From assembly GCA_964202995.1 (NCBI GenBank), contig CAXNKR010000001.1:794829-858828 (forward strand): a DNA stretch of 64,000 nt, in the 5' to 3' direction. The position numbers were made by a program, and so were the translations under genes. Origin of the DNA: Alphaproteobacteria bacterium (GTDB lineage Bacteria; Pseudomonadota; Alphaproteobacteria; Sphingomonadales; Sphingomonadaceae). This document shows positions 1-64,000 of the stretch, one piece after another. The stretch's first letter is position 1. Every line of letters starts with the position of its first letter. Below the pieces are notes generated by a model. That model was not told where the DNA came from and made no database searches. It was given only the letters and a program-made list of their open reading frames with translations.

Positions 1-48
1 GTAGTAATGTTAATCCTGGATTTGATTAACACCCTTTATACAACTGGG

Positions 49-75
49 GGGTCAGAAGGGTCAGAGGGGTCGGAT
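49..75 (+). repeat. Three tandem imperfect 9-bp repeats GGGTCAGAA/GGGTCAGAG/GGGTCGGAT
   Basis: Read directly at 49-57, 58-66 and 67-75. Confidence 0.8.
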
Positions 76-212
76 GCCGTTTATCGTTTCGATGACATCG
101 CCGTTTCGGCAAACCGTAAAAAACTACCAATGGGCTTCGAACAGTCGCTAAGTTATCGACAAAATAGATTAAATATGCCATTTACGCAGAGTATTTCGAT
201 TAATCTGCGAGG

Positions 213-794
213 GTGAGCATGGGCGGCTACGGATCTGGGCGACGCAGCAACCGGCCGACGACCGATGACTGCCTCCGCATCAACCTTTCGAACCTAAAGC
301 AGCTCGGCATGTTGCAGCGGCACTGCATGGCCCGACGGGAGCAAGTGTGGAGCCAATACGGCGAGACCATTGCCAATTTAACGCTGGTAACCGACGTTCA
401 CTGCCTTGAGCCATCGCCGTGTCTAAGGATCACCGGATACGCGTTCGGCAAGGCCATCAACTGCGTGGTGTATCTGGAAGAGCAGCCCCTGCCATACGGT
501 GGCGAGCGTTGGTACGCGCTGTGCCCGCGCACGGGCCGCAGGTGCACCGCGCTGGTGCTACCGCCGGGTCAGACCCAGTTTGCCTCTGTGGGCGGCTGGA
601 ACGTGGCCTACGGCTCGCAGCGAGAGTGCCCCATACACAGAGGCCACCGCGCCATTGAAAAGGCTCAGGCGCGCCGCAAGGCCCTGTCCAAGTATACCCG
701 CAAGCCAACACGGGAACGGTTACTGGATCGGCTGATCGAGCGTCAGGTGTTTGTTGAGGAGCAGATCGACAAGCTGGCGCAGATGTTGTTTTGA
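213..794 (+). CDS. Conserved hypothetical protein of the MGGxGSGR type, typical of alphaproteobacterial integrative/prophage-like elements (probable ATG 219)
   Basis: 193-aa ORF with N-terminal MGGYGSGRR, a GGERWYALCPRTGRRC motif and an Arg-rich YxSQRE tail. The family association is from recollection. Confidence 0.7.
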   Translation: MSMGGYGSGRRSNRPTTDDCLRINLSNLKQLGMLQRHCMARREQVWSQYGETIANLTLVTDVHCLEPSPCLRITGYAFGKAINCVVYLEEQPLPYGGERWYALCPRTGRRCTALVLPPGQTQFASVGGWNVAYGSQRECPIHRGHRAIEKAQARRKALSKYTRKPTRERLLDRLIERQVFVEEQIDKLAQMLF

Positions 795-979
795 GGCATG
801 GCTTTTTCGGTCACATCATGTTGCTGGTCTGATGCCAAGCTTACCATTTCTGGACATATCAAGTCTAAGCTGTCAGTTTTGGTTGGTGGCTCGGGCTTTG
901 AAAACGGCTAGCACAATCGGTTAAAGATTGATACCAGTTTTCAGTGTAAACTAAACACTGCCCACAACGGCGTTGGTCC

Positions 980-3900
980 ATGTGCCGGAATTCTAGCGAG
1001 TCAAATATGGTGAGCCCAGTAAACAATGTGCCCTCAATTATCTCTACCGATGCAGAGGTGGTCAAACTGGGAACAGAGTTTCTCGTCAATACACAGCCGT
1101 TCGGGGAACAAAAAGCTCCTAAATCAACGCCGCTTGCGGGAGGTGGCTTTGTTGTCACATGGACAGACGAAGGCGGCTCTCTCGGAGACTCCAGCTTTAC
1201 CAGCGTCAAAGCTCAAATTTACGCCGCAGACGGAACGAGGATTGGAAGCGAGTTTCTGGTCAATACACAGACAGCAGGTTACCAGGGCAAGTCATCCATT
1301 GCGGGCCTTACAGGTGGTGGCTTTGTTGTGACTTGGGAGGACAGTAGTGGCACGCTTGGAGATGCGTCTGCAGTAAGCGTGAAGGCGCAACTGTATAATG
1401 CCAGCGGGACGAAGGTCGGTGAGGAGTTCCTCGTCAATACATCGACATTTGGTGATCAGATAGATCCTGTGGTCGCCGGTCTCGCCGGCGGTGGCTTTGT
1501 TGTTGGTTGGGTCGATTATAATGGGACCCTGAATGCCGAGCTGGGGGACTTTAATGGCTCCAGCGCCAGCAGCAGTGTTAAACTGCAAATTTATAACTCT
1601 GCTGGTGCAAAGGTTGGGCCAGAACTGCTGGTTGAACAGAACGTCGCCTATGCTCAGCTAAAGCCCCAGATGACCAGCCTAGTTGATGGCGGATTTATTG
1701 TTAGCTGGAGGAATAGTAGTACCAGTATCAGTGGCCAGTTTTTTGACCCCGCCGGGGTTAAAATTGGATCTGAAATTTCTCTCAACACAACAGCTACGGC
1801 TGAACTAACTGAATATAACAGTCAGGCCGTTCCAGTTATCATTAGCCTTGCGAGTGGTGGATTTGTTGCTGCTTGGGCGAATTGGGCTGACGGCAGCGAC
1901 CGTGGGGTCGTAGCTCAAATCTTTGACCCGACCGGTCAAAAGGTAGGTACTGAATTTACAGTAAACTCCAATACACTTGGTGCGCAGGATACACCATCCA
2001 TCGCCAGCTTGCCGGGCGGTGGTTTCATCGTGAGCTGGCAGGACAGTAGTGGCACGCTTGGCGACAGCAGCGACACCAGCATCAAGGCGCAGGTGTTTGA
2101 TTCCAGCGGCACCAAGGTAGCCGGCGAGTTTCCGGTCAACACACAGACAGCAGGTTACCAGTGGGGATCTACGATCACTAGCCTCGGGAATGGCCGGTTC
2201 GTGGTAAGTTGGCAGGACAGTAGTGGCACGCTTGGCGACAGCAGCGGCTCTAGCATCAAGGCGCAGTTGTTTGCTATCAACAATGCGCCCTCGATCACCT
2301 CGAACGGCGGCGGTGCGACCGCTTCGCTTAGTCTGTTCGAGAACAGCAAGGCGGTGACCACGTTTGCGGCAGCTGATCCCGATGCCGGCGCCACGCTGAC
2401 CTACTCGATCAGTGGCGGTGCGGATGCAGCGCTGTTCGAGATCAATGCCACGACTGGTGCGCTCAGTTTCAAGTCCGCACCCAACTTCGAAGCGCCCACC
2501 GATGTTGGCGGGAACAACGTCTACGACGTTATCGTCCAAGTTTCTGACGGCTCACTGACCGACACACAGGCCATTGCTGTTACGGTGACCAACGTCGATG
2601 AAACGCCTGTCACCGTCTCTACCGATGCAGAGGTGGTCAAACTGGGAACAGAGTTTCTCGTCAATACACAGCCGTTCGGGGAACAAAAAGCTCCTAAATC
2701 AACGCCGCTTGCGGGAGGTGGCTTTGTTGTCACATGGACAGACGAAGGCGGCTCTCTCGGAGACTCCAGCTTTACCAGCGTCAAAGCTCAAATTTACGCC
2801 GCAGACGGAACGAGGATTGGAAGCGAGTTTCTGGTCAATACACAGACAGCAGGTTACCAGGGCAAGTCATCCATTGCGGGCCTTACAGGTGGTGGCTTTG
2901 TTGTGACTTGGGAGGACAGTAGTGGCACGCTTGGAGATGCGTCTGCAGTAAGCGTGAAGGCGCAACTGTATAATGCCAGCGGGACGAAGGTCGGTGAGGA
3001 GTTCCTCGTCAATACATCGACATTTGGTGATCAGATAGATCCTGTGGTCGCCGGTCTCGCCGGCGGTGGCTTTGTTGTTGGTTGGGTCGATTATAATGGG
3101 ACCCTGAATGCCGAGCTGGGGGACTTTAATGGCTCCAGCGCCAGCAGCAGTGTTAAACTGCAAATTTATAACTCTGCTGGTGCAAAGGTTGGGCCAGAAC
3201 TGCTGGTTGAACAGAACGTCGCCTATGCTCAGCTAAAGCCCCAGATGACCAGCCTAGTTGATGGCGGATTTATTGTTAGCTGGAGGAATAGTAGTACCAG
3301 TATCAGTGGCCAGTTTTTTGACCCCGCCGGGGTTAAAATTGGATCTGAAATTTCTCTCAACACAACAGCTACGGCTGAACTAACTGAATATAACAGTCAG
3401 GCCGTTCCAGTTATCATTAGCCTTGCGAGTGGTGGATTTGTTGCTGCTTGGGCGAATTGGGCTGACGGCAGCGACCGTGGGGTCGTAGCTCAAATCTTTG
3501 ACCCGACCGGTCAAAAGGTAGGTACTGAATTTACAGTAAACTCCAATACACTTGGTGCGCAGGATACACCATCCATCGCCAGCTTGCCGGGCGGTGGTTT
3601 CATCGTGAGCTGGCAGGACAGTAGTGGCACGCTTGGCGACAGCAGCGACACCAGCATCAAGGCGCAGGTGTTTGATTCCAGCGGCACCAAGGTAGCCGGC
3701 GAGTTTCCGGTCAACACACAGACAGCAGGTTACCAGTGGGGATCTACGATCACTAGCCTCGGGAATGGCCGGTTCGTGGTAAGTTGGCAGGACAGTAGTG
3801 GCACGCTTGGCGACAGCAGCGGCTCTAGCATCAAGGCGCAGTTGTTTGCTATCAACAATGCGCCCTCGATCACCTCGAACGGCGGCGGTGCGACCGCTTC

Positions 3901-6265
3901 GCTTAGTCTGTTCGAGAACAGCAAGGCGGTGACCACGTTTGCGGCAGCTGATCCCGATGCCGGCGCCACGCTGACCTACTCGATCAGTGGCGGTGCGGAT
4001 GCAGCGCTGTTCGAGATCAATGCCACGACTGGTGCGCTCAGTTTCAAGTCCGCACCCAACTTCGAAGCGCCCACCGATGTTGGCGGGAACAACGTCTACG
4101 ACGTTATCGTCCAAGTTTCGGACGGTACATTGACCGACACACAGGCCATTGCTGTGACATTGACTGACGCTGATGAAATACCCCCCACTGTCTTAACCTT
4201 TACGCCTGCAGACGCGGCAACTGGTGTCACCTTGAGCGCTAACATCGTGGTGACCTTCTCTGAAGCGATTGCACGCGGCAGTGGCACGATCACGCTGCGC
4301 TCAGGCTCGGCGACCGGCACCATCGTCGAGAGCTTTAATGCCGCCACCAGCAACCGCCTGACCCTGTCAGACTCAACGCTGACCATCGACCCAACCAGAA
4401 ACCTGTCTGCCAACACCCAGTATTTTGTGGTGTTCACATCCGGCAACATTAAGGATATTGCTGGGAATGCTTATGCAGGCATCTCGGACTACGATTTTAG
4501 AACGCAGGCGCCTGACACCACCGCTCCAACGTTCACAAGCGCAACGACCAGCGTCGATGGCTTCAAGGTCATCCTCACCTACAACGAAGCGTTGGGTGCC
4601 ACGACAGCGGCCAGGACGGCCTTTGCGGTCAAGGTGGCTGGTGTAACCACAACCGTGAACAGCGTTGCGGTTAACGGCTCGACCGTTGAACTGACCCTTG
4701 CGACCTCCATCGGGGCAGGCCAGGCTGTGACCGTGGGCTATACCGCGCCTACGAGAAGTGCTGCGACCACCAACGCCGCAGTGCAGGACATCGCTGGCAA
4801 TGATGCAGCAACGCTTAGCAGCACCACAGCGGTCACGAACATCAGCACGGTTGATAAGACGGCGCCTACGGTCTCGACCTTCACGCCCTCAGACGGTCTG
4901 ACCGGCGTTGCAGTTGGCGCCAACATCGTGGTGACCTTCTCTGAAGCGATTGCACGCGGCACTGGTACTATCACGCTGCGCTCGGGTTCTGCCACCGGCA
5001 CCATCGTCGAGAGCTTTAATGCTGCCACCAGCAACCGCCTGACCGTGTCAGACACAACACTCACCATTGACCCAACCAGCGATCTTGCCCTTAACACTCA
5101 GTATTTTGTGGTGTTCACATCGGGCAACATCAAAGACACAGCAGGCAACAACTACGCCGGCACCAGCACATACGACTTCAGAACGGTCAACATCATAAAT
5201 GGCACCGCGACCAACAACACGCTGACCGGTACAGTCAACGCCGACACCATCAACGGTCTGGCTGGCAATGACATCATTACCGGCGGTGCTGGTACGGACA
5301 GTATGGACGGCGGCGAAGGATCTGACCTCTACATCGTTGCTGCGAGCGCTCACCATAGCGCAGCCGAGTTTGCAGACACAGGCACGAGCGGAACGGACGA
5401 GGTGCGCTTTACCTCGACGACCGCCAATGCGACGCTTACGCTCTATGCAGGCGATACAGGTATCGAGAAGGCGGTCATCGGCACTGGCACGGCTGCTGCT
5501 GCGGTCACGACCGCAACCACGGCGCTGAACATCAATGCAGGCGCGCTCACCTCTGGCATTACACTGACCGGCAACGCGGGAGCGAACGTGCTAACAGGCG
5601 GCAGCGGCAATGACACTCTTTTAGGTGGATCTGGCAACGACACACTGAATGGCGGCATTGGCATTGACTATGCCGATTATTCCACAGCCACCAGCGCAAT
5701 CACTATTAGTCTTGCTCTCTCCTCTGCTCAGATCACAGGCGGGGCTGGTACGGATACGCTCAGCAATATCGAGGGTCTGATTGGCGGTTCTGGGGCAGAC
5801 AGGCTCACTGGCAACAGCTCAAACAACACCTTGTGGGGTAATGCTGGAGCTGACATTTTGAGCGGCGGTGATGGCTTTGATCAGCTGCGCGGTGGCGCGA
5901 GCAATGACACGCTCACAGGTGGCAACGGCATTGACTGGTTCATCTTCGACACAACGCCCAACGCCACATCAAATAAGGATACGATTATCGACTTTACATC
6001 GGGCACGGACAAGCTGCAATTTAGCAAGGCGATCTTCACTGGCCTATCCGGCGCCGCTTTGGGCGATCTGTCGTCAAACGCGTTCTGGTCTGGCGCCGGG
6101 GTAACCACCGCACATGATGCAGACGACCGGTTCATCTACAACACGACCAACGGCTCACTTTATTATGACGCTGATGGTAACGCCTCAGGCAGCGCGGCAG
6201 TGTTGGTCGCTACGCTCGGGGCAACGACCCCATTGGCGTTCACCGATTTGGTAATCTTCGGGTGA
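980..6265 (+). CDS. Large RTX-repeat (type I secreted) adhesin-like protein: 2x[7 blade-like repeats + cadherin], Ig-like, SwmB-like, Ig-like, RTX tail (alternative start 1007)
   Basis: GGxGxDxL nonapeptides (e.g. GGSGNDTLL, GGSGNDTLN, GGDGFDQLR), cadherin motifs (LSFKSAPNFEAP, NNVYDVIVQVSDG), paired PTVxTFTP...IVVTFSEAI Ig-like domains, no signal peptide, T1SS-type C-terminus. Confidence 0.9.
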   Translation: MCRNSSESNMVSPVNNVPSIISTDAEVVKLGTEFLVNTQPFGEQKAPKSTPLAGGGFVVTWTDEGGSLGDSSFTSVKAQIYAADGTRIGSEFLVNTQTAGYQGKSSIAGLTGGGFVVTWEDSSGTLGDASAVSVKAQLYNASGTKVGEEFLVNTSTFGDQIDPVVAGLAGGGFVVGWVDYNGTLNAELGDFNGSSASSSVKLQIYNSAGAKVGPELLVEQNVAYAQLKPQMTSLVDGGFIVSWRNSSTSISGQFFDPAGVKIGSEISLNTTATAELTEYNSQAVPVIISLASGGFVAAWANWADGSDRGVVAQIFDPTGQKVGTEFTVNSNTLGAQDTPSIASLPGGGFIVSWQDSSGTLGDSSDTSIKAQVFDSSGTKVAGEFPVNTQTAGYQWGSTITSLGNGRFVVSWQDSSGTLGDSSGSSIKAQLFAINNAPSITSNGGGATASLSLFENSKAVTTFAAADPDAGATLTYSISGGADAALFEINATTGALSFKSAPNFEAPTDVGGNNVYDVIVQVSDGSLTDTQAIAVTVTNVDETPVTVSTDAEVVKLGTEFLVNTQPFGEQKAPKSTPLAGGGFVVTWTDEGGSLGDSSFTSVKAQIYAADGTRIGSEFLVNTQTAGYQGKSSIAGLTGGGFVVTWEDSSGTLGDASAVSVKAQLYNASGTKVGEEFLVNTSTFGDQIDPVVAGLAGGGFVVGWVDYNGTLNAELGDFNGSSASSSVKLQIYNSAGAKVGPELLVEQNVAYAQLKPQMTSLVDGGFIVSWRNSSTSISGQFFDPAGVKIGSEISLNTTATAELTEYNSQAVPVIISLASGGFVAAWANWADGSDRGVVAQIFDPTGQKVGTEFTVNSNTLGAQDTPSIASLPGGGFIVSWQDSSGTLGDSSDTSIKAQVFDSSGTKVAGEFPVNTQTAGYQWGSTITSLGNGRFVVSWQDSSGTLGDSSGSSIKAQLFAINNAPSITSNGGGATASLSLFENSKAVTTFAAADPDAGATLTYSISGGADAALFEINATTGALSFKSAPNFEAPTDVGGNNVYDVIVQVSDGTLTDTQAIAVTLTDADEIPPTVLTFTPADAATGVTLSANIVVTFSEAIARGSGTITLRSGSATGTIVESFNAATSNRLTLSDSTLTIDPTRNLSANTQYFVVFTSGNIKDIAGNAYAGISDYDFRTQAPDTTAPTFTSATTSVDGFKVILTYNEALGATTAARTAFAVKVAGVTTTVNSVAVNGSTVELTLATSIGAGQAVTVGYTAPTRSAATTNAAVQDIAGNDAATLSSTTAVTNISTVDKTAPTVSTFTPSDGLTGVAVGANIVVTFSEAIARGTGTITLRSGSATGTIVESFNAATSNRLTVSDTTLTIDPTSDLALNTQYFVVFTSGNIKDTAGNNYAGTSTYDFRTVNIINGTATNNTLTGTVNADTINGLAGNDIITGGAGTDSMDGGEGSDLYIVAASAHHSAAEFADTGTSGTDEVRFTSTTANATLTLYAGDTGIEKAVIGTGTAAAAVTTATTALNINAGALTSGITLTGNAGANVLTGGSGNDTLLGGSGNDTLNGGIGIDYADYSTATSAITISLALSSAQITGGAGTDTLSNIEGLIGGSGADRLTGNSSNNTLWGNAGADILSGGDGFDQLRGGASNDTLTGGNGIDWFIFDTTPNATSNKDTIIDFTSGTDKLQFSKAIFTGLSGAALGDLSSNAFWSGAGVTTAHDADDRFIYNTTNGSLYYDADGNASGSAAVLVATLGATTPLAFTDLVIFG
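1041..4119 (+). repeat. Intragenic direct repeat: 1041-2544 = 2616-4119 (1504 bp, period 1575 bp)
   Basis: Copies start at TCTCTACCGATGCAGAGG and end at CCAAGTTTC. No mismatch seen by eye, and shadow ORFs in other frames recur at +1575 with identical translations. Confidence 0.95.
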
Positions 6266-6272
6266 GCGTGGC

Positions 6273-6540
6273 GTGGGTGTCTGCTGGGATGCTGATTTGC
6301 GGCGCGCAGACGGCGCTTGGCAGCATTACGCCTTCAAGGGCACCAAATGGCAGCAGGTTCGCAACGAGACGAACCAGCTGTACCTCCTGAACGCGTATCG
6401 TGTCCTGCTCACGCGGGCGAGGCAGGGTCTGATCGTATTCGTGCCGCACGGCGACGAAAAGGACCCCACTCGCCCGCCCGCGTTTTACAATGAGACATAA
6501 GCGTTCTTGGTTTCGTGCGGCATTCCGGAATTGAAATTGA
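6273..6540 (+). pseudogene. C-terminal remnant of a DUF2075 (Schlafen group-3-like helicase) gene with an in-frame stop
   Basis: GVCWDADLR...YLLNAYRVLLTRARQGLIVFVPHGD..DPTRPPAFYNET*AFLVSCGI matches the DUF2075 C-terminus. The N-terminus is absent, and TAA at 6498-6500 interrupts the frame. Confidence 0.75.
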
Positions 6541-6649
6541 ATAAGCTGAGTAGGCAGCGCAGCGCCGTACCGTGCTTGCTATGTGCTTGCTGGAAATTGA
6601 ATGGTGTCGCGACTTGCACAGACAACGGCATTCAAGCCTTTGAAATAAA

Positions 6650-6725
<76 letters not shown>

Positions 6726-6745
6726 ACTGGGTGCGTCCCATAGCG

Positions 6746-7594
6746 TTAAATGACGCCAAAGGTCCAGCCCTCAGTTACAGCAATTTCAAAATTTAGTGCA
6801 TTGGGTGCCCAAAGTTGCGGATTTCCGGCAACATTGCGGAGCCATGCTGCGGTTATCAGGGCGTCGGTAGCATGGTCTGTGTAGTGGTTTAAGGGTGAAT
6901 GGGGTTTCGATCCAAGCGCTTGCAACGCCAAATCGAGTCCAATGGCATCGCGCACTTTGCTGCGGCCCTTTGCCACGCCAGCCGCGCGGGCGGCGATGGT
7001 GGTGTAAATCTCTAATGCTACCTTACCGCGCGCCGGAAGCGGATCGAAGGGCCAAATCGGTACCGCATCGCGCAGTTGGTGCAGCAGGCGCATACCTGCA
7101 AAACTGGCCTTGGCGACTTGCGATGCGCCAATGGCGTCAAAGACGGTTGACGCCTTGCCGCTGCTGCTTTTGTTCAACAAATCACATTGCCGCCAAAACA
7201 GATAGTCCGATTTTGTACCGTCTGCCGCGCCGAAATAGAAATGGCGGCGGTGGAGGTTCTCGAGGAAGGATGCCGCGCCCAGATCCGGGTCGTCACAAAC
7301 TTGGTCGACATAGGTCCAAAATGCTTTGGCAGATGTGGGCACATCATCGCCCGGCAAATAACTGCCGCGTTCGATAAAGGGCGGGGCAAAGCTGAAGTCG
7401 AAACCGATGAGCAAATCATCATCTTGCGCCAATAGCCAGTCGGCGACGCCTTGGCGCGACCATGCCTTGTCAGGCGGGGTTATAAGGCGCGGGGCTTCGT
7501 CGCCTGTCGCACATACCGCAAGCGCGATGCCGGGGTGTCGGCTGCCTTTTGCGCCGGACCAGTCGGTGCATGCGAAACGGGTGAAGGGGCGCAT
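6746..7594 (-). CDS. Hypothetical protein, DUF429-like predicted RNase H-fold nuclease
   Basis: N-terminal DWSGA, LIGFDFSF, LEIYT and DHATDALITA acidic motifs; start overlaps the rarA stop. Confidence 0.6.
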   Translation of the reverse strand: MRPFTRFACTDWSGAKGSRHPGIALAVCATGDEAPRLITPPDKAWSRQGVADWLLAQDDDLLIGFDFSFAPPFIERGSYLPGDDVPTSAKAFWTYVDQVCDDPDLGAASFLENLHRRHFYFGAADGTKSDYLFWRQCDLLNKSSSGKASTVFDAIGASQVAKASFAGMRLLHQLRDAVPIWPFDPLPARGKVALEIYTTIAARAAGVAKGRSKVRDAIGLDLALQALGSKPHSPLNHYTDHATDALITAAWLRNVAGNPQLWAPNALNFEIAVTEGWTFGVI

Positions 7595-8919
7595 TATTGC
7601 GTGTCTGGATCTGTGTTACGTGCGCGCAGCCGGTCCCAATATTGCAGCCGCTCAATTATCTTGCGTTCAAAGCCGCGTTCGACGGGTTGGTATAAAGCGG
7701 TAGGCGTCACCGCATCCGGCCAGTAATTCGCGCCCGAAAATCCCTCTGCGCTGTCATGATCATAGGCATAGCCTACGCCATAGCCGATGTCCTTCATTAA
7801 CTTCGTCGGTGCATTCAGGATGTGCGCTGGCGGCATAAGCGAGCCTGTATCTCGCGCCATTTTCCACGCCGATTTCTGCGCGTTGTACGCGGCATTCGAT
7901 TTAGGCGCAGTGGCGAGATAGAGGCATGCTTGCACAATCGCGACTTCGCCCTCCGGACTGCCCAAAAATTCATAAGCCTGCTTGGCGGCAAGACATTGCA
8001 CCAGTGCCTGCGGGTCAGCGAGCCCGATATCCTCACTGGCGAAACGAACCAAGCGGCGCAGCACATAAAGCGGCTCTTCGCCTGCCACCAACATTCGTGC
8101 CATCCAGTATAAAGCTGCCTGCGGGTCGGAACCGCGCAAGCTTTTATGCAAAGCGGATATGAGGTTATAATGCCCCTCCCGATCCTTGTCATAAACGGGC
8201 ATCCGTCTTTGCAGCAACGCCGCCATGGCTTGCGGGTCGAGCGGATTTTCAATGTGAATGGTAAACAAAGTTTCCGCCTGATTAAGCAAAAAGCGGCCAT
8301 CACCGTCGGCAGTGTAGATCAACGCTGACCGTGCATCGTCAGTTACGGGCAGGGGGCGTTCCAATATCGCTTCTGCGCGGGTCAGCAGCGTCGCCAACGC
8401 AGCCGCATCCAAACGTTTCAGCACCATCACTTGCGTGCGCGACAGCAAAGCCGCGTTGAGCTCGAACGACGGATTTTCGGTCGTTGCGCCGACGAGCGTG
8501 ACCACGCCGCTTTCCACAAAGGGCAGGAAGCCGTCCTGTTGCGCGCGGTTGAAGCGATGGATTTCGTCCACGAACAACAATGTTTGCTTGCCCGTTCTTG
8601 CCATTGCCTCTGCCTCGGCAAAAGCTTTCTTGAGATCGGCCACGCCTGAGAACACCGCCGAAATCGGCTTGTAATGCATGTCTACCGCGTCGGCCAGCAA
8701 TCGTGCAATGCTGGTCTTGCCCGTCCCCGGTGGTCCCCACAGGATCATGGAGGATAACTTGCCCGCAGCAACCATTCGGCCAATCGCGCCATCGGCACCC
8801 GTCAGATGTTCCTGACCGATGACTTCATCCAATTTGGTAGGCCGAAGCTTGTCCGCAAGTGGTGCGTTTTCAGGCGTAGATGCGGGAACTTGCGCGGTGT
8901 CTCCAAAAAGGTCGCTCAT
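7594..8919 (-). CDS. rarA: Replication-associated recombination protein A (RarA/MgsA AAA+ ATPase)
   Basis: PLADKLRP, Walker A GPPGTGKT, LFVDEIHRFN, ISALHKSLRGSD, SEDIGLADP. Confidence 0.96.
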   Translation of the reverse strand: MSDLFGDTAQVPASTPENAPLADKLRPTKLDEVIGQEHLTGADGAIGRMVAAGKLSSMILWGPPGTGKTSIARLLADAVDMHYKPISAVFSGVADLKKAFAEAEAMARTGKQTLLFVDEIHRFNRAQQDGFLPFVESGVVTLVGATTENPSFELNAALLSRTQVMVLKRLDAAALATLLTRAEAILERPLPVTDDARSALIYTADGDGRFLLNQAETLFTIHIENPLDPQAMAALLQRRMPVYDKDREGHYNLISALHKSLRGSDPQAALYWMARMLVAGEEPLYVLRRLVRFASEDIGLADPQALVQCLAAKQAYEFLGSPEGEVAIVQACLYLATAPKSNAAYNAQKSAWKMARDTGSLMPPAHILNAPTKLMKDIGYGVGYAYDHDSAEGFSGANYWPDAVTPTALYQPVERGFERKIIERLQYWDRLRARNTDPDTQ

Positions 8920-9006
8920 GTTGAACGCCCGTTCCACCGTGCTTCATGACATAAGCATAAGCGCTTCGGACAGGTTCCGGAACGCGACCGCCCGCTTGGC
9001 AAGGGT

Positions 9007-10173
9007 TTAACGCGCGGCTGCCGCACGCGCAGCACGTTGGCGGATGAGGCGGATATAGGTGTCGGCAACCGTCTGGTTAATCGCATCCCAACTGAAATCG
9101 AGCGATCGTTGCTCGCCAGCATTGCCATGCCGCACGCGCAAATCGGCGTCGGTGCAATAGAGTTGCAAACTGTCGGCAAACTTCTGAATTGCGCCCGGCG
9201 TGATCAGGCGGCCAGACACATTATCCTGCACCAGGCTTTGGCTGCCAGTGGCCTCGGCCGCAACAACTGGCATGCAGCAGGCCATGGCCTCCAACGTGAC
9301 ATTGCCAAAGGTTTCGGTGACGCTTGGGTTGAACAACAGGTCCATACATGCAACCGCTCGGCCCAGATCCGTCCCCCCTTGGAAACCCACAAAGCGGGCG
9401 TGGGGCAGGCGGCTTTCAAACCAACCGCGTGCCGGGCCTTCGCCAATCACCATGACCTGATGTGGGACATTGTGACGGCGAAGCTGTTCAATCGCATCGG
9501 AAAAGACGTCAAGGCCCTTTTCCATGACCAAGCGGCCCAGAAAGCCGATAACAACGGGTTCGTCGGTTATGCCTTGTGCGCGCCGCCAAGCAAGGTCCCG
9601 GCGGCCAGAGTTGAAAATGTCCCGGTCAACGCCGCGTGACCAGATGTCGATGTCGTAATTCATCCGTTGCTCGCGCAAAACCTGCGCAAAGCTCTCGGAT
9701 GGCGCGAGCAGCGCGTCGCATTTGCGGTACAATCGGCGGAGCCAAGCCTCCACCAATGGTTCGGCGAAGGACATGTTGTAATAGCGGAAATAGGTTTCGA
9801 AGCGGGTGTGCACCGAAGACAGCACCGGCAGGTTGCGACGGCGCGCCCATTTAACCGCCTGACGCGCGACGCGGTCCGGGCTTGAGATATGGACGACATT
9901 GGGGGCAAAGGCATCCAGATCGCGCTTTACTTTTGCTGACAGCGATAGCGGAAGGCGATATTCCGGACGAAAGGGTATGGCGAATGATGGGACGCTGACA
10001 ACGTCGCCCGTCGCTACAAAAGCAGGTTCGGCAACTGTCGGGGAATAAACCCGCACCGATGCGCCTTGGCTCAAAAGATAGCCGACAAGCCGATTTAAAG
10101 CCTGATTTGCGCCATCACGGACATAATTATAATTGCCGCTGAATAGCGCAATGCGAAGGTCACTGGTCTGCAT
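9007..10173 (-). CDS. Glycosyltransferase family 4 (GT-B; mannosyltransferase-like)
   Basis: FLGRLVMEKG, PSVTETFGNVTLEAMA; start trimmed to MQTSDLRIALF. Confidence 0.9.
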   Translation of the reverse strand: MQTSDLRIALFSGNYNYVRDGANQALNRLVGYLLSQGASVRVYSPTVAEPAFVATGDVVSVPSFAIPFRPEYRLPLSLSAKVKRDLDAFAPNVVHISSPDRVARQAVKWARRRNLPVLSSVHTRFETYFRYYNMSFAEPLVEAWLRRLYRKCDALLAPSESFAQVLREQRMNYDIDIWSRGVDRDIFNSGRRDLAWRRAQGITDEPVVIGFLGRLVMEKGLDVFSDAIEQLRRHNVPHQVMVIGEGPARGWFESRLPHARFVGFQGGTDLGRAVACMDLLFNPSVTETFGNVTLEAMACCMPVVAAEATGSQSLVQDNVSGRLITPGAIQKFADSLQLYCTDADLRVRHGNAGEQRSLDFSWDAINQTVADTYIRLIRQRAARAAAAR

Positions 10174-10244
10174 CGGTCGGCTTTTATCGGCGGCAGCGCA
10201 AAATGCCAATGGGAATGGTACATTTGGTGCGTTACATATCCAAT

Positions 10245-10913
10245 ATGATACTAAGTCAGATCGATGTTTTGCTGATAGGGCAACCCAAACCGTTTCACGC
10301 CGATGGCACGATGAGCGCGATGGCACGCCTACCGGTTGACCGACCCGTCTTCTTGGGCAAGCATGGCTTTGAGGGGGACCGCGTGGCTGACCCGACTGTG
10401 CACGGCGGCGCGGACAAGGCGGTGCATTTTTATCCCGCGGAACATTATCCCAAATGGATTGCCCATTTTGCAGCGGAGAATTTTGTCCACCCTCTGCTCG
10501 ACCAAGCGGGCGCATTTGGCGAAAATATCAGTGCATCGGGCCTGACCGAGGACAAAGTGCGGATCGGGGACCGCTTCCGTATCGGCAAGGCATTGGTGGA
10601 AGTCGCGCAAGGCCGACAACCCTGCTGGAAGCTCGACCATCATTTTGGTGTGCATGGCCTGTCAGGGGCAATCATCAATGGTGGCCATTGCGGAGGCTAT
10701 TTCCGCGTGATTGAAGAAGGCGAAGTGGCGCCCGGCGACAGCATAGAACAAGTGCATGCAGCAGAGCATGATTGGACCGTTGCCCGAACCTTCAATCTTT
10801 TGATTGGGGGCGGGCATCGCGCGATAGGGGCCAAATCACATTTGCGGGCGCTTGCGGCGCTGGAGACAATGGCGGAAAGCTGGCGGACGAGGGCGGCGAA
10901 ATTGGCGGGGTAA
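10245..10913 (+). CDS. MOSC-domain protein (YiiM-like)
   Basis: GDRVAD..VHGGADKAV, GAFGENIS, IGDRFRIG, QGRQPCWKL. Confidence 0.9.
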   Translation: MILSQIDVLLIGQPKPFHADGTMSAMARLPVDRPVFLGKHGFEGDRVADPTVHGGADKAVHFYPAEHYPKWIAHFAAENFVHPLLDQAGAFGENISASGLTEDKVRIGDRFRIGKALVEVAQGRQPCWKLDHHFGVHGLSGAIINGGHCGGYFRVIEEGEVAPGDSIEQVHAAEHDWTVARTFNLLIGGGHRAIGAKSHLRALAALETMAESWRTRAAKLAG

Positions 10914-11020
10914 TTGTTCGTTGACCAGTGGTGCCCATTTGGCGGGATGTACCGACGGGAGTTTTGCCTACGCTCGACCCGAATGGTCTGGGAGGCTGTG
11001 ACTTTGAAAAATCACACCCC

Positions 11021-11107
11021 GTCACCCTGAACTTGGTTCAGGGTCCATTTATCTATTCTTGCTCTGGATTTGCTGCACGATAGACCCTGAAACAAGTTCA
11101 GGGTGAC
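11021..11107. repeat. REP-like palindromic element with 25-bp inverted arms
   Basis: GTCACCCTGAACTTGGTTCAGGGTC (11021-11045) and GACCCTGAAACAAGTTCAGGGTGAC (11083-11107), 1 mismatch; each arm is itself a hairpin. Confidence 0.85.
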
Positions 11108-11145
11108 AATTAAAAGGGGATTTGGCTGATCTCCCCCCCCGGCGC

Positions 11146-12084
11146 TTATGCGCTGATATCGTTTCTATTGGACGCAGGGGCGTAGAGGCGGATTCGGGTA
11201 ACGCGTTTTTCGTCGGCTTCCAATATTTCCAAATTCCAGCCGCTGGCCTCATGCATCAACATTTGGCCGATGTCGGGGACTTGGCCAGCGATGACGAAGG
11301 CGAGGCCGCCCAGCGTATCGACGTCTTCGTCGACTTCCGCCAGCTTTGGGTCAATGGCATCGGCCAGATCGTCTAGCTCAGCCCGGGCGTCAGCTTCCCA
11401 CATATCGGGGGTCATTTGCGTGAACAGCAATTCGGGTTCATCGTCATGTTCGTCTTCGATTTCGCCGACGATTTCTTCGACCAAATCCTCAATCGTTACC
11501 AAGCCCTCGGTTCCCGAATATTCATCCAGTACGATGGCCAAATGCGTTCGTGTACGACGCATTTCGTCGAGCAAGGCAAGCACGCTCATATTTTGCGGTA
11601 CGAACCGTGGTTGGCGAATGAAGGATTCAAGGCTGTCGGGAGGGTCCTGATCTGAGGCCAGAACAGCGAACACATCCTTGATATGGATCATGCCGATAAC
11701 GCTGTCCAACGTGTCGCGGTAAACGGGCAGGCGGCTGTGGCCATGCTCGGCGAACGCGGCGATACAATCGGCAAAGCCAGCGCTTTCTTCAATCGCGATA
11801 ATGTCGCTGCGCGGCACCATGACGTCGTCGACGCGGTGCTCGCTGAAATGGAGCAAATTGCGCAACATCGTGCGCTCGACGGCGGTCAAGTCGCCAGCCG
11901 CGTCCGATTTTCCGTTGTCGTCGCTATCTTCCTCATGCTCTGCAATCGCTTCTTCAAGCTGCTCGCGTAAGGTCGGTCCGTGGTCGCGGCCAAAGAACAT
12001 GCTCTTCAGCCGCTGCCATATTCGTCCGTCGTTATCGTCGTCGGTTGCGGTTTTCGAACCGCTAAAACTGTCACCCTCAGGCAT
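11146..12084 (-). CDS. corC: CBS-domain hemolysin family / CorC-type Mg-Co efflux-associated protein
   Basis: VDDVMVPRSDI, HGHSRLPVY, DEYSGTEGLVTIEDLVEEIVGEIEDEHD; position in the miaB-phoH-ybeY operon. Confidence 0.9.
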   Translation of the reverse strand: MPEGDSFSGSKTATDDDNDGRIWQRLKSMFFGRDHGPTLREQLEEAIAEHEEDSDDNGKSDAAGDLTAVERTMLRNLLHFSEHRVDDVMVPRSDIIAIEESAGFADCIAAFAEHGHSRLPVYRDTLDSVIGMIHIKDVFAVLASDQDPPDSLESFIRQPRFVPQNMSVLALLDEMRRTRTHLAIVLDEYSGTEGLVTIEDLVEEIVGEIEDEHDDEPELLFTQMTPDMWEADARAELDDLADAIDPKLAEVDEDVDTLGGLAFVIAGQVPDIGQMLMHEASGWNLEILEADEKRVTRIRLYAPASNRNDISA

Positions 12085-12104
12085 AATGGAAGCGTACTGG
12101 CCTC

Positions 12105-12623
12105 TTAATGGTCGATTTGGTTAGTATATGGATTGGGAAGGCCCATAGATGCAAGCGCTTTTACCTCAAGCGCCTCCATCAATTCGGCTTCGTCATCCTC
12201 GATATGGTCATGGCCAAACAAATGCAGCATGCCATGGATGACCAAATGGCTCGCGTGATGGGCGATAGGAATGTCTTTTTCTGTCGCCTCGGCAGCGCAG
12301 GTTTCATAAGCCAAAATTATGTCGCCGAGCATTATTTCGGGCGCACCATAGGTGCCGGCGAACAAGGCGTCCAATTCTGCGTCATCAAGCATAGGAAAGG
12401 ACAGCACGTTCGTTGGCTTGTCCTTGTCGCGCCATTCTTGGTTGAGCGCGTAGACCTCCGCATTATCGGAAAGCTTGATACTGACGCTGACGGGAACTAC
12501 CGTGTCAGCTATTTCAGCAATGGCTGCAAAGCGGACCGCTGCATCGACGGCCTTTTCGACTTCGCTCTGCCCGAAATTACTATTGCCCCAAACCACGCCC
12601 ATGTCGAGCTCGACATCAATCAT
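12105..12623 (-). CDS. ybeY: rRNA maturation endoribonuclease YbeY
   Basis: KDKPTNVLSFP, LGDIILA, HGMLHLFGHDH. Confidence 0.96.
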   Translation of the reverse strand: MIDVELDMGVVWGNSNFGQSEVEKAVDAAVRFAAIAEIADTVVPVSVSIKLSDNAEVYALNQEWRDKDKPTNVLSFPMLDDAELDALFAGTYGAPEIMLGDIILAYETCAAEATEKDIPIAHHASHLVIHGMLHLFGHDHIEDDEAELMEALEVKALASMGLPNPYTNQIDH

Positions 12624-13611
12624 GCCCACCCTCATAGGCGTCGACGATCTTACCGACGAGTGGGTGGCGCACAACATCGCTGCTGTTGAAACGGATGGTG
12701 CTTATGCCATCGACACCGTCAAGCCGTTGCACCGCGTCATTCAGGCCCGACATGCGTTCGCCGCCGAGAATATCGACCTGACGCGGATCTCCGCAAATAA
12801 CCATGCGGCTGTTCATGCCGAATCGGGTGAGGAACATCTTCATCTGTGCCGCTGTGGTATTCTGCGCCTCATCCAAAATGATGAAGGCATCGGCCAACGT
12901 CCGCCCGCGCATGAAGGCTATGGGCGCGATTTCAATTTCGCCAGAGGCAATCCGCCGCTCGACCTGTTCTGCGGGCAAGCAATCGTACAAGGCATCGTAA
13001 ATCGGCCGCAGATAGGGATCGACCTTTTCCTTCATATCGCCGGGCAGGAACCCCAGCCGCTCGCCAGCCTCGACCGCCGGGCGAGAGAGGATAAGCCGTT
13101 GCACTGCGCCGGTAATCAACATGGCCACAGCCTGCGCCACCGCCAAATAGGTTTTGCCGGTGCCTGCTGGCCCAAGTGCAAAGATAATCTCGTCGCGGGC
13201 CAATGCCTCCATATAGGGAATTTGTGTGGCTGAACGCGGTACGAGCGTTTTCTTGCGCGTGCGGATCATGATACCTGGCGCATCGGTCGCGTCCTTGCGG
13301 ACAATGCCTTCTAAAGTCGGTTCAGCGGTCATGGCGATAATGGATTGCACCGCTTCGGCATCCATTTCCTGTCCACGCGATAGACGGGAATAAATGTCGT
13401 TGAGAACGTCACGGGCGCGGCCAATGGCGCCAGCCTCACCTTCAATCTGCACGCGGCTTCCACGGGCGGAGATATAGACCCCAAGGCGGTTCTCAATCGT
13501 AACCAGATTGCGGTCAAATTCGCCAAAAACCGCGTTAATCAAATGCGGTTTGTCGAAGCTCATCTCCAGCCGGGACAAGTCACCGGCTTGCGCTTGGGCT
13601 TTTTTGGCCAT
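12616..13611 (-). CDS. phoH: PhoH-family ATPase (YbeZ)
   Basis: GPAGTGKTYLA, RPAVEAGERLGFLPGD, RGRTL, DEAQN. Confidence 0.95.
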   Translation of the reverse strand: MAKKAQAQAGDLSRLEMSFDKPHLINAVFGEFDRNLVTIENRLGVYISARGSRVQIEGEAGAIGRARDVLNDIYSRLSRGQEMDAEAVQSIIAMTAEPTLEGIVRKDATDAPGIMIRTRKKTLVPRSATQIPYMEALARDEIIFALGPAGTGKTYLAVAQAVAMLITGAVQRLILSRPAVEAGERLGFLPGDMKEKVDPYLRPIYDALYDCLPAEQVERRIASGEIEIAPIAFMRGRTLADAFIILDEAQNTTAAQMKMFLTRFGMNSRMVICGDPRQVDILGGERMSGLNDAVQRLDGVDGISTIRFNSSDVVRHPLVGKIVDAYEGGHD

Positions 13612-14946
13612 TCAGGCTGCTGCTCTCATTGTTGGTTCACCTTTCAAGCTAAGCGGTCCAGAATCGGTTATGTTCACAGTAACGATATCGCCGATTGAAA
13701 GGTCCGGCGCAAGCACATGAACGGACTGAAGCCATGGTGATTTACCAATTAATTGTCCGGCGAATTTTCCGGGCCGTTCCAAAAGGATATTGGTGGTGCG
13801 CCCAACGGTCCGATCATTAAACGCCGTCTGATCTGCAACGATCTGTGCCTGAAGCCGTTGCAGCCGTTCGTCCATGATTTCCATGGGTATTTGGTCGGAC
13901 ATGTCGGCAGCAGGTGTGCCGGGGCGTGGGCTATATTTGAAAGAATAGGCTTGCGCATGACCGACTTCGCGCACGAGGCGTAACGTGTCTTCGAAATCGG
14001 CATCGCTTTCACCGGGAAAGCCGACGATGAAGTCACCGGAAAAGGCGATATCGGGCCGCACAATACAAACACGGTCAAGGATACGCATATAGCTGTCGCG
14101 GCTGTGGCTGCGGTTCATGGCTTTTAAGATGCGGTCTGAGCCGGACTGAACGGGCAAGTGTAAGAATGGCATCAGCTTTTCAACATCACCATGCGCGGCA
14201 ATCAGCCCTTCGGTCATATCGTTTGGGTGGCTGGTCATGTAACGGATGCGGCGCAGGTCCGGTATCTTGTCGAGCGCGCGGATAAGGCCGTCTAGGCCCT
14301 GAAGCTTGCCCTTGTCATCTTCGCCATCCCATGCGTTGACATTCTGACCAAGCAACGTGATTTCGCGCGCGCCAGCATCGACTATCGCCTTTGCTTCATC
14401 GATCAACTCGGCCCAGCCGCGCGAAATTTCCGCGCCTCTGGTGTAGGGCACGACGCAATAGGTGCAGAATTTGTCGCAACCTTCCTGCACCGTTAAAAAC
14501 GCCGATGGCGGTTGTTTGCGGCGGGCCGGCAGCTTGCTAAATTTGTCGAGGCCGGGCAGGTCAAGGTCAACCACACGTTCGCCGCGTCCGACCGCTGCCA
14601 CCATGTCAGGCAGGTTGTGATAAGCTTGCGGACCAACAACGATGTCGACTTCGGGGGCCCGACGGCTGATCTCGCCGCCCTCGGCCTGTGCGACGCAGCC
14701 AGCGACGGCGATAACCGGGCTCGTTCCATCCTTGCGGCGCAGGCGGCCGATTTCCGAATAGACCTTTTCCGCTGCCTTTTCGCGGATGTGGCATGTGTTG
14801 AGGACGACGAGATCGGCACTCGCTTTGTCAACTGCAGGCGACATGCCCTGGCTTTCCAGCATCTCGGCCATGCGCTCGCCATCATAGACGTTCATCTGAC
14901 AGCCGTAATTTTTGATCGAATAGGTTTTTGGGGAATCTATGCTCAT
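13612..14946 (-). CDS. miaB: tRNA-2-methylthio-N6-dimethylallyladenosine synthase MiaB
   Basis: YGCQMNVYD, radical SAM CDKFCTYC, C-terminal TRAM domain. Confidence 0.97.
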   Translation of the reverse strand: MSIDSPKTYSIKNYGCQMNVYDGERMAEMLESQGMSPAVDKASADLVVLNTCHIREKAAEKVYSEIGRLRRKDGTSPVIAVAGCVAQAEGGEISRRAPEVDIVVGPQAYHNLPDMVAAVGRGERVVDLDLPGLDKFSKLPARRKQPPSAFLTVQEGCDKFCTYCVVPYTRGAEISRGWAELIDEAKAIVDAGAREITLLGQNVNAWDGEDDKGKLQGLDGLIRALDKIPDLRRIRYMTSHPNDMTEGLIAAHGDVEKLMPFLHLPVQSGSDRILKAMNRSHSRDSYMRILDRVCIVRPDIAFSGDFIVGFPGESDADFEDTLRLVREVGHAQAYSFKYSPRPGTPAADMSDQIPMEIMDERLQRLQAQIVADQTAFNDRTVGRTTNILLERPGKFAGQLIGKSPWLQSVHVLAPDLSIGDIVTVNITDSGPLSLKGEPTMRAAA

Positions 14947-14955
14947 AATGCGCGC

Positions 14956-15756
14956 CTATACTATGCGCGCCGGGTTGCCGCCACCCTCCATTGCAGCGCC
15001 AATACGCGCCCGCACTTCGGCAGAAATGGCCTTGCGGTCCGGATAATGGAGCGGATCAAATGGCTCCAGAAAATGCAAGGTGGCGGTTATCGGTTTGAGA
15101 TACGACAAAAGGCGCCAGAAATTCTCGGTCACTTTTTCGTCGCCAACCCAGGCCACGCGCGGCGTGTGATGGCCATAACTGAGATAGACAGGCTGAACGA
15201 GCATGCCAGCAGGCGGCGGGACTAAGGCGGCGAACAAAGACGGCTTGAATGGCAATAGCCCCGATCCATCATGCGTCGTGCCTTCGGGAAAGATGGTAAC
15301 GGGCTGGTCGCCCGTCATGGCCGCGCGCAAATCATCGATTTGATTGCTGACGCTGGCGCGGTTTTCGCGGTTGACGAAGATGGTGTTGTTGATCTTGCAC
15401 AACCAGCCAATTAGCGGCCAGCCCTCGATGCCGTCATTCGCCACAAAGGTGCAGCCCGTAACGCCAGACATTACGGGAATATCGATCCAGCTATGGTGGT
15501 TTGCCGCATAGAACACATTATTGCGTATGCGGGTACCAGTTGTGGCGGTCGCAATGCCGCTGGTCCAACTGATTGACAGTAAAAACAAGCGCGGCCAAGG
15601 CGACGGTTTGCGGATTACCCGCCAAACATTATGCAACAGCAAGCTTGCGGACAGGCTTGCGGCCATCAGCAGCAGCCGTGTCAAAAACAAGAACTGCCCC
15701 GTGACAAAAGCCCCCGAGTTGCGTCGTTCAATCCTTGCGGTCGATGGCGACGCCAT
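14956..15756 (-). CDS. Lysophospholipid acyltransferase (PlsC-like)
   Basis: NHHSWID and IFPEGTT motifs; start uncertain. Confidence 0.85.
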   Translation of the reverse strand: MASPSTARIERRNSGAFVTGQFLFLTRLLLMAASLSASLLLHNVWRVIRKPSPWPRLFLLSISWTSGIATATTGTRIRNNVFYAANHHSWIDIPVMSGVTGCTFVANDGIEGWPLIGWLCKINNTIFVNRENRASVSNQIDDLRAAMTGDQPVTIFPEGTTHDGSGLLPFKPSLFAALVPPPAGMLVQPVYLSYGHHTPRVAWVGDEKVTENFWRLLSYLKPITATLHFLEPFDPLHYPDRKAISAEVRARIGAAMEGGGNPARIV

Positions 15757-16150
15757 AAAGCTCCATACGATGGTCGACCAAACGATAGCCCAGCCGTTCC
15801 GCAATGATTTTTTGCAATGCCTCAAGCTCAGGGTCCACAAATTCTACGACCTTGCCGGTTTCTACATCAATCAAATGGTCGTGATGCGCCTCGGGCGATG
15901 CCTCATATCGTGCGCGGCCATCGCCGAAATCATGACGGTCCAATATGCCCGCCTCTTCAAACAAGCGGACAGTCCGATATACTGTGGCAATCGAGATTTT
16001 GGGATCAATGGCCGACGAACGGCGGTAAAGCTCCTCGACATCGGGGTGGTCGGTCGCATCGGAAATGACGCGCGCAATGACGCGCCGTTGATCGGTTATG
16101 CGCAGGCCACGTTCGTTACAGAGCGCCTCAATGTCAATTTTGCTGTCCAT
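15728..16150 (-). CDS. fur: Fur-family transcriptional regulator
   Basis: GLRITDQR, DHPDVEELY, SIATVYRT, HHDHLID. Confidence 0.93.
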   Translation of the reverse strand: MDSKIDIEALCNERGLRITDQRRVIARVISDATDHPDVEELYRRSSAIDPKISIATVYRTVRLFEEAGILDRHDFGDGRARYEASPEAHHDHLIDVETGKVVEFVDPELEALQKIIAERLGYRLVDHRMELYGVAIDRKD

Positions 16151-16189
16151 TGAACAAGACATTTAGTGCCGCCCCATGATTCGTCAAAG

Positions 16190-16215
16190 AAAAAGGCCGG
16201 GGGTGTCCCGGCCTT
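16190..16215 (-). terminator. Probable intrinsic terminator after mucR
   Basis: AAGGCCGGG-GGTGT-CCCGGCCTT stem with a T-tract on the minus strand. Confidence 0.65.
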
Positions 16216-16240
16216 ATGTTCTTGCGGATACGCTAAAAGC

Positions 16241-16675
16241 TTATCTCACTTTTTTCTTTCGGCCCGAACCCGGCGCGCGTCCAAGGCCAATGGCCTTAGC
16301 CAATTCGCGGCGCTGTTCCGCATAAGCCGGTGCAACCATTGGATAATCGGCGGGCAATCCCCACTTGGCGCGATAATCATCCGGCGTCATACCATAATGC
16401 GTCATAAGGTGACGCTTAAGCATTTTTAGCTTCTTACCATCGTCCAGACAGACGATGAAATCGCGTTTAATAGAGTTACGGATCGGAACGGCTGGTTCCA
16501 AGACTGCTTCTACCACAATAGCGGGTCCGGAAATTCCGGACAGAGCCGCGTGTACGTTAGAGATTAAAGTCGATACATCCGACACGGCAACGCTGTTGTT
16601 GCTGACATGTGCTGCGACAATATCCGCAGTTAACGTAATTAACAGTTCGGTGACATCGTTACTTTCTTGTGACAT
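16241..16675 (-). CDS. mucR: MucR/Ros transcriptional regulator
   Basis: [46 protein letters not shown]. Confidence 0.96.
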
Positions 16676-16776
16676 TTTACAAAATCCAGACCCATTTATT
16701 TTAAATCTTATAGTGTAGAAGCGGTTACATGATTAGAGATAATTCGTCAACCAATAGACAAACATTAACGTTACGT

Positions 16777-17232
16777 TTATAGTTCCAATAGCATAGTAAT
16801 TGCATCGGGACTTATACCATCGGCATTTTTGTAATAATTTTTCCGACGCCCAATCGGAGTAAATCCAGATTTAAGATAAAAACTATGCGCATTGTTGCCA
16901 TCGCGAACTTCAAGGAAAATTTTCGTTCGCCCTCCTTCGCGTGCTCTGTGGATTGTTTCGAATAACAATAGTTTACCGATGTCTTGGCCCTGAAGTCTCT
17001 GGGCGACGCCAATCATCAACAATTCTTGATGATCAAGAACCCAACGGCTCATGGCAAAGCCGCAGACGTCATTATTGTCTTTCGCAAGCAATAACTGGCA
17101 ATCGGGGAGCACCAAAGTTGATAGACATTGTGCCGCCGTCCATGCTTCTCCAAATCTGGGGTCGAATGCGTCGTTCATGATTGTCATCATGGCCGAAATG
17201 TCTCCGGCATCGCCATCAATGACCCGAATCAT
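16777..17232 (-). CDS. rimI: RimI-like GNAT acetyltransferase
   Basis: FGEAWT, IFLEVRDGN, GRRKNYY; ATGA-coupled to tsaB. Confidence 0.85.
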   Translation of the reverse strand: MIRVIDGDAGDISAMMTIMNDAFDPRFGEAWTAAQCLSTLVLPDCQLLLAKDNNDVCGFAMSRWVLDHQELLMIGVAQRLQGQDIGKLLLFETIHRAREGGRTKIFLEVRDGNNAHSFYLKSGFTPIGRRKNYYKNADGISPDAITMLLEL

Positions 17233-17837
17233 TTTGGCAGGGTTGCGGGCTTTGCGTCTGGCGCTCTGCCGTAGATTGGCGTTGCCGCAAGCGGATGGTC
17301 GGCCCGCAAATGCGGCCAATGGCGCGCATTGGGTAGCAGCTCCAGCCACTGGCGGTCGGTACGTTGGGGATCAATGTCTCCTGCCACTAATGTGGCCGTG
17401 GCAAAGCTGGGCAGATCTGCCGGCAGGACGGAGCGCACCGGCGCAAGCGAATGCCCCTGCGCATCAAATGCTTCAAAGAAATACTCGCCATGCCCGCCAG
17501 TCATGACAACGTCTATGGCCTTGGCTTCGGGCAGCTTTGAACGCCCCATCGCCGCCACCAACGCGAGGCAACCATAGCCATGTACATCAATGTGCCATGC
17601 CAAGCCCAAAGCCTTTGCGGCGGCCACGCCGACACGAATACCTGTAAAACTGCCCGGTCCGACATTGACCATGACCTGGTCCGCTTTGCCGTTGTCGGGC
17701 AACGCGGCGATCAGGGGCAGCAAGCGTTCGGCATGGCCGCGGCCAATGACTTCATGCGCCGCTGCAATAACATGGTCTCCATCAAACAAAGCGACCGAGC
17801 ACGCCCGCGTCGCTGTATCGATGACCAATGTCCGCAT
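17229..17837 (-). CDS. tsaB: t6A biosynthesis protein TsaB
   Basis: LVIDTAT, GRGHAERLLP, VGPGSFTGIRVG. Confidence 0.95.
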   Translation of the reverse strand: MRTLVIDTATRACSVALFDGDHVIAAAHEVIGRGHAERLLPLIAALPDNGKADQVMVNVGPGSFTGIRVGVAAAKALGLAWHIDVHGYGCLALVAAMGRSKLPEAKAIDVVMTGGHGEYFFEAFDAQGHSLAPVRSVLPADLPSFATATLVAGDIDPQRTDRQWLELLPNARHWPHLRADHPLAATPIYGRAPDAKPATLPK

Positions 17838-17858
17838 GACCGTTCGTTGGCCGCTTGA

Positions 17859-18449
17859 TCAGAGGATGCTGTTAAAGCGGTCGAACGCTGGCCGTGGGCT
17901 GCGTTCGAAAATGCTCGCTTTGTCGCCATAGCCCAAGGTACAAATGAAGTTTGATTGCACTTTAGTGCCTGCAAAAAACGCCTTGTCCACCGCGGCATTG
18001 TTGAATCCTGACATCGCCCCAGTTTCCAATCCGAGTGCGCGGGCCGCGAGCATAAAATATGCCCCCTGCAAGCTGCTATTGCGGAAGGCGGTTTTTTCGA
18101 TCAGCGCATCATTGCCCACAAACCAGCTTCGTGCGTCAGTATGCGGGAATAGTTCAGGCAGATTTTCGTAGAATTCGAGGTCCATTCCGATAATCACGGT
18201 AACGGGCGCCTGAAGGATTTTTTCACCGTTGCTTGGCATGCAGCAATCCGCCAGCTTTTGCTTTGCATCTTCGCTGCTGCACCAAATGATCCGCGCGGGC
18301 AGGCAATTGGCCGATGTCGGACCAAATTTCATCAGGTCCCAAATCTGTTCCAACTGTGAGGGCGACACGGGCGTATCCAGATAGCCATTATAGCTGCGCG
18401 CTTCACGAAAAAGCTGATCAAGGGCAACGTCGTTCAAAGCTTTTGACAT
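17859..18449 (-). CDS. RutE/YcdI-like nitroreductase (malonic semialdehyde reductase family)
   Basis: LFREARSYN, GPTSANCLPAR, RNSSLQGAY, PRPAFD. Confidence 0.88.
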   Translation of the reverse strand: MSKALNDVALDQLFREARSYNGYLDTPVSPSQLEQIWDLMKFGPTSANCLPARIIWCSSEDAKQKLADCCMPSNGEKILQAPVTVIIGMDLEFYENLPELFPHTDARSWFVGNDALIEKTAFRNSSLQGAYFMLAARALGLETGAMSGFNNAAVDKAFFAGTKVQSNFICTLGYGDKASIFERSPRPAFDRFNSIL

Positions 18450-18476
18450 GAAATTTACTTTCGTAATATTTGATAT

Positions 18477-19052
18477 TTAAGCGGCGCGCACTTCAGTGAC
18501 TTCAGGCACATAATGCTTCAGCAATTGTTCTATCCCGTTTTTCAGCGTGGCAGACGAAGATGGGCACCCGGCACATGCGCCCTGCATTTGCAGGAACACG
18601 ATGCCTTTCTGGAAACCCCGATATATGATGTCGCCGCCATCATTGGCGACCGCAGGGCGAACGCGGGTTTCGATCAAATCCTTGATCTGGTCAACGATAT
18701 CGGCATCGGCAGGGTCATCCAACGGATAGTCTGCTTCACCTGACGGGACCGAGAAGCCAGCAGAAGCTGGGTTGAACAAAGGCATGTTTGCGCTGAAATG
18801 ATCCAACAATATGCCAAGCACATCGGGCTTTAGGTTTGCCCAATCAACGCCGGGCGCTGCTGTCACGGAAATAAATGAATGCCCAAAAAACACGCCAGTC
18901 ACATCGCCAAGCGCGAAGAGTGCTTCTGCCAAGGGAGAGGCCTCGGCCTCTTCGGGCGAAGCAAAGTCGCGTGTTCCTGTGTCCATGACCGCACGGCCGG
19001 GCAGGAATTTGATGGTGGACGGGTTGGGTGTCAGTTCGGTTTCTATCAGCAT
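18477..19052 (-). CDS. NifU/Nfu-family Fe-S carrier protein
   Basis: TPNPSTIKFLPG, VRPAVANDGGDI, GACAGCPSS. Confidence 0.93.
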   Translation of the reverse strand: MLIETELTPNPSTIKFLPGRAVMDTGTRDFASPEEAEASPLAEALFALGDVTGVFFGHSFISVTAAPGVDWANLKPDVLGILLDHFSANMPLFNPASAGFSVPSGEADYPLDDPADADIVDQIKDLIETRVRPAVANDGGDIIYRGFQKGIVFLQMQGACAGCPSSSATLKNGIEQLLKHYVPEVTEVRAA

Positions 19053-19149
19053 TCCTCACATGTGGTGCGGTCGCCGACAAAGTGCAAGCCAGAATGTCTT
19101 GACAGCAGCCAAGCCTGAGTTGACGTAATGGGTGATAAGGAGAGCAAAA

Positions 19150-19974
19150 TTGACAGACCAATCACATAAAACCGCATGGATCACAGGGGCATCATCGGGC
19201 ATTGGCGAAGCTTTGGCGAAGGCGTTTGTTGCCAACGGCGGATATGCCATATTGTCGGGGCGCAATGTTGATGAACTGCGGCGCGTTGCAACGGAAACGG
19301 GTGCAGCGGAACGCTGTTTGATTTTGCCATTCGACACCGTGGATTATGATGGCTTAGCCAGTAAAGCAGCCGAAGCTATCGCATTTCAGGGCCATGTCGA
19401 TGTGCTGGTCAACAATGCAGGTATCTCGCAACGGTCGCCAGCATTGGATACCGATTTTTCTGTCTATCAACGAATAGTCGATGTCGACTTGCTCGCGCCG
19501 ATTGCGCTGACTCAAGCCTTGCTATCGCAAATGGTCGCGCGCGGTAGCGGGCAGATTGTGATGATCTCCAGCGTGGCGGGTAAGGCGGGCATCCCGATGC
19601 GCACGGCGTATTGCGCGGCAAAACATGGCTTGATCGGCTATGCCGACGCGCTGCGCAGTGAGGTGGCGGGGCAGGGTGTAAAAGTCCTTGTTGTCGTGCC
19701 AGGGTCCGTCAAAACCAATGTCTCACGCAATGCGCTTAACGCGGATGGCTCCGTGCGCGGCATCAGTGACGCAGCGATCGACAATGGTATTGACCCGGAT
19801 ACGGTCGCAAGCCGCATTTGGGAGGCTGTGCGCAATGGCAAACGCGAAATTGTTATCGCCGAAGGGATGGAGGCCAACATCCCCGTGCTGCGCGCGCAGG
19901 ATCCGGATAAGCTGTTTGATATGGTCGAGGCGATGGTCGCGAACGGCTATGCCCAGAAGATATCCGCGCAATAA
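19150..19974 (+). CDS. Short-chain dehydrogenase/reductase
   Basis: TGASSGIG, NNAG, YCAAK; TTG start after GGAGAG. Confidence 0.9.
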   Translation: MTDQSHKTAWITGASSGIGEALAKAFVANGGYAILSGRNVDELRRVATETGAAERCLILPFDTVDYDGLASKAAEAIAFQGHVDVLVNNAGISQRSPALDTDFSVYQRIVDVDLLAPIALTQALLSQMVARGSGQIVMISSVAGKAGIPMRTAYCAAKHGLIGYADALRSEVAGQGVKVLVVVPGSVKTNVSRNALNADGSVRGISDAAIDNGIDPDTVASRIWEAVRNGKREIVIAEGMEANIPVLRAQDPDKLFDMVEAMVANGYAQKISAQ

Positions 19975-19980
19975 CGGGCC

Positions 19981-20072
19981 TAGGGTCAGGACCACTTAAA
20001 TCCACCTTAGCGGTTTGAGGCCATTTTGTTCAGTGCAAGGCGGTAAGCGCAGGGCTTAGTGGTCCTGTCCTA
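19981..20072. mobile_element. Short MITE-like element with terminal inverted repeats
   Basis: Left TAGGGTCAGGACCACTTAA; right end reverse complement TAGGACAGGACCACTAA. Bounded by TA; no coding capacity. Confidence 0.6.
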
Positions 20073-20717
20073 AGTTCTGCCTGCGCGTAGGGCGGCGCCC
20101 GCTGCAAAGGGAGACAGCGCCGTTATCGCCAATGATGTTGCCGCGAGCAACTGCATCGCGTTACCGGGGCCTTCGGCAAGGGTGCCTGCGCCGAAAATGA
20201 GCAACGGGATGGTGATGGGCACCAACAACAACCCGCCAAGCGCGCTCGCGCCGCTTAAGCCAGCGGTAAGCGCCGCGATCATTACGGACAGGCCAGCCAA
20301 GGCAGGCAAAGCCAGCGCAAGGCCAAGGAGCAAGGTGCCCAATTGCGCCTCCGGCAAGCCGATGAGCGCCGAGCCGACTATTGTCGCCAAAAGCAATGGC
20401 AAAGCGAAAGCAACAATCTGCCCCGCGATTTTGGCCGTTGCGACAAGTTCATCGGACCAACCGCGCAGGGCAAGCTGATCCAGCACGCCGGATTGGCGGT
20501 CTGGCAAAATCAGCCGTTCAATGGGAAGCAGCGTCGCCAGCAGCGCAGCGATCCACAAAATGCCACCTCCAGTCCGCGCGAGCAATGCCTTGTCGGGCCC
20601 CGTCACAAACGGGAATAATGTGGCCACGGCGAGATAAAACACCACCGGAAGCCATAGCCCACCGCCCGTCCATGCCAGACGCACTTCGCGCGCGACCAGA
20701 GCAATAAAGGACATCAT
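20070..20717 (-). CDS. ccmB: Heme exporter permease CcmB
   Basis: Hydrophobic; GILWIAALLATLLP, DRQSGVLDQL, LLVPITIPLLIFG; coupled to ccmA. Confidence 0.9.
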   Translation of the reverse strand: MMSFIALVAREVRLAWTGGGLWLPVVFYLAVATLFPFVTGPDKALLARTGGGILWIAALLATLLPIERLILPDRQSGVLDQLALRGWSDELVATAKIAGQIVAFALPLLLATIVGSALIGLPEAQLGTLLLGLALALPALAGLSVMIAALTAGLSGASALGGLLLVPITIPLLIFGAGTLAEGPGNAMQLLAATSLAITALSPFAAGAALRAGRT

Positions 20718-21325
20718 GCGGCAACGCCTTGGCTGTCGAGTATTAAGCTCATTGCGACATTGATGGAGGGCGGCTGATGCGCGGCGACAAGGACGATGCC
20801 GCCCGAAGCCGCTCGGGCAATAATTGCCTGATCAAGCCGCGCGCAGCTTGCACTGTCGAGACCATTATAGGGTTCGTCCATCAACCAAACATCTGCATTT
20901 GACGCCAGGACGCGCGCGATGCTGGCGCGCTTGCGTTGTCCCGTCGACAGAAAGCGGACCGGGATATGAACAAGGTTTTGCAGATCCATAGCAGTTAAGG
21001 CCGCGTCACGGGCGTCGGCGGATGCACCGTCCATGTCCGCCCAAAAGCGGAGCGCGGCCTCCACTGTCATATTGGCATCCAGCGCCATATTTTCGTCCGC
21101 AAGCGCCATATGACCTTCGGAATGTATCGTCCCCGACGTCACCGTCAGCAATCCGGCGACAAGGCGTAATAGTGTCGATTTCCCGCATCCATTGGCACCC
21201 CTGATCCAGATGACGTCGCCTGCGCGCGCCGACACCGAAAGGCCGTCCAGCACTAAGCGGTTGCCGCGTATGACCGCGACATTTTCAAGGCTTAAAGACG
21301 GCACGGATGCTTGACGCGAGGACAT
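20714..21325 (-). CDS. ccmA: Heme exporter ATPase CcmA
   Basis: GANGCGKSTLLR, LSTGQRKR, WLMDEP. Confidence 0.92.
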   Translation of the reverse strand: MSSRQASVPSLSLENVAVIRGNRLVLDGLSVSARAGDVIWIRGANGCGKSTLLRLVAGLLTVTSGTIHSEGHMALADENMALDANMTVEAALRFWADMDGASADARDAALTAMDLQNLVHIPVRFLSTGQRKRASIARVLASNADVWLMDEPYNGLDSASCARLDQAIIARAASGGIVLVAAHQPPSINVAMSLILDSQGVAA

Positions 21326-21374
21326 ATGGCGACTTAGGCAGATATTCGTTCAATTGCAAAAGCAGGATTAGGAT

Positions 21375-21668
21375 ATGCACGTTTCAAGACTGGATGACGC
21401 CGTCCGCGATGCCGCAATGCAGCAACTGCCGCAATGGACCTATGACGCGGATGTTAGGGGTATCCGCCGCAATTTGCGCTTTGCCGACTTTGCCGAGGCG
21501 TTCGGTTTCATGACTCGCGTCGCGATTTTGGCCGAAAAAGCGGACCATCACCCTGAATGGTTCAACGTGTATAACCGCGTCGAAATTCTGCTGACGACCC
21601 ATGATGCCGATGGCCTGTCGCATCGCGATATTGACCTTGCTGGCAAAATCGACGCGATTGCGGCTTAG
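21375..21668 (+). CDS. phhB: Pterin-4-alpha-carbinolamine dehydratase
   Basis: [27 protein letters not shown]. Confidence 0.94.
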
Positions 21669-21675
21669 GCTGCAA

Positions 21676-22518
21676 TCACGGCTTCGTCTGCACAACGTCG
21701 CCAAGGCCGCCCAATAGGCCCAGTTGCTTGCGCAAACGGTTCGGAAACCAGCGCGCAGAAAAGGCCAATTGCTTCGCCATTTTGTTGACTGGCGTATGCA
21801 CTTTGGTGCCGTGAATGGCTTCCCACGCCGCAGGGCCAATGATTGAAACGGGGCTGATTTCAATACCCGCTGACTGAAGCCTCTCCTTGCCCGTCATGTT
21901 GCTGCTGGCGTCGACATTACCGATGATGTTGGTATCGATGAATCCGGGCATCAGGCTGCGGGATTTAATGCCATATGGCCGCCATTCAATGTCATGCGCT
22001 TCGGCAAGCCCACGTACCGCGAATTTGGTGGCGCTATAGACGCTTAAGCCCGCCGACCCGTAAATACCTGCGGCAGAACTGGTGTAAAGCACGCATGCCT
22101 CAGGCGTGTTCTTCAGCAGGTCGAAACACGCCCGCGTGCCGCTGATCACGCCTGTCAGGTTGATTGCGATCATTCGGTCAATATCTTCGTCGGTCATGTC
22201 CTGGATTGGGCCGCCAGCGCCGATCCCTGCATTGTTGAACAAAACGGTCATATGGCCGTTGGTGTGCTTGGCAAATTCCGCGACGGCCTTTTTCCATTGC
22301 GCGCGGTCGGTGACATCCAACTTGTGGCGCGAATATTGGCCCTTTGATAACAAGGCAGCGGTTTCGTCCAAACCTTTTTCATCAATGTCCGCCAGACCGA
22401 CAAACCAGCCCTTATTTGCAAAATAGCGCGCGACTTCGCGACCAAGGCCGGACGCGGCGCCTGTTATGAAAATACTTTCTTGTGCGGCTGACATGATGAT
22501 GATTCCTCTCTTACTCAC
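21676..22518 (-). CDS. Short-chain dehydrogenase/reductase
   Basis: TGAASGLG, FNNAGI, YSATK; start may be 22494. Confidence 0.9.
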   Translation of the reverse strand: MSKRGIIIMSAAQESIFITGAASGLGREVARYFANKGWFVGLADIDEKGLDETAALLSKGQYSRHKLDVTDRAQWKKAVAEFAKHTNGHMTVLFNNAGIGAGGPIQDMTDEDIDRMIAINLTGVISGTRACFDLLKNTPEACVLYTSSAAGIYGSAGLSVYSATKFAVRGLAEAHDIEWRPYGIKSRSLMPGFIDTNIIGNVDASSNMTGKERLQSAGIEISPVSIIGPAAWEAIHGTKVHTPVNKMAKQLAFSARWFPNRLRKQLGLLGGLGDVVQTKP

Positions 22519-22571
22519 ATGATTGTCAGCGACATTAATTTGTCCAAAACGTCAACTGATTATTGCAAATC

Positions 22572-23195
22572 CTAAATTGCCTGAAACCCCTTGTTGTAGA
22601 TATGCCAAGTGAAAATCGCTGCGGCTCCGCGATGCGGACGCCAGCGTTCGGCGATGATGCGGATTTCTTTTTCCGATGGCCGCGCATCAAGCTTAAGCAA
22701 CCGACCAACGCCCTCTTGCACCGCAAGGTCGCCCGCTGGCCAAATATCGGGGCGGCCTTCGGCAAACAGCAGATATATCTCTGCTGACCAGCGGCCAATG
22801 CCCTTGACCTGCGTAAGATAGGCAATTGCCTCCTCATCATCATCGGGCAGGGCGTCGAGCGGCAATGCGCCTGACATCACAAGCTGCGCCAATGACCGCG
22901 CATAGCCCTGTTTCTGCCGACTAAGGCCGCAGGCCCGCAACGCATCGAAATCTTTCGCCAACAACTGGTCGGTCGGGCAATTAGCGCCCAGCAGGGCCTC
23001 TAGCTTGTTCCAGACCGATGCCGCCGACGCGACGCTGACCTGTTGTCCCAGAATCGTGCGCAGCAAGGTGGCGTATCCCCGCTGACTTATCCGTTCGTCA
23101 GGATAGCCTGTGATCGTGATGGCCTCTGCGATGCCGGGCTCAATCGCGGCCAGCGCATCAAGCGCGTCATGCAGTTGTTGTGCCGTTATGCCCAT
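22572..23195 (-). CDS. alkA: DNA-3-methyladenine glycosylase II (AlkA family)
   Basis: ILGQQVS, GLSRQK, HhH VKGIGRWSAE, PAGDLAV, WRPHR. Confidence 0.9.
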   Translation of the reverse strand: MGITAQQLHDALDALAAIEPGIAEAITITGYPDERISQRGYATLLRTILGQQVSVASAASVWNKLEALLGANCPTDQLLAKDFDALRACGLSRQKQGYARSLAQLVMSGALPLDALPDDDEEAIAYLTQVKGIGRWSAEIYLLFAEGRPDIWPAGDLAVQEGVGRLLKLDARPSEKEIRIIAERWRPHRGAAAIFTWHIYNKGFQAI

Positions 23196-23200
23196 GCGGC

Positions 23201-23962
23201 TTATGCGCCGCGGCGCACGGTGGCCGCGTATAAGGCGATTGCGGCAGCATTGGACACGTTCAGCGACTCCATCTGTGCGCTGATCGGCAATTTCGCCAAT
23301 TGGTCGCAATGCTCCTCAATATTGCGCCGCATGCCGTCACCTTCTGCGCCCAGCACCAGTGCATTGCGCCCCGGTGTCAGCGCCTGATCCAGCGAGACCT
23401 CTGCATGGCCGGACAGGCCGATTCGCCAATATCCAGCCTCGGCAATCTCCTCCAACGCCCGCGCCAGATTAACCACCCGTACCCATGGCGTAATTTCAAG
23501 CCCGCCCGACGCGGCCTTTGCCAATGCCCCCGATTCGGGTGGCGCGTGCCGGTCTTGCGTCACAACAGCCACCGCATCAAAGGCCGCCGCTGTCCGGAAT
23601 ATCGCGCCGACATTGTGCGGATCGGTGACTTGGTCGAGGATCAGCAGTGGTCGGTTATCGTCATTCGGCAGTGCGAGTGCATCAGTCAGCCAGACATCCT
23701 CCAGCGGTGCAACCTCAAGCACAAGACCCTGATGTGGAGCATCTTTCGGCACAAAACGTGCAAGATCGTTCACTTCGGCATATTGCACCGTCAGGCCCTC
23801 AGGCACGACAATCTTACCGATTTCTTCGCGCGTGCCCCATAAATTAATCAAGCGGCGTTCGGGATTGTCGAGCGCGGCATAGACGGCGTGCCGTCCGTAA
23901 AATTTGGGATTGCCGCTGGTAACGGCGGCGCCACGGCGTCGATGGCTCTTATGTGAAGACAT
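23201..23962 (-). CDS. rlmB: TrmH/SpoU RNA methyltransferase (RlmB-like)
   Basis: LDQVTDPHNVGAIFR, LGAEGDGMR, ESLNVSNAA. Confidence 0.9.
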   Translation of the reverse strand: MSSHKSHRRRGAAVTSGNPKFYGRHAVYAALDNPERRLINLWGTREEIGKIVVPEGLTVQYAEVNDLARFVPKDAPHQGLVLEVAPLEDVWLTDALALPNDDNRPLLILDQVTDPHNVGAIFRTAAAFDAVAVVTQDRHAPPESGALAKAASGGLEITPWVRVVNLARALEEIAEAGYWRIGLSGHAEVSLDQALTPGRNALVLGAEGDGMRRNIEEHCDQLAKLPISAQMESLNVSNAAAIALYAATVRRGA

Positions 23963-24107
23963 TATATGTACCTGTGTATGAAAAAGAGAAGCTTCTGTTG
24001 CCCTTTCCCACTTGAGGCATTGACAGGCAAGGGCCGTTTCGCCATTGCGCACCTTCTTCGGCGGGACCGGCCCTCATGCAAGCACATGATGCCCCGCACG
24101 ACGATGT

Positions 24108-24193
24108 GGACAGGTGGCCGAGTGGTTAAAGGCAGCAGACTGTAAATCTGCCCGGTTTTCCGTACGCTGGTTCGAATCCAGCCCTGTCCACCA
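24108..24193 (+). tRNA. tRNA-Tyr(GUA)
   Basis: GGACAGGTGGCCGAGTGGTTAAAGGCAGCAGACTGTAAATCTG...GGTTCGAATCCAGCCCTGTCCACCA; long variable arm. Confidence 0.97.
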
Positions 24194-24341
24194 ATTACTC
24201 GTTGGTCCATGTTTGCGAATATTCTTAGAAATCCAGTAAATCCATGGCTATGGCGCTCCTCAACGTCCACCCGCGGACAGTTGATTGTCTCATAGGAAGC
24301 TTATCTTTTCGCGACATGAACTTAAAAGCAGCGGCACGCTA

Positions 24342-25688
24342 TTATCGATCTGGACGACCCATCCATGACCGAAAAAGCGCATTGGGATCATAATTATTCC
24401 GCAAATTGTCAAGCCGTGCCAAATTCTCATCCTTCATGAATGGCGCCGCTCTTTTCCCAAGGTTTTCATCTGCTAACTGGATTCCAACGGCATGCGCCTG
24501 CATCGCGGCCATCCGCTCGGTAGCCCAATTGGCATAACGGTCATCATCTTCCCCGCGCGTCCATTCGCCGTAAACTGCAAGATAGCGGTTCGCTTCAAGC
24601 GAGAAGGCCATATCGGGTCGCTGTTGCAACGGATACCAGTTGAGCCAAAGGCTGTGGCTAGGCGCGGGCGGCATCGTCGCCGCAATCGCTCGCAGGCCGG
24701 GTAGTAGGTCGTCGATCGGCGCGTCGGTCCAAATATTATCGGTACACCAGCGCACGTCCGGCGGGAAATGGGTGATGTTGGCGGCCCGAGACATCAAACT
24801 CGTATTCATGGGCACAAGCGGGGTGGTGAAGCTCGCCAGCTTCCGGATTGGGCTATCGGAGATAAAACGTACCGCTTCGCGCGCGTCGGTCCAGCTGTCG
24901 GCAAGAACCGGCGCGATGACTTCAATGCCCGGCTGGAAGATGCCCAGCGCCTTAGGCGTGATGAGTATCTGAAATTCGATGGATTGGGGAACGGCGCTGC
25001 CGATGTCATCGGCCCAACGAAAGACCTGCTCCAGATGCCGTTGGCGAAAGACCTGCATCTTCAGCGCAGTGACGTTTTTGCGTGGGTGAAGCTTTAGGTG
25101 ATAGCGCAGCACTACCGCAAAGAAGCCCGGCCCTGATCCACGCGCGGCCCAGAACAAGTCGGCATTCTCGCTGGCGCTGGCATGGACCTGTCGACCATCG
25201 GCCAGCACCAGATCAATCCCGATCAAACTCTCGGTCGCCAGTCCCAGTTCGCGGCTGCCCCAGCCGAAACCGCCTTGCAGCAGAAACCCACCCATTGCGA
25301 CATCGGGTGCATGGGCGATGGGGAAGAACAGCCCGTGCTTTCGCAGCGCATTATCGAGGTCGAGCCCCCAACATCCGGGACCAACCAGAGCGATTCTAGT
25401 CACTGGATCAATGGTGATCTGGTTGAACCGTGCCATGCTCAGCAGCAGTCCGCCGTCGCGGATGTGGTTCTGCGCCCAGCTATGACCGCCCGAAACGATG
25501 CTGACCTGCCAGTGGTTCTCGCGCGCCAGTTGCAAGGCGGCCTGCACATCACCTACATCATTGGCCTCGACCAGATGTTCTGGCCGCACGCCGGGATCGC
25601 GGGCGTTAAAGCTGGTTGCGAGCACAGCCTTGTCGAAGCCGGCATCGCCACGCCGCCAAATCCTTCCTATGCCGCGTGGACGCTTCAT
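24342..25688 (-). CDS. FAD-binding oxidoreductase, BBE/VAO superfamily (6-hydroxy-D-nicotine oxidase-like)
   Basis: VSGGHSW flavinylation-type motif, GGFLLQGGFG, LFWAARGSG, C-terminal YDPNALF. Confidence 0.88.
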   Translation of the reverse strand: MKRPRGIGRIWRRGDAGFDKAVLATSFNARDPGVRPEHLVEANDVGDVQAALQLARENHWQVSIVSGGHSWAQNHIRDGGLLLSMARFNQITIDPVTRIALVGPGCWGLDLDNALRKHGLFFPIAHAPDVAMGGFLLQGGFGWGSRELGLATESLIGIDLVLADGRQVHASASENADLFWAARGSGPGFFAVVLRYHLKLHPRKNVTALKMQVFRQRHLEQVFRWADDIGSAVPQSIEFQILITPKALGIFQPGIEVIAPVLADSWTDAREAVRFISDSPIRKLASFTTPLVPMNTSLMSRAANITHFPPDVRWCTDNIWTDAPIDDLLPGLRAIAATMPPAPSHSLWLNWYPLQQRPDMAFSLEANRYLAVYGEWTRGEDDDRYANWATERMAAMQAHAVGIQLADENLGKRAAPFMKDENLARLDNLRNNYDPNALFRSWMGRPDR

Positions 25689-26506
25689 GCCTCTCGCTCA
25701 CGATAAGCAGCGCCAAATTCATCGAACAATTGCGGGAGGAAGCTCGCCAGATGCGCCATTTCTTGCGCATTATGGACAAGCAGGTCTGCCGGTGCGGGAA
25801 GAAGTTTGCTTGCAACCGGACGAATGGCTCTCGCCAATCCTCGTCTTATGGCACCGGGATTATCGCCCAGCGCTGTATTCTCGCCACCCATCCACATCCG
25901 TGAGCGCATTTCGCTGCCGCCCGCAACTGGGCGTAACTGGTGTAGAAGCCATCCGCCCTTGAGCGCAGTCCCAGGCACACCGACGCGCGCACAGATCACT
26001 ACTTCACCCTGAGCAGCCAGCCGATCTTGGTTAAAGCCCATAACAGCAGGCGGCACAAAGCCGATGGCCCCTTTCAAGACGCTTGGGCCAAGATACTCGG
26101 TGATCAGCGATGTCCGCCCGATATAGTTTTCGTCGTTGCGTCCGTCGGCCCAGCGCGCGTCGATATGGGCCTTTGGGTGCCACAGCTTATAGCGCTGCGC
26201 CTCGCAGCCGTGCCAGCCGAACCACCAGTCCCACATCTTAGGCGTTACACCCGGCATGTGGGTCAGGCAGAACACCCGGATCGCGCCGTCGGGCGGACAG
26301 GTATAGCCGGTCTCGACCAACCCATAGCCCGGCTCGATCATGTCGGCAGCGGCGCTAGAGGGCGGGAACAATTCATGCGCCTGTGGGCCGATCATAAGCG
26401 CCTCAGTAACTTGCGGCTGGAGCGGTGCAACCTCGGGATTGAAGAAGCTGGCATACGGGCTTTGCGCAAGCTCATCCGGCGCGTATCCAAGAAGCCGTTG
26501 CGTCAT
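25685..26506 (-). CDS. PhlG/phloretin hydrolase family C-C hydrolase (DAPG hydrolase domain)
   Basis: MWDWWFGWHG, RYKLWHPKAH, LITEYLG, LLHQLR, EMRSRMW, HNAQEMAHLASFLP; GGAGG 7 nt before ATG 26506. Confidence 0.88.
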   Translation of the reverse strand: MTQRLLGYAPDELAQSPYASFFNPEVAPLQPQVTEALMIGPQAHELFPPSSAAADMIEPGYGLVETGYTCPPDGAIRVFCLTHMPGVTPKMWDWWFGWHGCEAQRYKLWHPKAHIDARWADGRNDENYIGRTSLITEYLGPSVLKGAIGFVPPAVMGFNQDRLAAQGEVVICARVGVPGTALKGGWLLHQLRPVAGGSEMRSRMWMGGENTALGDNPGAIRRGLARAIRPVASKLLPAPADLLVHNAQEMAHLASFLPQLFDEFGAAYREREA

Positions 26507-26510
26507 AAGA

Positions 26511-27152
26511 TTATCCTCCGATGTCATTGGGGTTGGAATAAGCGGCCGCTAGCATAGGGCGCGATGTCTCGCTGCAATGCTGCAGCATCATCGCTAGCCA
26601 TGCGCGCCGGACCTGCGCCATGCTCTCGCGGTTGGAGAAGAACCCCGAACCCCACATGCCAAGCACCGCGAGGAGCGTGATCGCGAGGTGGCGGCCCAGC
26701 GACTGGGCATCTGTATCCGCGCGCAGTTCGCCATTGGAAATAGCGTGCGTCATTAAAACATAAGCCGATGCAACTGCGCGGTCGACGTTTGTGCTGCGAA
26801 CCTCCGGATGATCGGAGTTCATGATCGCGGCATAGATGCCGCGGTAATAGGTTTCATCGCTGTCGAAAAACGTCTCAATCTGCTCAAGCGCGCGCAATAT
26901 GCGCGCCATCGCCGCACCGTCAGCGCGGGCCGAACCCAATTGGGTGAATTTAAAAACTGCCTCATCCAGTAGTGCGATTAGCACATCGGTCTTTGATCCG
27001 AACAGGTTGTAGGGCGTGCGCAGGCTGACCCCGGCCACTACGGCCAAGCGACGCATTGTGAGATTGTCCATACCTTCGCTGCGAATAATCGATTCCGCCG
27101 CCGCACAAATGCGGGCTCGGTTGAATGTTTTGGCCTCTTCGCGTCTTGACAT
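26511..27152 (-). CDS. TetR/AcrR-family regulator
   Basis: ICAAAESII, LTMRRLAVVAGVSLRTPYNLFGSK helix-turn-helix. Confidence 0.92.
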   Translation of the reverse strand: MSRREEAKTFNRARICAAAESIIRSEGMDNLTMRRLAVVAGVSLRTPYNLFGSKTDVLIALLDEAVFKFTQLGSARADGAAMARILRALEQIETFFDSDETYYRGIYAAIMNSDHPEVRSTNVDRAVASAYVLMTHAISNGELRADTDAQSLGRHLAITLLAVLGMWGSGFFSNRESMAQVRRAWLAMMLQHCSETSRPMLAAAYSNPNDIGG

Positions 27153-27239
27153 ACTGACGCCTTGAGTATTTTTATAACATGTGTCAATAATATTGTCCGT
27201 TTAATGGTGTGTGGATGACAAAAGGGAGGGTTGCAGCCG

Positions 27240-28457
27240 ATGCCGCAGGATCGAATGACCTTAAGAAAGGTCGCAAAGTGGTTCGGCTGGTCGATGATCG
27301 CGATGGCGGTAATCGTATTCACGGCGTGGGCGACATCGCCCGATCCACGGTTCAATCCAGCGAGCTTTGAGGACAAGCCACTTGTTCAGGGCCTCGCCCC
27401 GCTTGAGCAGGCTATCACGCTTGCGCAGTTCCGTGCGCCGAATGGCGACACGCACACGTTGCTGGTGCTCGGCCGGGAAGGGGAGAGTGTTACTGGTATC
27501 GACCTAGCCGAACTCGGTGCCCCGGCGACAGCCGATCCGTTTGCGGCGCTGGCTGCTGCCAACATGGCCCCAGTATTGGCAGGGCGCGCTGGCACGATGT
27601 CGAAGGTCACGATAGCAATAAGTGATCTGCTGCCATCTGGCACGGCTGGTACCCGCCAGATTGGTACTGGCACCAATTTCCCCGAACACGCAGCAGAGGC
27701 CGATAGCAGCGCCGTGTTCCAGTTCCCCAAATTCGGTCCAGCCTCTCCTGCACGCACCCGGGTGCAGGCTCCAGAGGGCACCCTGCTCGATTATGAGGTC
27801 GAGATTTGCGTCCGTTTTGACCGGACATTGCGAACGGCCGAGGACTTTGACTTAGCGGTAAAGGCGTTCTTCCTGTGCGGCGATTTCACCAATCGCAACG
27901 CGCTTATCAACTTGGCTGATCCGGACAATCTCGATTCAGGCAGCGGCTTTAGCGATGCCAAGAGCGGGCCCGATTTCTTCCCAACCGGCCCTTTTCTTGT
28001 TATTCCCAGAGACTGGAAAGCATTTGTTGCCAACATCCGCATGACGACCGCCATTAACGATGCGCCACGCCAAGACGCGCGCGGCAGCGAGATGACGCTC
28101 GACTTCCGAGCGCTTGCGCTAAAGGCCTTCACGGATATGACCAAATCGCGGTTTCTCTATCGTGGCAGCTATACCAAGCTCATGCCCGATGGCGCAATCC
28201 CGCCGACCGCCACATTGATGTCTGGAACGGCTGAGGGCACGATCTTTACCCCACCAACGCGCAGCGACCTGATTGATGCGGCGTTCGCTTATGTGATTGC
28301 GGGCGGTCCAATGGCGCGCCAATCACCGATGGACATCGCCCGCGGGAAATTTATCGCCAACGAACTCGCTGGCGGCCATTTCCTGCAGCCAAACGATGTG
28401 GTGCGCCATCGTTCGAACGTCCTTGGCGACATCGTCATCACGGTTGTCCGACCCTGA
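27240..28457 (+). CDS. Fumarylacetoacetate hydrolase family protein with N-terminal membrane anchor/signal
   Basis: GTNFPEHA, LDYEVE, DFTNR, KSGPDFFPTGP, MSGTAEG; N-terminal hydrophobic WFGWSMIAMAVIVFTAWA. Confidence 0.85.
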   Translation: MPQDRMTLRKVAKWFGWSMIAMAVIVFTAWATSPDPRFNPASFEDKPLVQGLAPLEQAITLAQFRAPNGDTHTLLVLGREGESVTGIDLAELGAPATADPFAALAAANMAPVLAGRAGTMSKVTIAISDLLPSGTAGTRQIGTGTNFPEHAAEADSSAVFQFPKFGPASPARTRVQAPEGTLLDYEVEICVRFDRTLRTAEDFDLAVKAFFLCGDFTNRNALINLADPDNLDSGSGFSDAKSGPDFFPTGPFLVIPRDWKAFVANIRMTTAINDAPRQDARGSEMTLDFRALALKAFTDMTKSRFLYRGSYTKLMPDGAIPPTATLMSGTAEGTIFTPPTRSDLIDAAFAYVIAGGPMARQSPMDIARGKFIANELAGGHFLQPNDVVRHRSNVLGDIVITVVRP

Positions 28458-28673
28458 TCCAATTGCTTGGGTAGTAATGCATTGTTCTTTTCCCCAGCGG
28501 TTAGTGCCAGCTCTATGTGTAAAGGATGTTATCCTCGCCCGACTTTGCCGTTGCGGATAGGTAGACTTTGGTCTTAGCTTGGGATGCGCCTATGTTCGAC
28601 TTAAGTCGGGGAGCAGATGGATACAGTCTGAATTGTTCTTAAGTAGACATGACAATTTTAGGGAGAAGGCAAA

Positions 28674-30611
28674 ATGTCGGAAATCTATCCTGTTTCGGAT
28701 GATTGGAAGAAAAAGGCGTTTGTTACGGCGGAAGGTTACAACGCTGCTTATGCCCAGTCCATCAGCGATCCGGATACCTTCTGGCGCGCGGAGGCCAAGC
28801 GCCTCGACTGGATGACTCCGTTCACCAAAGTGAAGAATACGAGTTTTCACGAAACGGATTTCGGCATCAAATGGTTTGAGGATGGCGCGTTGAACGTTTC
28901 CGCCAACTGCATTGATCGCCATTTGCCCGAACGCAAAGATGATATCGCAATCATCTGGGAAGGCGATGATCCCTCGCAGCAACGGCGGATCACGTTTGGC
29001 GAGCTGCATGCCGAAGTCTGCGTGATGGCCAACGCCTTGAAGGCATTAGGCGCACAAAAGGGCGACCGCATCACGATCTATATGCCGATGATTCCCGAAG
29101 CCGCGATGGCGATGCTCGCCTGCACCCGCATTGGGGCAATCCATTCTATCGTATTTGGCGGCTTTTCGCCCGAGGCGCTTGCGGGGCGCATTCAGGATTG
29201 CGATTCCAATATTGTCATCACTGCCGATGCCGGAATGCGCGGTGGGAAGCTGGTTCCGTTGAAGCAGAATGTGGACGCGGCGCTGACGCATTGCGCGTCG
29301 GTTAAGGCGTGCCTTGTGATGCGCCATGTTGGAAACGACATCACCATGCAAGGGGTGCGCGACGTCTGGTATCACGATATTCGGACAACGGTCTCAAGCG
29401 ACTGCGAACCCGAAATCATTGGCGCAGAAGACCCGCTGTTCATATTATATACGTCGGGTTCGACCGGAAAACCAAAGGGCGTATTGCACACCACCGGCGG
29501 GTATCTGGTATGGGCCGCGATGACGCATCATTATGTGTTCAACTATACGCCGGGCGAAGTGTATTGGTGTGCCGCCGACATTGGCTGGGTGACTGGCCAT
29601 AGCTATGTCGTTTACGGTCCGCTTGCGAACGGTGCGACGACCGTGATGTTTGAAGGGGTTCCCAATTATCCCGACCACAGCCGGTTCTGGCAAATTGTTG
29701 ACCGGCATCAAGTCAATATTTTCTATGGCGCGCCAACGGCCTTGCGGTCATTAATGCGCGAAGGCGATGATTGGGTGAAGCAAACCTCCCGCAGTTCGCT
29801 GCGTTTGCTGGGGTCGGTCGGCGAACCGATCAATCCGGAGGCATGGGAGTGGTATTATCATGTCGTCGGCGAAGGCCGCTGTCCGATTGTTGACACCTAT
29901 TGGCAGACCGAAACGGGCGCGACGATGATGACGCCTTTACCGGGTGCACATGCCTTGAAACCGGGCGCAGCATCAAAAGCCATGTTTGGCGTGCAGCCAG
30001 TGCTTGTCGACGGCGACGGCAAAGTGCTGGAAGGCGCCACGGACGGCAATTTGTGCATGATCGATAGCTGGCCGGGTCAGATGCGCTCCGTCTGGGGCGA
30101 TCATGAACGGTTTTTCCAAACCTATTTCACCACTTATCCCGGCAAATATTTCACTGGAGATGGATGCCGGCGAGATGCGGACGGGGATTATTGGATTACG
30201 GGACGGGTTGACGACGTGATTAATGTTTCGGGCCACCGCATGGGCACGGCCGAAGTCGAAAGCGCACTCGTCGCCCATGCCAAAGTCGCCGAGGCGGCGG
30301 TGGTGGGTTTCCCGCACGACATTAAAGGGCAGGGCATTTACGCCTATGTAACGCTCAATGCGAATGAGGTGGGGTCAGCTGATATCCGGGCCGACCTCAT
30401 CAAATGGGTGCGCCATGAAATCGGCCCGATCGCAACGCCAGATGTCATCCATTTTGCCCCTGCTTTGCCGAAAACACGCTCCGGAAAAATCATGCGCCGG
30501 ATATTGCGCAAGATTGCCGAAGGGGATGTGTCTAATTTAGGAGATATCTCGACCCTTGCGGATCCGTCGGTCGTGGACAATCTAGTGCAATCAAGGTCCT
30601 CCGCCGCGTAA
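28674..30611 (+). CDS. acs: Acetyl-CoA synthetase
   Basis: [44 protein letters not shown]. Confidence 0.97.
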
Positions 30612-30623
30612 ATCGTCCCGGCT

Positions 30624-31640
30624 TCAGGCTGTTGCGCGTATGAGCAGTCTAACCGGAACAGGGTTGATGCTTGGCGCTTCGTCTTTAAGCGTGGCGATCA
30701 AGGCTTTGACCAGCATTTCGCCTGCTTGCACATAATCCTGCTCAATCGTGGTGAGCGGCGGCTGCGCATAAGCGCCCATCGCGATGCCATCAAACCCGAT
30801 GACGCGCACATCCTTGCCTACGGCAATATGATGCTCATCCAGCGCGCGCATGGCACCGAGCGCAATAAAATCATTCGCACAGAACAAGCCGTCGAACGCA
30901 ATTTTGTCACGGATGAGGCCTTGGACTGCGGCATAGCCTTGGTCCTCACGCACCGCGTTTTCGGGGAGCGGTGGGCAAATGGGCTGCATAGCCTTAGCCG
31001 ACATGTGCGCCATATAAGTTGTCAGCCGATCCTGAAACTGCGGCTGCTCGCTATTGGTGGGGCCAATATAGGCAATATTTTTACAACCCTGTTGCAACAA
31101 ATGGTCAATAGCCAGTTGCGCGCCTTGAACATTGTCGCTTTTGATCGAAATCAGGTCTTCTTTGCTGGCACCCCAGCAGATCATAGGCGTTTTGTGCCGG
31201 GCATATTCACCGAAAAACTGCCAACCTGCGATATTCTGACCGCTGCCAATGACGATGAGGCCATCGGCCTGTCGGCTGCCGGTGTAATTGGCAAAGAAAT
31301 TTGCCGGAGAGTCCTGAAACGAGATGATGAGATTATATCCGCGTTCGGCAGCAGAAGCGGCAATGCAGCCCAATAAAGACAAATAAAACGGGTTTATCCG
31401 CGCTCTATTTTCCCCCTGCCGACACAGGATGACAAGCGCGATCGAATAGGTCTGCTGCGTGCGCAGGCGAAGGGCGTTGTGGTCAACCGAATAATTCAGT
31501 TCGCTTGCGAGCGCAACGATGCGCGCGCGGGTGGTTTCGTTGACTTTCTTATCCCCGCGCAAGGCACGAGAAACGGTCGGCTGCGATACCCCAAGCATGG
31601 CCGCAATCTGATGCGCAGTAATGCGTCCTTCTTTACCCAT
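30624..31640 (-). CDS. LacI-family transcriptional regulator
   Basis: IAAMLGVSQPTVSRAL HTH, FCANDFIALGA, IGFDG, PPLTTIEQ. Confidence 0.93.
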   Translation of the reverse strand: MGKEGRITAHQIAAMLGVSQPTVSRALRGDKKVNETTRARIVALASELNYSVDHNALRLRTQQTYSIALVILCRQGENRARINPFYLSLLGCIAASAAERGYNLIISFQDSPANFFANYTGSRQADGLIVIGSGQNIAGWQFFGEYARHKTPMICWGASKEDLISIKSDNVQGAQLAIDHLLQQGCKNIAYIGPTNSEQPQFQDRLTTYMAHMSAKAMQPICPPLPENAVREDQGYAAVQGLIRDKIAFDGLFCANDFIALGAMRALDEHHIAVGKDVRVIGFDGIAMGAYAQPPLTTIEQDYVQAGEMLVKALIATLKDEAPSINPVPVRLLIRATA

Positions 31641-31671
31641 GCCGTATGTTTACCACTGGCAAGCGGTCAAG

Positions 31672-32799
31672 TCACGCAGTGAGGGCCGTTTCGGGCGCAA
31701 CAAATGCAAGGTTGAGGCTTTCTGCAACCGCTTGGCTGGTGACTTTACCCTGATGCACGTTCAAACCGGCCAGCAAGCCGCGTCCGGTCTCTGTGCCGCT
31801 GTCCAGCGCGGCAATGCCGTGATTTGCAAGCGCTAGGCCATAGGGTAAGGTCGCGTTGTTAAGTGCGGCCGCGCTGGTCTGCGGGACGGCGCCTGGCATG
31901 TTTGCGACGCAATAATGAATAATGCTGTCAACGACATAAGTGGGTTCGGCGTGCGTGGTGGGGCGCGATGTTTCAAAGCAACCCCCTTGGTCAATGGCGA
32001 CATCGACCAAGACCGCACCAGGCTTCATCCGCTTCAGCATTTCGCGGGTCACAAGGCGTGGAGCGCTTGCACCGGGAATAAGCACTGCGCCAATGACGGC
32101 GTCGGATATGCTGATTTCATGGTCGATGGTTTCTAGCGTCGAATACCGCGTGCGTACCCGTCCGTTGAACATCTCGTCAAGTTGGCGCAGGCGTGGGATC
32201 GAACGGTCAACGATGGTGACCTCCGCGCCAAGGCCAACGGCCATCCGTGCCGCATGCGTGCCAACAACGCCGCCACCCAATACCGTAACGCGGCCAGCCG
32301 GAACGCCGGGGACGCCGCCGAGCAATATGCCTGCGCCACCTTCGCTGCGGCGCATGGCTTGGCCGGCGGCTTCAATAGCGAGGCGACCAGCAACTTCGCT
32401 CATGGGTGCCAATAAGGGTAGGGCACCACGATCATCGGTCACGGTTTCATACGCAATGGCGGTGCATCCGCTAGCGATCAGGCCCTTTGCTTGCGCTGGA
32501 TCGGGTGCAAGATGCAAATAGGTGAAGAGCAATTGGCCGGGGCGAAGCTGCACCCATTCGCTTGGCTGAGGCTCCTTGACCTTGATGATCATATCGCAGC
32601 CAGCAAAAATCTCCTTTGCTGTCGCAGCGATTTCTGCGCCGACGGCACGATAGGCGTCGTCATTTGCCATGATGCCCGTGCCAGCACCTGATTGCACGAC
32701 GACCTTATGACCCGCGGCCACATATTCGCGCACGGCACCGGGCGTTAGGCCAACGCGATATTCATGAACCTTGATTTCGCTTGGGACGCCAACACGCAT
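31672..32799 (-). CDS. ald: Alanine dehydrogenase
   Basis: EIKVHEYRVGLTP, FTYLHLA, PLLAPMSEVAGR, DVAIDQGGCFET, HYCVANMPG. Confidence 0.97.
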   Translation of the reverse strand: MRVGVPSEIKVHEYRVGLTPGAVREYVAAGHKVVVQSGAGTGIMANDDAYRAVGAEIAATAKEIFAGCDMIIKVKEPQPSEWVQLRPGQLLFTYLHLAPDPAQAKGLIASGCTAIAYETVTDDRGALPLLAPMSEVAGRLAIEAAGQAMRRSEGGAGILLGGVPGVPAGRVTVLGGGVVGTHAARMAVGLGAEVTIVDRSIPRLRQLDEMFNGRVRTRYSTLETIDHEISISDAVIGAVLIPGASAPRLVTREMLKRMKPGAVLVDVAIDQGGCFETSRPTTHAEPTYVVDSIIHYCVANMPGAVPQTSAAALNNATLPYGLALANHGIAALDSGTETGRGLLAGLNVHQGKVTSQAVAESLNLAFVAPETALTA

Positions 32800-32928
32800 G
32801 ATTTTTGCTCCTCATAATATGTTGGTAAAGATTAGCATTGTCAGGATGTCGAAACTCCGCAAAGATTCGACTTATATGGACATTGAGTGCATATATTCGT
32901 CGCATTGATGGTATTGGATAAAAATAAT

Positions 32929-33399
32929 ATGCAACTTGATCGGGCGGACCGTAAATTATTGGGTGCGTTAGTGACAAATGGCCGCGCGACTCAGATGGAA
33001 CTGGGTGAGGCGGCTGGCCTGTCCCCAAGCGCGGCGGCGCGTCGGCAAAAAGCCTTGGAAGATGAAGGCATATTGCGTGGCTATCGTGCCGATGTGAACT
33101 TAAGCAAATTGGGTTTGGGGGCTACGGTGATGGTGACAATCACCCTAGACAGCCAAAGCGAGGAGGCGATGGCAGCGTTTGAGGCTGCGGTCGTCAACAG
33201 TCCGTCGACAATCCGGTGTCACCTGATGAGCGGGCGGAATGACTATCTGCTGGTGGTGCGCGCCGCATCGATTGAGGATTATGAAATCATCCACCGGCAG
33301 GAAATTGCCCGCTTGCCCCGGGTCGCGCGGATCGAAACCGCATTTGCGTTGCGCGAAGTGGTGAATCGAGCCGTTCCGCCGCGTCTTTTTGACACATAA
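32929..33399 (+). CDS. Lrp/AsnC regulator, divergent from ald (AldR-like)
   Basis: LDRADRKLL, GLSPSAAARRQKALEDEG, MSGRNDYLL. Confidence 0.92.
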   Translation: MQLDRADRKLLGALVTNGRATQMELGEAAGLSPSAAARRQKALEDEGILRGYRADVNLSKLGLGATVMVTITLDSQSEEAMAAFEAAVVNSPSTIRCHLMSGRNDYLLVVRAASIEDYEIIHRQEIARLPRVARIETAFALREVVNRAVPPRLFDT

Positions 33400-33446
33400 C
33401 ACAGCTACAAATTGGCTTAGAAAACGACGATGTTATGCATTCCGGC

Positions 33447-33471
33447 GGAACTTGTCTGTTCCAATCCTGTT
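33447..33471 (+). promoter_or_regulatory. Putative EcfG/sigmaT general-stress promoter
   Basis: GGAAC-N16-TGTT, versus consensus GGAAC-N16/17-CGTT; 26 nt upstream of the small ORF. Confidence 0.45.
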
Positions 33472-33497
33472 TCAGTGTCAGGAAACGGAGATTTGTC

Positions 33498-33569
33498 ATG
33501 GGAAGAACAGTTGGTATCAGCATTGGCGGTTTGATTTTGCTCGTGGTGATCGTCGCAATTTTATTCTGA
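33498..33569 (+). CDS. 23-aa single-pass membrane peptide MGRTVGISIGGLILLVVIVAILF (not in ORF track)
   Basis: GGAG 7 nt upstream of ATG, a continuous hydrophobic helix, TGA, then a hairpin. Confidence 0.6.
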   Translation: MGRTVGISIGGLILLVVIVAILF

Positions 33570-33999
33570 TCCGGACAGCCTGACAGGCTGCAGTAGGTAC
33601 CTGTTTTAAAATGCCAAACAGTTTGACTGTCTGGGGTGCAGCGCTACAGCTTTGTAATGCGGTTGCGCTGCCGAAAAGGCCGGGCTCGTGCATGACTGTG
33701 CCCACTGTCCGAACGGTGCCATGTCTAGGTTTAGGACCTATTTCCCTGATATGTTGTCTCGTCTCAGACTGTGACTGTTTTGTCACAGCGCCTAAAAAGG
33801 ACAATGAGGTTGACACAAAATTGCTTGCTTGGCGCACGCTTTGATGTTTGTGTGCAATTGCACAATAAAGCGGTGGCAAAGTAAAGCTGACCATGGCGTG
33901 GGCAAACAGATCTAGCGGGAATAGAACGGCATTTGCCGATTTTGCTGCACTGCGCGGATATCGGCCTCGTATCTACTGTACCTAAGAAGGGGTAAAATT

Positions 34000-34722
34000 A
34001 TGCGTAATTCCATTTTGAAGTTGGCAAGCATGAGCGTCGCAATAAGCGCGATAGCGTTGTCGGCACCTGCTTTCGCGCAAGAAGCAGCTGAAGAAACGGC
34101 TGGCCCAGTCACCCTGACTGGCGGCGTGGCTGTTGTGTCTGACTATCGGTTCCGCGGCGTTTCGCTCTCCGATAAGGATTTTGCAGTCCAACCTTATCTG
34201 ACCGTAAGTCACGAGTCTGGCCTGTATGTGGGCGCTTGGGGTTCCAATCTCGCCGACAACGCAGGGGACGATGTTGAGGTTGACCTTTACGCCGGTTTTG
34301 CCGGTGGCGAAGACGTAACATATGACATTAGCGCGACCTATTATACGTATCCGGGCGTATCGAGCTTCAACTATGTTGAATTGACTGGCAAGCTTGGTTC
34401 AACCGTTGGCCCTGCGACCGTCGGCGTGCAATTGAGCTATGTCCCAAGTCAGGATAACACCGGTAATAACGACAACATCTATTTTGGTACCAACGCCACC
34501 ATCGCTGTGCCAAACTCCCCCATTTCGATTGTCGGATCGATGGGCGTAGAAGATGGCGCGTTCACGGCTGGTAGTGAAAAAGTTGATTGGTCACTTGGCC
34601 TGACCGCTGCTGTTTCCGGTTTCACACTGGGCGTCTCTTATGTCGATGCCAACCGCGAGACGATCTTTGCACCCAGGGACAGCGCAGCCGGCGTTGTGTT
34701 CTCGGTAAGCTACGGCTTCTGA
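34000..34722 (+). CDS. TorF-family putative porin
   Basis: Signal peptide ending APAFA, SDYRFRGVSLS, EVDLYAG, C-terminal SVSYGF. Confidence 0.88.
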   Translation: MRNSILKLASMSVAISAIALSAPAFAQEAAEETAGPVTLTGGVAVVSDYRFRGVSLSDKDFAVQPYLTVSHESGLYVGAWGSNLADNAGDDVEVDLYAGFAGGEDVTYDISATYYTYPGVSSFNYVELTGKLGSTVGPATVGVQLSYVPSQDNTGNNDNIYFGTNATIAVPNSPISIVGSMGVEDGAFTAGSEKVDWSLGLTAAVSGFTLGVSYVDANRETIFAPRDSAAGVVFSVSYGF

Positions 34723-34840
34723 TAGCGTTTCGAACGTTTTTGGCCCCGCAAAAAACGGTGGCCTAGAAAAGGCTCATGCCGGGCTTGACCTTTCAAGTCC
34801 GGCATGCGCTTATCAGCGTTCAAAAAACTGGTGAAAAACA

Positions 34841-36187
34841 ATGTCCGTCAATCTTGCGAATTGGATCGCTGAGCACAAAATCGATGAGGTTGAGTGCATC
34901 GTCCCCGACATTAACGGCGTGCAGCGTGGCAAGGTTCTGCCTGCGAAAAAGTTTCTGGCCTCTGTCCGTGACAAATCGCTGCGCATACCGGGCAGTGTTT
35001 TCATCTGCACCATCGATGGTCATTATCCCGAAGACATTGCGGATATTTGGGACAAGGATCCGGACAAAATTCTGGTCGCTGATCCCGACACAATCTGCGT
35101 CGCGCCGGGCTTCAAATCACCGACCGCTTTCGTGATTGCTGATGTGCTGCATGGCGATGGAAGCGAGGTTGAAATTGCCCCGCGCACGATATTGAAAAAA
35201 GTACTCAACATGTATGCCCAGCGTGGGTGGAAGCCGATTATGGCACCTGAGGTTGAGTTTTACCTTGTTAGTCAGAATGTCGACCCAGACTTTCCATTAG
35301 TGCCGCCTACCGGCTCTAGCGGACGCGCAGAAACCGCAAGTCAGCCTTATGGGTTGGAGGCGATGAATGAATATGAGGACATTATCGATCACATCTATGA
35401 TGATTGTGAGTTGATGGGCCTCGATATCGACACGATGATCCACGAAATGGGTGCAGCGCAGCTTGAAGTGAACTTCGTCCATGGCGACCCGTTGAAGCTG
35501 GCGGACCAAGTGTTTCTGTTCAAACGCACCGTTCGCGCCGTTGCCAAACAGCATGGCGTTTATGCGACCTTCATGGCGAACCCGATGGCCGGGCAGCCGG
35601 GCAGCGCAATGCATATCCACCAGTCGGTGGTTGACGCTGAAACTGGCCGCAACCTCTTTTCCAACGCCAATGGTAAGGACAGTGCGTTGTTCCGCAGCTA
35701 TATAGCGGGTCTTGTGAAGTTCATGCCGCAAATATCGCCGCTTTGGGCGCCTAATGTGAACAGCTTCCGCCGGATGCGCCCCGATAGCGCTGCGCCCATC
35801 AACGTCCAATGGGGCGAGGACAATCGAAGCTGCGGTTTCCGCGTGCCAATTTCGGACAAGGCCAACCGCCGCGTTGAAAACCGCTTACCAGGCGCTGACT
35901 CCAACCCCTATCTCGCCATGGCAGCGTCGTTGGTCTGCGGCTATATTGGTATGGCAGAGCGGATGGTGCCTGCCAAAGCGATCACTGGCAGCGCCTATAA
36001 CCGCGCGCGCACCTTGCCCCGCACGTTGGAGGCTGCCTTGGACCGTTTCAGTGCCTGCAAGCCAGTGCGCAATTTGCTTGGAGAAGAGTTTTTCGACATC
36101 TTCTACGCGGTCAAGGATTATGAATTGTTCAATTATCAGTCCGTGGTCTCGAGCTGGGAACGTGAGCATTTGTTGCTGAGGGTTTAA
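34841..36187 (+). CDS. Glutamine-synthetase-like gamma-glutamyl-amine ligase (PuuA/PauA-like)
   Basis: PDINGVQRGK, APEVEFY, HEMGAAQLE, GSAMHIHQS, VENRLPGADSNPYL. Confidence 0.88.
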   Translation: MSVNLANWIAEHKIDEVECIVPDINGVQRGKVLPAKKFLASVRDKSLRIPGSVFICTIDGHYPEDIADIWDKDPDKILVADPDTICVAPGFKSPTAFVIADVLHGDGSEVEIAPRTILKKVLNMYAQRGWKPIMAPEVEFYLVSQNVDPDFPLVPPTGSSGRAETASQPYGLEAMNEYEDIIDHIYDDCELMGLDIDTMIHEMGAAQLEVNFVHGDPLKLADQVFLFKRTVRAVAKQHGVYATFMANPMAGQPGSAMHIHQSVVDAETGRNLFSNANGKDSALFRSYIAGLVKFMPQISPLWAPNVNSFRRMRPDSAAPINVQWGEDNRSCGFRVPISDKANRRVENRLPGADSNPYLAMAASLVCGYIGMAERMVPAKAITGSAYNRARTLPRTLEAALDRFSACKPVRNLLGEEFFDIFYAVKDYELFNYQSVVSSWEREHLLLRV

Positions 36188-37467
36188 TGCCTGATCGGTT
36201 GAATGGCAGCTATTATCGCGCGACCGCTAATGCTTGGCGCACGCAAGCTTCCCTAGGTTCCAGTTTGAATTGCGACGTCGTTGTCATTGGCGGCGGTTTT
36301 ACTGGCCTTTCCGCCGCGCTTGCCTGTGCCGAAAAAGGCCTTTCGGTTGTATTGCTTGAGGCCCAGACCATTGGCTTTGGTGCGTCAGGCCGCAATGGTG
36401 GTCAACTCATCCCCGGCCTGCGCTGGTCGATGCGCGAAATTGACGCAGAGTTTGGCCGGGAACGCGCGCAGGCTATATTTAATCTGGCGTATGGCGCGGT
36501 CGACCGGGTCAAACACCGTATCGCCGAACATCATATTCAGTGTGATGCAAAAGCTGGGCATTTGGAAGCGGCCTACAAGCCAGCGCATTTCGATGCGATG
36601 CAACGCGATGCAGCATTTTTGGCCCAGCATTTTGGTTGGGAGGCGCAGATCGTCCAATCACAGGATATCGGGCGTCATGTTCACGGCGGTGGTTATCACG
36701 GCGGTATTTATGACGCGCAAGGCGGGCATTTCCATCCTTTGAATTACGCGCTTGGGCTTGCAAAGGCGGCGCAAAAGGCTGGCGTGCGGATATATGAACA
36801 TATGGCGGCCCAAACGCCTGTCGATACAGGAACGCAGATTGAGATACAGACCGGGACAGGGGCAGGGGCAGCAACTTTGACCGCCAAGCATGTCATCATG
36901 GCGGCCGACACGTGGACGGGGGGCATCGCGCCCGATTTGCGCAGCTACACCGTCCCAATCATGAACTATAATATTGCGACTGCGCCGCTGCCTAATGCTG
37001 ACCAGTTACTCCCCAGTGACGCGGCGGTGGCGGACAGTCGCTTTGTGTTGAATTATTTCCGCCTCTCTGCGGATAAACGCCTCATTTTTGGCGGTGGTGA
37101 AAAATATGTGCAGACGCCGCCCGCTGACATTGGCGCGTTTGTGCGTAAGCACATTGCTGAGGTGTTCCCCTCTCTCGGCAATGTGCCCATCGATTATGCC
37201 TGGGGTGGTGCCGTTGGCGTTACCATGAACCGGCTGCCGCATATGGGGCGCAAGGGAAATGTGTTTTACGCCCACGGCTTTTCTGGCCATGGCGCGTTGG
37301 TCACGACGCTGGCGGGGGAATTGATGGCAGAGGCGGTGGTTGGCACAATGTCACGTTTTGATGTTTTCGCAAACTTCCCGCACAGCCGCTTTCCGGGCGG
37401 AAAATGGCTCGCGCGTCCATTGGCGACGCTTGGGTTGCTTTATTATGCGATGCGAGACCGTTTATGA
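36187..37467 (+). CDS. FAD-dependent oxidoreductase, PuuB/PauB-like
   Basis: GGGFTGLSAA, GASGRNGGQ, FHPLNYALG, NYFRLSAD, GFSGHG. Confidence 0.88.
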   Translation: MPDRLNGSYYRATANAWRTQASLGSSLNCDVVVIGGGFTGLSAALACAEKGLSVVLLEAQTIGFGASGRNGGQLIPGLRWSMREIDAEFGRERAQAIFNLAYGAVDRVKHRIAEHHIQCDAKAGHLEAAYKPAHFDAMQRDAAFLAQHFGWEAQIVQSQDIGRHVHGGGYHGGIYDAQGGHFHPLNYALGLAKAAQKAGVRIYEHMAAQTPVDTGTQIEIQTGTGAGAATLTAKHVIMAADTWTGGIAPDLRSYTVPIMNYNIATAPLPNADQLLPSDAAVADSRFVLNYFRLSADKRLIFGGGEKYVQTPPADIGAFVRKHIAEVFPSLGNVPIDYAWGGAVGVTMNRLPHMGRKGNVFYAHGFSGHGALVTTLAGELMAEAVVGTMSRFDVFANFPHSRFPGGKWLARPLATLGLLYYAMRDRL

Positions 37468-38831
37468 TCGACCGCCAAGCCATAAGCGATATGCGCCAAC
37501 GCGAAGTCGCGCGCTTCATTACGGCTAACCTGAAATCCAAGGCGCAGGCTGAGTCCTCTAAAAGCTGGTTCCAAGGCGTGCCATTCCATTGGATGCTCGA
37601 TTGGTCCACCCCATTCCCGATCGTCGCTCAGGCGGCTTCTGGCGCGACGCTGACGAGTGTTGACGGGCAGGTATTCGATGACTTCTGCCTTGGCGACACC
37701 GCGAGCATGTTTGGCCATTCGCCCACGCCACTTGCCGAAGCGATTGCCGCGCAAGCAGGGCAGGGCTTAAGCTACATGCTGCCTCCCGCGAAGGGCGCGG
37801 AATTAGGCGCGATGCTCGCCGACATGTTTGGTCTGCCGCAATGGCAAGTGACGACGACAGCGAGTGAAGCCAATCGGGCCGTCATTCGTTGGTGTCGCGG
37901 GATGACGGGACGCGACAAGATTTTGATCTTCAACGGCTGCTATCATGGCGCGGTCGATGATGTGTTCGTGGACTTGCGCGAGGGCCGCGCGGTTAACCGG
38001 CCAAGCTTGATTGGGCAAGTGCAGGACTTGCTGCCGACGACTGTTACAATTGAGTTTAACGATGTGGACGCGCTGACGACCGCTTTGCGCGGCGGTGACA
38101 TCGCTTGCGTCTTGGCCGAACCGTTGATGACCAACATCGGCATGGTGCGCGATGCGCCGGGGTTCTTGACGGAATTGCGCCAGCTATGTGATAAAACTGG
38201 CACGATCTTGGTGCTGGACGAAACACACACCATTTCATCCGGCTATGGCGGGCACAGCAACGCGCATGGCCCAAAACCCGACATACTGGTCGTGGGTAAA
38301 TCCATCGGCGGCGGTGTGCCGTGCGCTGTCTATGGCTTTACGGCGGAAATTGCCGAACGGATGGCGGCGGTGAACGCGTCGCGCCCACCGGGGCATAGCG
38401 GCATAGGCACAACCTTATCAGGCAATGCGCTCGCCATTACCGCGATGCACGCAATGTTGGGGCAAGTGATTACGCGGGACGCTTATGCCCATATGCTGTC
38501 GATCACTGACCGGCTGGTGGCGCGATTGAACGCGGTAATCGCCGCACATGCGGTGCATTGGCATGTCAGCCATGTTGGCGCGCGCGTTGAATTGGTCTGT
38601 TCCGCTATCCCGCCGCGCAATGGCAGTGAAGCGCGCGCAGCTATTGACCATGAGCTGGAAAGCACGATACATCTTTATCTCGCCAATCGCGGCATCTTGC
38701 TTGCGCCATTCCACAATATGATGCTGGTTAGCCCGGTGACGCAAGCCGCACAGGTTGACCGCCTCGCGGCAGAGTTGAACAATGCGCTGACTGAGCTATT
38801 AGCATTTGAAAATTCAGGCGGACGGAAGTGA
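37464..38831 (+). CDS. Class III PLP aminotransferase, HemL/GSA-aminomutase-like
   Basis: DFCLGDTASMFGH, FNGCYHG, LVLDETHT, VVGKSIGGGVP, GTTLSGN; ATGA-coupled. Confidence 0.85.
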   Translation: MIDRQAISDMRQREVARFITANLKSKAQAESSKSWFQGVPFHWMLDWSTPFPIVAQAASGATLTSVDGQVFDDFCLGDTASMFGHSPTPLAEAIAAQAGQGLSYMLPPAKGAELGAMLADMFGLPQWQVTTTASEANRAVIRWCRGMTGRDKILIFNGCYHGAVDDVFVDLREGRAVNRPSLIGQVQDLLPTTVTIEFNDVDALTTALRGGDIACVLAEPLMTNIGMVRDAPGFLTELRQLCDKTGTILVLDETHTISSGYGGHSNAHGPKPDILVVGKSIGGGVPCAVYGFTAEIAERMAAVNASRPPGHSGIGTTLSGNALAITAMHAMLGQVITRDAYAHMLSITDRLVARLNAVIAAHAVHWHVSHVGARVELVCSAIPPRNGSEARAAIDHELESTIHLYLANRGILLAPFHNMMLVSPVTQAAQVDRLAAELNNALTELLAFENSGGRK

Positions 38832-38835
38832 CATC

Positions 38836-40239
38836 ATGACAATCAAACGCGCAATATCATCAGCGACTATCGCGCCGCGTAGCGAGGCAGAGGCGTTATT
38901 TGCGGCGCATCCCGATATCGATTCTATCGAGATGATCTACACCGACTTTGGCGGCGTCCCGCGCGGCAAGCGCCTGCGCCAGCATGAGGTGCTGTCCGTT
39001 TATGAAATCGGTCGCTTTTTCCCCGGTTCCATCGCTGTGGTTGACATCACTGGGCAGGACACGGTTGAAACGGGTCTGGTTTGGGAAGATGGCGACGCCG
39101 ACCGTTCGATGAAGCCAATTCCTGGTACGTTGGTCCGCACCCCTTGGGCTGGCGACAATGCCGCGCAATTCATGGTCGATTTTTATGAACTGGATGGCCA
39201 ACCGCACGACCTTGACCCGCGCCATGTCCTTGGCCTTGTCGTGGACCGTTTTGCCGAAATGGGCCTGACGCCCGCTTTGGCGGTGGAGCTGGAATTTTAC
39301 TTGCTGGATCCCAAGCGCGCACGCGATGGGTCTATCCGTCCAGCGCGACCAGAATATAGCGGTGAAACCCCGCAGATGGTCGAAGTATATGGCTTGCGCG
39401 AGCTTGACGATTTCCGTCCCTTTTTCGATGAATTATACGAAACCTGCGATATTCAGGGGCTTCCGTTGGAATCGGCCATCTCCGAATTTGCGCCGGGCCA
39501 GTGCGAGTTGACCTTGCGCTACAAACCTGATGTGCTGCGCGCCTGTGATGATGCGATCATGTACAAACGCGTCGTGAAGGCGGTGGCGCAGGCGCATGGC
39601 CTTGAGGCGACGTTCATGGCAAAGCCATTTGCCGAGCAGGCCGGCTCCGGCATGCATATTCACGTGTCGATGAACGACAAAGACGGCAATAACCTGTTCG
39701 CCGCCGACGATCCCGAAGGCACGCCAATGTTGCGCCATGCCATAGGCGGGATGATCGCCAGCGTTGGCGATTGCTTCGCGCTTTTTGCGCCGCATGCCAA
39801 CAGCTATCGCCGGTTTAAGGCGAACAGCTACGCGCCGGTTGCCCCGACTTGGGGCGTCAATAATCGCACCGTATCTTTTCGGATTCCGGCCGGTCCGCCC
39901 TCAAGCCGTCATGTCGAACATCGCGCCTGCGGTGCCGACGCCAACCCATATCTTGCGGTGGCGGGCGTATTGTCGGGTATCCATCATGGTATTACGAACC
40001 AAATTGACCCCGGCCCAGCGGTTGTCGGCAATGGCTATGACCGCGACGGGTCAGGCGATGACAAGCCGCCAAGCAATTGGTTTGCCGCAGTCGACCGGTT
40101 CCACGGCTCTAAATTGCTGCGTGCCTATTTGGGCGACCGCTTTGTCGACATGTTCACGATTGTAAAGCGCGTGGAGCAGGACCGTTATTTCGGACAAGTG
40201 CCGAGCATTGATTATGATTGGTATTTGCGCAACGCTTAG
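38836..40239 (+). CDS. Second glutamine-synthetase-like gamma-glutamyl-amine ligase
   Basis: GVPRGKR, AVELEFY, SEFAPGQCE, GSGMHIHVS, VEHRACGADANPYL. Confidence 0.88.
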   Translation: MTIKRAISSATIAPRSEAEALFAAHPDIDSIEMIYTDFGGVPRGKRLRQHEVLSVYEIGRFFPGSIAVVDITGQDTVETGLVWEDGDADRSMKPIPGTLVRTPWAGDNAAQFMVDFYELDGQPHDLDPRHVLGLVVDRFAEMGLTPALAVELEFYLLDPKRARDGSIRPARPEYSGETPQMVEVYGLRELDDFRPFFDELYETCDIQGLPLESAISEFAPGQCELTLRYKPDVLRACDDAIMYKRVVKAVAQAHGLEATFMAKPFAEQAGSGMHIHVSMNDKDGNNLFAADDPEGTPMLRHAIGGMIASVGDCFALFAPHANSYRRFKANSYAPVAPTWGVNNRTVSFRIPAGPPSSRHVEHRACGADANPYLAVAGVLSGIHHGITNQIDPGPAVVGNGYDRDGSGDDKPPSNWFAAVDRFHGSKLLRAYLGDRFVDMFTIVKRVEQDRYFGQVPSIDYDWYLRNA

Positions 40240-40381
40240 GGTCAGTGCCAAATAAATCCAATTTGGTACTGCGAAGGTGATATTTATGAGCGCACTATCT
40301 AAGCTTTTCCGTTGAAGCAATGCAGGCGCAATGCTAGCGGCACGAAGGGATCGCGTGTCGATCCCGACCACAAGGAATACC

Positions 40382-40669
40382 ATGTCTGTAGATAAAGATA
40401 CCGTGAATAAAATCGCACGGCTTTCGCGTATCGCGATTAGCGATGCTGAGGCTGACAAGATGGTCGGCGAGCTCAATGGCATTTTGGCCTGGGTTGAGCA
40501 ATTGGGTGAGGTCGACGTCACAGGCGTTGAGCCGATGACGGCGGTCATCACCAATAAATTGCGCCTGCGCGACGACGCGGTGACCGATGGCGACGTGCGC
40601 GACAAAGTGCTCGCCAACGCGCCCGCCAAGGAAGGCAGCTTCTTTGGCGTGCCGAAGGTGATTGAATGA
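40382..40669 (+). CDS. gatC: Asp/Glu-tRNA amidotransferase subunit C
   Basis: [27 protein letters not shown]. Confidence 0.96.
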
Positions 40670-42153
40670 TGAGTGATTTTTCAAGACTCGGTGTGGCCGC
40701 TATCCGCGATGGTGTTGCCAAGGGTGAATTTAAGGCTGTAGAAGTCGCTGAGGCGCTTAACGCTCGCGTATCTGCGGCAAAAGCGCTCAACGCCTTCATC
40801 GTCGAAACGCCGGAAAAAGCTATCGAGGCCGCGCAGGCCGTCGATGCCGACCGTGCCGCTGGCAAGCCGTTGGGCAAAATGGCAGGCGTACCGATTGGCA
40901 TGAAGGATTTGTTCTGCACCCAAGGCGTGCAGACAACCGCCGCAAGCCATATCTTGGAAGGCTTTTTGCCGACCTATGAATCGACGGTGTCGGCGAATCT
41001 TTGGAAGGCTGGGGCAGGGATGCTTGGCAAGCTGAACATGGACCAGTTCGCCATGGGCTCGTCGAATGAGACCAGTTACTTCGGCAATGTCATTTCGCCT
41101 TGGCGCCGCAATGATGGCAGCAATGCCGCATTAGCGCCCGGTGGCTCGTCAGGCGGTTCGTCCTCGGCAATCGCCGCGCGACTTTGCCCCGCAGCGACCG
41201 GAACCGACACGGGTGGCTCGATTCGTCAGCCTGCTGCGTTCGTGGGCATTAGCGGCATCAAGCCTACTTATGGCCGTTGTTCGCGCTGGGGCGTTGTCGC
41301 TTTTGCTAGCTCCTTGGACCAAGCTGGGCCCATGGCGCGCGACGTGCGCGATTGCGCGATCATGTTGGAGGCGATGGCGGGCTTTGACCCTAAGGATTCG
41401 ACCTCGCTCGATTTGCCAATCCCTGCATGGGAAGCTGGCCTGAACAGCGACTTGAAGGGCAAGCGTATTGGTATTCCACGCGAATATCGCCTCGACGGTA
41501 TTGACGAAGATATCGCCAAAATGTGGGAAAATGGCATTGCTTGGTTTAAGGATGCAGGCGCGGAAGTCGTCGATATCAGCCTGCCGCACACCAAATATGC
41601 GCTGCCCGCTTATTATATCATTGCGCCTGCCGAAGCGTCATCGAACCTTGCGCGTTATGATGGCGTCCGTTTTGGTCTGCGTGACTTGCCGGAGGGTGCT
41701 GGCTTGCAAGACATGTATGCCGCAACCCGCGCCGCTGGCTTTGGCGAAGAAGTCCGCCGCCGCATCATGATCGGTACATATGTGTTGAGCGCTGGTTTCT
41801 ACGACGCTTATTACACACAAGCGCAAAAGGTCCGGGCCTTGATCGCGCGTGATTTTGACAACGCATGGGCAAGTTGCGACCTCATCCTCGCGCCAACCGC
41901 GCCAAGCGCGGCATTTGGTTTGGGTGAAAAGAACGCTGATCCCTTGTCGATGTATTTGAACGATGTGTTCGCCGTGCCTGCCTCGCTGGCTGGGCTTCCG
42001 GCTATATCTGTTCCGGGCGGCCTAAGCAAAGAAGGCTTGCCCTTGGGGCTTCAGATTATTGGCAAGGCGCTCGATGAACAGGCGGTGTTGAACGCCGGTC
42101 TAGCCATAGAGCGGCGTTCAGGATTTGTGGCGGAAGCAGCGCAATGGTGGTAA
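40666..42153 (+). CDS. gatA: Asp/Glu-tRNA amidotransferase subunit A
   Basis: [40 protein letters not shown]. Confidence 0.97.
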
Positions 42154-42160
42154 GCTTTTC

Positions 42161-42246
42161 CGTCGCCCCAGCGCAGGCTGGGGCCCATCACGCCCCTCAG
42201 GCTAAACCGCAAGACGAGATAGTCACCAGCCTATACTGGTGCGACG
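42161..42246. repeat. REP-like palindromic element between gatA and gatB
   Basis: CGTCGCCCCAGCGCAGGCTGG ... CCAGCCTATACTGGTGCGACG; imperfect inverted arms, each a hairpin. Confidence 0.7.
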
Positions 42247-42259
42247 CAGGTGTAGAATA

Positions 42260-43732
42260 ATGACCGAATCAACATACCGCATCCAAGGCAACACCGGCGA
42301 ATGGGAGGTCGTGATTGGCCTTGAAGTCCATGCGCAGATCACCAGCGAGTCCAAGCTGTTTTCAGGCGCATCGGCCGAGTTCGGTGCCGAGCCAAACAGC
42401 CATGTGTCACTCGTCGACGCCGCTATGCCGGGCATGTTGCCGGTGCCGAACCGCGAATGCCTGCGTCAGGCCGTGCGCACGGGCATGGCGATCAATGCGC
42501 AGATCAACCGCTGGTCACGCTTTGACCGCAAAAATTATTTCTACGCCGATTTGCCGCAGGGCTATCAGATTTCGCAGCTCTATCACCCGATAGTGGGTGA
42601 AGGCGAAATTGAGGTTACGCTCAACGAAAAAGACCCTGATAGCGCGGTCAAGAAAATCGGCATAGAACGCATCCATGTCGAGCAAGACGCAGGCAAGTTG
42701 ATGCATGACCAGCATCCAACCATGTCTTTTGTCGATTTGAACCGCTCGGGCGTCGCGCTGATGGAAATCGTTTCGCGTCCAGACATTAGTAGCCCGCAAG
42801 AGGCTGGAGCGTATCTCAAGAAACTCCGCTCCATCCTGCGCTATGTCGGCTCTTGCGATGGTAATATGGAGCAAGGCTCGATGCGCGCCGATGTCAACGT
42901 GTCGGTGCGTAAGCCCGGCGGCGAATTGGGTACGCGTACCGAAACCAAGAACGTCAATTCGATCCGCTTCATGATGCAGGCGATTGAATATGAGGCGCAG
43001 CGTCAGGTGGACCTGATCGAAAGCGGCGGCGCAGTCGTGCAGGAAACGCGCCTGTTTGACGCGGACAGACAAGAAACGCGGTCGATGCGGTCAAAAGAAG
43101 ACGCGCATGACTATCGCTATTTCCCCGACCCCGATTTGTTGCCGGTGGAATTGGACGACGCGTTTCTGGAGGAATGCCGTGCATCCTTGCCTGAGCTGCC
43201 CGACGCCAAGCGCGCGCGATATGAAGCGATGGGCCTGACGGCTTATAATGCCGCCGTCCTAACCGCAGAGGCGGAAACCGCATTTTGGTTTGAAAATTTG
43301 TTGGCTGAAGGCGTCGATGCCAAGCAAGGCTCCAACTGGTTGATGTCCGAACTGTTTGGCGCGCTCAACAAGCTTGGCAAAACCTTGGACGAAAGCCCCG
43401 TCAATCCGCAGCAAGCCGCCGAATTACTTGGCCTTGTCGCCGACGGCACAATCAGCGGCAGCATCGCCAAGCAGGTCTTCGAAATCATGCTTGAAACAGG
43501 GCAGGGTGCCTCGGCCATCGTCGAAGAAAAGGGCCTCAAGCAAACCAACGACACAGGCGCGATTGAGGCGGAGATCGCCAAGATCATGGCAGCAAACGAA
43601 GACAAGGTTACTGAATATCGTTCCGGCAAGGACAAATTGTTCGGCTTCTTTGTGGGGCAAACGATGAAGGCGATGCAAGGCAAGGCCAATCCGCAAATCA
43701 TCAATGATTTGCTGAAGAAGGCTTTAGGGTAA
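42260..43732 (+). CDS. gatB: Asp/Glu-tRNA amidotransferase subunit B
   Basis: [45 protein letters not shown]. Confidence 0.97.
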
Positions 43733-43836
43733 TCAGGCGATGTGTGGGTGTAGTGGTTTATCCGCTTCTCTACTTGCTCCGCAGCGGCTTTCCCGTTAGA
43801 GGCTCCCGTCGTTTGTGAAACGGCAGCTTTTCGTAA

Positions 43837-43921
43837 GCGGGCGTGGCGGAATTGGTAGACGCACCAGATTTAGGTTCTGGCATCGCAAGGTGTGGGGGTT
43901 CGAGTCCCTTCGCCCGCACCA
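43837..43921 (+). tRNA. tRNA-Leu(UAG)
   Basis: GCGGGCGTGGCGGAATTGGTAGACGCACCAGATTTAGGTTCTGG...GTTCGAGTCCCTTCGCCCGCACCA; upstream of tig. Confidence 0.97.
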
Positions 43922-44014
43922 CGAAAAAGGGATGTCCCCGGCTGTCGTTGAACCCGAAAGCCATTTAACAGTTTTTGGCAGGCCATCGGGCCTGTCGTAG
44001 ATAGAGAAGAAAAC

Positions 44015-45514
44015 ATGCAGACCGTCGAGACACAGAATGAAGGCCTGAAGCGCGCTTATCGCATGACGATTACCGCAAAGGACGTTGAATCCCGCATCGA
44101 TGCCGAGGTGAAGAAAATTGCACCTCAAGTGCGTATGCCCGGTTTCCGTGCCGGTAAGGTTCCCGCCAATCTGGTCAAGAAAATGCACAAGGACTCGCTG
44201 CTTCAGGACGCGCTGAACAGCTCGATTCAAGAAGGCGTCCAAAAGACGATTTCGGATAACAAATTGCGTCCAGCGACTCAGCCACATGTGCATCTCGATG
44301 ACGATTATGCGCCGGGTAAAGACGCGGTTGTCGATTTTCATCTCGAAATCCTGCCGATCATTGCAGCGCCGTCGATCGACGGCATCACGCTTGACCGCCT
44401 GACCGTCGAAGTCAGCGACGCACAAGTCGATGAATCGATCCTGAAGCTTGCCGAAGGGCAAAAGAGCTTTGAAGCGGCCGACAAGAAATATGCTGCCAAA
44501 ATGGGCGACAGCGTCGTTATCGATTTTGAAGGCAAGGTCGACGGCATGCCTTTCGAAGGCGGTAAGGGCGAAGGCATGGCCGTTGAGCTTGGCTCTGGTC
44601 AGTTGATCCCCGGTTTCGAAGACCAGTTGGTTGGCGTGAAAGCCAATGACGAAAAGGTTCTGAACGTAACCTTCCCCGAAGATTATAATGCCGAAAACCT
44701 GAAGGGTAAGGCGGCAACTTTTGACATCGTCGTCAACGAAGTGCGCAAGCCGGTTGAAGCCAAGGCAGATGACAATTTGGCCAAGATGTTCGGCCTGGAC
44801 GGCATCGACAAATTGCGTGAATTGATGAAGGTTCAGGTTGAACAAGAACATAACGGCCTGACGCGCACCTATATGAAGCGCCAGTTGCTGGATCAGCTTG
44901 CCGCCGGTCATGATTTCGAAGTGCCGCCTTCAATGGTCGAAGCCGAATTCGAACAGATTTGGATGCAATTGGAGCAGGAAGCTGCCCGCGAAGAAGACGC
45001 CGAAGCTGCGAAAAAGGAAATGGAAGCCGAGCGCGAAGAGTATCGCGATATCGCCGTCCGCCGCGTTCGCTTGGGCTTGCTCCTCTCGGAAATTGGCCAA
45101 GCCAATGGTGTTGAAGTCAGTTCGCAGGAAATGAACATGCTCGTGCAGCAAGCTGCGCAGCAATATCGCCCTGAAGACCGTCAGCGTTTCGTGCAATATC
45201 TGCAGGAAAACTTAATGGCAGCCGCTCAGCTTCGTGCACCGATGTTTGAAGACAAGGTTGTCGACTTCCTGTTCGACAAGGCGACCGTGACGGACAAGAC
45301 CGTGACCAAGGACGTGCTTGAAGCCGCCATTGAAGCTGAACCAGATGCACAGCCTGCCGATAAGAAAAAGGCACCTGCAAAAAAGGCAGCCGCAAAAGAC
45401 GAAGCGCCTGCCAAGGAAGCCAAGCCTGCTGCGAATAAAGCTGCCCCTAAAAAGGACGCTGATGCCGCGCCAGCCAAAAAGGCACCCGCCAAAAAGGCTG
45501 CACCTAAGAAATAA
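44015..45514 (+). CDS. tig: Trigger factor with a Lys/Ala/Pro-rich C-terminal tail
   Basis: PGFRAGKVP, FKBP-type FEGG...IPGFEDQL, VTFPEDY. Confidence 0.96.
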   Translation: MQTVETQNEGLKRAYRMTITAKDVESRIDAEVKKIAPQVRMPGFRAGKVPANLVKKMHKDSLLQDALNSSIQEGVQKTISDNKLRPATQPHVHLDDDYAPGKDAVVDFHLEILPIIAAPSIDGITLDRLTVEVSDAQVDESILKLAEGQKSFEAADKKYAAKMGDSVVIDFEGKVDGMPFEGGKGEGMAVELGSGQLIPGFEDQLVGVKANDEKVLNVTFPEDYNAENLKGKAATFDIVVNEVRKPVEAKADDNLAKMFGLDGIDKLRELMKVQVEQEHNGLTRTYMKRQLLDQLAAGHDFEVPPSMVEAEFEQIWMQLEQEAAREEDAEAAKKEMEAEREEYRDIAVRRVRLGLLLSEIGQANGVEVSSQEMNMLVQQAAQQYRPEDRQRFVQYLQENLMAAAQLRAPMFEDKVVDFLFDKATVTDKTVTKDVLEAAIEAEPDAQPADKKKAPAKKAAAKDEAPAKEAKPAANKAAPKKDADAAPAKKAPAKKAAPKK

Positions 45515-45536
45515 TCTCTGCATCAAACATTGCAGC

Positions 45537-45568
45537 AAAAAGGGGGATGCGATGCGTCCCCCTTTTTT
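45537..45568 (+). terminator. Intrinsic terminator after tig
   Basis: AGGGGGATGC-GAT-GCGTCCCCCT followed by TTTTT. Confidence 0.8.
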
Positions 45569-45729
45569 ATCGTCATAACAATGGCGGCTTGTTGTTAGAC
45601 ATATTCGCGACAGAAACGTACACATCTATTAAAGCACTAAAAATATAAGAAATAATCGAATTAGGGAACGGTGGAGCCGCAGCGTGCGACGAAGCTTCCA
45701 ACTCATCCCCAAACTAAACCGTTTTCGTG

Positions 45730-45758
45730 CTTGAAACTTTGCTTGCCCACGCCGATGT
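45730..45758 (+). promoter_or_regulatory. Putative RpoH (sigma32) promoter of clpP
   Basis: CTTGAA-N15-GCCGATGT resembles CTTGAA-N13/17-CCCCATNT. Confidence 0.45.
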
Positions 45759-45797
45759 AGGCGGTAACGCATAAACATAACATCTTAGAGGTATTTC

Positions 45798-46430
45798 ATG
45801 CACGTTCCTTTTGATCCCGTCCAAGCTTTGGTTCCCGTCGTTATCGAGCAATCGAACCGTGGGGAGCGCAGCTGGGACATTTTTTCGCGGCTTTTACGAG
45901 AACGGATCATTTTCGTGACGGGCGAAGTGGAGGACAATATGGCCTCCGTCATCACGGCGCAGCTGTTGTTTCTCGAATCGGATAATCCGAAGAGAGACAT
46001 CTGGATGTATATTAACTCGCCCGGCGGTGTGGTCACTGCGGGCATGGCGATACATGACACAATGCAGTATATCCGTCCGAAAGTCGGCACCGTATGCATT
46101 GGGCAGGCGGCTTCAATGGGCAGTTTCCTGCTTGCGGCGGGCGAGCCGGGCATGCGCGTCGCTTTGACCAATTCGCGTATCATGGTGCATCAGCCTTCCG
46201 GCGGCGCACGCGGCATGGCGTCGGATATCCAGATTCAGGCAAATGAAATCTTACGTATTCGCAAGCGTATGAATGACCTATATGCAAAATATACAGGTAA
46301 GCCATTGAAGGATATAGAAAAAGCTATGGACCGCGATACCTTCCTTGAAGCGGACGAGGCAAAGGCCTTTGGCCTAGTAGACGAGGTATTTGACAAGCGC
46401 CCGGCAAATGCAGAAGCCGACGCAAGCTGA
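45798..46430 (+). CDS. clpP: ATP-dependent Clp protease proteolytic subunit
   Basis: [35 protein letters not shown]. Confidence 0.97.
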
Positions 46431-46563
46431 CACTAGCGGGGTCATTTTGGCAGATTTGCCTTCATGGCACAGTCCGCATTGGGCTATTGCTTAATCGGAC
46501 CGCATCTTTAGGATACTGGGGCTTTAATGTGCTTTTAAAATTGGCGTGCATACAGGACATATT

Positions 46564-47835
46564 ATGACGAAGTTGAGCGGTTCAGATACGAAAAGTACCC
46601 TTTATTGCTCTTTCTGCGGAAAATCGCAGCATGAAGTGCGCAAGTTGATCGCTGGCCCTACAGTGTTCATCTGTGATGAATGTGTTGAACTTTGCAATGA
46701 TATCATTCGCGAAGAAACAAAGGGCGCCTTGAATGGCCGTAAAGAGGGCGAAGTGCCCACGCCGCAGGAAATCTGCGAGGTATTGGACGACTATGTCATT
46801 GGTCAACCGCAGGCAAAACGCGTATTGTCGGTTGCCGTGCATAACCATTATAAACGCCTCAACCATGGCGCAAAGGGCGCGGATGTTGAGCTTGCGAAGT
46901 CCAACATCCTGCTCGTCGGCCCCACAGGTTGCGGTAAGACATTATTGGCACAAACGCTGGCTAAGACCTTCGACGTGCCGTTTACGATGGCAGACGCAAC
47001 GACATTGACGGAGGCCGGCTATGTCGGTGAAGACGTAGAGAATATCATTCTCAAGCTGCTGCAAGCATCCGATTATAATGTCGAAAAGGCGCAGCGCGGC
47101 ATTGTGTATATCGACGAAATCGACAAAATCAGCCGCAAGGCCGAAAATCCTTCCATCACTCGCGATGTCAGCGGGGAGGGCGTTCAACAGGCGCTGCTCA
47201 AGCTCATGGAAGGCACAACGGCCAGCGTCCCGCCACAGGGCGGTCGCAAGCATCCACAGCAAGAGTTTCTGCAGGTCGATACGACGAACATCTTGTTCAT
47301 CTGCGGCGGTGCATTTGCCGGGCTTGAAAAGATTATTTCAAATCGTCTTGAGGGCAAGTCGATTGGTTTTGGCGCGCATGTTGCTGACCCGGACGAGCGT
47401 CGTACTGGCGAAATCCTCAAGCAGGTCGAACCTGAAGACCTGTTGAAATTTGGTCTAATCCCCGAATTCGTCGGACGCTTGCCGGTAACCGCTACGCTTG
47501 AAGACCTTGACACCGCGGCGTTGGTGAAAATTCTCTCGGAACCCAAAAATGCGCTTGTGAAGCAATATCGCAAGCTGTTTGAAATGGAAGATGTCGGCCT
47601 AAGCTTCACCGATGATGCGTTGGAAGCCATCGCCAAGAAGGCGATTGAACGCAAAACCGGTGCGCGTGGCCTGCGATCCATTCTTGAGGCGATTTTGCTG
47701 GATACGATGTTCGACCTGCCGACCTATGACGGTGTGGACGAGGTTGTGGTGGATAAGGACGTCGTCGAGGGTCGCAAGACCCCTGTTTTGGTATATGCCA
47801 AGTCCGCCAAGGCCAGCAAAGAAGACGCCGCTTAA
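46564..47835 (+). CDS. clpX: Clp protease ATPase ClpX
   Basis: CSFCGKSQ zinc finger, [11 protein letters not shown] motif, IGF loop. Confidence 0.97.
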
Positions 47836-48088
47836 GCAAAGGCTCAATTGACTGTGGCAAATAAGCCACGTTCGCTGACAAAATAATGTCAATCCATGGC
47901 GTGCCGTAACGCAAAACCTTGCGTGTGGAGTGCCGTCGGGGTGCAGCTACCCATACGGGCGTACGATTGTCATTTTATTGACATTTACCAGTTCCATCAG
48001 GGGGGCCGTTCCTAGTCGCGCGCCGACTTGCCGATCTTCTCTGCGCACGCAAAACCGTAGGAACTACAATTTTCTAAGGGGTATGTTT

Positions 48089-51000
48089 ATGCAAGTCCGT
48101 TTTTATCTCGCTGCTAGTGCTGCTGCGTTGTCGGTGGCTTCAGTTCTCGCAACGCCTGCTTTCGCGCAAGAGACCACTTCATCTGTTCGTGGAACCGTTG
48201 AAAGCGATACCGGTCCAGTTGCTGGCGCGACGGTAACGATTGTCCATGAGCCGTCTGGCACGACATCAACAAGTTTGACCGACGACGCGGGTAACTTTAG
48301 CGCAAGTGGTCTTCGTGTTGGCGGACCTTTCACAGTAAGTGTTGACGCAAGCGGTTACGAGACTGCTCAGGTAACTGACCTATCCTTGAGCGCTGGCCAA
48401 AGCTTTCGCCTTCCCGTTGTTCTTCAAACACAACGCGAGATCGTAGTTACCGCCTCTGCTCTTCGCGGTGCGACTGAGACAAGTAATGGACCAACATCTG
48501 CTTTTAATCGCGAGGATATTGAGGGTGTTGCGTCGATTAACCGTGATATTCGCGATGTTGCACGGCGTGATCCATTTGTGACTATTGACCTTTCGAACAG
48601 CCGTACGATCGAAGTCGCTGGCCAAAATGGCCGCTTAAATCGCTTCTCTGTTGACGGCGTTCAATTCTCGGATGATTTTGGCTTGAATAACGGCGGTCTG
48701 CCCACCTCACGCGGTCCTGTGCCGTTTGACGCAATTGAGCAGCTTTCCGTCAAAGTGGCACCTTTTGACATTTCGGAAGGCGACTTTCAGGGAGGCGCAA
48801 TTAACGTCGTTCTGAGGTCTGGCGGAAACAACTTCTCGGGTTCGGCCTTTTACACGTACACCGACGAAAGTCTGACGGGCGACAAAACACGTGACCGCAA
48901 AGTCGCATTGAAATTTGACTCGAAGCAATATGGCGGGATTATTTCTGGGCCAATCGTAAAGGACAAGTTGTTCTTTATGTTTGGTTATGAAAAAACGAAG
49001 GAGTCGGATCCGTTTGATGATGGTGTGGGCTCCGGTTATGCCAATCAGGTACCAGGCGTCACACAAGCGCAAATCGATCAGGTTAGCGCGATTGCACAAT
49101 CGGTATATGGTTACGATACACTTGGCCAAATCCAAAATGCCGTTGAACAAGACGAGAAATACGTCGCCAAATTGGATTGGAACATCAACGAAGACCACCG
49201 TGCTTCGGTAACGTACATCCGCAACGTTGGGACGCAACAGTTCCAGCAAAATACATTCGTCACCGGAAGCGCCCCTTATGCGATAGGTTTGTTTTCGAAC
49301 GGATATGAACTTGGTGAGGAAGTGAACTCAGGCGCGTTTCAGCTCAACTCGCAATGGACTGACACATTTTCAACCGAAGTCCGGGCGTCCTATCGCGACT
49401 ATAACCGCGACCAAACGCCTTTCGGTGGCCGAGAATTCTCTCAGGTTGAGGTTTGCCTGGACCCAACTTCAGTGGTCAGCGGTGCAAGTACCCGCACCTC
49501 TTGCGGCAGTTCGCGTGTATTCTTCGGACCTGACGTCAGCCGTCATTCGAATGATTTGAATACCGATAACCTCTCAATCGATTTTACAGCACGGAAAGAT
49601 GCGGGAAGCCATCGTATTAAGGCGACCTTTGGCTATTCAAAAATCAACACCTTCAACCTTTTCCTGCAAAGGTCATTGGGTGATTATTACTTTGACTCGA
49701 TAGCCGACTTCCAAAATCGCGTTGCAAGCCGTCTTCGCTTCGGCGCAGCCGTTCCAAGTCTTGATGCGAATGACGCGGCAGCCAATTTCAGCAGCAGTGC
49801 TTACACATTTGGTATCCAAGATGATTGGGAAGTATTGCCAAATTTGGAAATGAACTTCGGTTTCCGTTATGATTTATATGAAAATCCAACGGCCGTGGCG
49901 TTGAATACCAATTTCCTTACACGCCAGAATTTCCCGAACACCAATACCTTCAATGGTGAGGGCGTGTTCCAACCGCGATTTGGGTTTAACTGGCAGGCGT
50001 CAGATCGTCTCGTCGTTCGCGGTGGGATTGGTATTTTCGCGGGTGGAACACCTGATGTGTTCCTGTCAAACAGCTATTCGAACACCGGACAGCGGACAAA
50101 TGCCATCGACATATCGCGTGACTCTTCGGAGGCGACTTGTAACGTGTCTCCGGCTAACCCAACCTTGTGTGCGGCGGCCCTTACCGGCGTGACAGGACAG
50201 ATACCGTCAACCGTTGGTGCATTTGCCGCGACCAACACTGCATCCCTGGCAGCTGCACCCGTCAACGCAATTGATCCCGATATTTCGACCGCACGTCAGG
50301 CGCGTGCAACCTTGTCTGTCAACTATGATGCGGATCTCGGACCGCTTGGCGATGGCTGGCTGTTTGGCGTTGATGCGCTTTATGGTGATGTTATCGAGGC
50401 GTATCAGTGGACTGACGCGCGTTCGGTTGTCATCGGCACGCTTCCCGATGGCCGCCCCCGTTATGCGCCTTTGGGCGGAACTGCGACCACCAACCAAGAT
50501 TTGTTAATGACCAATGACCAGCGCGGTCGTTCTTATATCGGCGTTGCACGATTGGCTAAGTCTTGGGATTGGGGTCTGGCGGTCAATGCCAGCTACACCC
50601 GTTCGGACGTTAAAGACACCAACGCCATCACTTCGGCCACAGCAGGTTCTTTGTATTCGAACAATGCGTTCTCCAATCCAAATTTTGCAGCCTACGGTAC
50701 CTCGATTTATCAAATCAAGGACCAGTGGAAATTTGGCGTCGATTTCAACAGAGCGTTCTTCGGTGAAAACAAAACTCGCCTGTCACTCTTTGGCGAATAT
50801 CGCTCAGGCCGGCCTTACAGCCTGACTATGAACGATAAGACGTCAGGTCGGTCAGCAGTGTTCGGCACTGTAGGGAATGGCAGCCGTCACCTCCTTTATG
50901 TACCAACTGTTGGTGATAGCCGTGTATCATTTGCTTCATCGGCGAACGAGACAGCGTTTAATGCACTTGTAGATAAGCTTAAGATCGGCAAATATCGCGG

Positions 51001-51379
51001 GACGATCTTGGGCAAGAATACGCAACAGTCGCCAGATTTCTTCAAAATTGATGTTTCAATCAGCCAAGAGCTCCCACTGATTGTAGGCAACTCTAAACTG
51101 CGCCTGTTTGCAGACATTGAGAATGTGCTGAACATGATCAATAAGGATTGGGGTTCATTGCGTCAGGTATCGTTCCCGCAGACAGCTGCTCTCGTCTCGG
51201 TACAATGCCTAACCACCGCTGTTGCAACTGGTACAACGCCGGGTTCTGGCGTTGTAAACACTGCTTCGACACAAAATTGTGCGCAATTTAGGTACTCTGA
51301 CGTGCTTGCCCCAAGCGAAGCGCTGGTGTCGCGGCAGTCGCTCTACGGCGTTCGTGTTGGCGTGAAGCTTAGCTTCTAA
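48089..51379 (+). CDS. Oar-like TonB-dependent receptor with N-terminal carboxypeptidase-regulatory-like domain
   Basis: Signal peptide ending PAFA, GLRVGGPF, EIVVTA TonB box, GGAINVVLRSG, C-terminal KLSF. Confidence 0.93.
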   Translation: MQVRFYLAASAAALSVASVLATPAFAQETTSSVRGTVESDTGPVAGATVTIVHEPSGTTSTSLTDDAGNFSASGLRVGGPFTVSVDASGYETAQVTDLSLSAGQSFRLPVVLQTQREIVVTASALRGATETSNGPTSAFNREDIEGVASINRDIRDVARRDPFVTIDLSNSRTIEVAGQNGRLNRFSVDGVQFSDDFGLNNGGLPTSRGPVPFDAIEQLSVKVAPFDISEGDFQGGAINVVLRSGGNNFSGSAFYTYTDESLTGDKTRDRKVALKFDSKQYGGIISGPIVKDKLFFMFGYEKTKESDPFDDGVGSGYANQVPGVTQAQIDQVSAIAQSVYGYDTLGQIQNAVEQDEKYVAKLDWNINEDHRASVTYIRNVGTQQFQQNTFVTGSAPYAIGLFSNGYELGEEVNSGAFQLNSQWTDTFSTEVRASYRDYNRDQTPFGGREFSQVEVCLDPTSVVSGASTRTSCGSSRVFFGPDVSRHSNDLNTDNLSIDFTARKDAGSHRIKATFGYSKINTFNLFLQRSLGDYYFDSIADFQNRVASRLRFGAAVPSLDANDAAANFSSSAYTFGIQDDWEVLPNLEMNFGFRYDLYENPTAVALNTNFLTRQNFPNTNTFNGEGVFQPRFGFNWQASDRLVVRGGIGIFAGGTPDVFLSNSYSNTGQRTNAIDISRDSSEATCNVSPANPTLCAAALTGVTGQIPSTVGAFAATNTASLAAAPVNAIDPDISTARQARATLSVNYDADLGPLGDGWLFGVDALYGDVIEAYQWTDARSVVIGTLPDGRPRYAPLGGTATTNQDLLMTNDQRGRSYIGVARLAKSWDWGLAVNASYTRSDVKDTNAITSATAGSLYSNNAFSNPNFAAYGTSIYQIKDQWKFGVDFNRAFFGENKTRLSLFGEYRSGRPYSLTMNDKTSGRSAVFGTVGNGSRHLLYVPTVGDSRVSFASSANETAFNALVDKLKIGKYRGTILGKNTQQSPDFFKIDVSISQELPLIVGNSKLRLFADIENVLNMINKDWGSLRQVSFPQTAALVSVQCLTTAVATGTTPGSGVVNTASTQNCAQFRYSDVLAPSEALVSRQSLYGVRVGVKLSF

Positions 51380-51403
51380 GCTACTCTAAACCGAACTAAA
51401 AAC

Positions 51404-51432
51404 AGGGCGGGGCTTCGGCTCCGTCCTTTTTT
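51404..51432. terminator. Probable bidirectional terminator between the TonB receptor and mtgA
   Basis: AGGGCGGGGC-TTCG-GCTCCGTCCT with an A-tract before and a T-tract after. Confidence 0.8.
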
Positions 51433-52138
51433 ATGTGTAGATGCAAGCATCAAGGCCGTCACGTTTGACGACGCGGATGCGTGCGGAGATGCTGTTGCCA
51501 TAGCGGCGGGTAAAGCCGCCCACGCTGTTCACTGCACGCTTTTTGGGCAAGGGCAGGATTGCGGCCAAGCGCGCGGCCTCTATGCGGGTCAGGTTCTTGG
51601 CGGATTTCTTGTAATAACGCTGCGCGCCGGCTTCTGCGCCATAGGTGCCGATACCGGTTTCGGCGACGTTCAGATATACTTCCATGATCCGGCGTTTGCC
51701 CCAGATGTTTTCGATCAGGAACGTGAAATACACCTCTGGCACTTTGCGCAGATAGCGCGTCCAGCCTGATCCTTGCCACAAGAATACATTTTTCGCGGTC
51801 TGCTGGCTGATTGTCGACCCACCACGTATACGGCCACCTTGCTGGTTACGCGCGAAGGCTTGTTCAATGGCATCGCGGTCAAAACCATCATGGCTGCAAT
51901 ATTTACCGTCCTCTGCGGCGATCACTGCCCGCACAAGGTTCGGCGATATATCGGAAAGGGGGGTCCAGTCGCGTTTGGCGCCGTTGCTGTCGAATAACAT
52001 CGTCAATGTCGTCGGGACAGGGGCCACGGCATAGACGCCGGTAAGCGCGAGGCTGCCCCCAATGAAGTACAATGCGCCCTTAAAGCTGGAACGAAGGACG
52101 CGGGCGGAAAACGAACGCTTGGTTTTTGTCATTGCCAA
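51431..52138 (-). CDS. mtgA: Monofunctional peptidoglycan transglycosylase
   Basis: AVIAAEDGKY, RGGSTISQQTAKN, KRRIMEVYLN. Confidence 0.95.
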   Translation of the reverse strand: MAMTKTKRSFSARVLRSSFKGALYFIGGSLALTGVYAVAPVPTTLTMLFDSNGAKRDWTPLSDISPNLVRAVIAAEDGKYCSHDGFDRDAIEQAFARNQQGGRIRGGSTISQQTAKNVFLWQGSGWTRYLRKVPEVYFTFLIENIWGKRRIMEVYLNVAETGIGTYGAEAGAQRYYKKSAKNLTRIEAARLAAILPLPKKRAVNSVGGFTRRYGNSISARIRVVKRDGLDACIYT

Positions 52139-52183
52139 AAACTAGCGCAGTGTTTTCCGCCCGTCACCTATTTTTACAGACAG

Positions 52184-53089
52184 TTAAAACGCGAGCAGTA
52201 GCCGTTTTTCGCCAGCAATGCGCAACATCGCATTTTGCAGTTTTTCAAAAGCGCGCACTTCGATCTGGCGCACACGCTCTCGGCTAACGCTATAGGTCTG
52301 GCTGAGTTCTTCGAGTGTTTGCGGCTCTTCGATCAGGCGGCGCTGCGTTAGAATGTGCTTCTCGCGCTCATTCAGGCTGCCCATCGCTTCGGACAATAAG
52401 GCATGGCGCATGTCACCTTCTTGTGCGTCGGCAACGCGCTCGTCCTGCAAAGGCGTGTCATCGACCAACCAATCCTGCCATTGACCATCGCCATCTTCCC
52501 GCATGGGCACGTTGAGCGATGTATCACCGCCCATCGCCATGCGGCGGTTCATATTGTTCACTTCTTCCTCGGAAACGCCCAAGTCAGTTGCGATTTTGCG
52601 CAATGCTTCTTGGTTCAGGTCGCCATCTTCAAAAGCCTGAAGATTGTTTTTCATGCGGCGCAGGTTGAAGAACAGCTTCTTCTGCGCAGCGGTGGTGCCG
52701 ATTTTTACCAAGCTCCAGCTTCGCAGGATAAACTCCTGCATGGAAGCGCGGATCCACCACATCGCGTAGGTCGCGAGGCGGAAACCACGGTCGGGGTCAA
52801 ATTTCTTTACGCCCTGCATCAATCCGATATTCCCTTCGGAAATCAGCTCGGATACCGGCAGGCCATAGCCGCGATACCCCATGGCGATTTTCGATACGAG
52901 GCGAAGATGCGAGGTGACCAGCTGTTCAGCGGCTTTGGTGTCGCCATGTTCTTGCAAGCGCTTGGCAAGCATATATTCTTGCTCGGGCTTGAGTATCGGA
53001 AACTTCCGGATCTCGCTTAGGTAACGATTAAGGCTCGCGTCCCCCCCAAGGGCAGGTATCGTAGCCGGAACATTCTTTTTAACAGACAT
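52184..53089 (-). CDS. rpoH: RNA polymerase sigma-32
   Basis: LISEGNIGLM, YAMWWIRA, RpoH box QKKLFFNLR. Confidence 0.97.
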   Translation of the reverse strand: MSVKKNVPATIPALGGDASLNRYLSEIRKFPILKPEQEYMLAKRLQEHGDTKAAEQLVTSHLRLVSKIAMGYRGYGLPVSELISEGNIGLMQGVKKFDPDRGFRLATYAMWWIRASMQEFILRSWSLVKIGTTAAQKKLFFNLRRMKNNLQAFEDGDLNQEALRKIATDLGVSEEEVNNMNRRMAMGGDTSLNVPMREDGDGQWQDWLVDDTPLQDERVADAQEGDMRHALLSEAMGSLNEREKHILTQRRLIEEPQTLEELSQTYSVSRERVRQIEVRAFEKLQNAMLRIAGEKRLLLAF

Positions 53090-53161
53090 GTTTTCCTCTT
53101 TCATTGTGCCTTCCTTTGGGCCTCATCAAGCACCCGCTGGTAAAGCGTTCCCTTAAAAACT

Positions 53162-54103
53162 TTATGACTGCAACAGGCTTAACAGAAGCTGCATGTCTTT
53201 TGGTATACCGCATTCAAACCGTAAAGTTCCGCCGGTAATGGGATGAATAAACCCCAAAGAGGCCGCATGCAATGCCTGCCGGTCGAATTTGGCTTGATTT
53301 GGACCGATTTTATAATGGTTTTGTCGATTAGAATATACGCCATCGCCAATGAGTGGATGGCCGATATGGGCCATATGCACGCGGACCTGATGGGTGCGCC
53401 CTGTCTCCAGCGTGCATTCGACCACTGCCGTTTTGGCAAAGGCCTCAACCATCCGGTAATGCGTGACGGCATGGCGACCCTTTGATTCGGGCAGCACCGC
53501 CATTTTCTTTCGGTTTGTGGTGGACCGGCCAATTTGTGTGCGGACCGTGCCAGCAGGTGGCGCGGGAATGCCGTTTACGATCGCAATATATTTGCGTTCA
53601 ATATCATGCGCAGCGAAGAGTTTTGCGAGGCCCTCATGCGCCGCATCGCTTTTGGCTACGACCAGAAGCCCGGACGTGTCTTTGTCGATGCGATGAACTA
53701 TCCCAGGGCGCTGCACCCCGCCAATGCCCGATAGCTTGCCGTGGCAATGGTGGAGCAGCGCGTTGACAAGGGTTCCATCGCTATGACCCGCCGCCGGATG
53801 CACGACCAGCCCGGCTGGCTTATTGATGATGATCAAATGTTCATCTTCAAAAACCACATCGAGCGCGATGTTCTGCGCCACTGCTTTATCGGGCACTGGG
53901 GCAGGGACATTAAGCTCAAATGCTTGTCCCGACATCTTCTTGCTGCCGGCGTCGGCAAAGACCTGACCATTGATGCGCAGCGCGGCATCCGCGATCAAAG
54001 CCTGAATACGCGCGCGCGAAAATTGCGGCAATGCGGCGGTAAGCGCGCTATCCAGCCGCCCCGCACCCAAAACACCTGTAAATGTGGTAATTTCTCCAAG
54101 CAT
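53162..54103 (-). CDS. rluD: RluA-family pseudouridine synthase (RluD-like)
   Basis: NKPAGLVVHP, VHRIDKDTSG, LETGRTHQVRVH, QALHA. Confidence 0.93.
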   Translation of the reverse strand: MLGEITTFTGVLGAGRLDSALTAALPQFSRARIQALIADAALRINGQVFADAGSKKMSGQAFELNVPAPVPDKAVAQNIALDVVFEDEHLIIINKPAGLVVHPAAGHSDGTLVNALLHHCHGKLSGIGGVQRPGIVHRIDKDTSGLLVVAKSDAAHEGLAKLFAAHDIERKYIAIVNGIPAPPAGTVRTQIGRSTTNRKKMAVLPESKGRHAVTHYRMVEAFAKTAVVECTLETGRTHQVRVHMAHIGHPLIGDGVYSNRQNHYKIGPNQAKFDRQALHAASLGFIHPITGGTLRFECGIPKDMQLLLSLLQS

Positions 54104-54116
54104 CGCATAGACATGG

Positions 54117-54527
54117 GTGATGGCTTTGCATTTATCAAGCAGCGACTGGCGACAACTTCTGGACTGGGCTGAAACTGCCGGGGACCATGAGTGCTGCGGG
54201 TTATTGCGGGGGGCGGGGGATATTGTTGCCGCGGTGGAGCTGGCGCAGAATGTCGCTGCCGATCCTGCAAGGCATTTCGAAATCGACCCGGCCGCATTGA
54301 TCTCAGCAGGTAAGGACGTGCGAAGTGGTGGAATTCCTGTGTTGGGATTTTTCCATTCGCACCCCAATGGTGTGGCCGCGCCGTCCTCAACCGACGTCGC
54401 CCATGCGGCACCCGATCAGCATATTTGGCTCATCATTGCCGATCGTTCGATCACGGCTTGGCAGCCTGTAGTTGCAGACGCTCGGGTGACCGGATTTATC
54501 CCCGTCACGTTATTGGTAGAGGGTTGA
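54117..54527 (+). CDS. JAB/MPN/Mov34 (JAMM) metalloprotease
   Basis: HECCG plus HSHP-x4-PSSTD JAMM motif. Confidence 0.88.
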   Translation: MMALHLSSSDWRQLLDWAETAGDHECCGLLRGAGDIVAAVELAQNVAADPARHFEIDPAALISAGKDVRSGGIPVLGFFHSHPNGVAAPSSTDVAHAAPDQHIWLIIADRSITAWQPVVADARVTGFIPVTLLVEG

Positions 54528-54591
54528 AACACCCGCCAACTCGGTTCATGAGCGGCGGCTGCACGCCCGATACCATCTGGAACTCTCGTTA

Positions 54592-55233
54592 ATGTCCGAA
54601 ACCGAAATCGATTTTGCCAGCCTGCTGTGCGCGCGCCTGTGCCATGACCTGTTAAGCCCCGTTGGCGCGATAAATAATGGCCTTGAGCTATTGGCGGATG
54701 AGCATGATCCCGAAATGCGGCAACGATGCATGGATTTGCTGGCGGAGAGCGCAAAGGCCGCTGCTGACAAACTTAAGTTTTTCCGTCTGGCCTTTGGCGC
54801 TGCAGGCGGGTTTGGCGCTGAAGTTGATCCCATAGAGGCAAAATTGGTGATTGAGCCAATGGTGACTTCAAGCGGACGGACGGTACTTGAGTGGGCCGTG
54901 CCTGCGCAGATGATGCCGAAACGAGCAGTGAAAATATTGCTAAATCTCGTTCTGTTGGCCAATGACGCGCTGGTGCGTGGCGGGACATTGTCCGTCGGTG
55001 CCGAAGCGCGCTCCGGCGAGCAGGAAATTGTCATTCGGGCGAGTGGACCCAAAATCATAATGGATTCAGCTATTCGACAGGCCCTGACCGGTCAGCTTGA
55101 CCCCGCTGCCGTGGACTCGCGCACGGCGGTAGCATGGGCGGCACATATGCTGGCGGTGCAAGGTGGTGGCATATTACAACTGGCAGAGCCCGATGCCGAA
55201 TATCTGGTGATTGGCGCGCTCATCTGCGTTTAG
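54592..55233 (+). CDS. chpT: Histidine phosphotransferase ChpT
   Basis: LCARLCHDLLSPVGAINNGLELL, KFFRLAFG. Confidence 0.93.
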   Translation: MSETEIDFASLLCARLCHDLLSPVGAINNGLELLADEHDPEMRQRCMDLLAESAKAAADKLKFFRLAFGAAGGFGAEVDPIEAKLVIEPMVTSSGRTVLEWAVPAQMMPKRAVKILLNLVLLANDALVRGGTLSVGAEARSGEQEIVIRASGPKIIMDSAIRQALTGQLDPAAVDSRTAVAWAAHMLAVQGGGILQLAEPDAEYLVIGALICV

Positions 55234-55278
55234 GCTCTGACTCAAAGCCGCCGGTCTTTTCCCGATTACGTAACTGAC

Positions 55279-56508
55279 TTATATTCTTTCTTTTCCGCGC
55301 AAAGCAGCATCGACCATTTGAGTCGCCAGCGTGCGTTGGCGTGCCGCATCTGGAAAATCCTCCTCTATCCAAGCGGCCTCAATTGCTTGCAGCGTTGTTG
55401 CGACCAAGGGGCCAGCGGGTAAGCCCATGACAATGAGTTCGCCGCCCTTGATCACGAGGCTTGGAATGTCCCATTTTTCCAGCCGCGCGAGACATTCCGG
55501 CACGTCTGCATCGACCGCATATAGCATCACGGCATCACGTGCTGTGTCGATATCCGCACGATAGGCAATCGCGCGGACATTAAAGGGTGTGGGCACACCT
55601 GCGCGCAACCTTTGGGCAAAGCCCTCGCGCAGTTTGTTGGACAGTTTCAACCGCGCCGCAACCTTATCGGCCGCAACGCTATCGCGGGTTAACAGCGCCA
55701 GAAAGCGCGCAGGCAACGAGACGGGCTGCGCATATTGCGTTTCGCGCTCCACAAGGTGCAGCAAGTCATCGGCGGCACTGCCCGACAGTTCGGGCAGAAA
55801 TGGCGAAAAGATGCCACTTGCGATCATCAGCAGGACTGATGCGACCGGATTTTGCAACCCTAATATGCGCGTGAGTTCCTGCGCGATGCGTTCGCGCGAC
55901 AAGGCCGTCAGTCCATGCGCGCCAGTTGCGCACGCCGCAATGGCGTCCGCATCAATCTGCCCGCCGCCATATCGCGCAAGGAACCGGAAATAGCGCAATA
56001 TGCGCAAGAAATCTTCGGCGATCCGTTGATGGGCATCGCCAATAAACCGCAATCTGCGCGCCTCCAGATCACTCAGCCCATTAAAATAGTCGAAGACTTC
56101 TCCGCTTTTGGGGTCCGCATATAAAGCGTTGATAGTGAAGTCGCGGCGGCTTGCGTCCTCTTGCCAGTCCGTTGCAAAAGCAACCGTCGCACGGCGTCCA
56201 TCCGTTGCAACATCGCGCCGCAACGTTGTGATCTCGTAATTCTTGCCATCCACAGCGGCGGTGACTGTTCCGTGTTCGATGCCAGTTGGAATAGCCTTGA
56301 TACCCGCAGCTTCCAAACGGTTGATGACTTCGTTTGGCAATAAGGCCGTTGCGATATCAACATCGGATACCGGCAAACCAAGCAGCGTGTCGCGCACCGC
56401 GCCACCCACATAACGCGGGCCGCCATAAACATCATCCAGCGCCGCCACAATCCTTTTCAGGCCATCGTGATGCTGCCACTCGGCATCGGGAAGGCGCGCA
56501 CGCGTCAT
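55279..56508 (-). CDS. cca: CCA tRNA nucleotidyltransferase / poly(A) polymerase family
   Basis: VGGAVRD, DVDIAT, RRDFTINA, EDFLRILR. Confidence 0.92.
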   Translation of the reverse strand: MTRARLPDAEWQHHDGLKRIVAALDDVYGGPRYVGGAVRDTLLGLPVSDVDIATALLPNEVINRLEAAGIKAIPTGIEHGTVTAAVDGKNYEITTLRRDVATDGRRATVAFATDWQEDASRRDFTINALYADPKSGEVFDYFNGLSDLEARRLRFIGDAHQRIAEDFLRILRYFRFLARYGGGQIDADAIAACATGAHGLTALSRERIAQELTRILGLQNPVASVLLMIASGIFSPFLPELSGSAADDLLHLVERETQYAQPVSLPARFLALLTRDSVAADKVAARLKLSNKLREGFAQRLRAGVPTPFNVRAIAYRADIDTARDAVMLYAVDADVPECLARLEKWDIPSLVIKGGELIVMGLPAGPLVATTLQAIEAAWIEEDFPDAARQRTLATQMVDAALRGKERI

Positions 56509-57077
56509 GCCAGCCGCCGCACGAGATTGGCGATGATCCCCGCCGTCACGCCCCAAATCCGTCGTTCGCCCCATTGCATGTCATAATAGCTGCGTTGCTG
56601 TCCATTCCAAGCCGCCTCTTTTCGCACCGAATTGGCAGGGTCAAGCAGGAAGGCAAGCGGCACTTCGAAATAGTCATCGACTTCTTCCGGATTGGGCTGA
56701 AGCGAAAGGTTTGGCGGGATGAAGCCGATAACAGGCGCTATGCTGTATCCACTGCCGGAGAAATATGTGTCCGCAACGCCGATGACGTCAACTATTGTTG
56801 GCGGGATGTTCAATTCTTCATGCGCCTCTCGCACCGCCGCCGCGATTACGTCTTCATCGCTGTCATCGACTTTGCCACCGGGAAAAGCAACTTGGCCCGC
56901 ATGGCTGCGCAACCATGTGGGGCGCTGAGTCAAGATGACACCAGGTTCTGCCCGGTCTGTTATTGGGATCAGAACCGCTGCTGCACGGTGGGTGTCGACG
57001 GCAAAGTGCCGTTCGTCTTCAATCTCTATGCTGCGTGCTGGATCAAGCGCCGCTTGCAACCTGTGCCGCCAATTCAT
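56505..57077 (-). CDS. Nudix CoA pyrophosphatase (NudL-like)
   Basis: AAVLIP, HAGQVAFPGG, REAHEE, IWGVTA. Confidence 0.92.
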   Translation of the reverse strand: MNWRHRLQAALDPARSIEIEDERHFAVDTHRAAAVLIPITDRAEPGVILTQRPTWLRSHAGQVAFPGGKVDDSDEDVIAAAVREAHEELNIPPTIVDVIGVADTYFSGSGYSIAPVIGFIPPNLSLQPNPEEVDDYFEVPLAFLLDPANSVRKEAAWNGQQRSYYDMQWGERRIWGVTAGIIANLVRRLA

Positions 57078-57625
57078 GCAGGCGAAGCCAGTTGGAATTG
57101 CGCGCCTTTGCTCCAAATGCTTGGGTCTTCGGCATTTTCGGCAAGCGCCAAATTGGCGAGTTCATAATAGACCGGACGCGCAAGCTTTGCCCACATCCCG
57201 CCGCGCACGTGCAAATACATCAGGCCGCCGCGCAGCTCAATTGCGTGATCGGCATCGGCAAAAACAAGGTCGTCGCTGTTGAGCCGGAACGCCAAGCTAC
57301 GTTCTGGTCCTTCGCCTTCGCTTTGCAGTTCGGCGGCAATGAACGGGGCGTCGTCGACGATGATCGACAGCTTTTGCTGCGGCGTCACAAGCCAATATTG
57401 TCCATCGGCATCGCGGCGCAATAGGCTGGAAAAGGCACGGATCATTGCTGGCCGTGTAATTTCTCCGCCCTGATAAAACCATTTACCGTCAGACGCGATC
57501 CGCATTTCGCTATCGCCGATATTGGCGGGTTCCCAGCTTTCGACAGGTGGCAATTTTCGCGTCGCAACAAGTTCCGCAATATCGGACAGACTAAGCTTGG
57601 CTAGATCAGGTGCTTCGTAAGGCAT
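57074..57625 (-). CDS. DUF1285-like protein
   Basis: MRIASDGKWFYQG, LVTPQQK, VDDAPF, ARLARP-like WAKLARP. Confidence 0.8.
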   Translation of the reverse strand: MPYEAPDLAKLSLSDIAELVATRKLPPVESWEPANIGDSEMRIASDGKWFYQGGEITRPAMIRAFSSLLRRDADGQYWLVTPQQKLSIIVDDAPFIAAELQSEGEGPERSLAFRLNSDDLVFADADHAIELRGGLMYLHVRGGMWAKLARPVYYELANLALAENAEDPSIWSKGAQFQLASPA

Positions 57626-57663
57626 AAGAACGCGATACGTCCAATCCGGCCAATCGTCAAAGC

Positions 57664-58143
57664 TTAGTCGGCAGGGCCAAGCATACCATGTGTTGGCAAG
57701 GCAACCATATCGACATTGCGCAGCAGCAAACGCCTTGGTTCCCAAGGTCCGGGCAAGGTCCAGCCAGATGTGCCCTTGGCTTCAAAACCAAAACGGCCAT
57801 AATATTCCGCATCTCCAATCATAACCATTGGCGCATCCTGCGGCGTTGCGGCGTTGAGCATCAATTGCATCAATCGTTTTCCAAGCCCGCTATTCTGGCG
57901 ATGGGTGGCAACCGCGACTGGGCCCACTAAGACCAGATCGGCCTTTCCAACGCGCACTGGCCAACACTGAATGCTCGCGAGTAATGCGCCATCGTCCAAA
58001 ATCCCAAAGGACAAATGATCAATGACGGCCATGCCTTTGCGCAGCAAATAGGCCGTGCGTGCATGCCGATCCGCCCCGAACGCATCATCGAGTAAAGCGT
58101 TCAACATATCAGCGGATATGCCTGAAAGGGACGTGTTGCGCAT
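57664..58143 (-). CDS. GNAT N-acetyltransferase
   Basis: VGPVAV..QNSGLGKRL, GDAEYYGRFGF. Confidence 0.88.
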   Translation of the reverse strand: MRNTSLSGISADMLNALLDDAFGADRHARTAYLLRKGMAVIDHLSFGILDDGALLASIQCWPVRVGKADLVLVGPVAVATHRQNSGLGKRLMQLMLNAATPQDAPMVMIGDAEYYGRFGFEAKGTSGWTLPGPWEPRRLLLRNVDMVALPTHGMLGPAD

Positions 58144-58288
58144 ATTAAACTTGCCGGGATAAGGGACACTATAGCCGCGTCCCCTGTCATTGCGGGCGAT
58201 GTTTGTCCAATCGAATATCATGTCGCCGATTATAAAAGCCGGGGTAAATTGCCTTTCGACGGAACATAGATTAGCATGTGTGGCTTAA

Positions 58289-59161
58289 GTGGTTTCGTCA
58301 CGCAGGAGAGAGAATTTGACCGATCAGGAAGCGCCCCAAGCGGCATCAGAAGCGACATTGGCACCTGCTCCGGCGCAACCGCGGGCCCCAAGAGATATTC
58401 TTGGCTATCTGGTTTTGATTACAGGCGTCGGTGCGCTGGGCTGGGGTGCGGTTGCGGCGGTTGGCACAGGTTGGGGTTATTGGGAATATACATCGGGGTT
58501 GAAGGGCGTTGCAGGGGCATTTCTTTTAGGGGTAGCGGCCATTTTGATCGGTCTCGTTCAAGAGTGGCGCGTTCGTAAATCTGCCACTCCACCGTTGGGC
58601 GCACGGCGCTGGGTCGGGATGCTGGTCGCGTTGGTCTATGTGGGCTGGGTAGGGACGTTTCTCGTCAAGGCGCTGACGGTGCCTGCTATTCATGACGTAT
58701 CTACAGACCTTGCTGATCCGCCAGCCTTTGTGACATTGCAATTGCGTGCGGACAATTGGGACGCGGTTCCCGGTGCTGACGATGCGAAAATGCGCGGCCT
58801 GACGCCTGAACAACGTTGGGCTATGGTGCATCAAAAGGCCTATGGCGACATCCGCTCGGTGCGTGTGAACGAACCGGTGCAGAGGGTGGTTGCCAAGGCG
58901 GAGCGTCTGGCCAAAGCACGTGGTTGGGATGTCGCAAAATCTTTACCCGCAGAAGGCCGTTTGGAAGCCACCGAAACCAGCGCATTCTTCCAGTTCAAAG
59001 ATGATGTCGTCTTGCGCGTTCGTCCATCAGACACAGGCGAGGGGAGCATTGTCGATATGCGTTCCGTCAGCCGCGTCGGGCAGAGTGATCTGGGTATGAA
59101 CGCCAAACGTGTTCGGTCGTTTCTGGCGGATTTAACTGGAACGGTAACGGCGGCGCAATAA
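58289..59161 (+). CDS. DUF1499-like membrane protein (likely TTG start 58316)
   Basis: Three N-terminal TM segments, IHDVSTD..DPP, FQFKDDVVLRV, VDMRSVSRVGQSDLG. Confidence 0.82.
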   Translation: MVSSRRRENLTDQEAPQAASEATLAPAPAQPRAPRDILGYLVLITGVGALGWGAVAAVGTGWGYWEYTSGLKGVAGAFLLGVAAILIGLVQEWRVRKSATPPLGARRWVGMLVALVYVGWVGTFLVKALTVPAIHDVSTDLADPPAFVTLQLRADNWDAVPGADDAKMRGLTPEQRWAMVHQKAYGDIRSVRVNEPVQRVVAKAERLAKARGWDVAKSLPAEGRLEATETSAFFQFKDDVVLRVRPSDTGEGSIVDMRSVSRVGQSDLGMNAKRVRSFLADLTGTVTAAQ

Positions 59162-59180
59162 AGCGCCGCCGCCAGTCTCG

Positions 59181-60314
59181 TTACTTCTTGGGGGTCAGCT
59201 TCAACAAGCGGCCCTGAGAGCCTGCGCGTTCGTCTTCAAGCAGCCAGATAGCACCATCGGGACCCTGTTCGACTTCGCGGATACGCGCGGCCATGTCCCA
59301 TTGGTCTGCCTTTGTTGCATTTTCGCCGTCCAGTTTCACACGGACCAAAGCCTTTGCACCAAGGCCACCGATAAACGCGCTGCCTTTCCAAGCTGCAAAC
59401 ATGTCGCCAGAATAGATCATCAATCCGCCGGGTGAAATGGCGGGGTTCCAGAAAACCTTCGGCGCTTCAAAACCATCGCCCGCCATATGGTCGGGGATAT
59501 TGCGGCCGTCATAATGGTCGCCATTTGACACGGTTGGATAACCGTAATTGGCTGCCTTTTTGACAAGGTTCAATTCATCACCGCCAGCAGGACCCATTTC
59601 TTGGTTCCACAAGCGCCCCTGCGCATCAAAGGCAATGCCAAGCGGATTGCGATGTCCGTAAGACCAGATCTGCGACTTGACCCGGCCTTGGTCATAAAAG
59701 GGGTTGTCCGATGGCACCATGCCGCCGTCGGTCAGGCGCACAATTTTGCCAAGATTTTGGTTGAGATCTTGTGCGGGGTAAAATTTCTGCCGCTCGCCGC
59801 TGCTGATATACAGCATCGCGTCCGGACCGAAGGCGAGGCGATGGCCATAATGGCCTTGCCCCGAAACCTTTGGTTCCTGACGCCAGATGATTTGAACGTC
59901 CGCCAGCATCGGCTTTGCGCTTGTTACATCAAGCTTACCACGGGCAACTGCCGCACCAAAGCCACCTTCGCCCGCCTCTGCAAAGCTGAGATAGACGAAT
60001 GTGTTGTTCGCAAAGTCGGGGTGGAGGATGATATCGCCAAGGCCGCCCTGGCCACCATAAGCGACCGCAGGAACGCCTTCGACATCCACAACCGCGCCTT
60101 CATTTTGCCACAGCTTGAGCTTGCCTTTTTTCTCGGTCACAAGAGCGTAAGCTGTGCCGGGCACGAATGTCATGGCCCAAGGTTGTTCGAAATCGGCAAC
60201 GACGGCAACATCAAAAGGCACAGCATCCTTGTCTGCATGGGCAGCGTCACTGATTGAAGGCTGGCAGGCGGCGGCCAGCACTGCTGCGCCGATCAGAAAA
60301 GACAATTTTGACAT
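59181..60314 (-). CDS. PQQ-dependent aldose sugar dehydrogenase (YliI/Asd-like), probable lipoprotein
   Basis: LAAAC lipobox, GQGGLGD, SYGHRNP, EMGPAGGDELN, RIREVEQGPDG. Confidence 0.9.
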   Translation of the reverse strand: MSKLSFLIGAAVLAAACQPSISDAAHADKDAVPFDVAVVADFEQPWAMTFVPGTAYALVTEKKGKLKLWQNEGAVVDVEGVPAVAYGGQGGLGDIILHPDFANNTFVYLSFAEAGEGGFGAAVARGKLDVTSAKPMLADVQIIWRQEPKVSGQGHYGHRLAFGPDAMLYISSGERQKFYPAQDLNQNLGKIVRLTDGGMVPSDNPFYDQGRVKSQIWSYGHRNPLGIAFDAQGRLWNQEMGPAGGDELNLVKKAANYGYPTVSNGDHYDGRNIPDHMAGDGFEAPKVFWNPAISPGGLMIYSGDMFAAWKGSAFIGGLGAKALVRVKLDGENATKADQWDMAARIREVEQGPDGAIWLLEDERAGSQGRLLKLTPKK

Positions 60315-60500
60315 GATGCAAAGCTCCTTTTTATATATGCCCATATCAATTGGTGCATGCTGGGGCGATGCGCAAGACACTTGCATATGAAAGTCTTCGG
60401 GCCTATACTAATGCTATCCTTACATTGTGAGAACGTGAAAGGGCTGGCGCTACTTGGGCCGGCGCGATAGTCGTTGCATGCCGAATAAGAAAGTCTGATT

Positions 60501-61061
60501 TTGCCTGATCTTGATAAACTGAGCAGTTTGATTGCGCCTGAGGCTCAAGCGCTTGGCTTTGCCTTGGTGCGCGTGGCGTGGTTTTCCAATGGCGCACAGG
60601 GCAGCGATGAGCCGACCTTGCAAGTGATGGCCGAGCGTCCCGAGACACGGCAACTCCTCATTGATGATTGTGCGGCGCTCTCGCATCGTATCTCCGATCT
60701 GTTTGACGAGGTTGACCCCATTGTCGAGCCTTATCGCCTTGAAGTTAGCTCGCCCGGGATTGACCGGCCATTGACGCGGCTTGCCGATTTCTCTGACTGG
60801 GTAGGGCATGAGGCCAAGATTGAACTCAGCGAGCCGATGGATGGCCGCAAGAATATTCGCGGTGATCTTGCTGGTGTCGATGGCGAAAATATTCATGTCG
60901 ATGACCGCAAGGCGGGACGCCTGACCTTCCCATTTTCCGCACTTGGCCACGCCAAGCTGCTCTTGACAGACCGCCTGATTGCGTCGACTGCCCCCATCAA
61001 CAGCGATGGGGCGGACGAAGTAGAGGCTGAACCCATTCACGACGAAGCACAGGAAGATTAA
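60501..61061 (+). CDS. rimP: Ribosome maturation factor RimP
   Basis: LQVMAER, YRLEVSSPGIDRPL. Confidence 0.95.
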   Translation: MPDLDKLSSLIAPEAQALGFALVRVAWFSNGAQGSDEPTLQVMAERPETRQLLIDDCAALSHRISDLFDEVDPIVEPYRLEVSSPGIDRPLTRLADFSDWVGHEAKIELSEPMDGRKNIRGDLAGVDGENIHVDDRKAGRLTFPFSALGHAKLLLTDRLIASTAPINSDGADEVEAEPIHDEAQED

Positions 61062-61065
61062 GAAC

Positions 61066-62676
61066 ATGGCCAGTAGTATTGCCGCCAACAAGGCTGAATT
61101 GCTTGCAATCGCCAACGCGGTCGCCACCGAAAAGATGATCGACAAGTCGATTGTTATCGAAGCGCTTGAAGAAGCTATCCAGCGCGCTGCTAGGGCGCGT
61201 TATGGGGCCGAAAACGACATCCGTGCTAAGCTCGACACCCAAACCGGTGACTTGCGTCTGTGGCGCGTTGTCGAAGTTGTTGAAGACGTCGAAGATTATT
61301 TCAAGCAAGTTGACCTAAAGCAGGCCGACAAGCTGCAAAAGGGCGCTGTTGTCGGCGACTTCATCGTCGATCCGCTTCCCGCTGTGGATTTGGGCCGTAT
61401 CGATGCGCAGTCAGCCAAGCAGGTCATCTTCCAAAAGGTGCGCGATGCCGAGCGTGAGCGCCAGTTTGAAGAATTCAAGGACCGTACCGGTGAAATCATT
61501 ACGGGCGTCGTGAAGTCGGTTGAATTTGGCCATGTTGTCGTTGACCTTGGCCGCGCAGAAGGCGTTATTCGCCGCGACCAGCAAATCCCGCGCGAAGTCG
61601 TCCGCAGCGGCGACCGCGTCCGCGCGCTGATCATGAAGGTGCAGCGTGAAAATCGCGGACCACAGATATTGTTGAGCCGCGCGCATCCGGATTTCATGAA
61701 GAAATTGTTCGCGCAAGAAGTGCCTGAAATCTATGACGGCGTCATCGAGATCAAGGCCGCCGCACGTGACCCCGGCAGCCGCGCCAAAATTGGCGTTATC
61801 AGCTATGACAGCAGCATTGACCCCGTTGGCGCATGCGTCGGTATGAAGGGCAGCCGCGTTCAGGCCGTCGTGCAGGAAATGCAGGGCGAAAAGATCGACA
61901 TCATTCCATGGTCCGAAGACACCGCGACATTCATCGTGAACGCGCTTCAGCCAGCAACGGTCAGCCGCGTTGTCATCGACGAAGAACAAGGCCGGATCGA
62001 AGTTGTCGTTCCTGACGATCAATTGAGCCTTGCTATTGGCCGTCGTGGACAAAATGTCCGTTTGGCCTCGCAGCTTACGGGCCGTGGCATCGACATCATG
62101 ACCGAAGCGGAATCGAGCGAGAAACGACAGAAGGAATTTGTCGAACGTTCCGAAATGTTCCAGCAAGAACTGGATGTTGACGAAACGCTTGCGCAATTGC
62201 TGGTCGCCGAAGGCTTTAGCGAGTTGGAAGAGGTCGCTTATGTCGATTCCGCCGAAATCGCCGCCATCGAAGGGTTTGATGACGGTTTGGCCGAAGAGTT
62301 GCAGAGCCGTGCACAAGAAGCGCTGGATCGCCGCGAAGAGGCAAACCGGGCCGAGCGCCGTGAGCTTGGTGTTGAAGATGCCGTCGCGGAATTGCCCATA
62401 TTGACTGAAGCGATGCTGGTCGTTCTGGGCAAGGCTGGCATCAAGACGCTTGACGATTTGGCCGACCTTGCAACCGATGAATTGATCCAGAAAGCGCGTG
62501 AACCACGTCGTAATGAGCGGAGCGATCGCGAAGTTCGGCGCAACCGTACTGAAGATAAGGCCGGCATATTGGCGGTCTTTGGTTTGTCCGAAGAGCAGGG
62601 TAACGAAATCATCATGGCTGCTCGCGCGCATTGGTTCGAAGAGGAGGACGCGATTGCAGCGGACGACTCTCAATGA
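61066..62676 (+). CDS. nusA: Transcription factor NusA
   Basis: GRIDAQSAKQ, ARDPGSRAK, LAIGRRGQNVRLA. Confidence 0.97.
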   Translation: MASSIAANKAELLAIANAVATEKMIDKSIVIEALEEAIQRAARARYGAENDIRAKLDTQTGDLRLWRVVEVVEDVEDYFKQVDLKQADKLQKGAVVGDFIVDPLPAVDLGRIDAQSAKQVIFQKVRDAERERQFEEFKDRTGEIITGVVKSVEFGHVVVDLGRAEGVIRRDQQIPREVVRSGDRVRALIMKVQRENRGPQILLSRAHPDFMKKLFAQEVPEIYDGVIEIKAAARDPGSRAKIGVISYDSSIDPVGACVGMKGSRVQAVVQEMQGEKIDIIPWSEDTATFIVNALQPATVSRVVIDEEQGRIEVVVPDDQLSLAIGRRGQNVRLASQLTGRGIDIMTEAESSEKRQKEFVERSEMFQQELDVDETLAQLLVAEGFSELEEVAYVDSAEIAAIEGFDDGLAEELQSRAQEALDRREEANRAERRELGVEDAVAELPILTEAMLVVLGKAGIKTLDDLADLATDELIQKAREPRRNERSDREVRRNRTEDKAGILAVFGLSEEQGNEIIMAARAHWFEEEDAIAADDSQ

Positions 62677-63364
62677 GAACCGACACTCCCCAATAAGGAA
62701 GTGCATATTGTCAGGTGAGCATGGGACTCGTGCCCAGCTCATCAGGCTTGCCCTCGGTCCCGATGGCAGTATCGCACCTGACCTGTTCGCAAAGGCGCCC
62801 GGTCGTGGCGCGTGGATTGGCGTTTCTAGCGAAGAATTGTCCAAGGCGCTGGCTAAGGGTAAGCTTGCGGGATTGCTGCGCCGGGCGTTCAAAACCGACA
62901 AGATTGAAATCATCGATGACCTGACGGGGCGCATTGATCGCGGATTGGAAAAGGCGTTTTTGGACCGGCTTGGGTTGGAAGCGCGGGCTGGGCACCTTAT
63001 CTTGGGCGCAGAGAAGATCGATTCCGCATCACGCAGTGGGCAGGTTAAGCTGTTACTGCATGCATCGGACGCAAGCGCCGATGGGAGCGGCAAACGCGAC
63101 CAAGCCTGGCGCGTTGGCGAAGATGCCGAGGGTACCGGAAAAGGCGGCGTGAAGCTGCCTGTGGTCCGAGATGCACTATCGGCGGCGCTTGGACGGCAAA
63201 ATGCTGTGCACGTTGCATTGATTAACCAAAAAGCCGCGGACCGGGTGATGCACCATCTTGGACGCTGGCTAAATTTTAAAGGATGCAGTAATGCGCCGGT
63301 AGATTCCGCTGCTTCGGCTGCGGAATTGCGGGGCAATGACGCTGACATCCCCGCAATTGACTGA
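62654..63364 (+). CDS. ylxR: YlxR/DUF448 RNA-binding protein with L7Ae-like domain (probable TTG start)
   Basis: PIRKCILSG, PGRGAW; located between nusA and infB. Confidence 0.88.
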   Translation: MQRTTLNENRHSPIRKCILSGEHGTRAQLIRLALGPDGSIAPDLFAKAPGRGAWIGVSSEELSKALAKGKLAGLLRRAFKTDKIEIIDDLTGRIDRGLEKAFLDRLGLEARAGHLILGAEKIDSASRSGQVKLLLHASDASADGSGKRDQAWRVGEDAEGTGKGGVKLPVVRDALSAALGRQNAVHVALINQKAADRVMHHLGRWLNFKGCSNAPVDSAASAAELRGNDADIPAID

Positions 63365-63385
63365 GTAAGGACGGGTTCTGTTTCG

Positions 63386-64000
63386 ATGAGTGATGAAAAT
63401 AATAATAAGCCAACTTTGACGCGCAAGCCGCTCACTTTGAGCCGCTCGCTTGAGTCGGGCGAAGTGAAACAGACTTTCAGCCATGGCCGCACCAACAAGG
63501 TTGTGGTTGAGGTGAAACGCAAAAAGCTCGTCGGTAAGCCAGGTTATGCACCCGAACCCGAAGTGGCGGCACCCCCGCCACCTCCGCCGCCCGCAGCTTC
63601 GCCAGTAACGGCGGCCCCCGCGGCTGCGCCTGCGCCAAGGCCAAGCCCCACGGGCAATGACATGCTGAGCCGTCAGGAGCGTCAGGCAAAGCTGTTACGC
63701 GAAGCCGAAGAAGCACGCTTGGGCATGCTTGAGGAAAACAGCCGTCGTGAAGCGGAACAACGTGCGCAGCGCGCCGAAGAAGAGCGCCAGCGCGCCCAAG
63801 CCAACCGTGAGGAGGTTGCTGCATCTCCGCCTTCAGCCGACGTTGAAGCGGTCGTTCCGGCAACAACTGACCCTGTTGAAGCCGTTGCCGAAGAAGGCAC
63901 TAAAGAAGGTGACGCGCCTGCACCGCGTCGCTTTACACCTGTAGAAGCACCAAAGCGTCCAGAGCGCGAGCGTGAGGAAATCAAAAAGGCGCTGCACCGT
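63386..64000 (+). CDS. infB: Translation initiation factor IF-2, N-terminal part (runs off the window)
   Basis: [20 protein letters not shown], then Pro/Ala-rich and Glu/Arg-rich linker; canonical rimP-nusA-ylxR-infB order. Confidence 0.93.

Follow-up and report, generated by a model that had tools for sequence, protein, structure and literature searches.

What does a compact set of four genes, encoding a PhlG-like hydrolase, an FAD-linked oxidase, a TetR-family regulator, and an FAH-fold enzyme, do in a freshwater sphingomonad, and do the four belong together? The window that we analysed, a stretch of 64,000 nucleotides, holds them in a block of approximately 4.2 kb (Table 1). An earlier note had proposed that they form a catabolic module, and the layout it described was recovered in full: all four open reading frames are present, with matches to PF01565, PF18089, PF00440, and PF01557, the FAH gene is transcribed divergently, and tRNA-Tyr and acs (start at 28674) border the block. 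We lean modestly towards reading it as a small cassette for catabolism or detoxification, horizontally mobile and repressed by TetR, in which an oxidation would precede a cleavage; the role that the evidence best supports, we infer, is the catabolism or detoxification of a polyphenol or aryl ketone.

Table 1. Features of the four-gene block and its borders (positions in the window)
Feature	Position	Strand	Basis or remark
tRNA-Tyr(GTA)	24108-24193	+	ARAGORN + Rfam; bounds the block here, outside the module
Discrete four-gene block, 4.19 kb	24303..28489	.	DNA homology edges
Weak terminator-like hairpin	24329..24341	-	Directly 3′ of oxidase stop; pattern match alone
FAD-linked oxidase/oxygenase, VAO/BBE-like group, 448 aa	24342..25688	-	PF01565, 102 bits
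Zn-dependent C-C hydrolase, PhlG/phloretin-hydrolase family, 273 aa	25685..26506	-	PF18089, 179 bits
TetR-family regulator, 213 aa; first gene of minus-strand operon	26511..27152	-	PF00440, 30.2 bits (cut-off 24 bits)
Conserved intergenic block, tetR-FAH spacer; candidate operator over divergent promoters	27162..27190	.	Six-locus comparison
Predicted N-terminal signal peptide/anchor of FAH protein (residues 1-31)	27240-27332	+	Sequence, AF2 model
Divergent FAH-fold metal-dependent enzyme, 405 aa	27240..28457	+	PF01557, 53 bits

The reading frame of the hydrolase, listed as 25685-26527(-), most likely begins at the ATG at 26506, because it is preceded, at a distance of 7-8 nt, by a GGAGGA Shine-Dalgarno sequence and homologues are 273 aa long; this start leaves a gap of 4 nt after the tetR stop codon, with no overlap. 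For the FAH gene (27231-28457(+) as listed) the ATG at 27240 is preferred, since it yields a protein of the same length as its homologues. At the far end of the hydrolase gene, stop and start codons overlap in an ATGA at 25685-25688, which can be read directly, and the oxidase is coupled in translation to the hydrolase. This junction is covered (25401-26109) by a contig from the metatranscriptome of a close relative; the RNA evidence consists of assembled contigs 90-95% identical to the window, in which DNA carry-over is possible. That the genes make up a unit is borne out by contigs, metagenome contigs among them, in which DNA homology (92% for L081, 91.6% for L001, and also L002, L003, and L004) begins and ends at the same two edges. 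The flanks of these contigs are unrelated to those of the window, so the block has moved as one unit, and its chromosomal site differs in close relatives. Neither terminal repeats nor an integrase was found at 24303-28489.

How far the four genes keep company elsewhere differs from gene to gene. In 65 of 80 related genome loci (51 of the 61 that could be assessed) the hydrolase and oxidase genes are next to each other, an arrangement far beyond chance; the adjacent pair occurs in Alpha-, Beta-, and Gammaproteobacteria, a planctomycete MAG, and Mycobacterium, and its 4-bp overlap is retained even with the gene order swapped. In a reciprocal check, each of two homologues of the oxidase (62-64% identity) had a PhlG-like gene and a TetR gene as neighbours. 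Of 51 loci, 37 have a TetR-family gene of some kind no more than 1.5 kb from the pair, and orthologues of the TetR protein described here adjoin it in L001-L006, L008, L012, L081-84, L087, L088, and L090. The FAH gene is linked to the pair in only 11 of the 80 loci, in at least four gene orders (they differ among L012/L088, L021, L087, and L090) within Alpha- and Gammaproteobacteria, and its product also occurs alone elsewhere. The survey of co-occurrence proposed in the earlier note thus speaks for a functional unit of hydrolase, oxidase, and TetR and, more narrowly, for the FAH gene as a member. The conserved core is two genes, hydrolase and oxidase, and not four; this pair is conserved in many bacterial lineages and is uncharacterised to date. 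Relatives add accessory genes for a sulfatase, a FadL/TodX porin, an acyl-CoA ligase (AMP-ligase), an enoyl-CoA hydratase, a GST, and an MFS transporter. Marine versions of the cassette carry the extra sulfatase, GST, and MFS transporter genes together with DUF6640, and FadL, acyl-CoA ligase, and enoyl-CoA hydratase genes are neighbours in Betaproteobacteria. Such additions fit the catabolism of a hydrophobic or sulfated phenolic compound. The copy in the window has none of these uptake or downstream genes, and a complete pathway is therefore not encoded here.

PhlG and phloretin hydrolase cleave acyl-phloroglucinols. The best solved match to the window hydrolase is the phloretin hydrolase of Mycobacterium abscessus (PDB 5xe5/5xey; compare Phy of Eubacterium ramulus), a member of the same PF18089 family (5xe5, E=5e-42), and Pseudomonas PhlG (3hwp, E=3e-27) shares its fold and family as well. 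The motifs WHPKAH, TEY, HQ, and HNAQEMAHL are present in the translation, as the earlier note had read them. The metal ligands and the catalytic His and Tyr positions of phloretin hydrolase are conserved, the alignment keeps all four Zn ligands of PhlG, and the equivalents of PhlG His129, Glu160, His270, Glu274, Tyr121, and His214 show no variation among 78 of 78 clade members. Hydrolysis of an acyl-aryl C-C bond, the chemistry of phloretin hydrolase, would be expected here too. Two residues of PhlG that we take to be substrate contacts, Asn132 and Tyr229, are not conserved. The first is replaced throughout the clade; the second, a Tyr common to PhlG and phloretin hydrolase, is Met in the window hydrolase and either Phe or Met in each of the 78 clade members examined, and DAPG and phloretin are therefore not obvious substrates. 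Together with identities of only 30% to PhlG and 34% to phloretin hydrolase, this replacement places the protein in a third, uncharacterised subfamily of PF18089, probably of the Rv1775 type. The comparison with these two enzymes made in the earlier note is right as to family, but the window protein is an orthologue of neither; for PhlG, the NCBIfam equivalog model gives 86.7 bits against a cut-off of 600 bits. A TetR-family gene adjoins the hydrolase gene as in the PhlG/PhlH system, a likeness at the level of the family. Pairing with a flavoenzyme, which the window clade has, is absent from the literature that we found on PhlG and phloretin hydrolase.

The oxidase aligns along its entire length with EncM (E=4e-31; identity approximately 25%) and with other BBE-like oxidases, and His78 of EncM, the site of covalent FAD attachment, aligns with the His of its SGGHSW motif. 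To this extent the label BBE-type is apt, but the C-terminal BBE domain scores 14.9 bits, below the cut-off of 20.6. The FAD_binding_4 domain is shared with EncM, Clz9/Tcz9-type enzymes, AknOx, GilR, TamL, and 6-hydroxy-D-nicotine oxidase; the window protein lacks a second (Cys) flavin link, and, unlike EncM-type enzymes, it is encoded outside any polyketide biosynthetic cluster. Val at the "gatekeeper" position presumably signals reactivity with O2. Bacterial BBE-like enzymes oxidise alcohols in most cases.

No PDB entry matches the FAH-fold protein at the level of sequence. Its AF2 model (pLDDT 74) finds HpcE, YisK, maleylpyruvate hydrolase, and fumarylpyruvate hydrolase in Foldseek with probability 1.0 (TM 0.6-0.74 on the target, approximately 15% identity), and the His/Glu dyad, the Glu-Glu-Asp metal motif, and the Lys of this superfamily, which includes FAHD1, are invariant (NFPEH.E, DYEVE, D215, K241, SGT.EG). 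It differs from these relatives in two long low-confidence insertions, an extra N-terminal beta domain, and the predicted signal peptide or anchor, modelled as a helix at residues 3-32. The prediction of such an N terminus extends to its homologues, and the protein is therefore probably in another compartment than hydrolase and oxidase, which weakens the idea that two C-C-cleaving enzymes share a single pathway in the cytoplasm. We know of no exported member of the FAH superfamily that has been characterised.

In the cassette that we favour, the flavoenzyme would start from a polyhydroxylated aromatic (or cyclic 1,3-dione) ring and oxidise its benzylic alcohol or methylene group to an aryl ketone, and the hydrolase would then cleave the acyl-aryl C-C bond by retro-Friedel-Crafts hydrolysis, yielding a polyphenol and a carboxylic acid that might pass on to CoA activation; that the oxidase acts before the hydrolase is our guess. 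Since the Tyr229 and Asn132 equivalents are replaced clade-wide, the ring may not be phloroglucinol at all. In nature, the substrates are most likely polyphenols of plant or algal origin, acylated or sulfated and present in dissolved organic matter, and probably not DAPG or phloretin themselves. TetR would occupy the conserved block between the divergent promoters and leave it when substrate is present: TTGA(A/G)T..TTATAACATGTGTCAAT(A/T)A is kept across six loci, the remainder of the tetR-FAH spacer diverges, and promoter-like hexamers lie at 27162-27191(+) and 27215-27187(-). The FAH-fold enzyme, whose catalytic domain would lie outside the cytoplasm after export or membrane anchoring, may be a lineage-specific accessory; its target would be the substrate or the product in a 1,3-dicarbonyl or 2,4-diketo-acid form. 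In marine relatives it could work alongside a secreted sulfatase. Its 11 loci, its solo occurrences, and its predicted compartment count against it as part of the module.

EncM, to which the oxidase is closest among solved structures, oxygenates 1,3-diketones and is no alcohol oxidase; this counts against the alcohol-oxidation step, and it is the starting point for the opposite order of events. The hydrolase might act first on an acylated precursor and free a cyclic triketone or phloroglucinol-like ring; the EncM-like flavoenzyme would then oxygenate or dearomatise this electron-rich 1,3-dicarbonyl ring, and the FAH-fold enzyme would hydrolyse the resulting beta-diketone. We consider this scheme, in essence the three-enzyme pathway of the earlier note, rather unlikely. 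FAH-fold fumarylpyruvate, maleylpyruvate, and 2,4-diketo-3-deoxyrhamnonate hydrolases do cleave 1,3-dicarbonyls, in NOR5-3 and Atopomonas the FAH gene comes immediately after the oxidase gene, and in L087 it is paired with a GST gene, as in the maleyl/fumaryl pathways; however, the conserved signal peptide or anchor places the enzyme's activity probably outside the cytoplasm, most loci with the pair lack the FAH gene, and the identity of the oxidase to EncM is low.

We give a still smaller chance to a pure resistance device, in which TetR would sense an antimicrobial acyl-polyphenol or beta-triketone from competitors, algae, or plants and the two enzymes would inactivate it with no further metabolism. 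PhlG turns DAPG into the less toxic MAPG and is under the control of a TetR protein. This precedent suits a unit that is small, self-contained, TetR-controlled, and mobile, in a genome where downstream catabolic genes are absent, but the linkage of the pair in relatives to acyl-CoA ligase, enoyl-CoA hydratase, FadL porin, and MFS genes suggests carbon use. Detoxification overlaps with the cassette that we favour and is compatible with it.

The pair also occurs in mycobacteria (L065, L067, L071, L074, L077, and L079), with 44-51% identity to the window proteins; there the gene order is inverted, with the oxidase first, and in some the regulator is IclR and not this TetR. We infer that these loci may correspond to Rv1774/Rv1775 of Mycobacterium tuberculosis. 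The annotation of Rv1774 is that of a probable oxidoreductase resembling FAD-dependent cytokinin oxidase, and Rv1775 is a PhlG-like C-C hydrolase whose identity both to PhlG and to the M. abscessus enzyme is approximately 28% (PMC8562490). A non-aromatic substrate, such as a lipid- or steroid-derived cyclic diketone or a bacterial signal (2-acyl- or dialkyl-cyclohexanedione, resorcinol), with the likeness to polyphenol enzymes one of fold only, seems to us very improbable: the loss of the two PhlG contacts, the lipid or cholesterol-ring substrates suggested for Rv1775 (PMC8562490), and the betaproteobacterial neighbours would suit it, but Rv1775 keeps the phloroglucinol-recognition residues (PMC8562490), the arylsulfatase-type genes next to the pair in marine loci suggest phenol sulfates, and positive evidence for any specific non-aromatic substrate is nil.

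As to the setting of the block, the approximately 4 kb to each side hold housekeeping genes and no phl biosynthesis genes; the earlier note was correct that phlACBD is missing, and phlF and phlE are likewise not found near the hydrolase, unlike in the PhlG system. The tRNA-Tyr/acs location, which the same note described, is peculiar to this genome and not a feature of the module: relatives have the block elsewhere, with no tRNA-Tyr beside it. The oxidase stop codon lies 148 nt from the tRNA gene, and the hairpin in Table 1 is the one terminator-like site that pattern matching gave in 24000-28800. In the same lake sample, one DNA contig departs from the window straight after 24193.

The earlier note had proposed, from the sequence alone, a four-gene module for polyphenol or polyketide catabolism, and the idea of a module is largely borne out, with one change: the core consists of two genes, encoding a PhlG-like hydrolase and an FAD oxidase, together with a regulator, and the FAH-family partner is optional. 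ORF calls and a Pfam profile search place all four ORFs where the note had them, with tRNA-Tyr and acs as the neighbors it named. The ATGA overlap of the oxidase start codon with the hydrolase stop codon can be read directly in the sequence, and every one of the four hydrolase motifs that the note quoted is found in the translation. The locus combines known kinds of enzyme and is not a new kind of system.

Coordinates of the block genes and their neighbors in the window, with Pfam scores
Feature	Coordinates	Strand	Profile match
FAD oxidase	24342-25688	-	PF01565 FAD_binding_4, 101.9 bits (cut-off 26.4)
PhlG-like hydrolase (ORF)	25685-26527	-	PF18089 DAPG_hydrolase, 179.3 bits (cut-off 22.7)
TetR regulator	26511-27152	-	PF00440 TetR_N, 30.2 bits (cut-off 24)
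FAH-family enzyme (ORF)	27231-28457	+	PF01557 FAA_hydrolase, 53.4 bits (cut-off 23.9)
tRNA-Tyr(GTA), neighbor of block	24108-24193		
acs, neighbor of block	begins 28674		

Translation of the hydrolase almost certainly begins at the ATG at 26506 rather than at 26527, since this ATG is preceded, at a distance of 7-8 nt, by a GGAGGA Shine-Dalgarno sequence and the resulting protein of 273 aa matches both the homologues and the gene calls on related contigs. The start of the FAH gene is placed at the ATG at 27240 because the product, 405 aa, then has the length of its homologues.

In a profile-guided scan of approximately 186,000 species genomes, one genome per species, at least 550 encode a relative of the hydrolase, and gene neighborhoods were analyzed for the best 80 of these loci. 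The hydrolase and oxidase genes are adjacent in 65 of the 80, and in 51 of the 61 with enough flanking sequence to judge; these conservation statistics rule out a chance adjacency of unrelated genes. By record title, the loci with adjacent genes belong to Sphingomonadales, Caulobacterales, Zavarzinia, Comamonadaceae/Limnohabitans, Halieaceae and other Gammaproteobacteria, a planctomycete MAG, and Mycobacterium, where the pair is found in inverted gene order. The 4-bp overlap recurs across independent gene calls, even with the order swapped. When two oxidase homologues (62-64% identity) were looked up blind as a reciprocal check, both adjoined a PhlG-like gene and a TetR gene. At 37 of 51 loci the pair has a TetR-family gene of some type no more than 1.5 kb away, and an IclR gene takes the regulator position at several others. 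Judging from gene order, a hydrolase of this subfamily appears almost always to be coupled in expression to a BBE/EncM-like flavoenzyme, usually with a TetR or IclR regulator. One contig binned as Opitutaceae (L010, 1-2012) carries a pair 81-83% identical to the window proteins, which is more than its taxonomy predicts; it is either mis-binned or the product of a recent transfer.

The PF18089 match of the hydrolase spans profile positions 7-222 of 223, and among solved structures the protein matches the phloretin hydrolase of Mycobacterium abscessus (5xe5; E=5e-42, 34% identity) and PhlG (3hwp; E=3e-27, 30% identity). It is not a PhlG orthologue: it scores 86.7 bits against the NCBIfam PhlG equivalog NF047887, for which the cut-off is 600, its identity to PhlG is low, and no phl locus (phlACBD, phlF, phlH) lies within approximately 4 kb on either side. 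This agrees with the earlier note, which saw no phl biosynthesis genes; the genes present within that distance are ccmAB, an SDR gene, a glycosylase gene, trmH, tRNA-Tyr, acs, a LacI gene, and ald. To our knowledge, studies of PhlG-family C-C hydrolases are limited to two enzymes, each with acyl-phloroglucinols as substrates.

We aligned 78 members of the window hydrolase's clade with both of these reference enzymes. The substrate-contact or catalytic residues of PhlG are presumably Tyr121, His214, Tyr229, and Asn132, and we take its Zn ligands to be His129, Glu160, His270, and Glu274 (numbering after He et al. 2010). Chain numbering in 3hwp is the native numbering plus 8, and with that offset the presumed Zn ligands fall exactly on four conserved residues, H114, E137, H245, and E249 of the window hydrolase (273-aa numbering), and 78 of 78 clade members keep all four. 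The residues that align with Tyr121 and His214 do not vary either. The position of Tyr229 is Tyr in both characterized enzymes and Met in the window hydrolase; of the 78 clade members, 75 have Phe or Met there, the remaining 3 have Ile or Val, and none has Tyr. The Asn132 equivalent is Ala or Val. With the Zn and catalytic positions kept and those of Tyr229 and Asn132 changed, the catalytic machinery is predicted to be intact and the substrate pocket to be different. On the strength of the alignment, we assign the window hydrolase to a third subfamily of the PhlG family.

The wider family offers several further arrangements. A 344-aa metagenomic protein (P0109) has an SDR domain (PF13561) fused to a DAPG_hydrolase domain, a hint that a redox step beside a C-C hydrolase is a general theme. 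PhlG-like paralogues without an oxidase occur beside a FadL/TodX porin (L020, L033, L035) or, in another group (L061, L063, L075, L080), beside an SDR gene and a gene for a large protein that we take to resemble a penicillin or AHL acylase. Three betaproteobacterial MAGs (L040, L045, L046) carry a tandem duplication of the hydrolase gene.

EncM, the closest solved relative of the oxidase, matches it over essentially its full length (residues 15-441; E=4e-31), and many BBE-like oxidases match as well, through the FAD domain. The description of this enzyme as BBE-type in the earlier note agrees with the FAD_binding_4 match and the EncM alignment, but the C-terminal BBE domain itself (PF08031, residues 407-440, E=0.028) reaches 14.9 bits, below the Pfam cut-off of 20.6; this C-terminus aligns with that of EncM. 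The His of the oxidase's SGGHSW motif aligns with His78, the residue that carries covalent FAD in EncM; at the position of the cysteine of bicovalent BBE enzymes, the oxidase has Ala, by our reading of the motif PIAHAPDVAMGG. The FAD of the oxidase is therefore expected to be monocovalent. EncM is a flavin-N5-oxide oxygenase of a 1,3-diketone, and the likeness of our oxidase to it is one of sequence similarity; we know of no diagnostic sequence motif for flavin-N5-oxide oxygenases.

A sequence search of the PDB with the FAH protein returned no match. Its AF2 model (pLDDT 74) resembles HpcE, YisK, maleylpyruvate and fumarylpyruvate hydrolases, and FAHD1 with a Foldseek probability of 1.0 at approximately 15% identity. 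Residues H150, E153, E186, E188, D215, and K241 show no variation across 29 homologues, and we assume, from comparison of motifs, that they fill the canonical roles (His/Glu dyad, Glu-Glu-Asp metal site, and Lys). The N-terminus consists of a basic stretch, a hydrophobic helix (model residues 3-32), and a nearly invariant AWA/TSPDP junction, which we read as a predicted Sec signal peptide or an N-in membrane anchor; in either case the catalytic domain would lie outside the cytoplasm. Neither the hydrolase nor the oxidase has a leader of this kind.

Co-occurrence across genomes, which the earlier note had suggested examining, holds for the pair and its TetR gene and is narrower for the FAH gene, present in 11 of the 80 loci (the best 80 of at least 550 genomes) in various arrangements. 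It may be divergent from tetR, as in the window, or immediately 3′ of the oxidase gene (NOR5-3 and Atopomonas); in Alterisphingorhabdus coralli it comes after a sulfatase gene, and in an Erythrobacter it is part of a GST-DUF6640-FAH series divergent from tetR. Microbulbifer contigs (L085, 6001-7730; L086, 1689-3418) have an exported-type FAH-like gene without the pair, followed by a gene for a DoxX-family membrane protein. Beside tetR in a marine MAG (L008, 8892-9458) there is a short FAH-like fragment (112 bits, approximately 190 aa) that looks like a decayed copy. The FAH gene is thus a genuine but lineage-restricted, optional partner of the pair, with a product that is predicted to be exported.

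We propose that the oxidase would act at the benzylic position of a polyhydroxylated ring, converting an alcohol or methylene there into an aryl ketone; bacterial BBE-like enzymes usually carry out chemistry of this kind. Like PhlG and phloretin hydrolase, the hydrolase would next cut the bond between acyl group and ring, and the acid product would enter CoA activation where such genes exist. The main rival reverses this order, with the hydrolase acting first, an EncM-like oxygenation of the released triketone ring following, and the FAH protein cleaving a beta-diketone. That sequence of steps is close to the pathway put forward in the earlier note; we rate it lower, as unlikely, since most loci lack the FAH protein and its export looks probable.

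The same sequence data would fit a role of the pair in detoxification rather than nutrition, a reading that we consider improbable. The accessory genes in relatives are catabolic or uptake in character. In marine loci a secreted sulfatase gene lies directly 3′ of the oxidase gene, and a small membrane protein, a GST, and an MFS transporter are other recurrent partners. Extended marine loci (L087, 24-1748 and 4674-6004; L090, 6399-7256 and 10209-12244; L088, 11495-14611) encode the secreted sulfatase, a GST of 285-297 aa, DUF6640 or a 139-aa membrane protein, and the MFS transporter; orthologues of these five are absent from the whole 64-kb window. The partners in Betaproteobacteria are a FadL/TodX porin, a GST-like protein, an AMP-dependent ligase, an enoyl-CoA hydratase, and a nitroreductase, and genes for none of them occur anywhere in the window. 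A biosynthetic tailoring role can be dismissed, with no PKS or NRPS gene within approximately 4 kb on either side and none that recurs next to the pair across the surveyed related loci. CurH, a hydrolase of the beta-diketone curcumin, is thiolase-like and unrelated.

Oxidation followed by acyl-aryl cleavage is the reading that we prefer. In a more far-reaching reading, the pair would be an undescribed two-enzyme system for oxidative C-C cleavage, found in the genomes of hundreds of species and probably including Rv1774-Rv1775 of M. tuberculosis; its substrates would be of another class than the acyl-phloroglucinols on which PhlG and phloretin hydrolase act, with the clade-wide change of Tyr to Phe or Met as the mark of that difference; in some lineages it would be accompanied by the first known exported FAH-fold enzyme; and the coupled proteins might act as a complex. 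Taken whole, this is a tentative proposal that we regard as rather unlikely.

Literature on PhlG-like, DAPG, and phloretin hydrolases and on Rv1773-1775 yielded no functional study of the pair. Rv1775 of M. tuberculosis was identified as a PhlG-like C-C hydrolase approximately 28% identical to both characterized enzymes (PMC8562490), and Rv1774 is listed as a probable oxidoreductase similar to FAD-dependent cytokinin oxidase. Since the mycobacterial loci that we compared have the same oxidase-hydrolase pair, with hydrolases similarly low in identity to the M. abscessus enzyme, we infer that the window pair is of the Rv1774/Rv1775 type, the H37Rv proteins being compared by description. The pair extends to mycobacteria and likely has a counterpart in M. 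tuberculosis without an assigned function. In the bacterioplankton of lakes and coasts the subfamily is common (Sphingomonadales, Limnohabitans and other Comamonadaceae, Caulobacter, and Halieaceae), and so it could serve as a marker for the turnover of plant- and alga-derived polyphenols in dissolved organic matter. Biocatalyst demand exists for both retro-Friedel-Crafts hydrolases and BBE-like oxidases, and the 4.2-kb version in the window, compact and equipped with a regulator and a candidate operator of its own, would lend itself well to a search for the substrate.

The TetR regulator reaches no NCBIfam equivalog cut-off. The spacer between tetR and the FAH gene is 87 nt long and contains a stretch, TTGA(A/G)T..TTATAACATGTGTCAAT(A/T)A at 27162-27190, that is conserved in six loci while the rest of the spacer has diverged; promoter-like hexamers on both strands overlap it, and it is likely to be the operator. 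A search for regulatory RNAs found the tRNA as the sole RNA. Freshwater metatranscriptome contigs with 90-95% identity to the window match portions of the genes for the oxidase, the hydrolase, and TetR, and one of 709 nt spans the hydrolase/oxidase junction; none covers the FAH gene. Because these contigs stem from relatives and may include carried-over DNA, they lend weak, patchy, and indirect support to expression of the operon.

DNA similarity between the window and related contigs runs from 24303/24305, approximately 37 nt past the oxidase stop codon, to 28489, approximately 32 nt past the FAH stop codon, with the same limits in L081 (92% identity), L001 (91.6%), and L002-L004. L081-L084 and L001, in which the block is 92% identical, have GST/peptidase M28 genes on one side of it and thioredoxin-TPR/Lon-N genes on the other, and no tRNA near, so the tRNA-Tyr/acs position is peculiar to the window genome. 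By these comparisons, the block is a discrete unit that has moved and that occupies different chromosomal sites in close relatives. The genes flanking it in L081 and L001, sought in the window as the mark of an empty site, were not found there. The window contains no integrase ORF, and the block has no att-like direct repeats or inverted ends, flanking repeats being not above chance length. A tRNA-associated genomic island is rejected on the lack of an integrase and of repeats of the tRNA 3′ end, and on the lack of a tRNA beside the block in relatives. A lower-GC stretch after tRNA-Leu (43837-51400) is likewise no island, since it encodes ordinary housekeeping genes (tig, clpP, clpX, and a TonB-dependent receptor).

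The window comes from a freshwater sphingomonad. Among genomes, a Sphingorhabdus MAG matches best, and metagenomes from lakes and rivers also contain the block. In the lake metagenome with the window sequence itself, a 246-nt DNA contig matches 23999-24193 (tRNA-Tyr and its upstream flank) at 99% and leaves the window sequence right after 24193, the tRNA-Tyr 3′ end, running into unrelated TTTGCGCTCTTATTCC...; the block-carrying contig of the same metagenome starts at 24271. This hints that the tRNA-Tyr site varies between strains. Elsewhere in the window, the longest ORFs for a DNA glycosylase-like protein (22572-23309) and a TrmH-like methyltransferase (23201-24052), both on the minus strand, overlap by approximately 109 nt, and 23309, the mechanical start of the downstream, glycosylase-like ORF, is probably set too far upstream.
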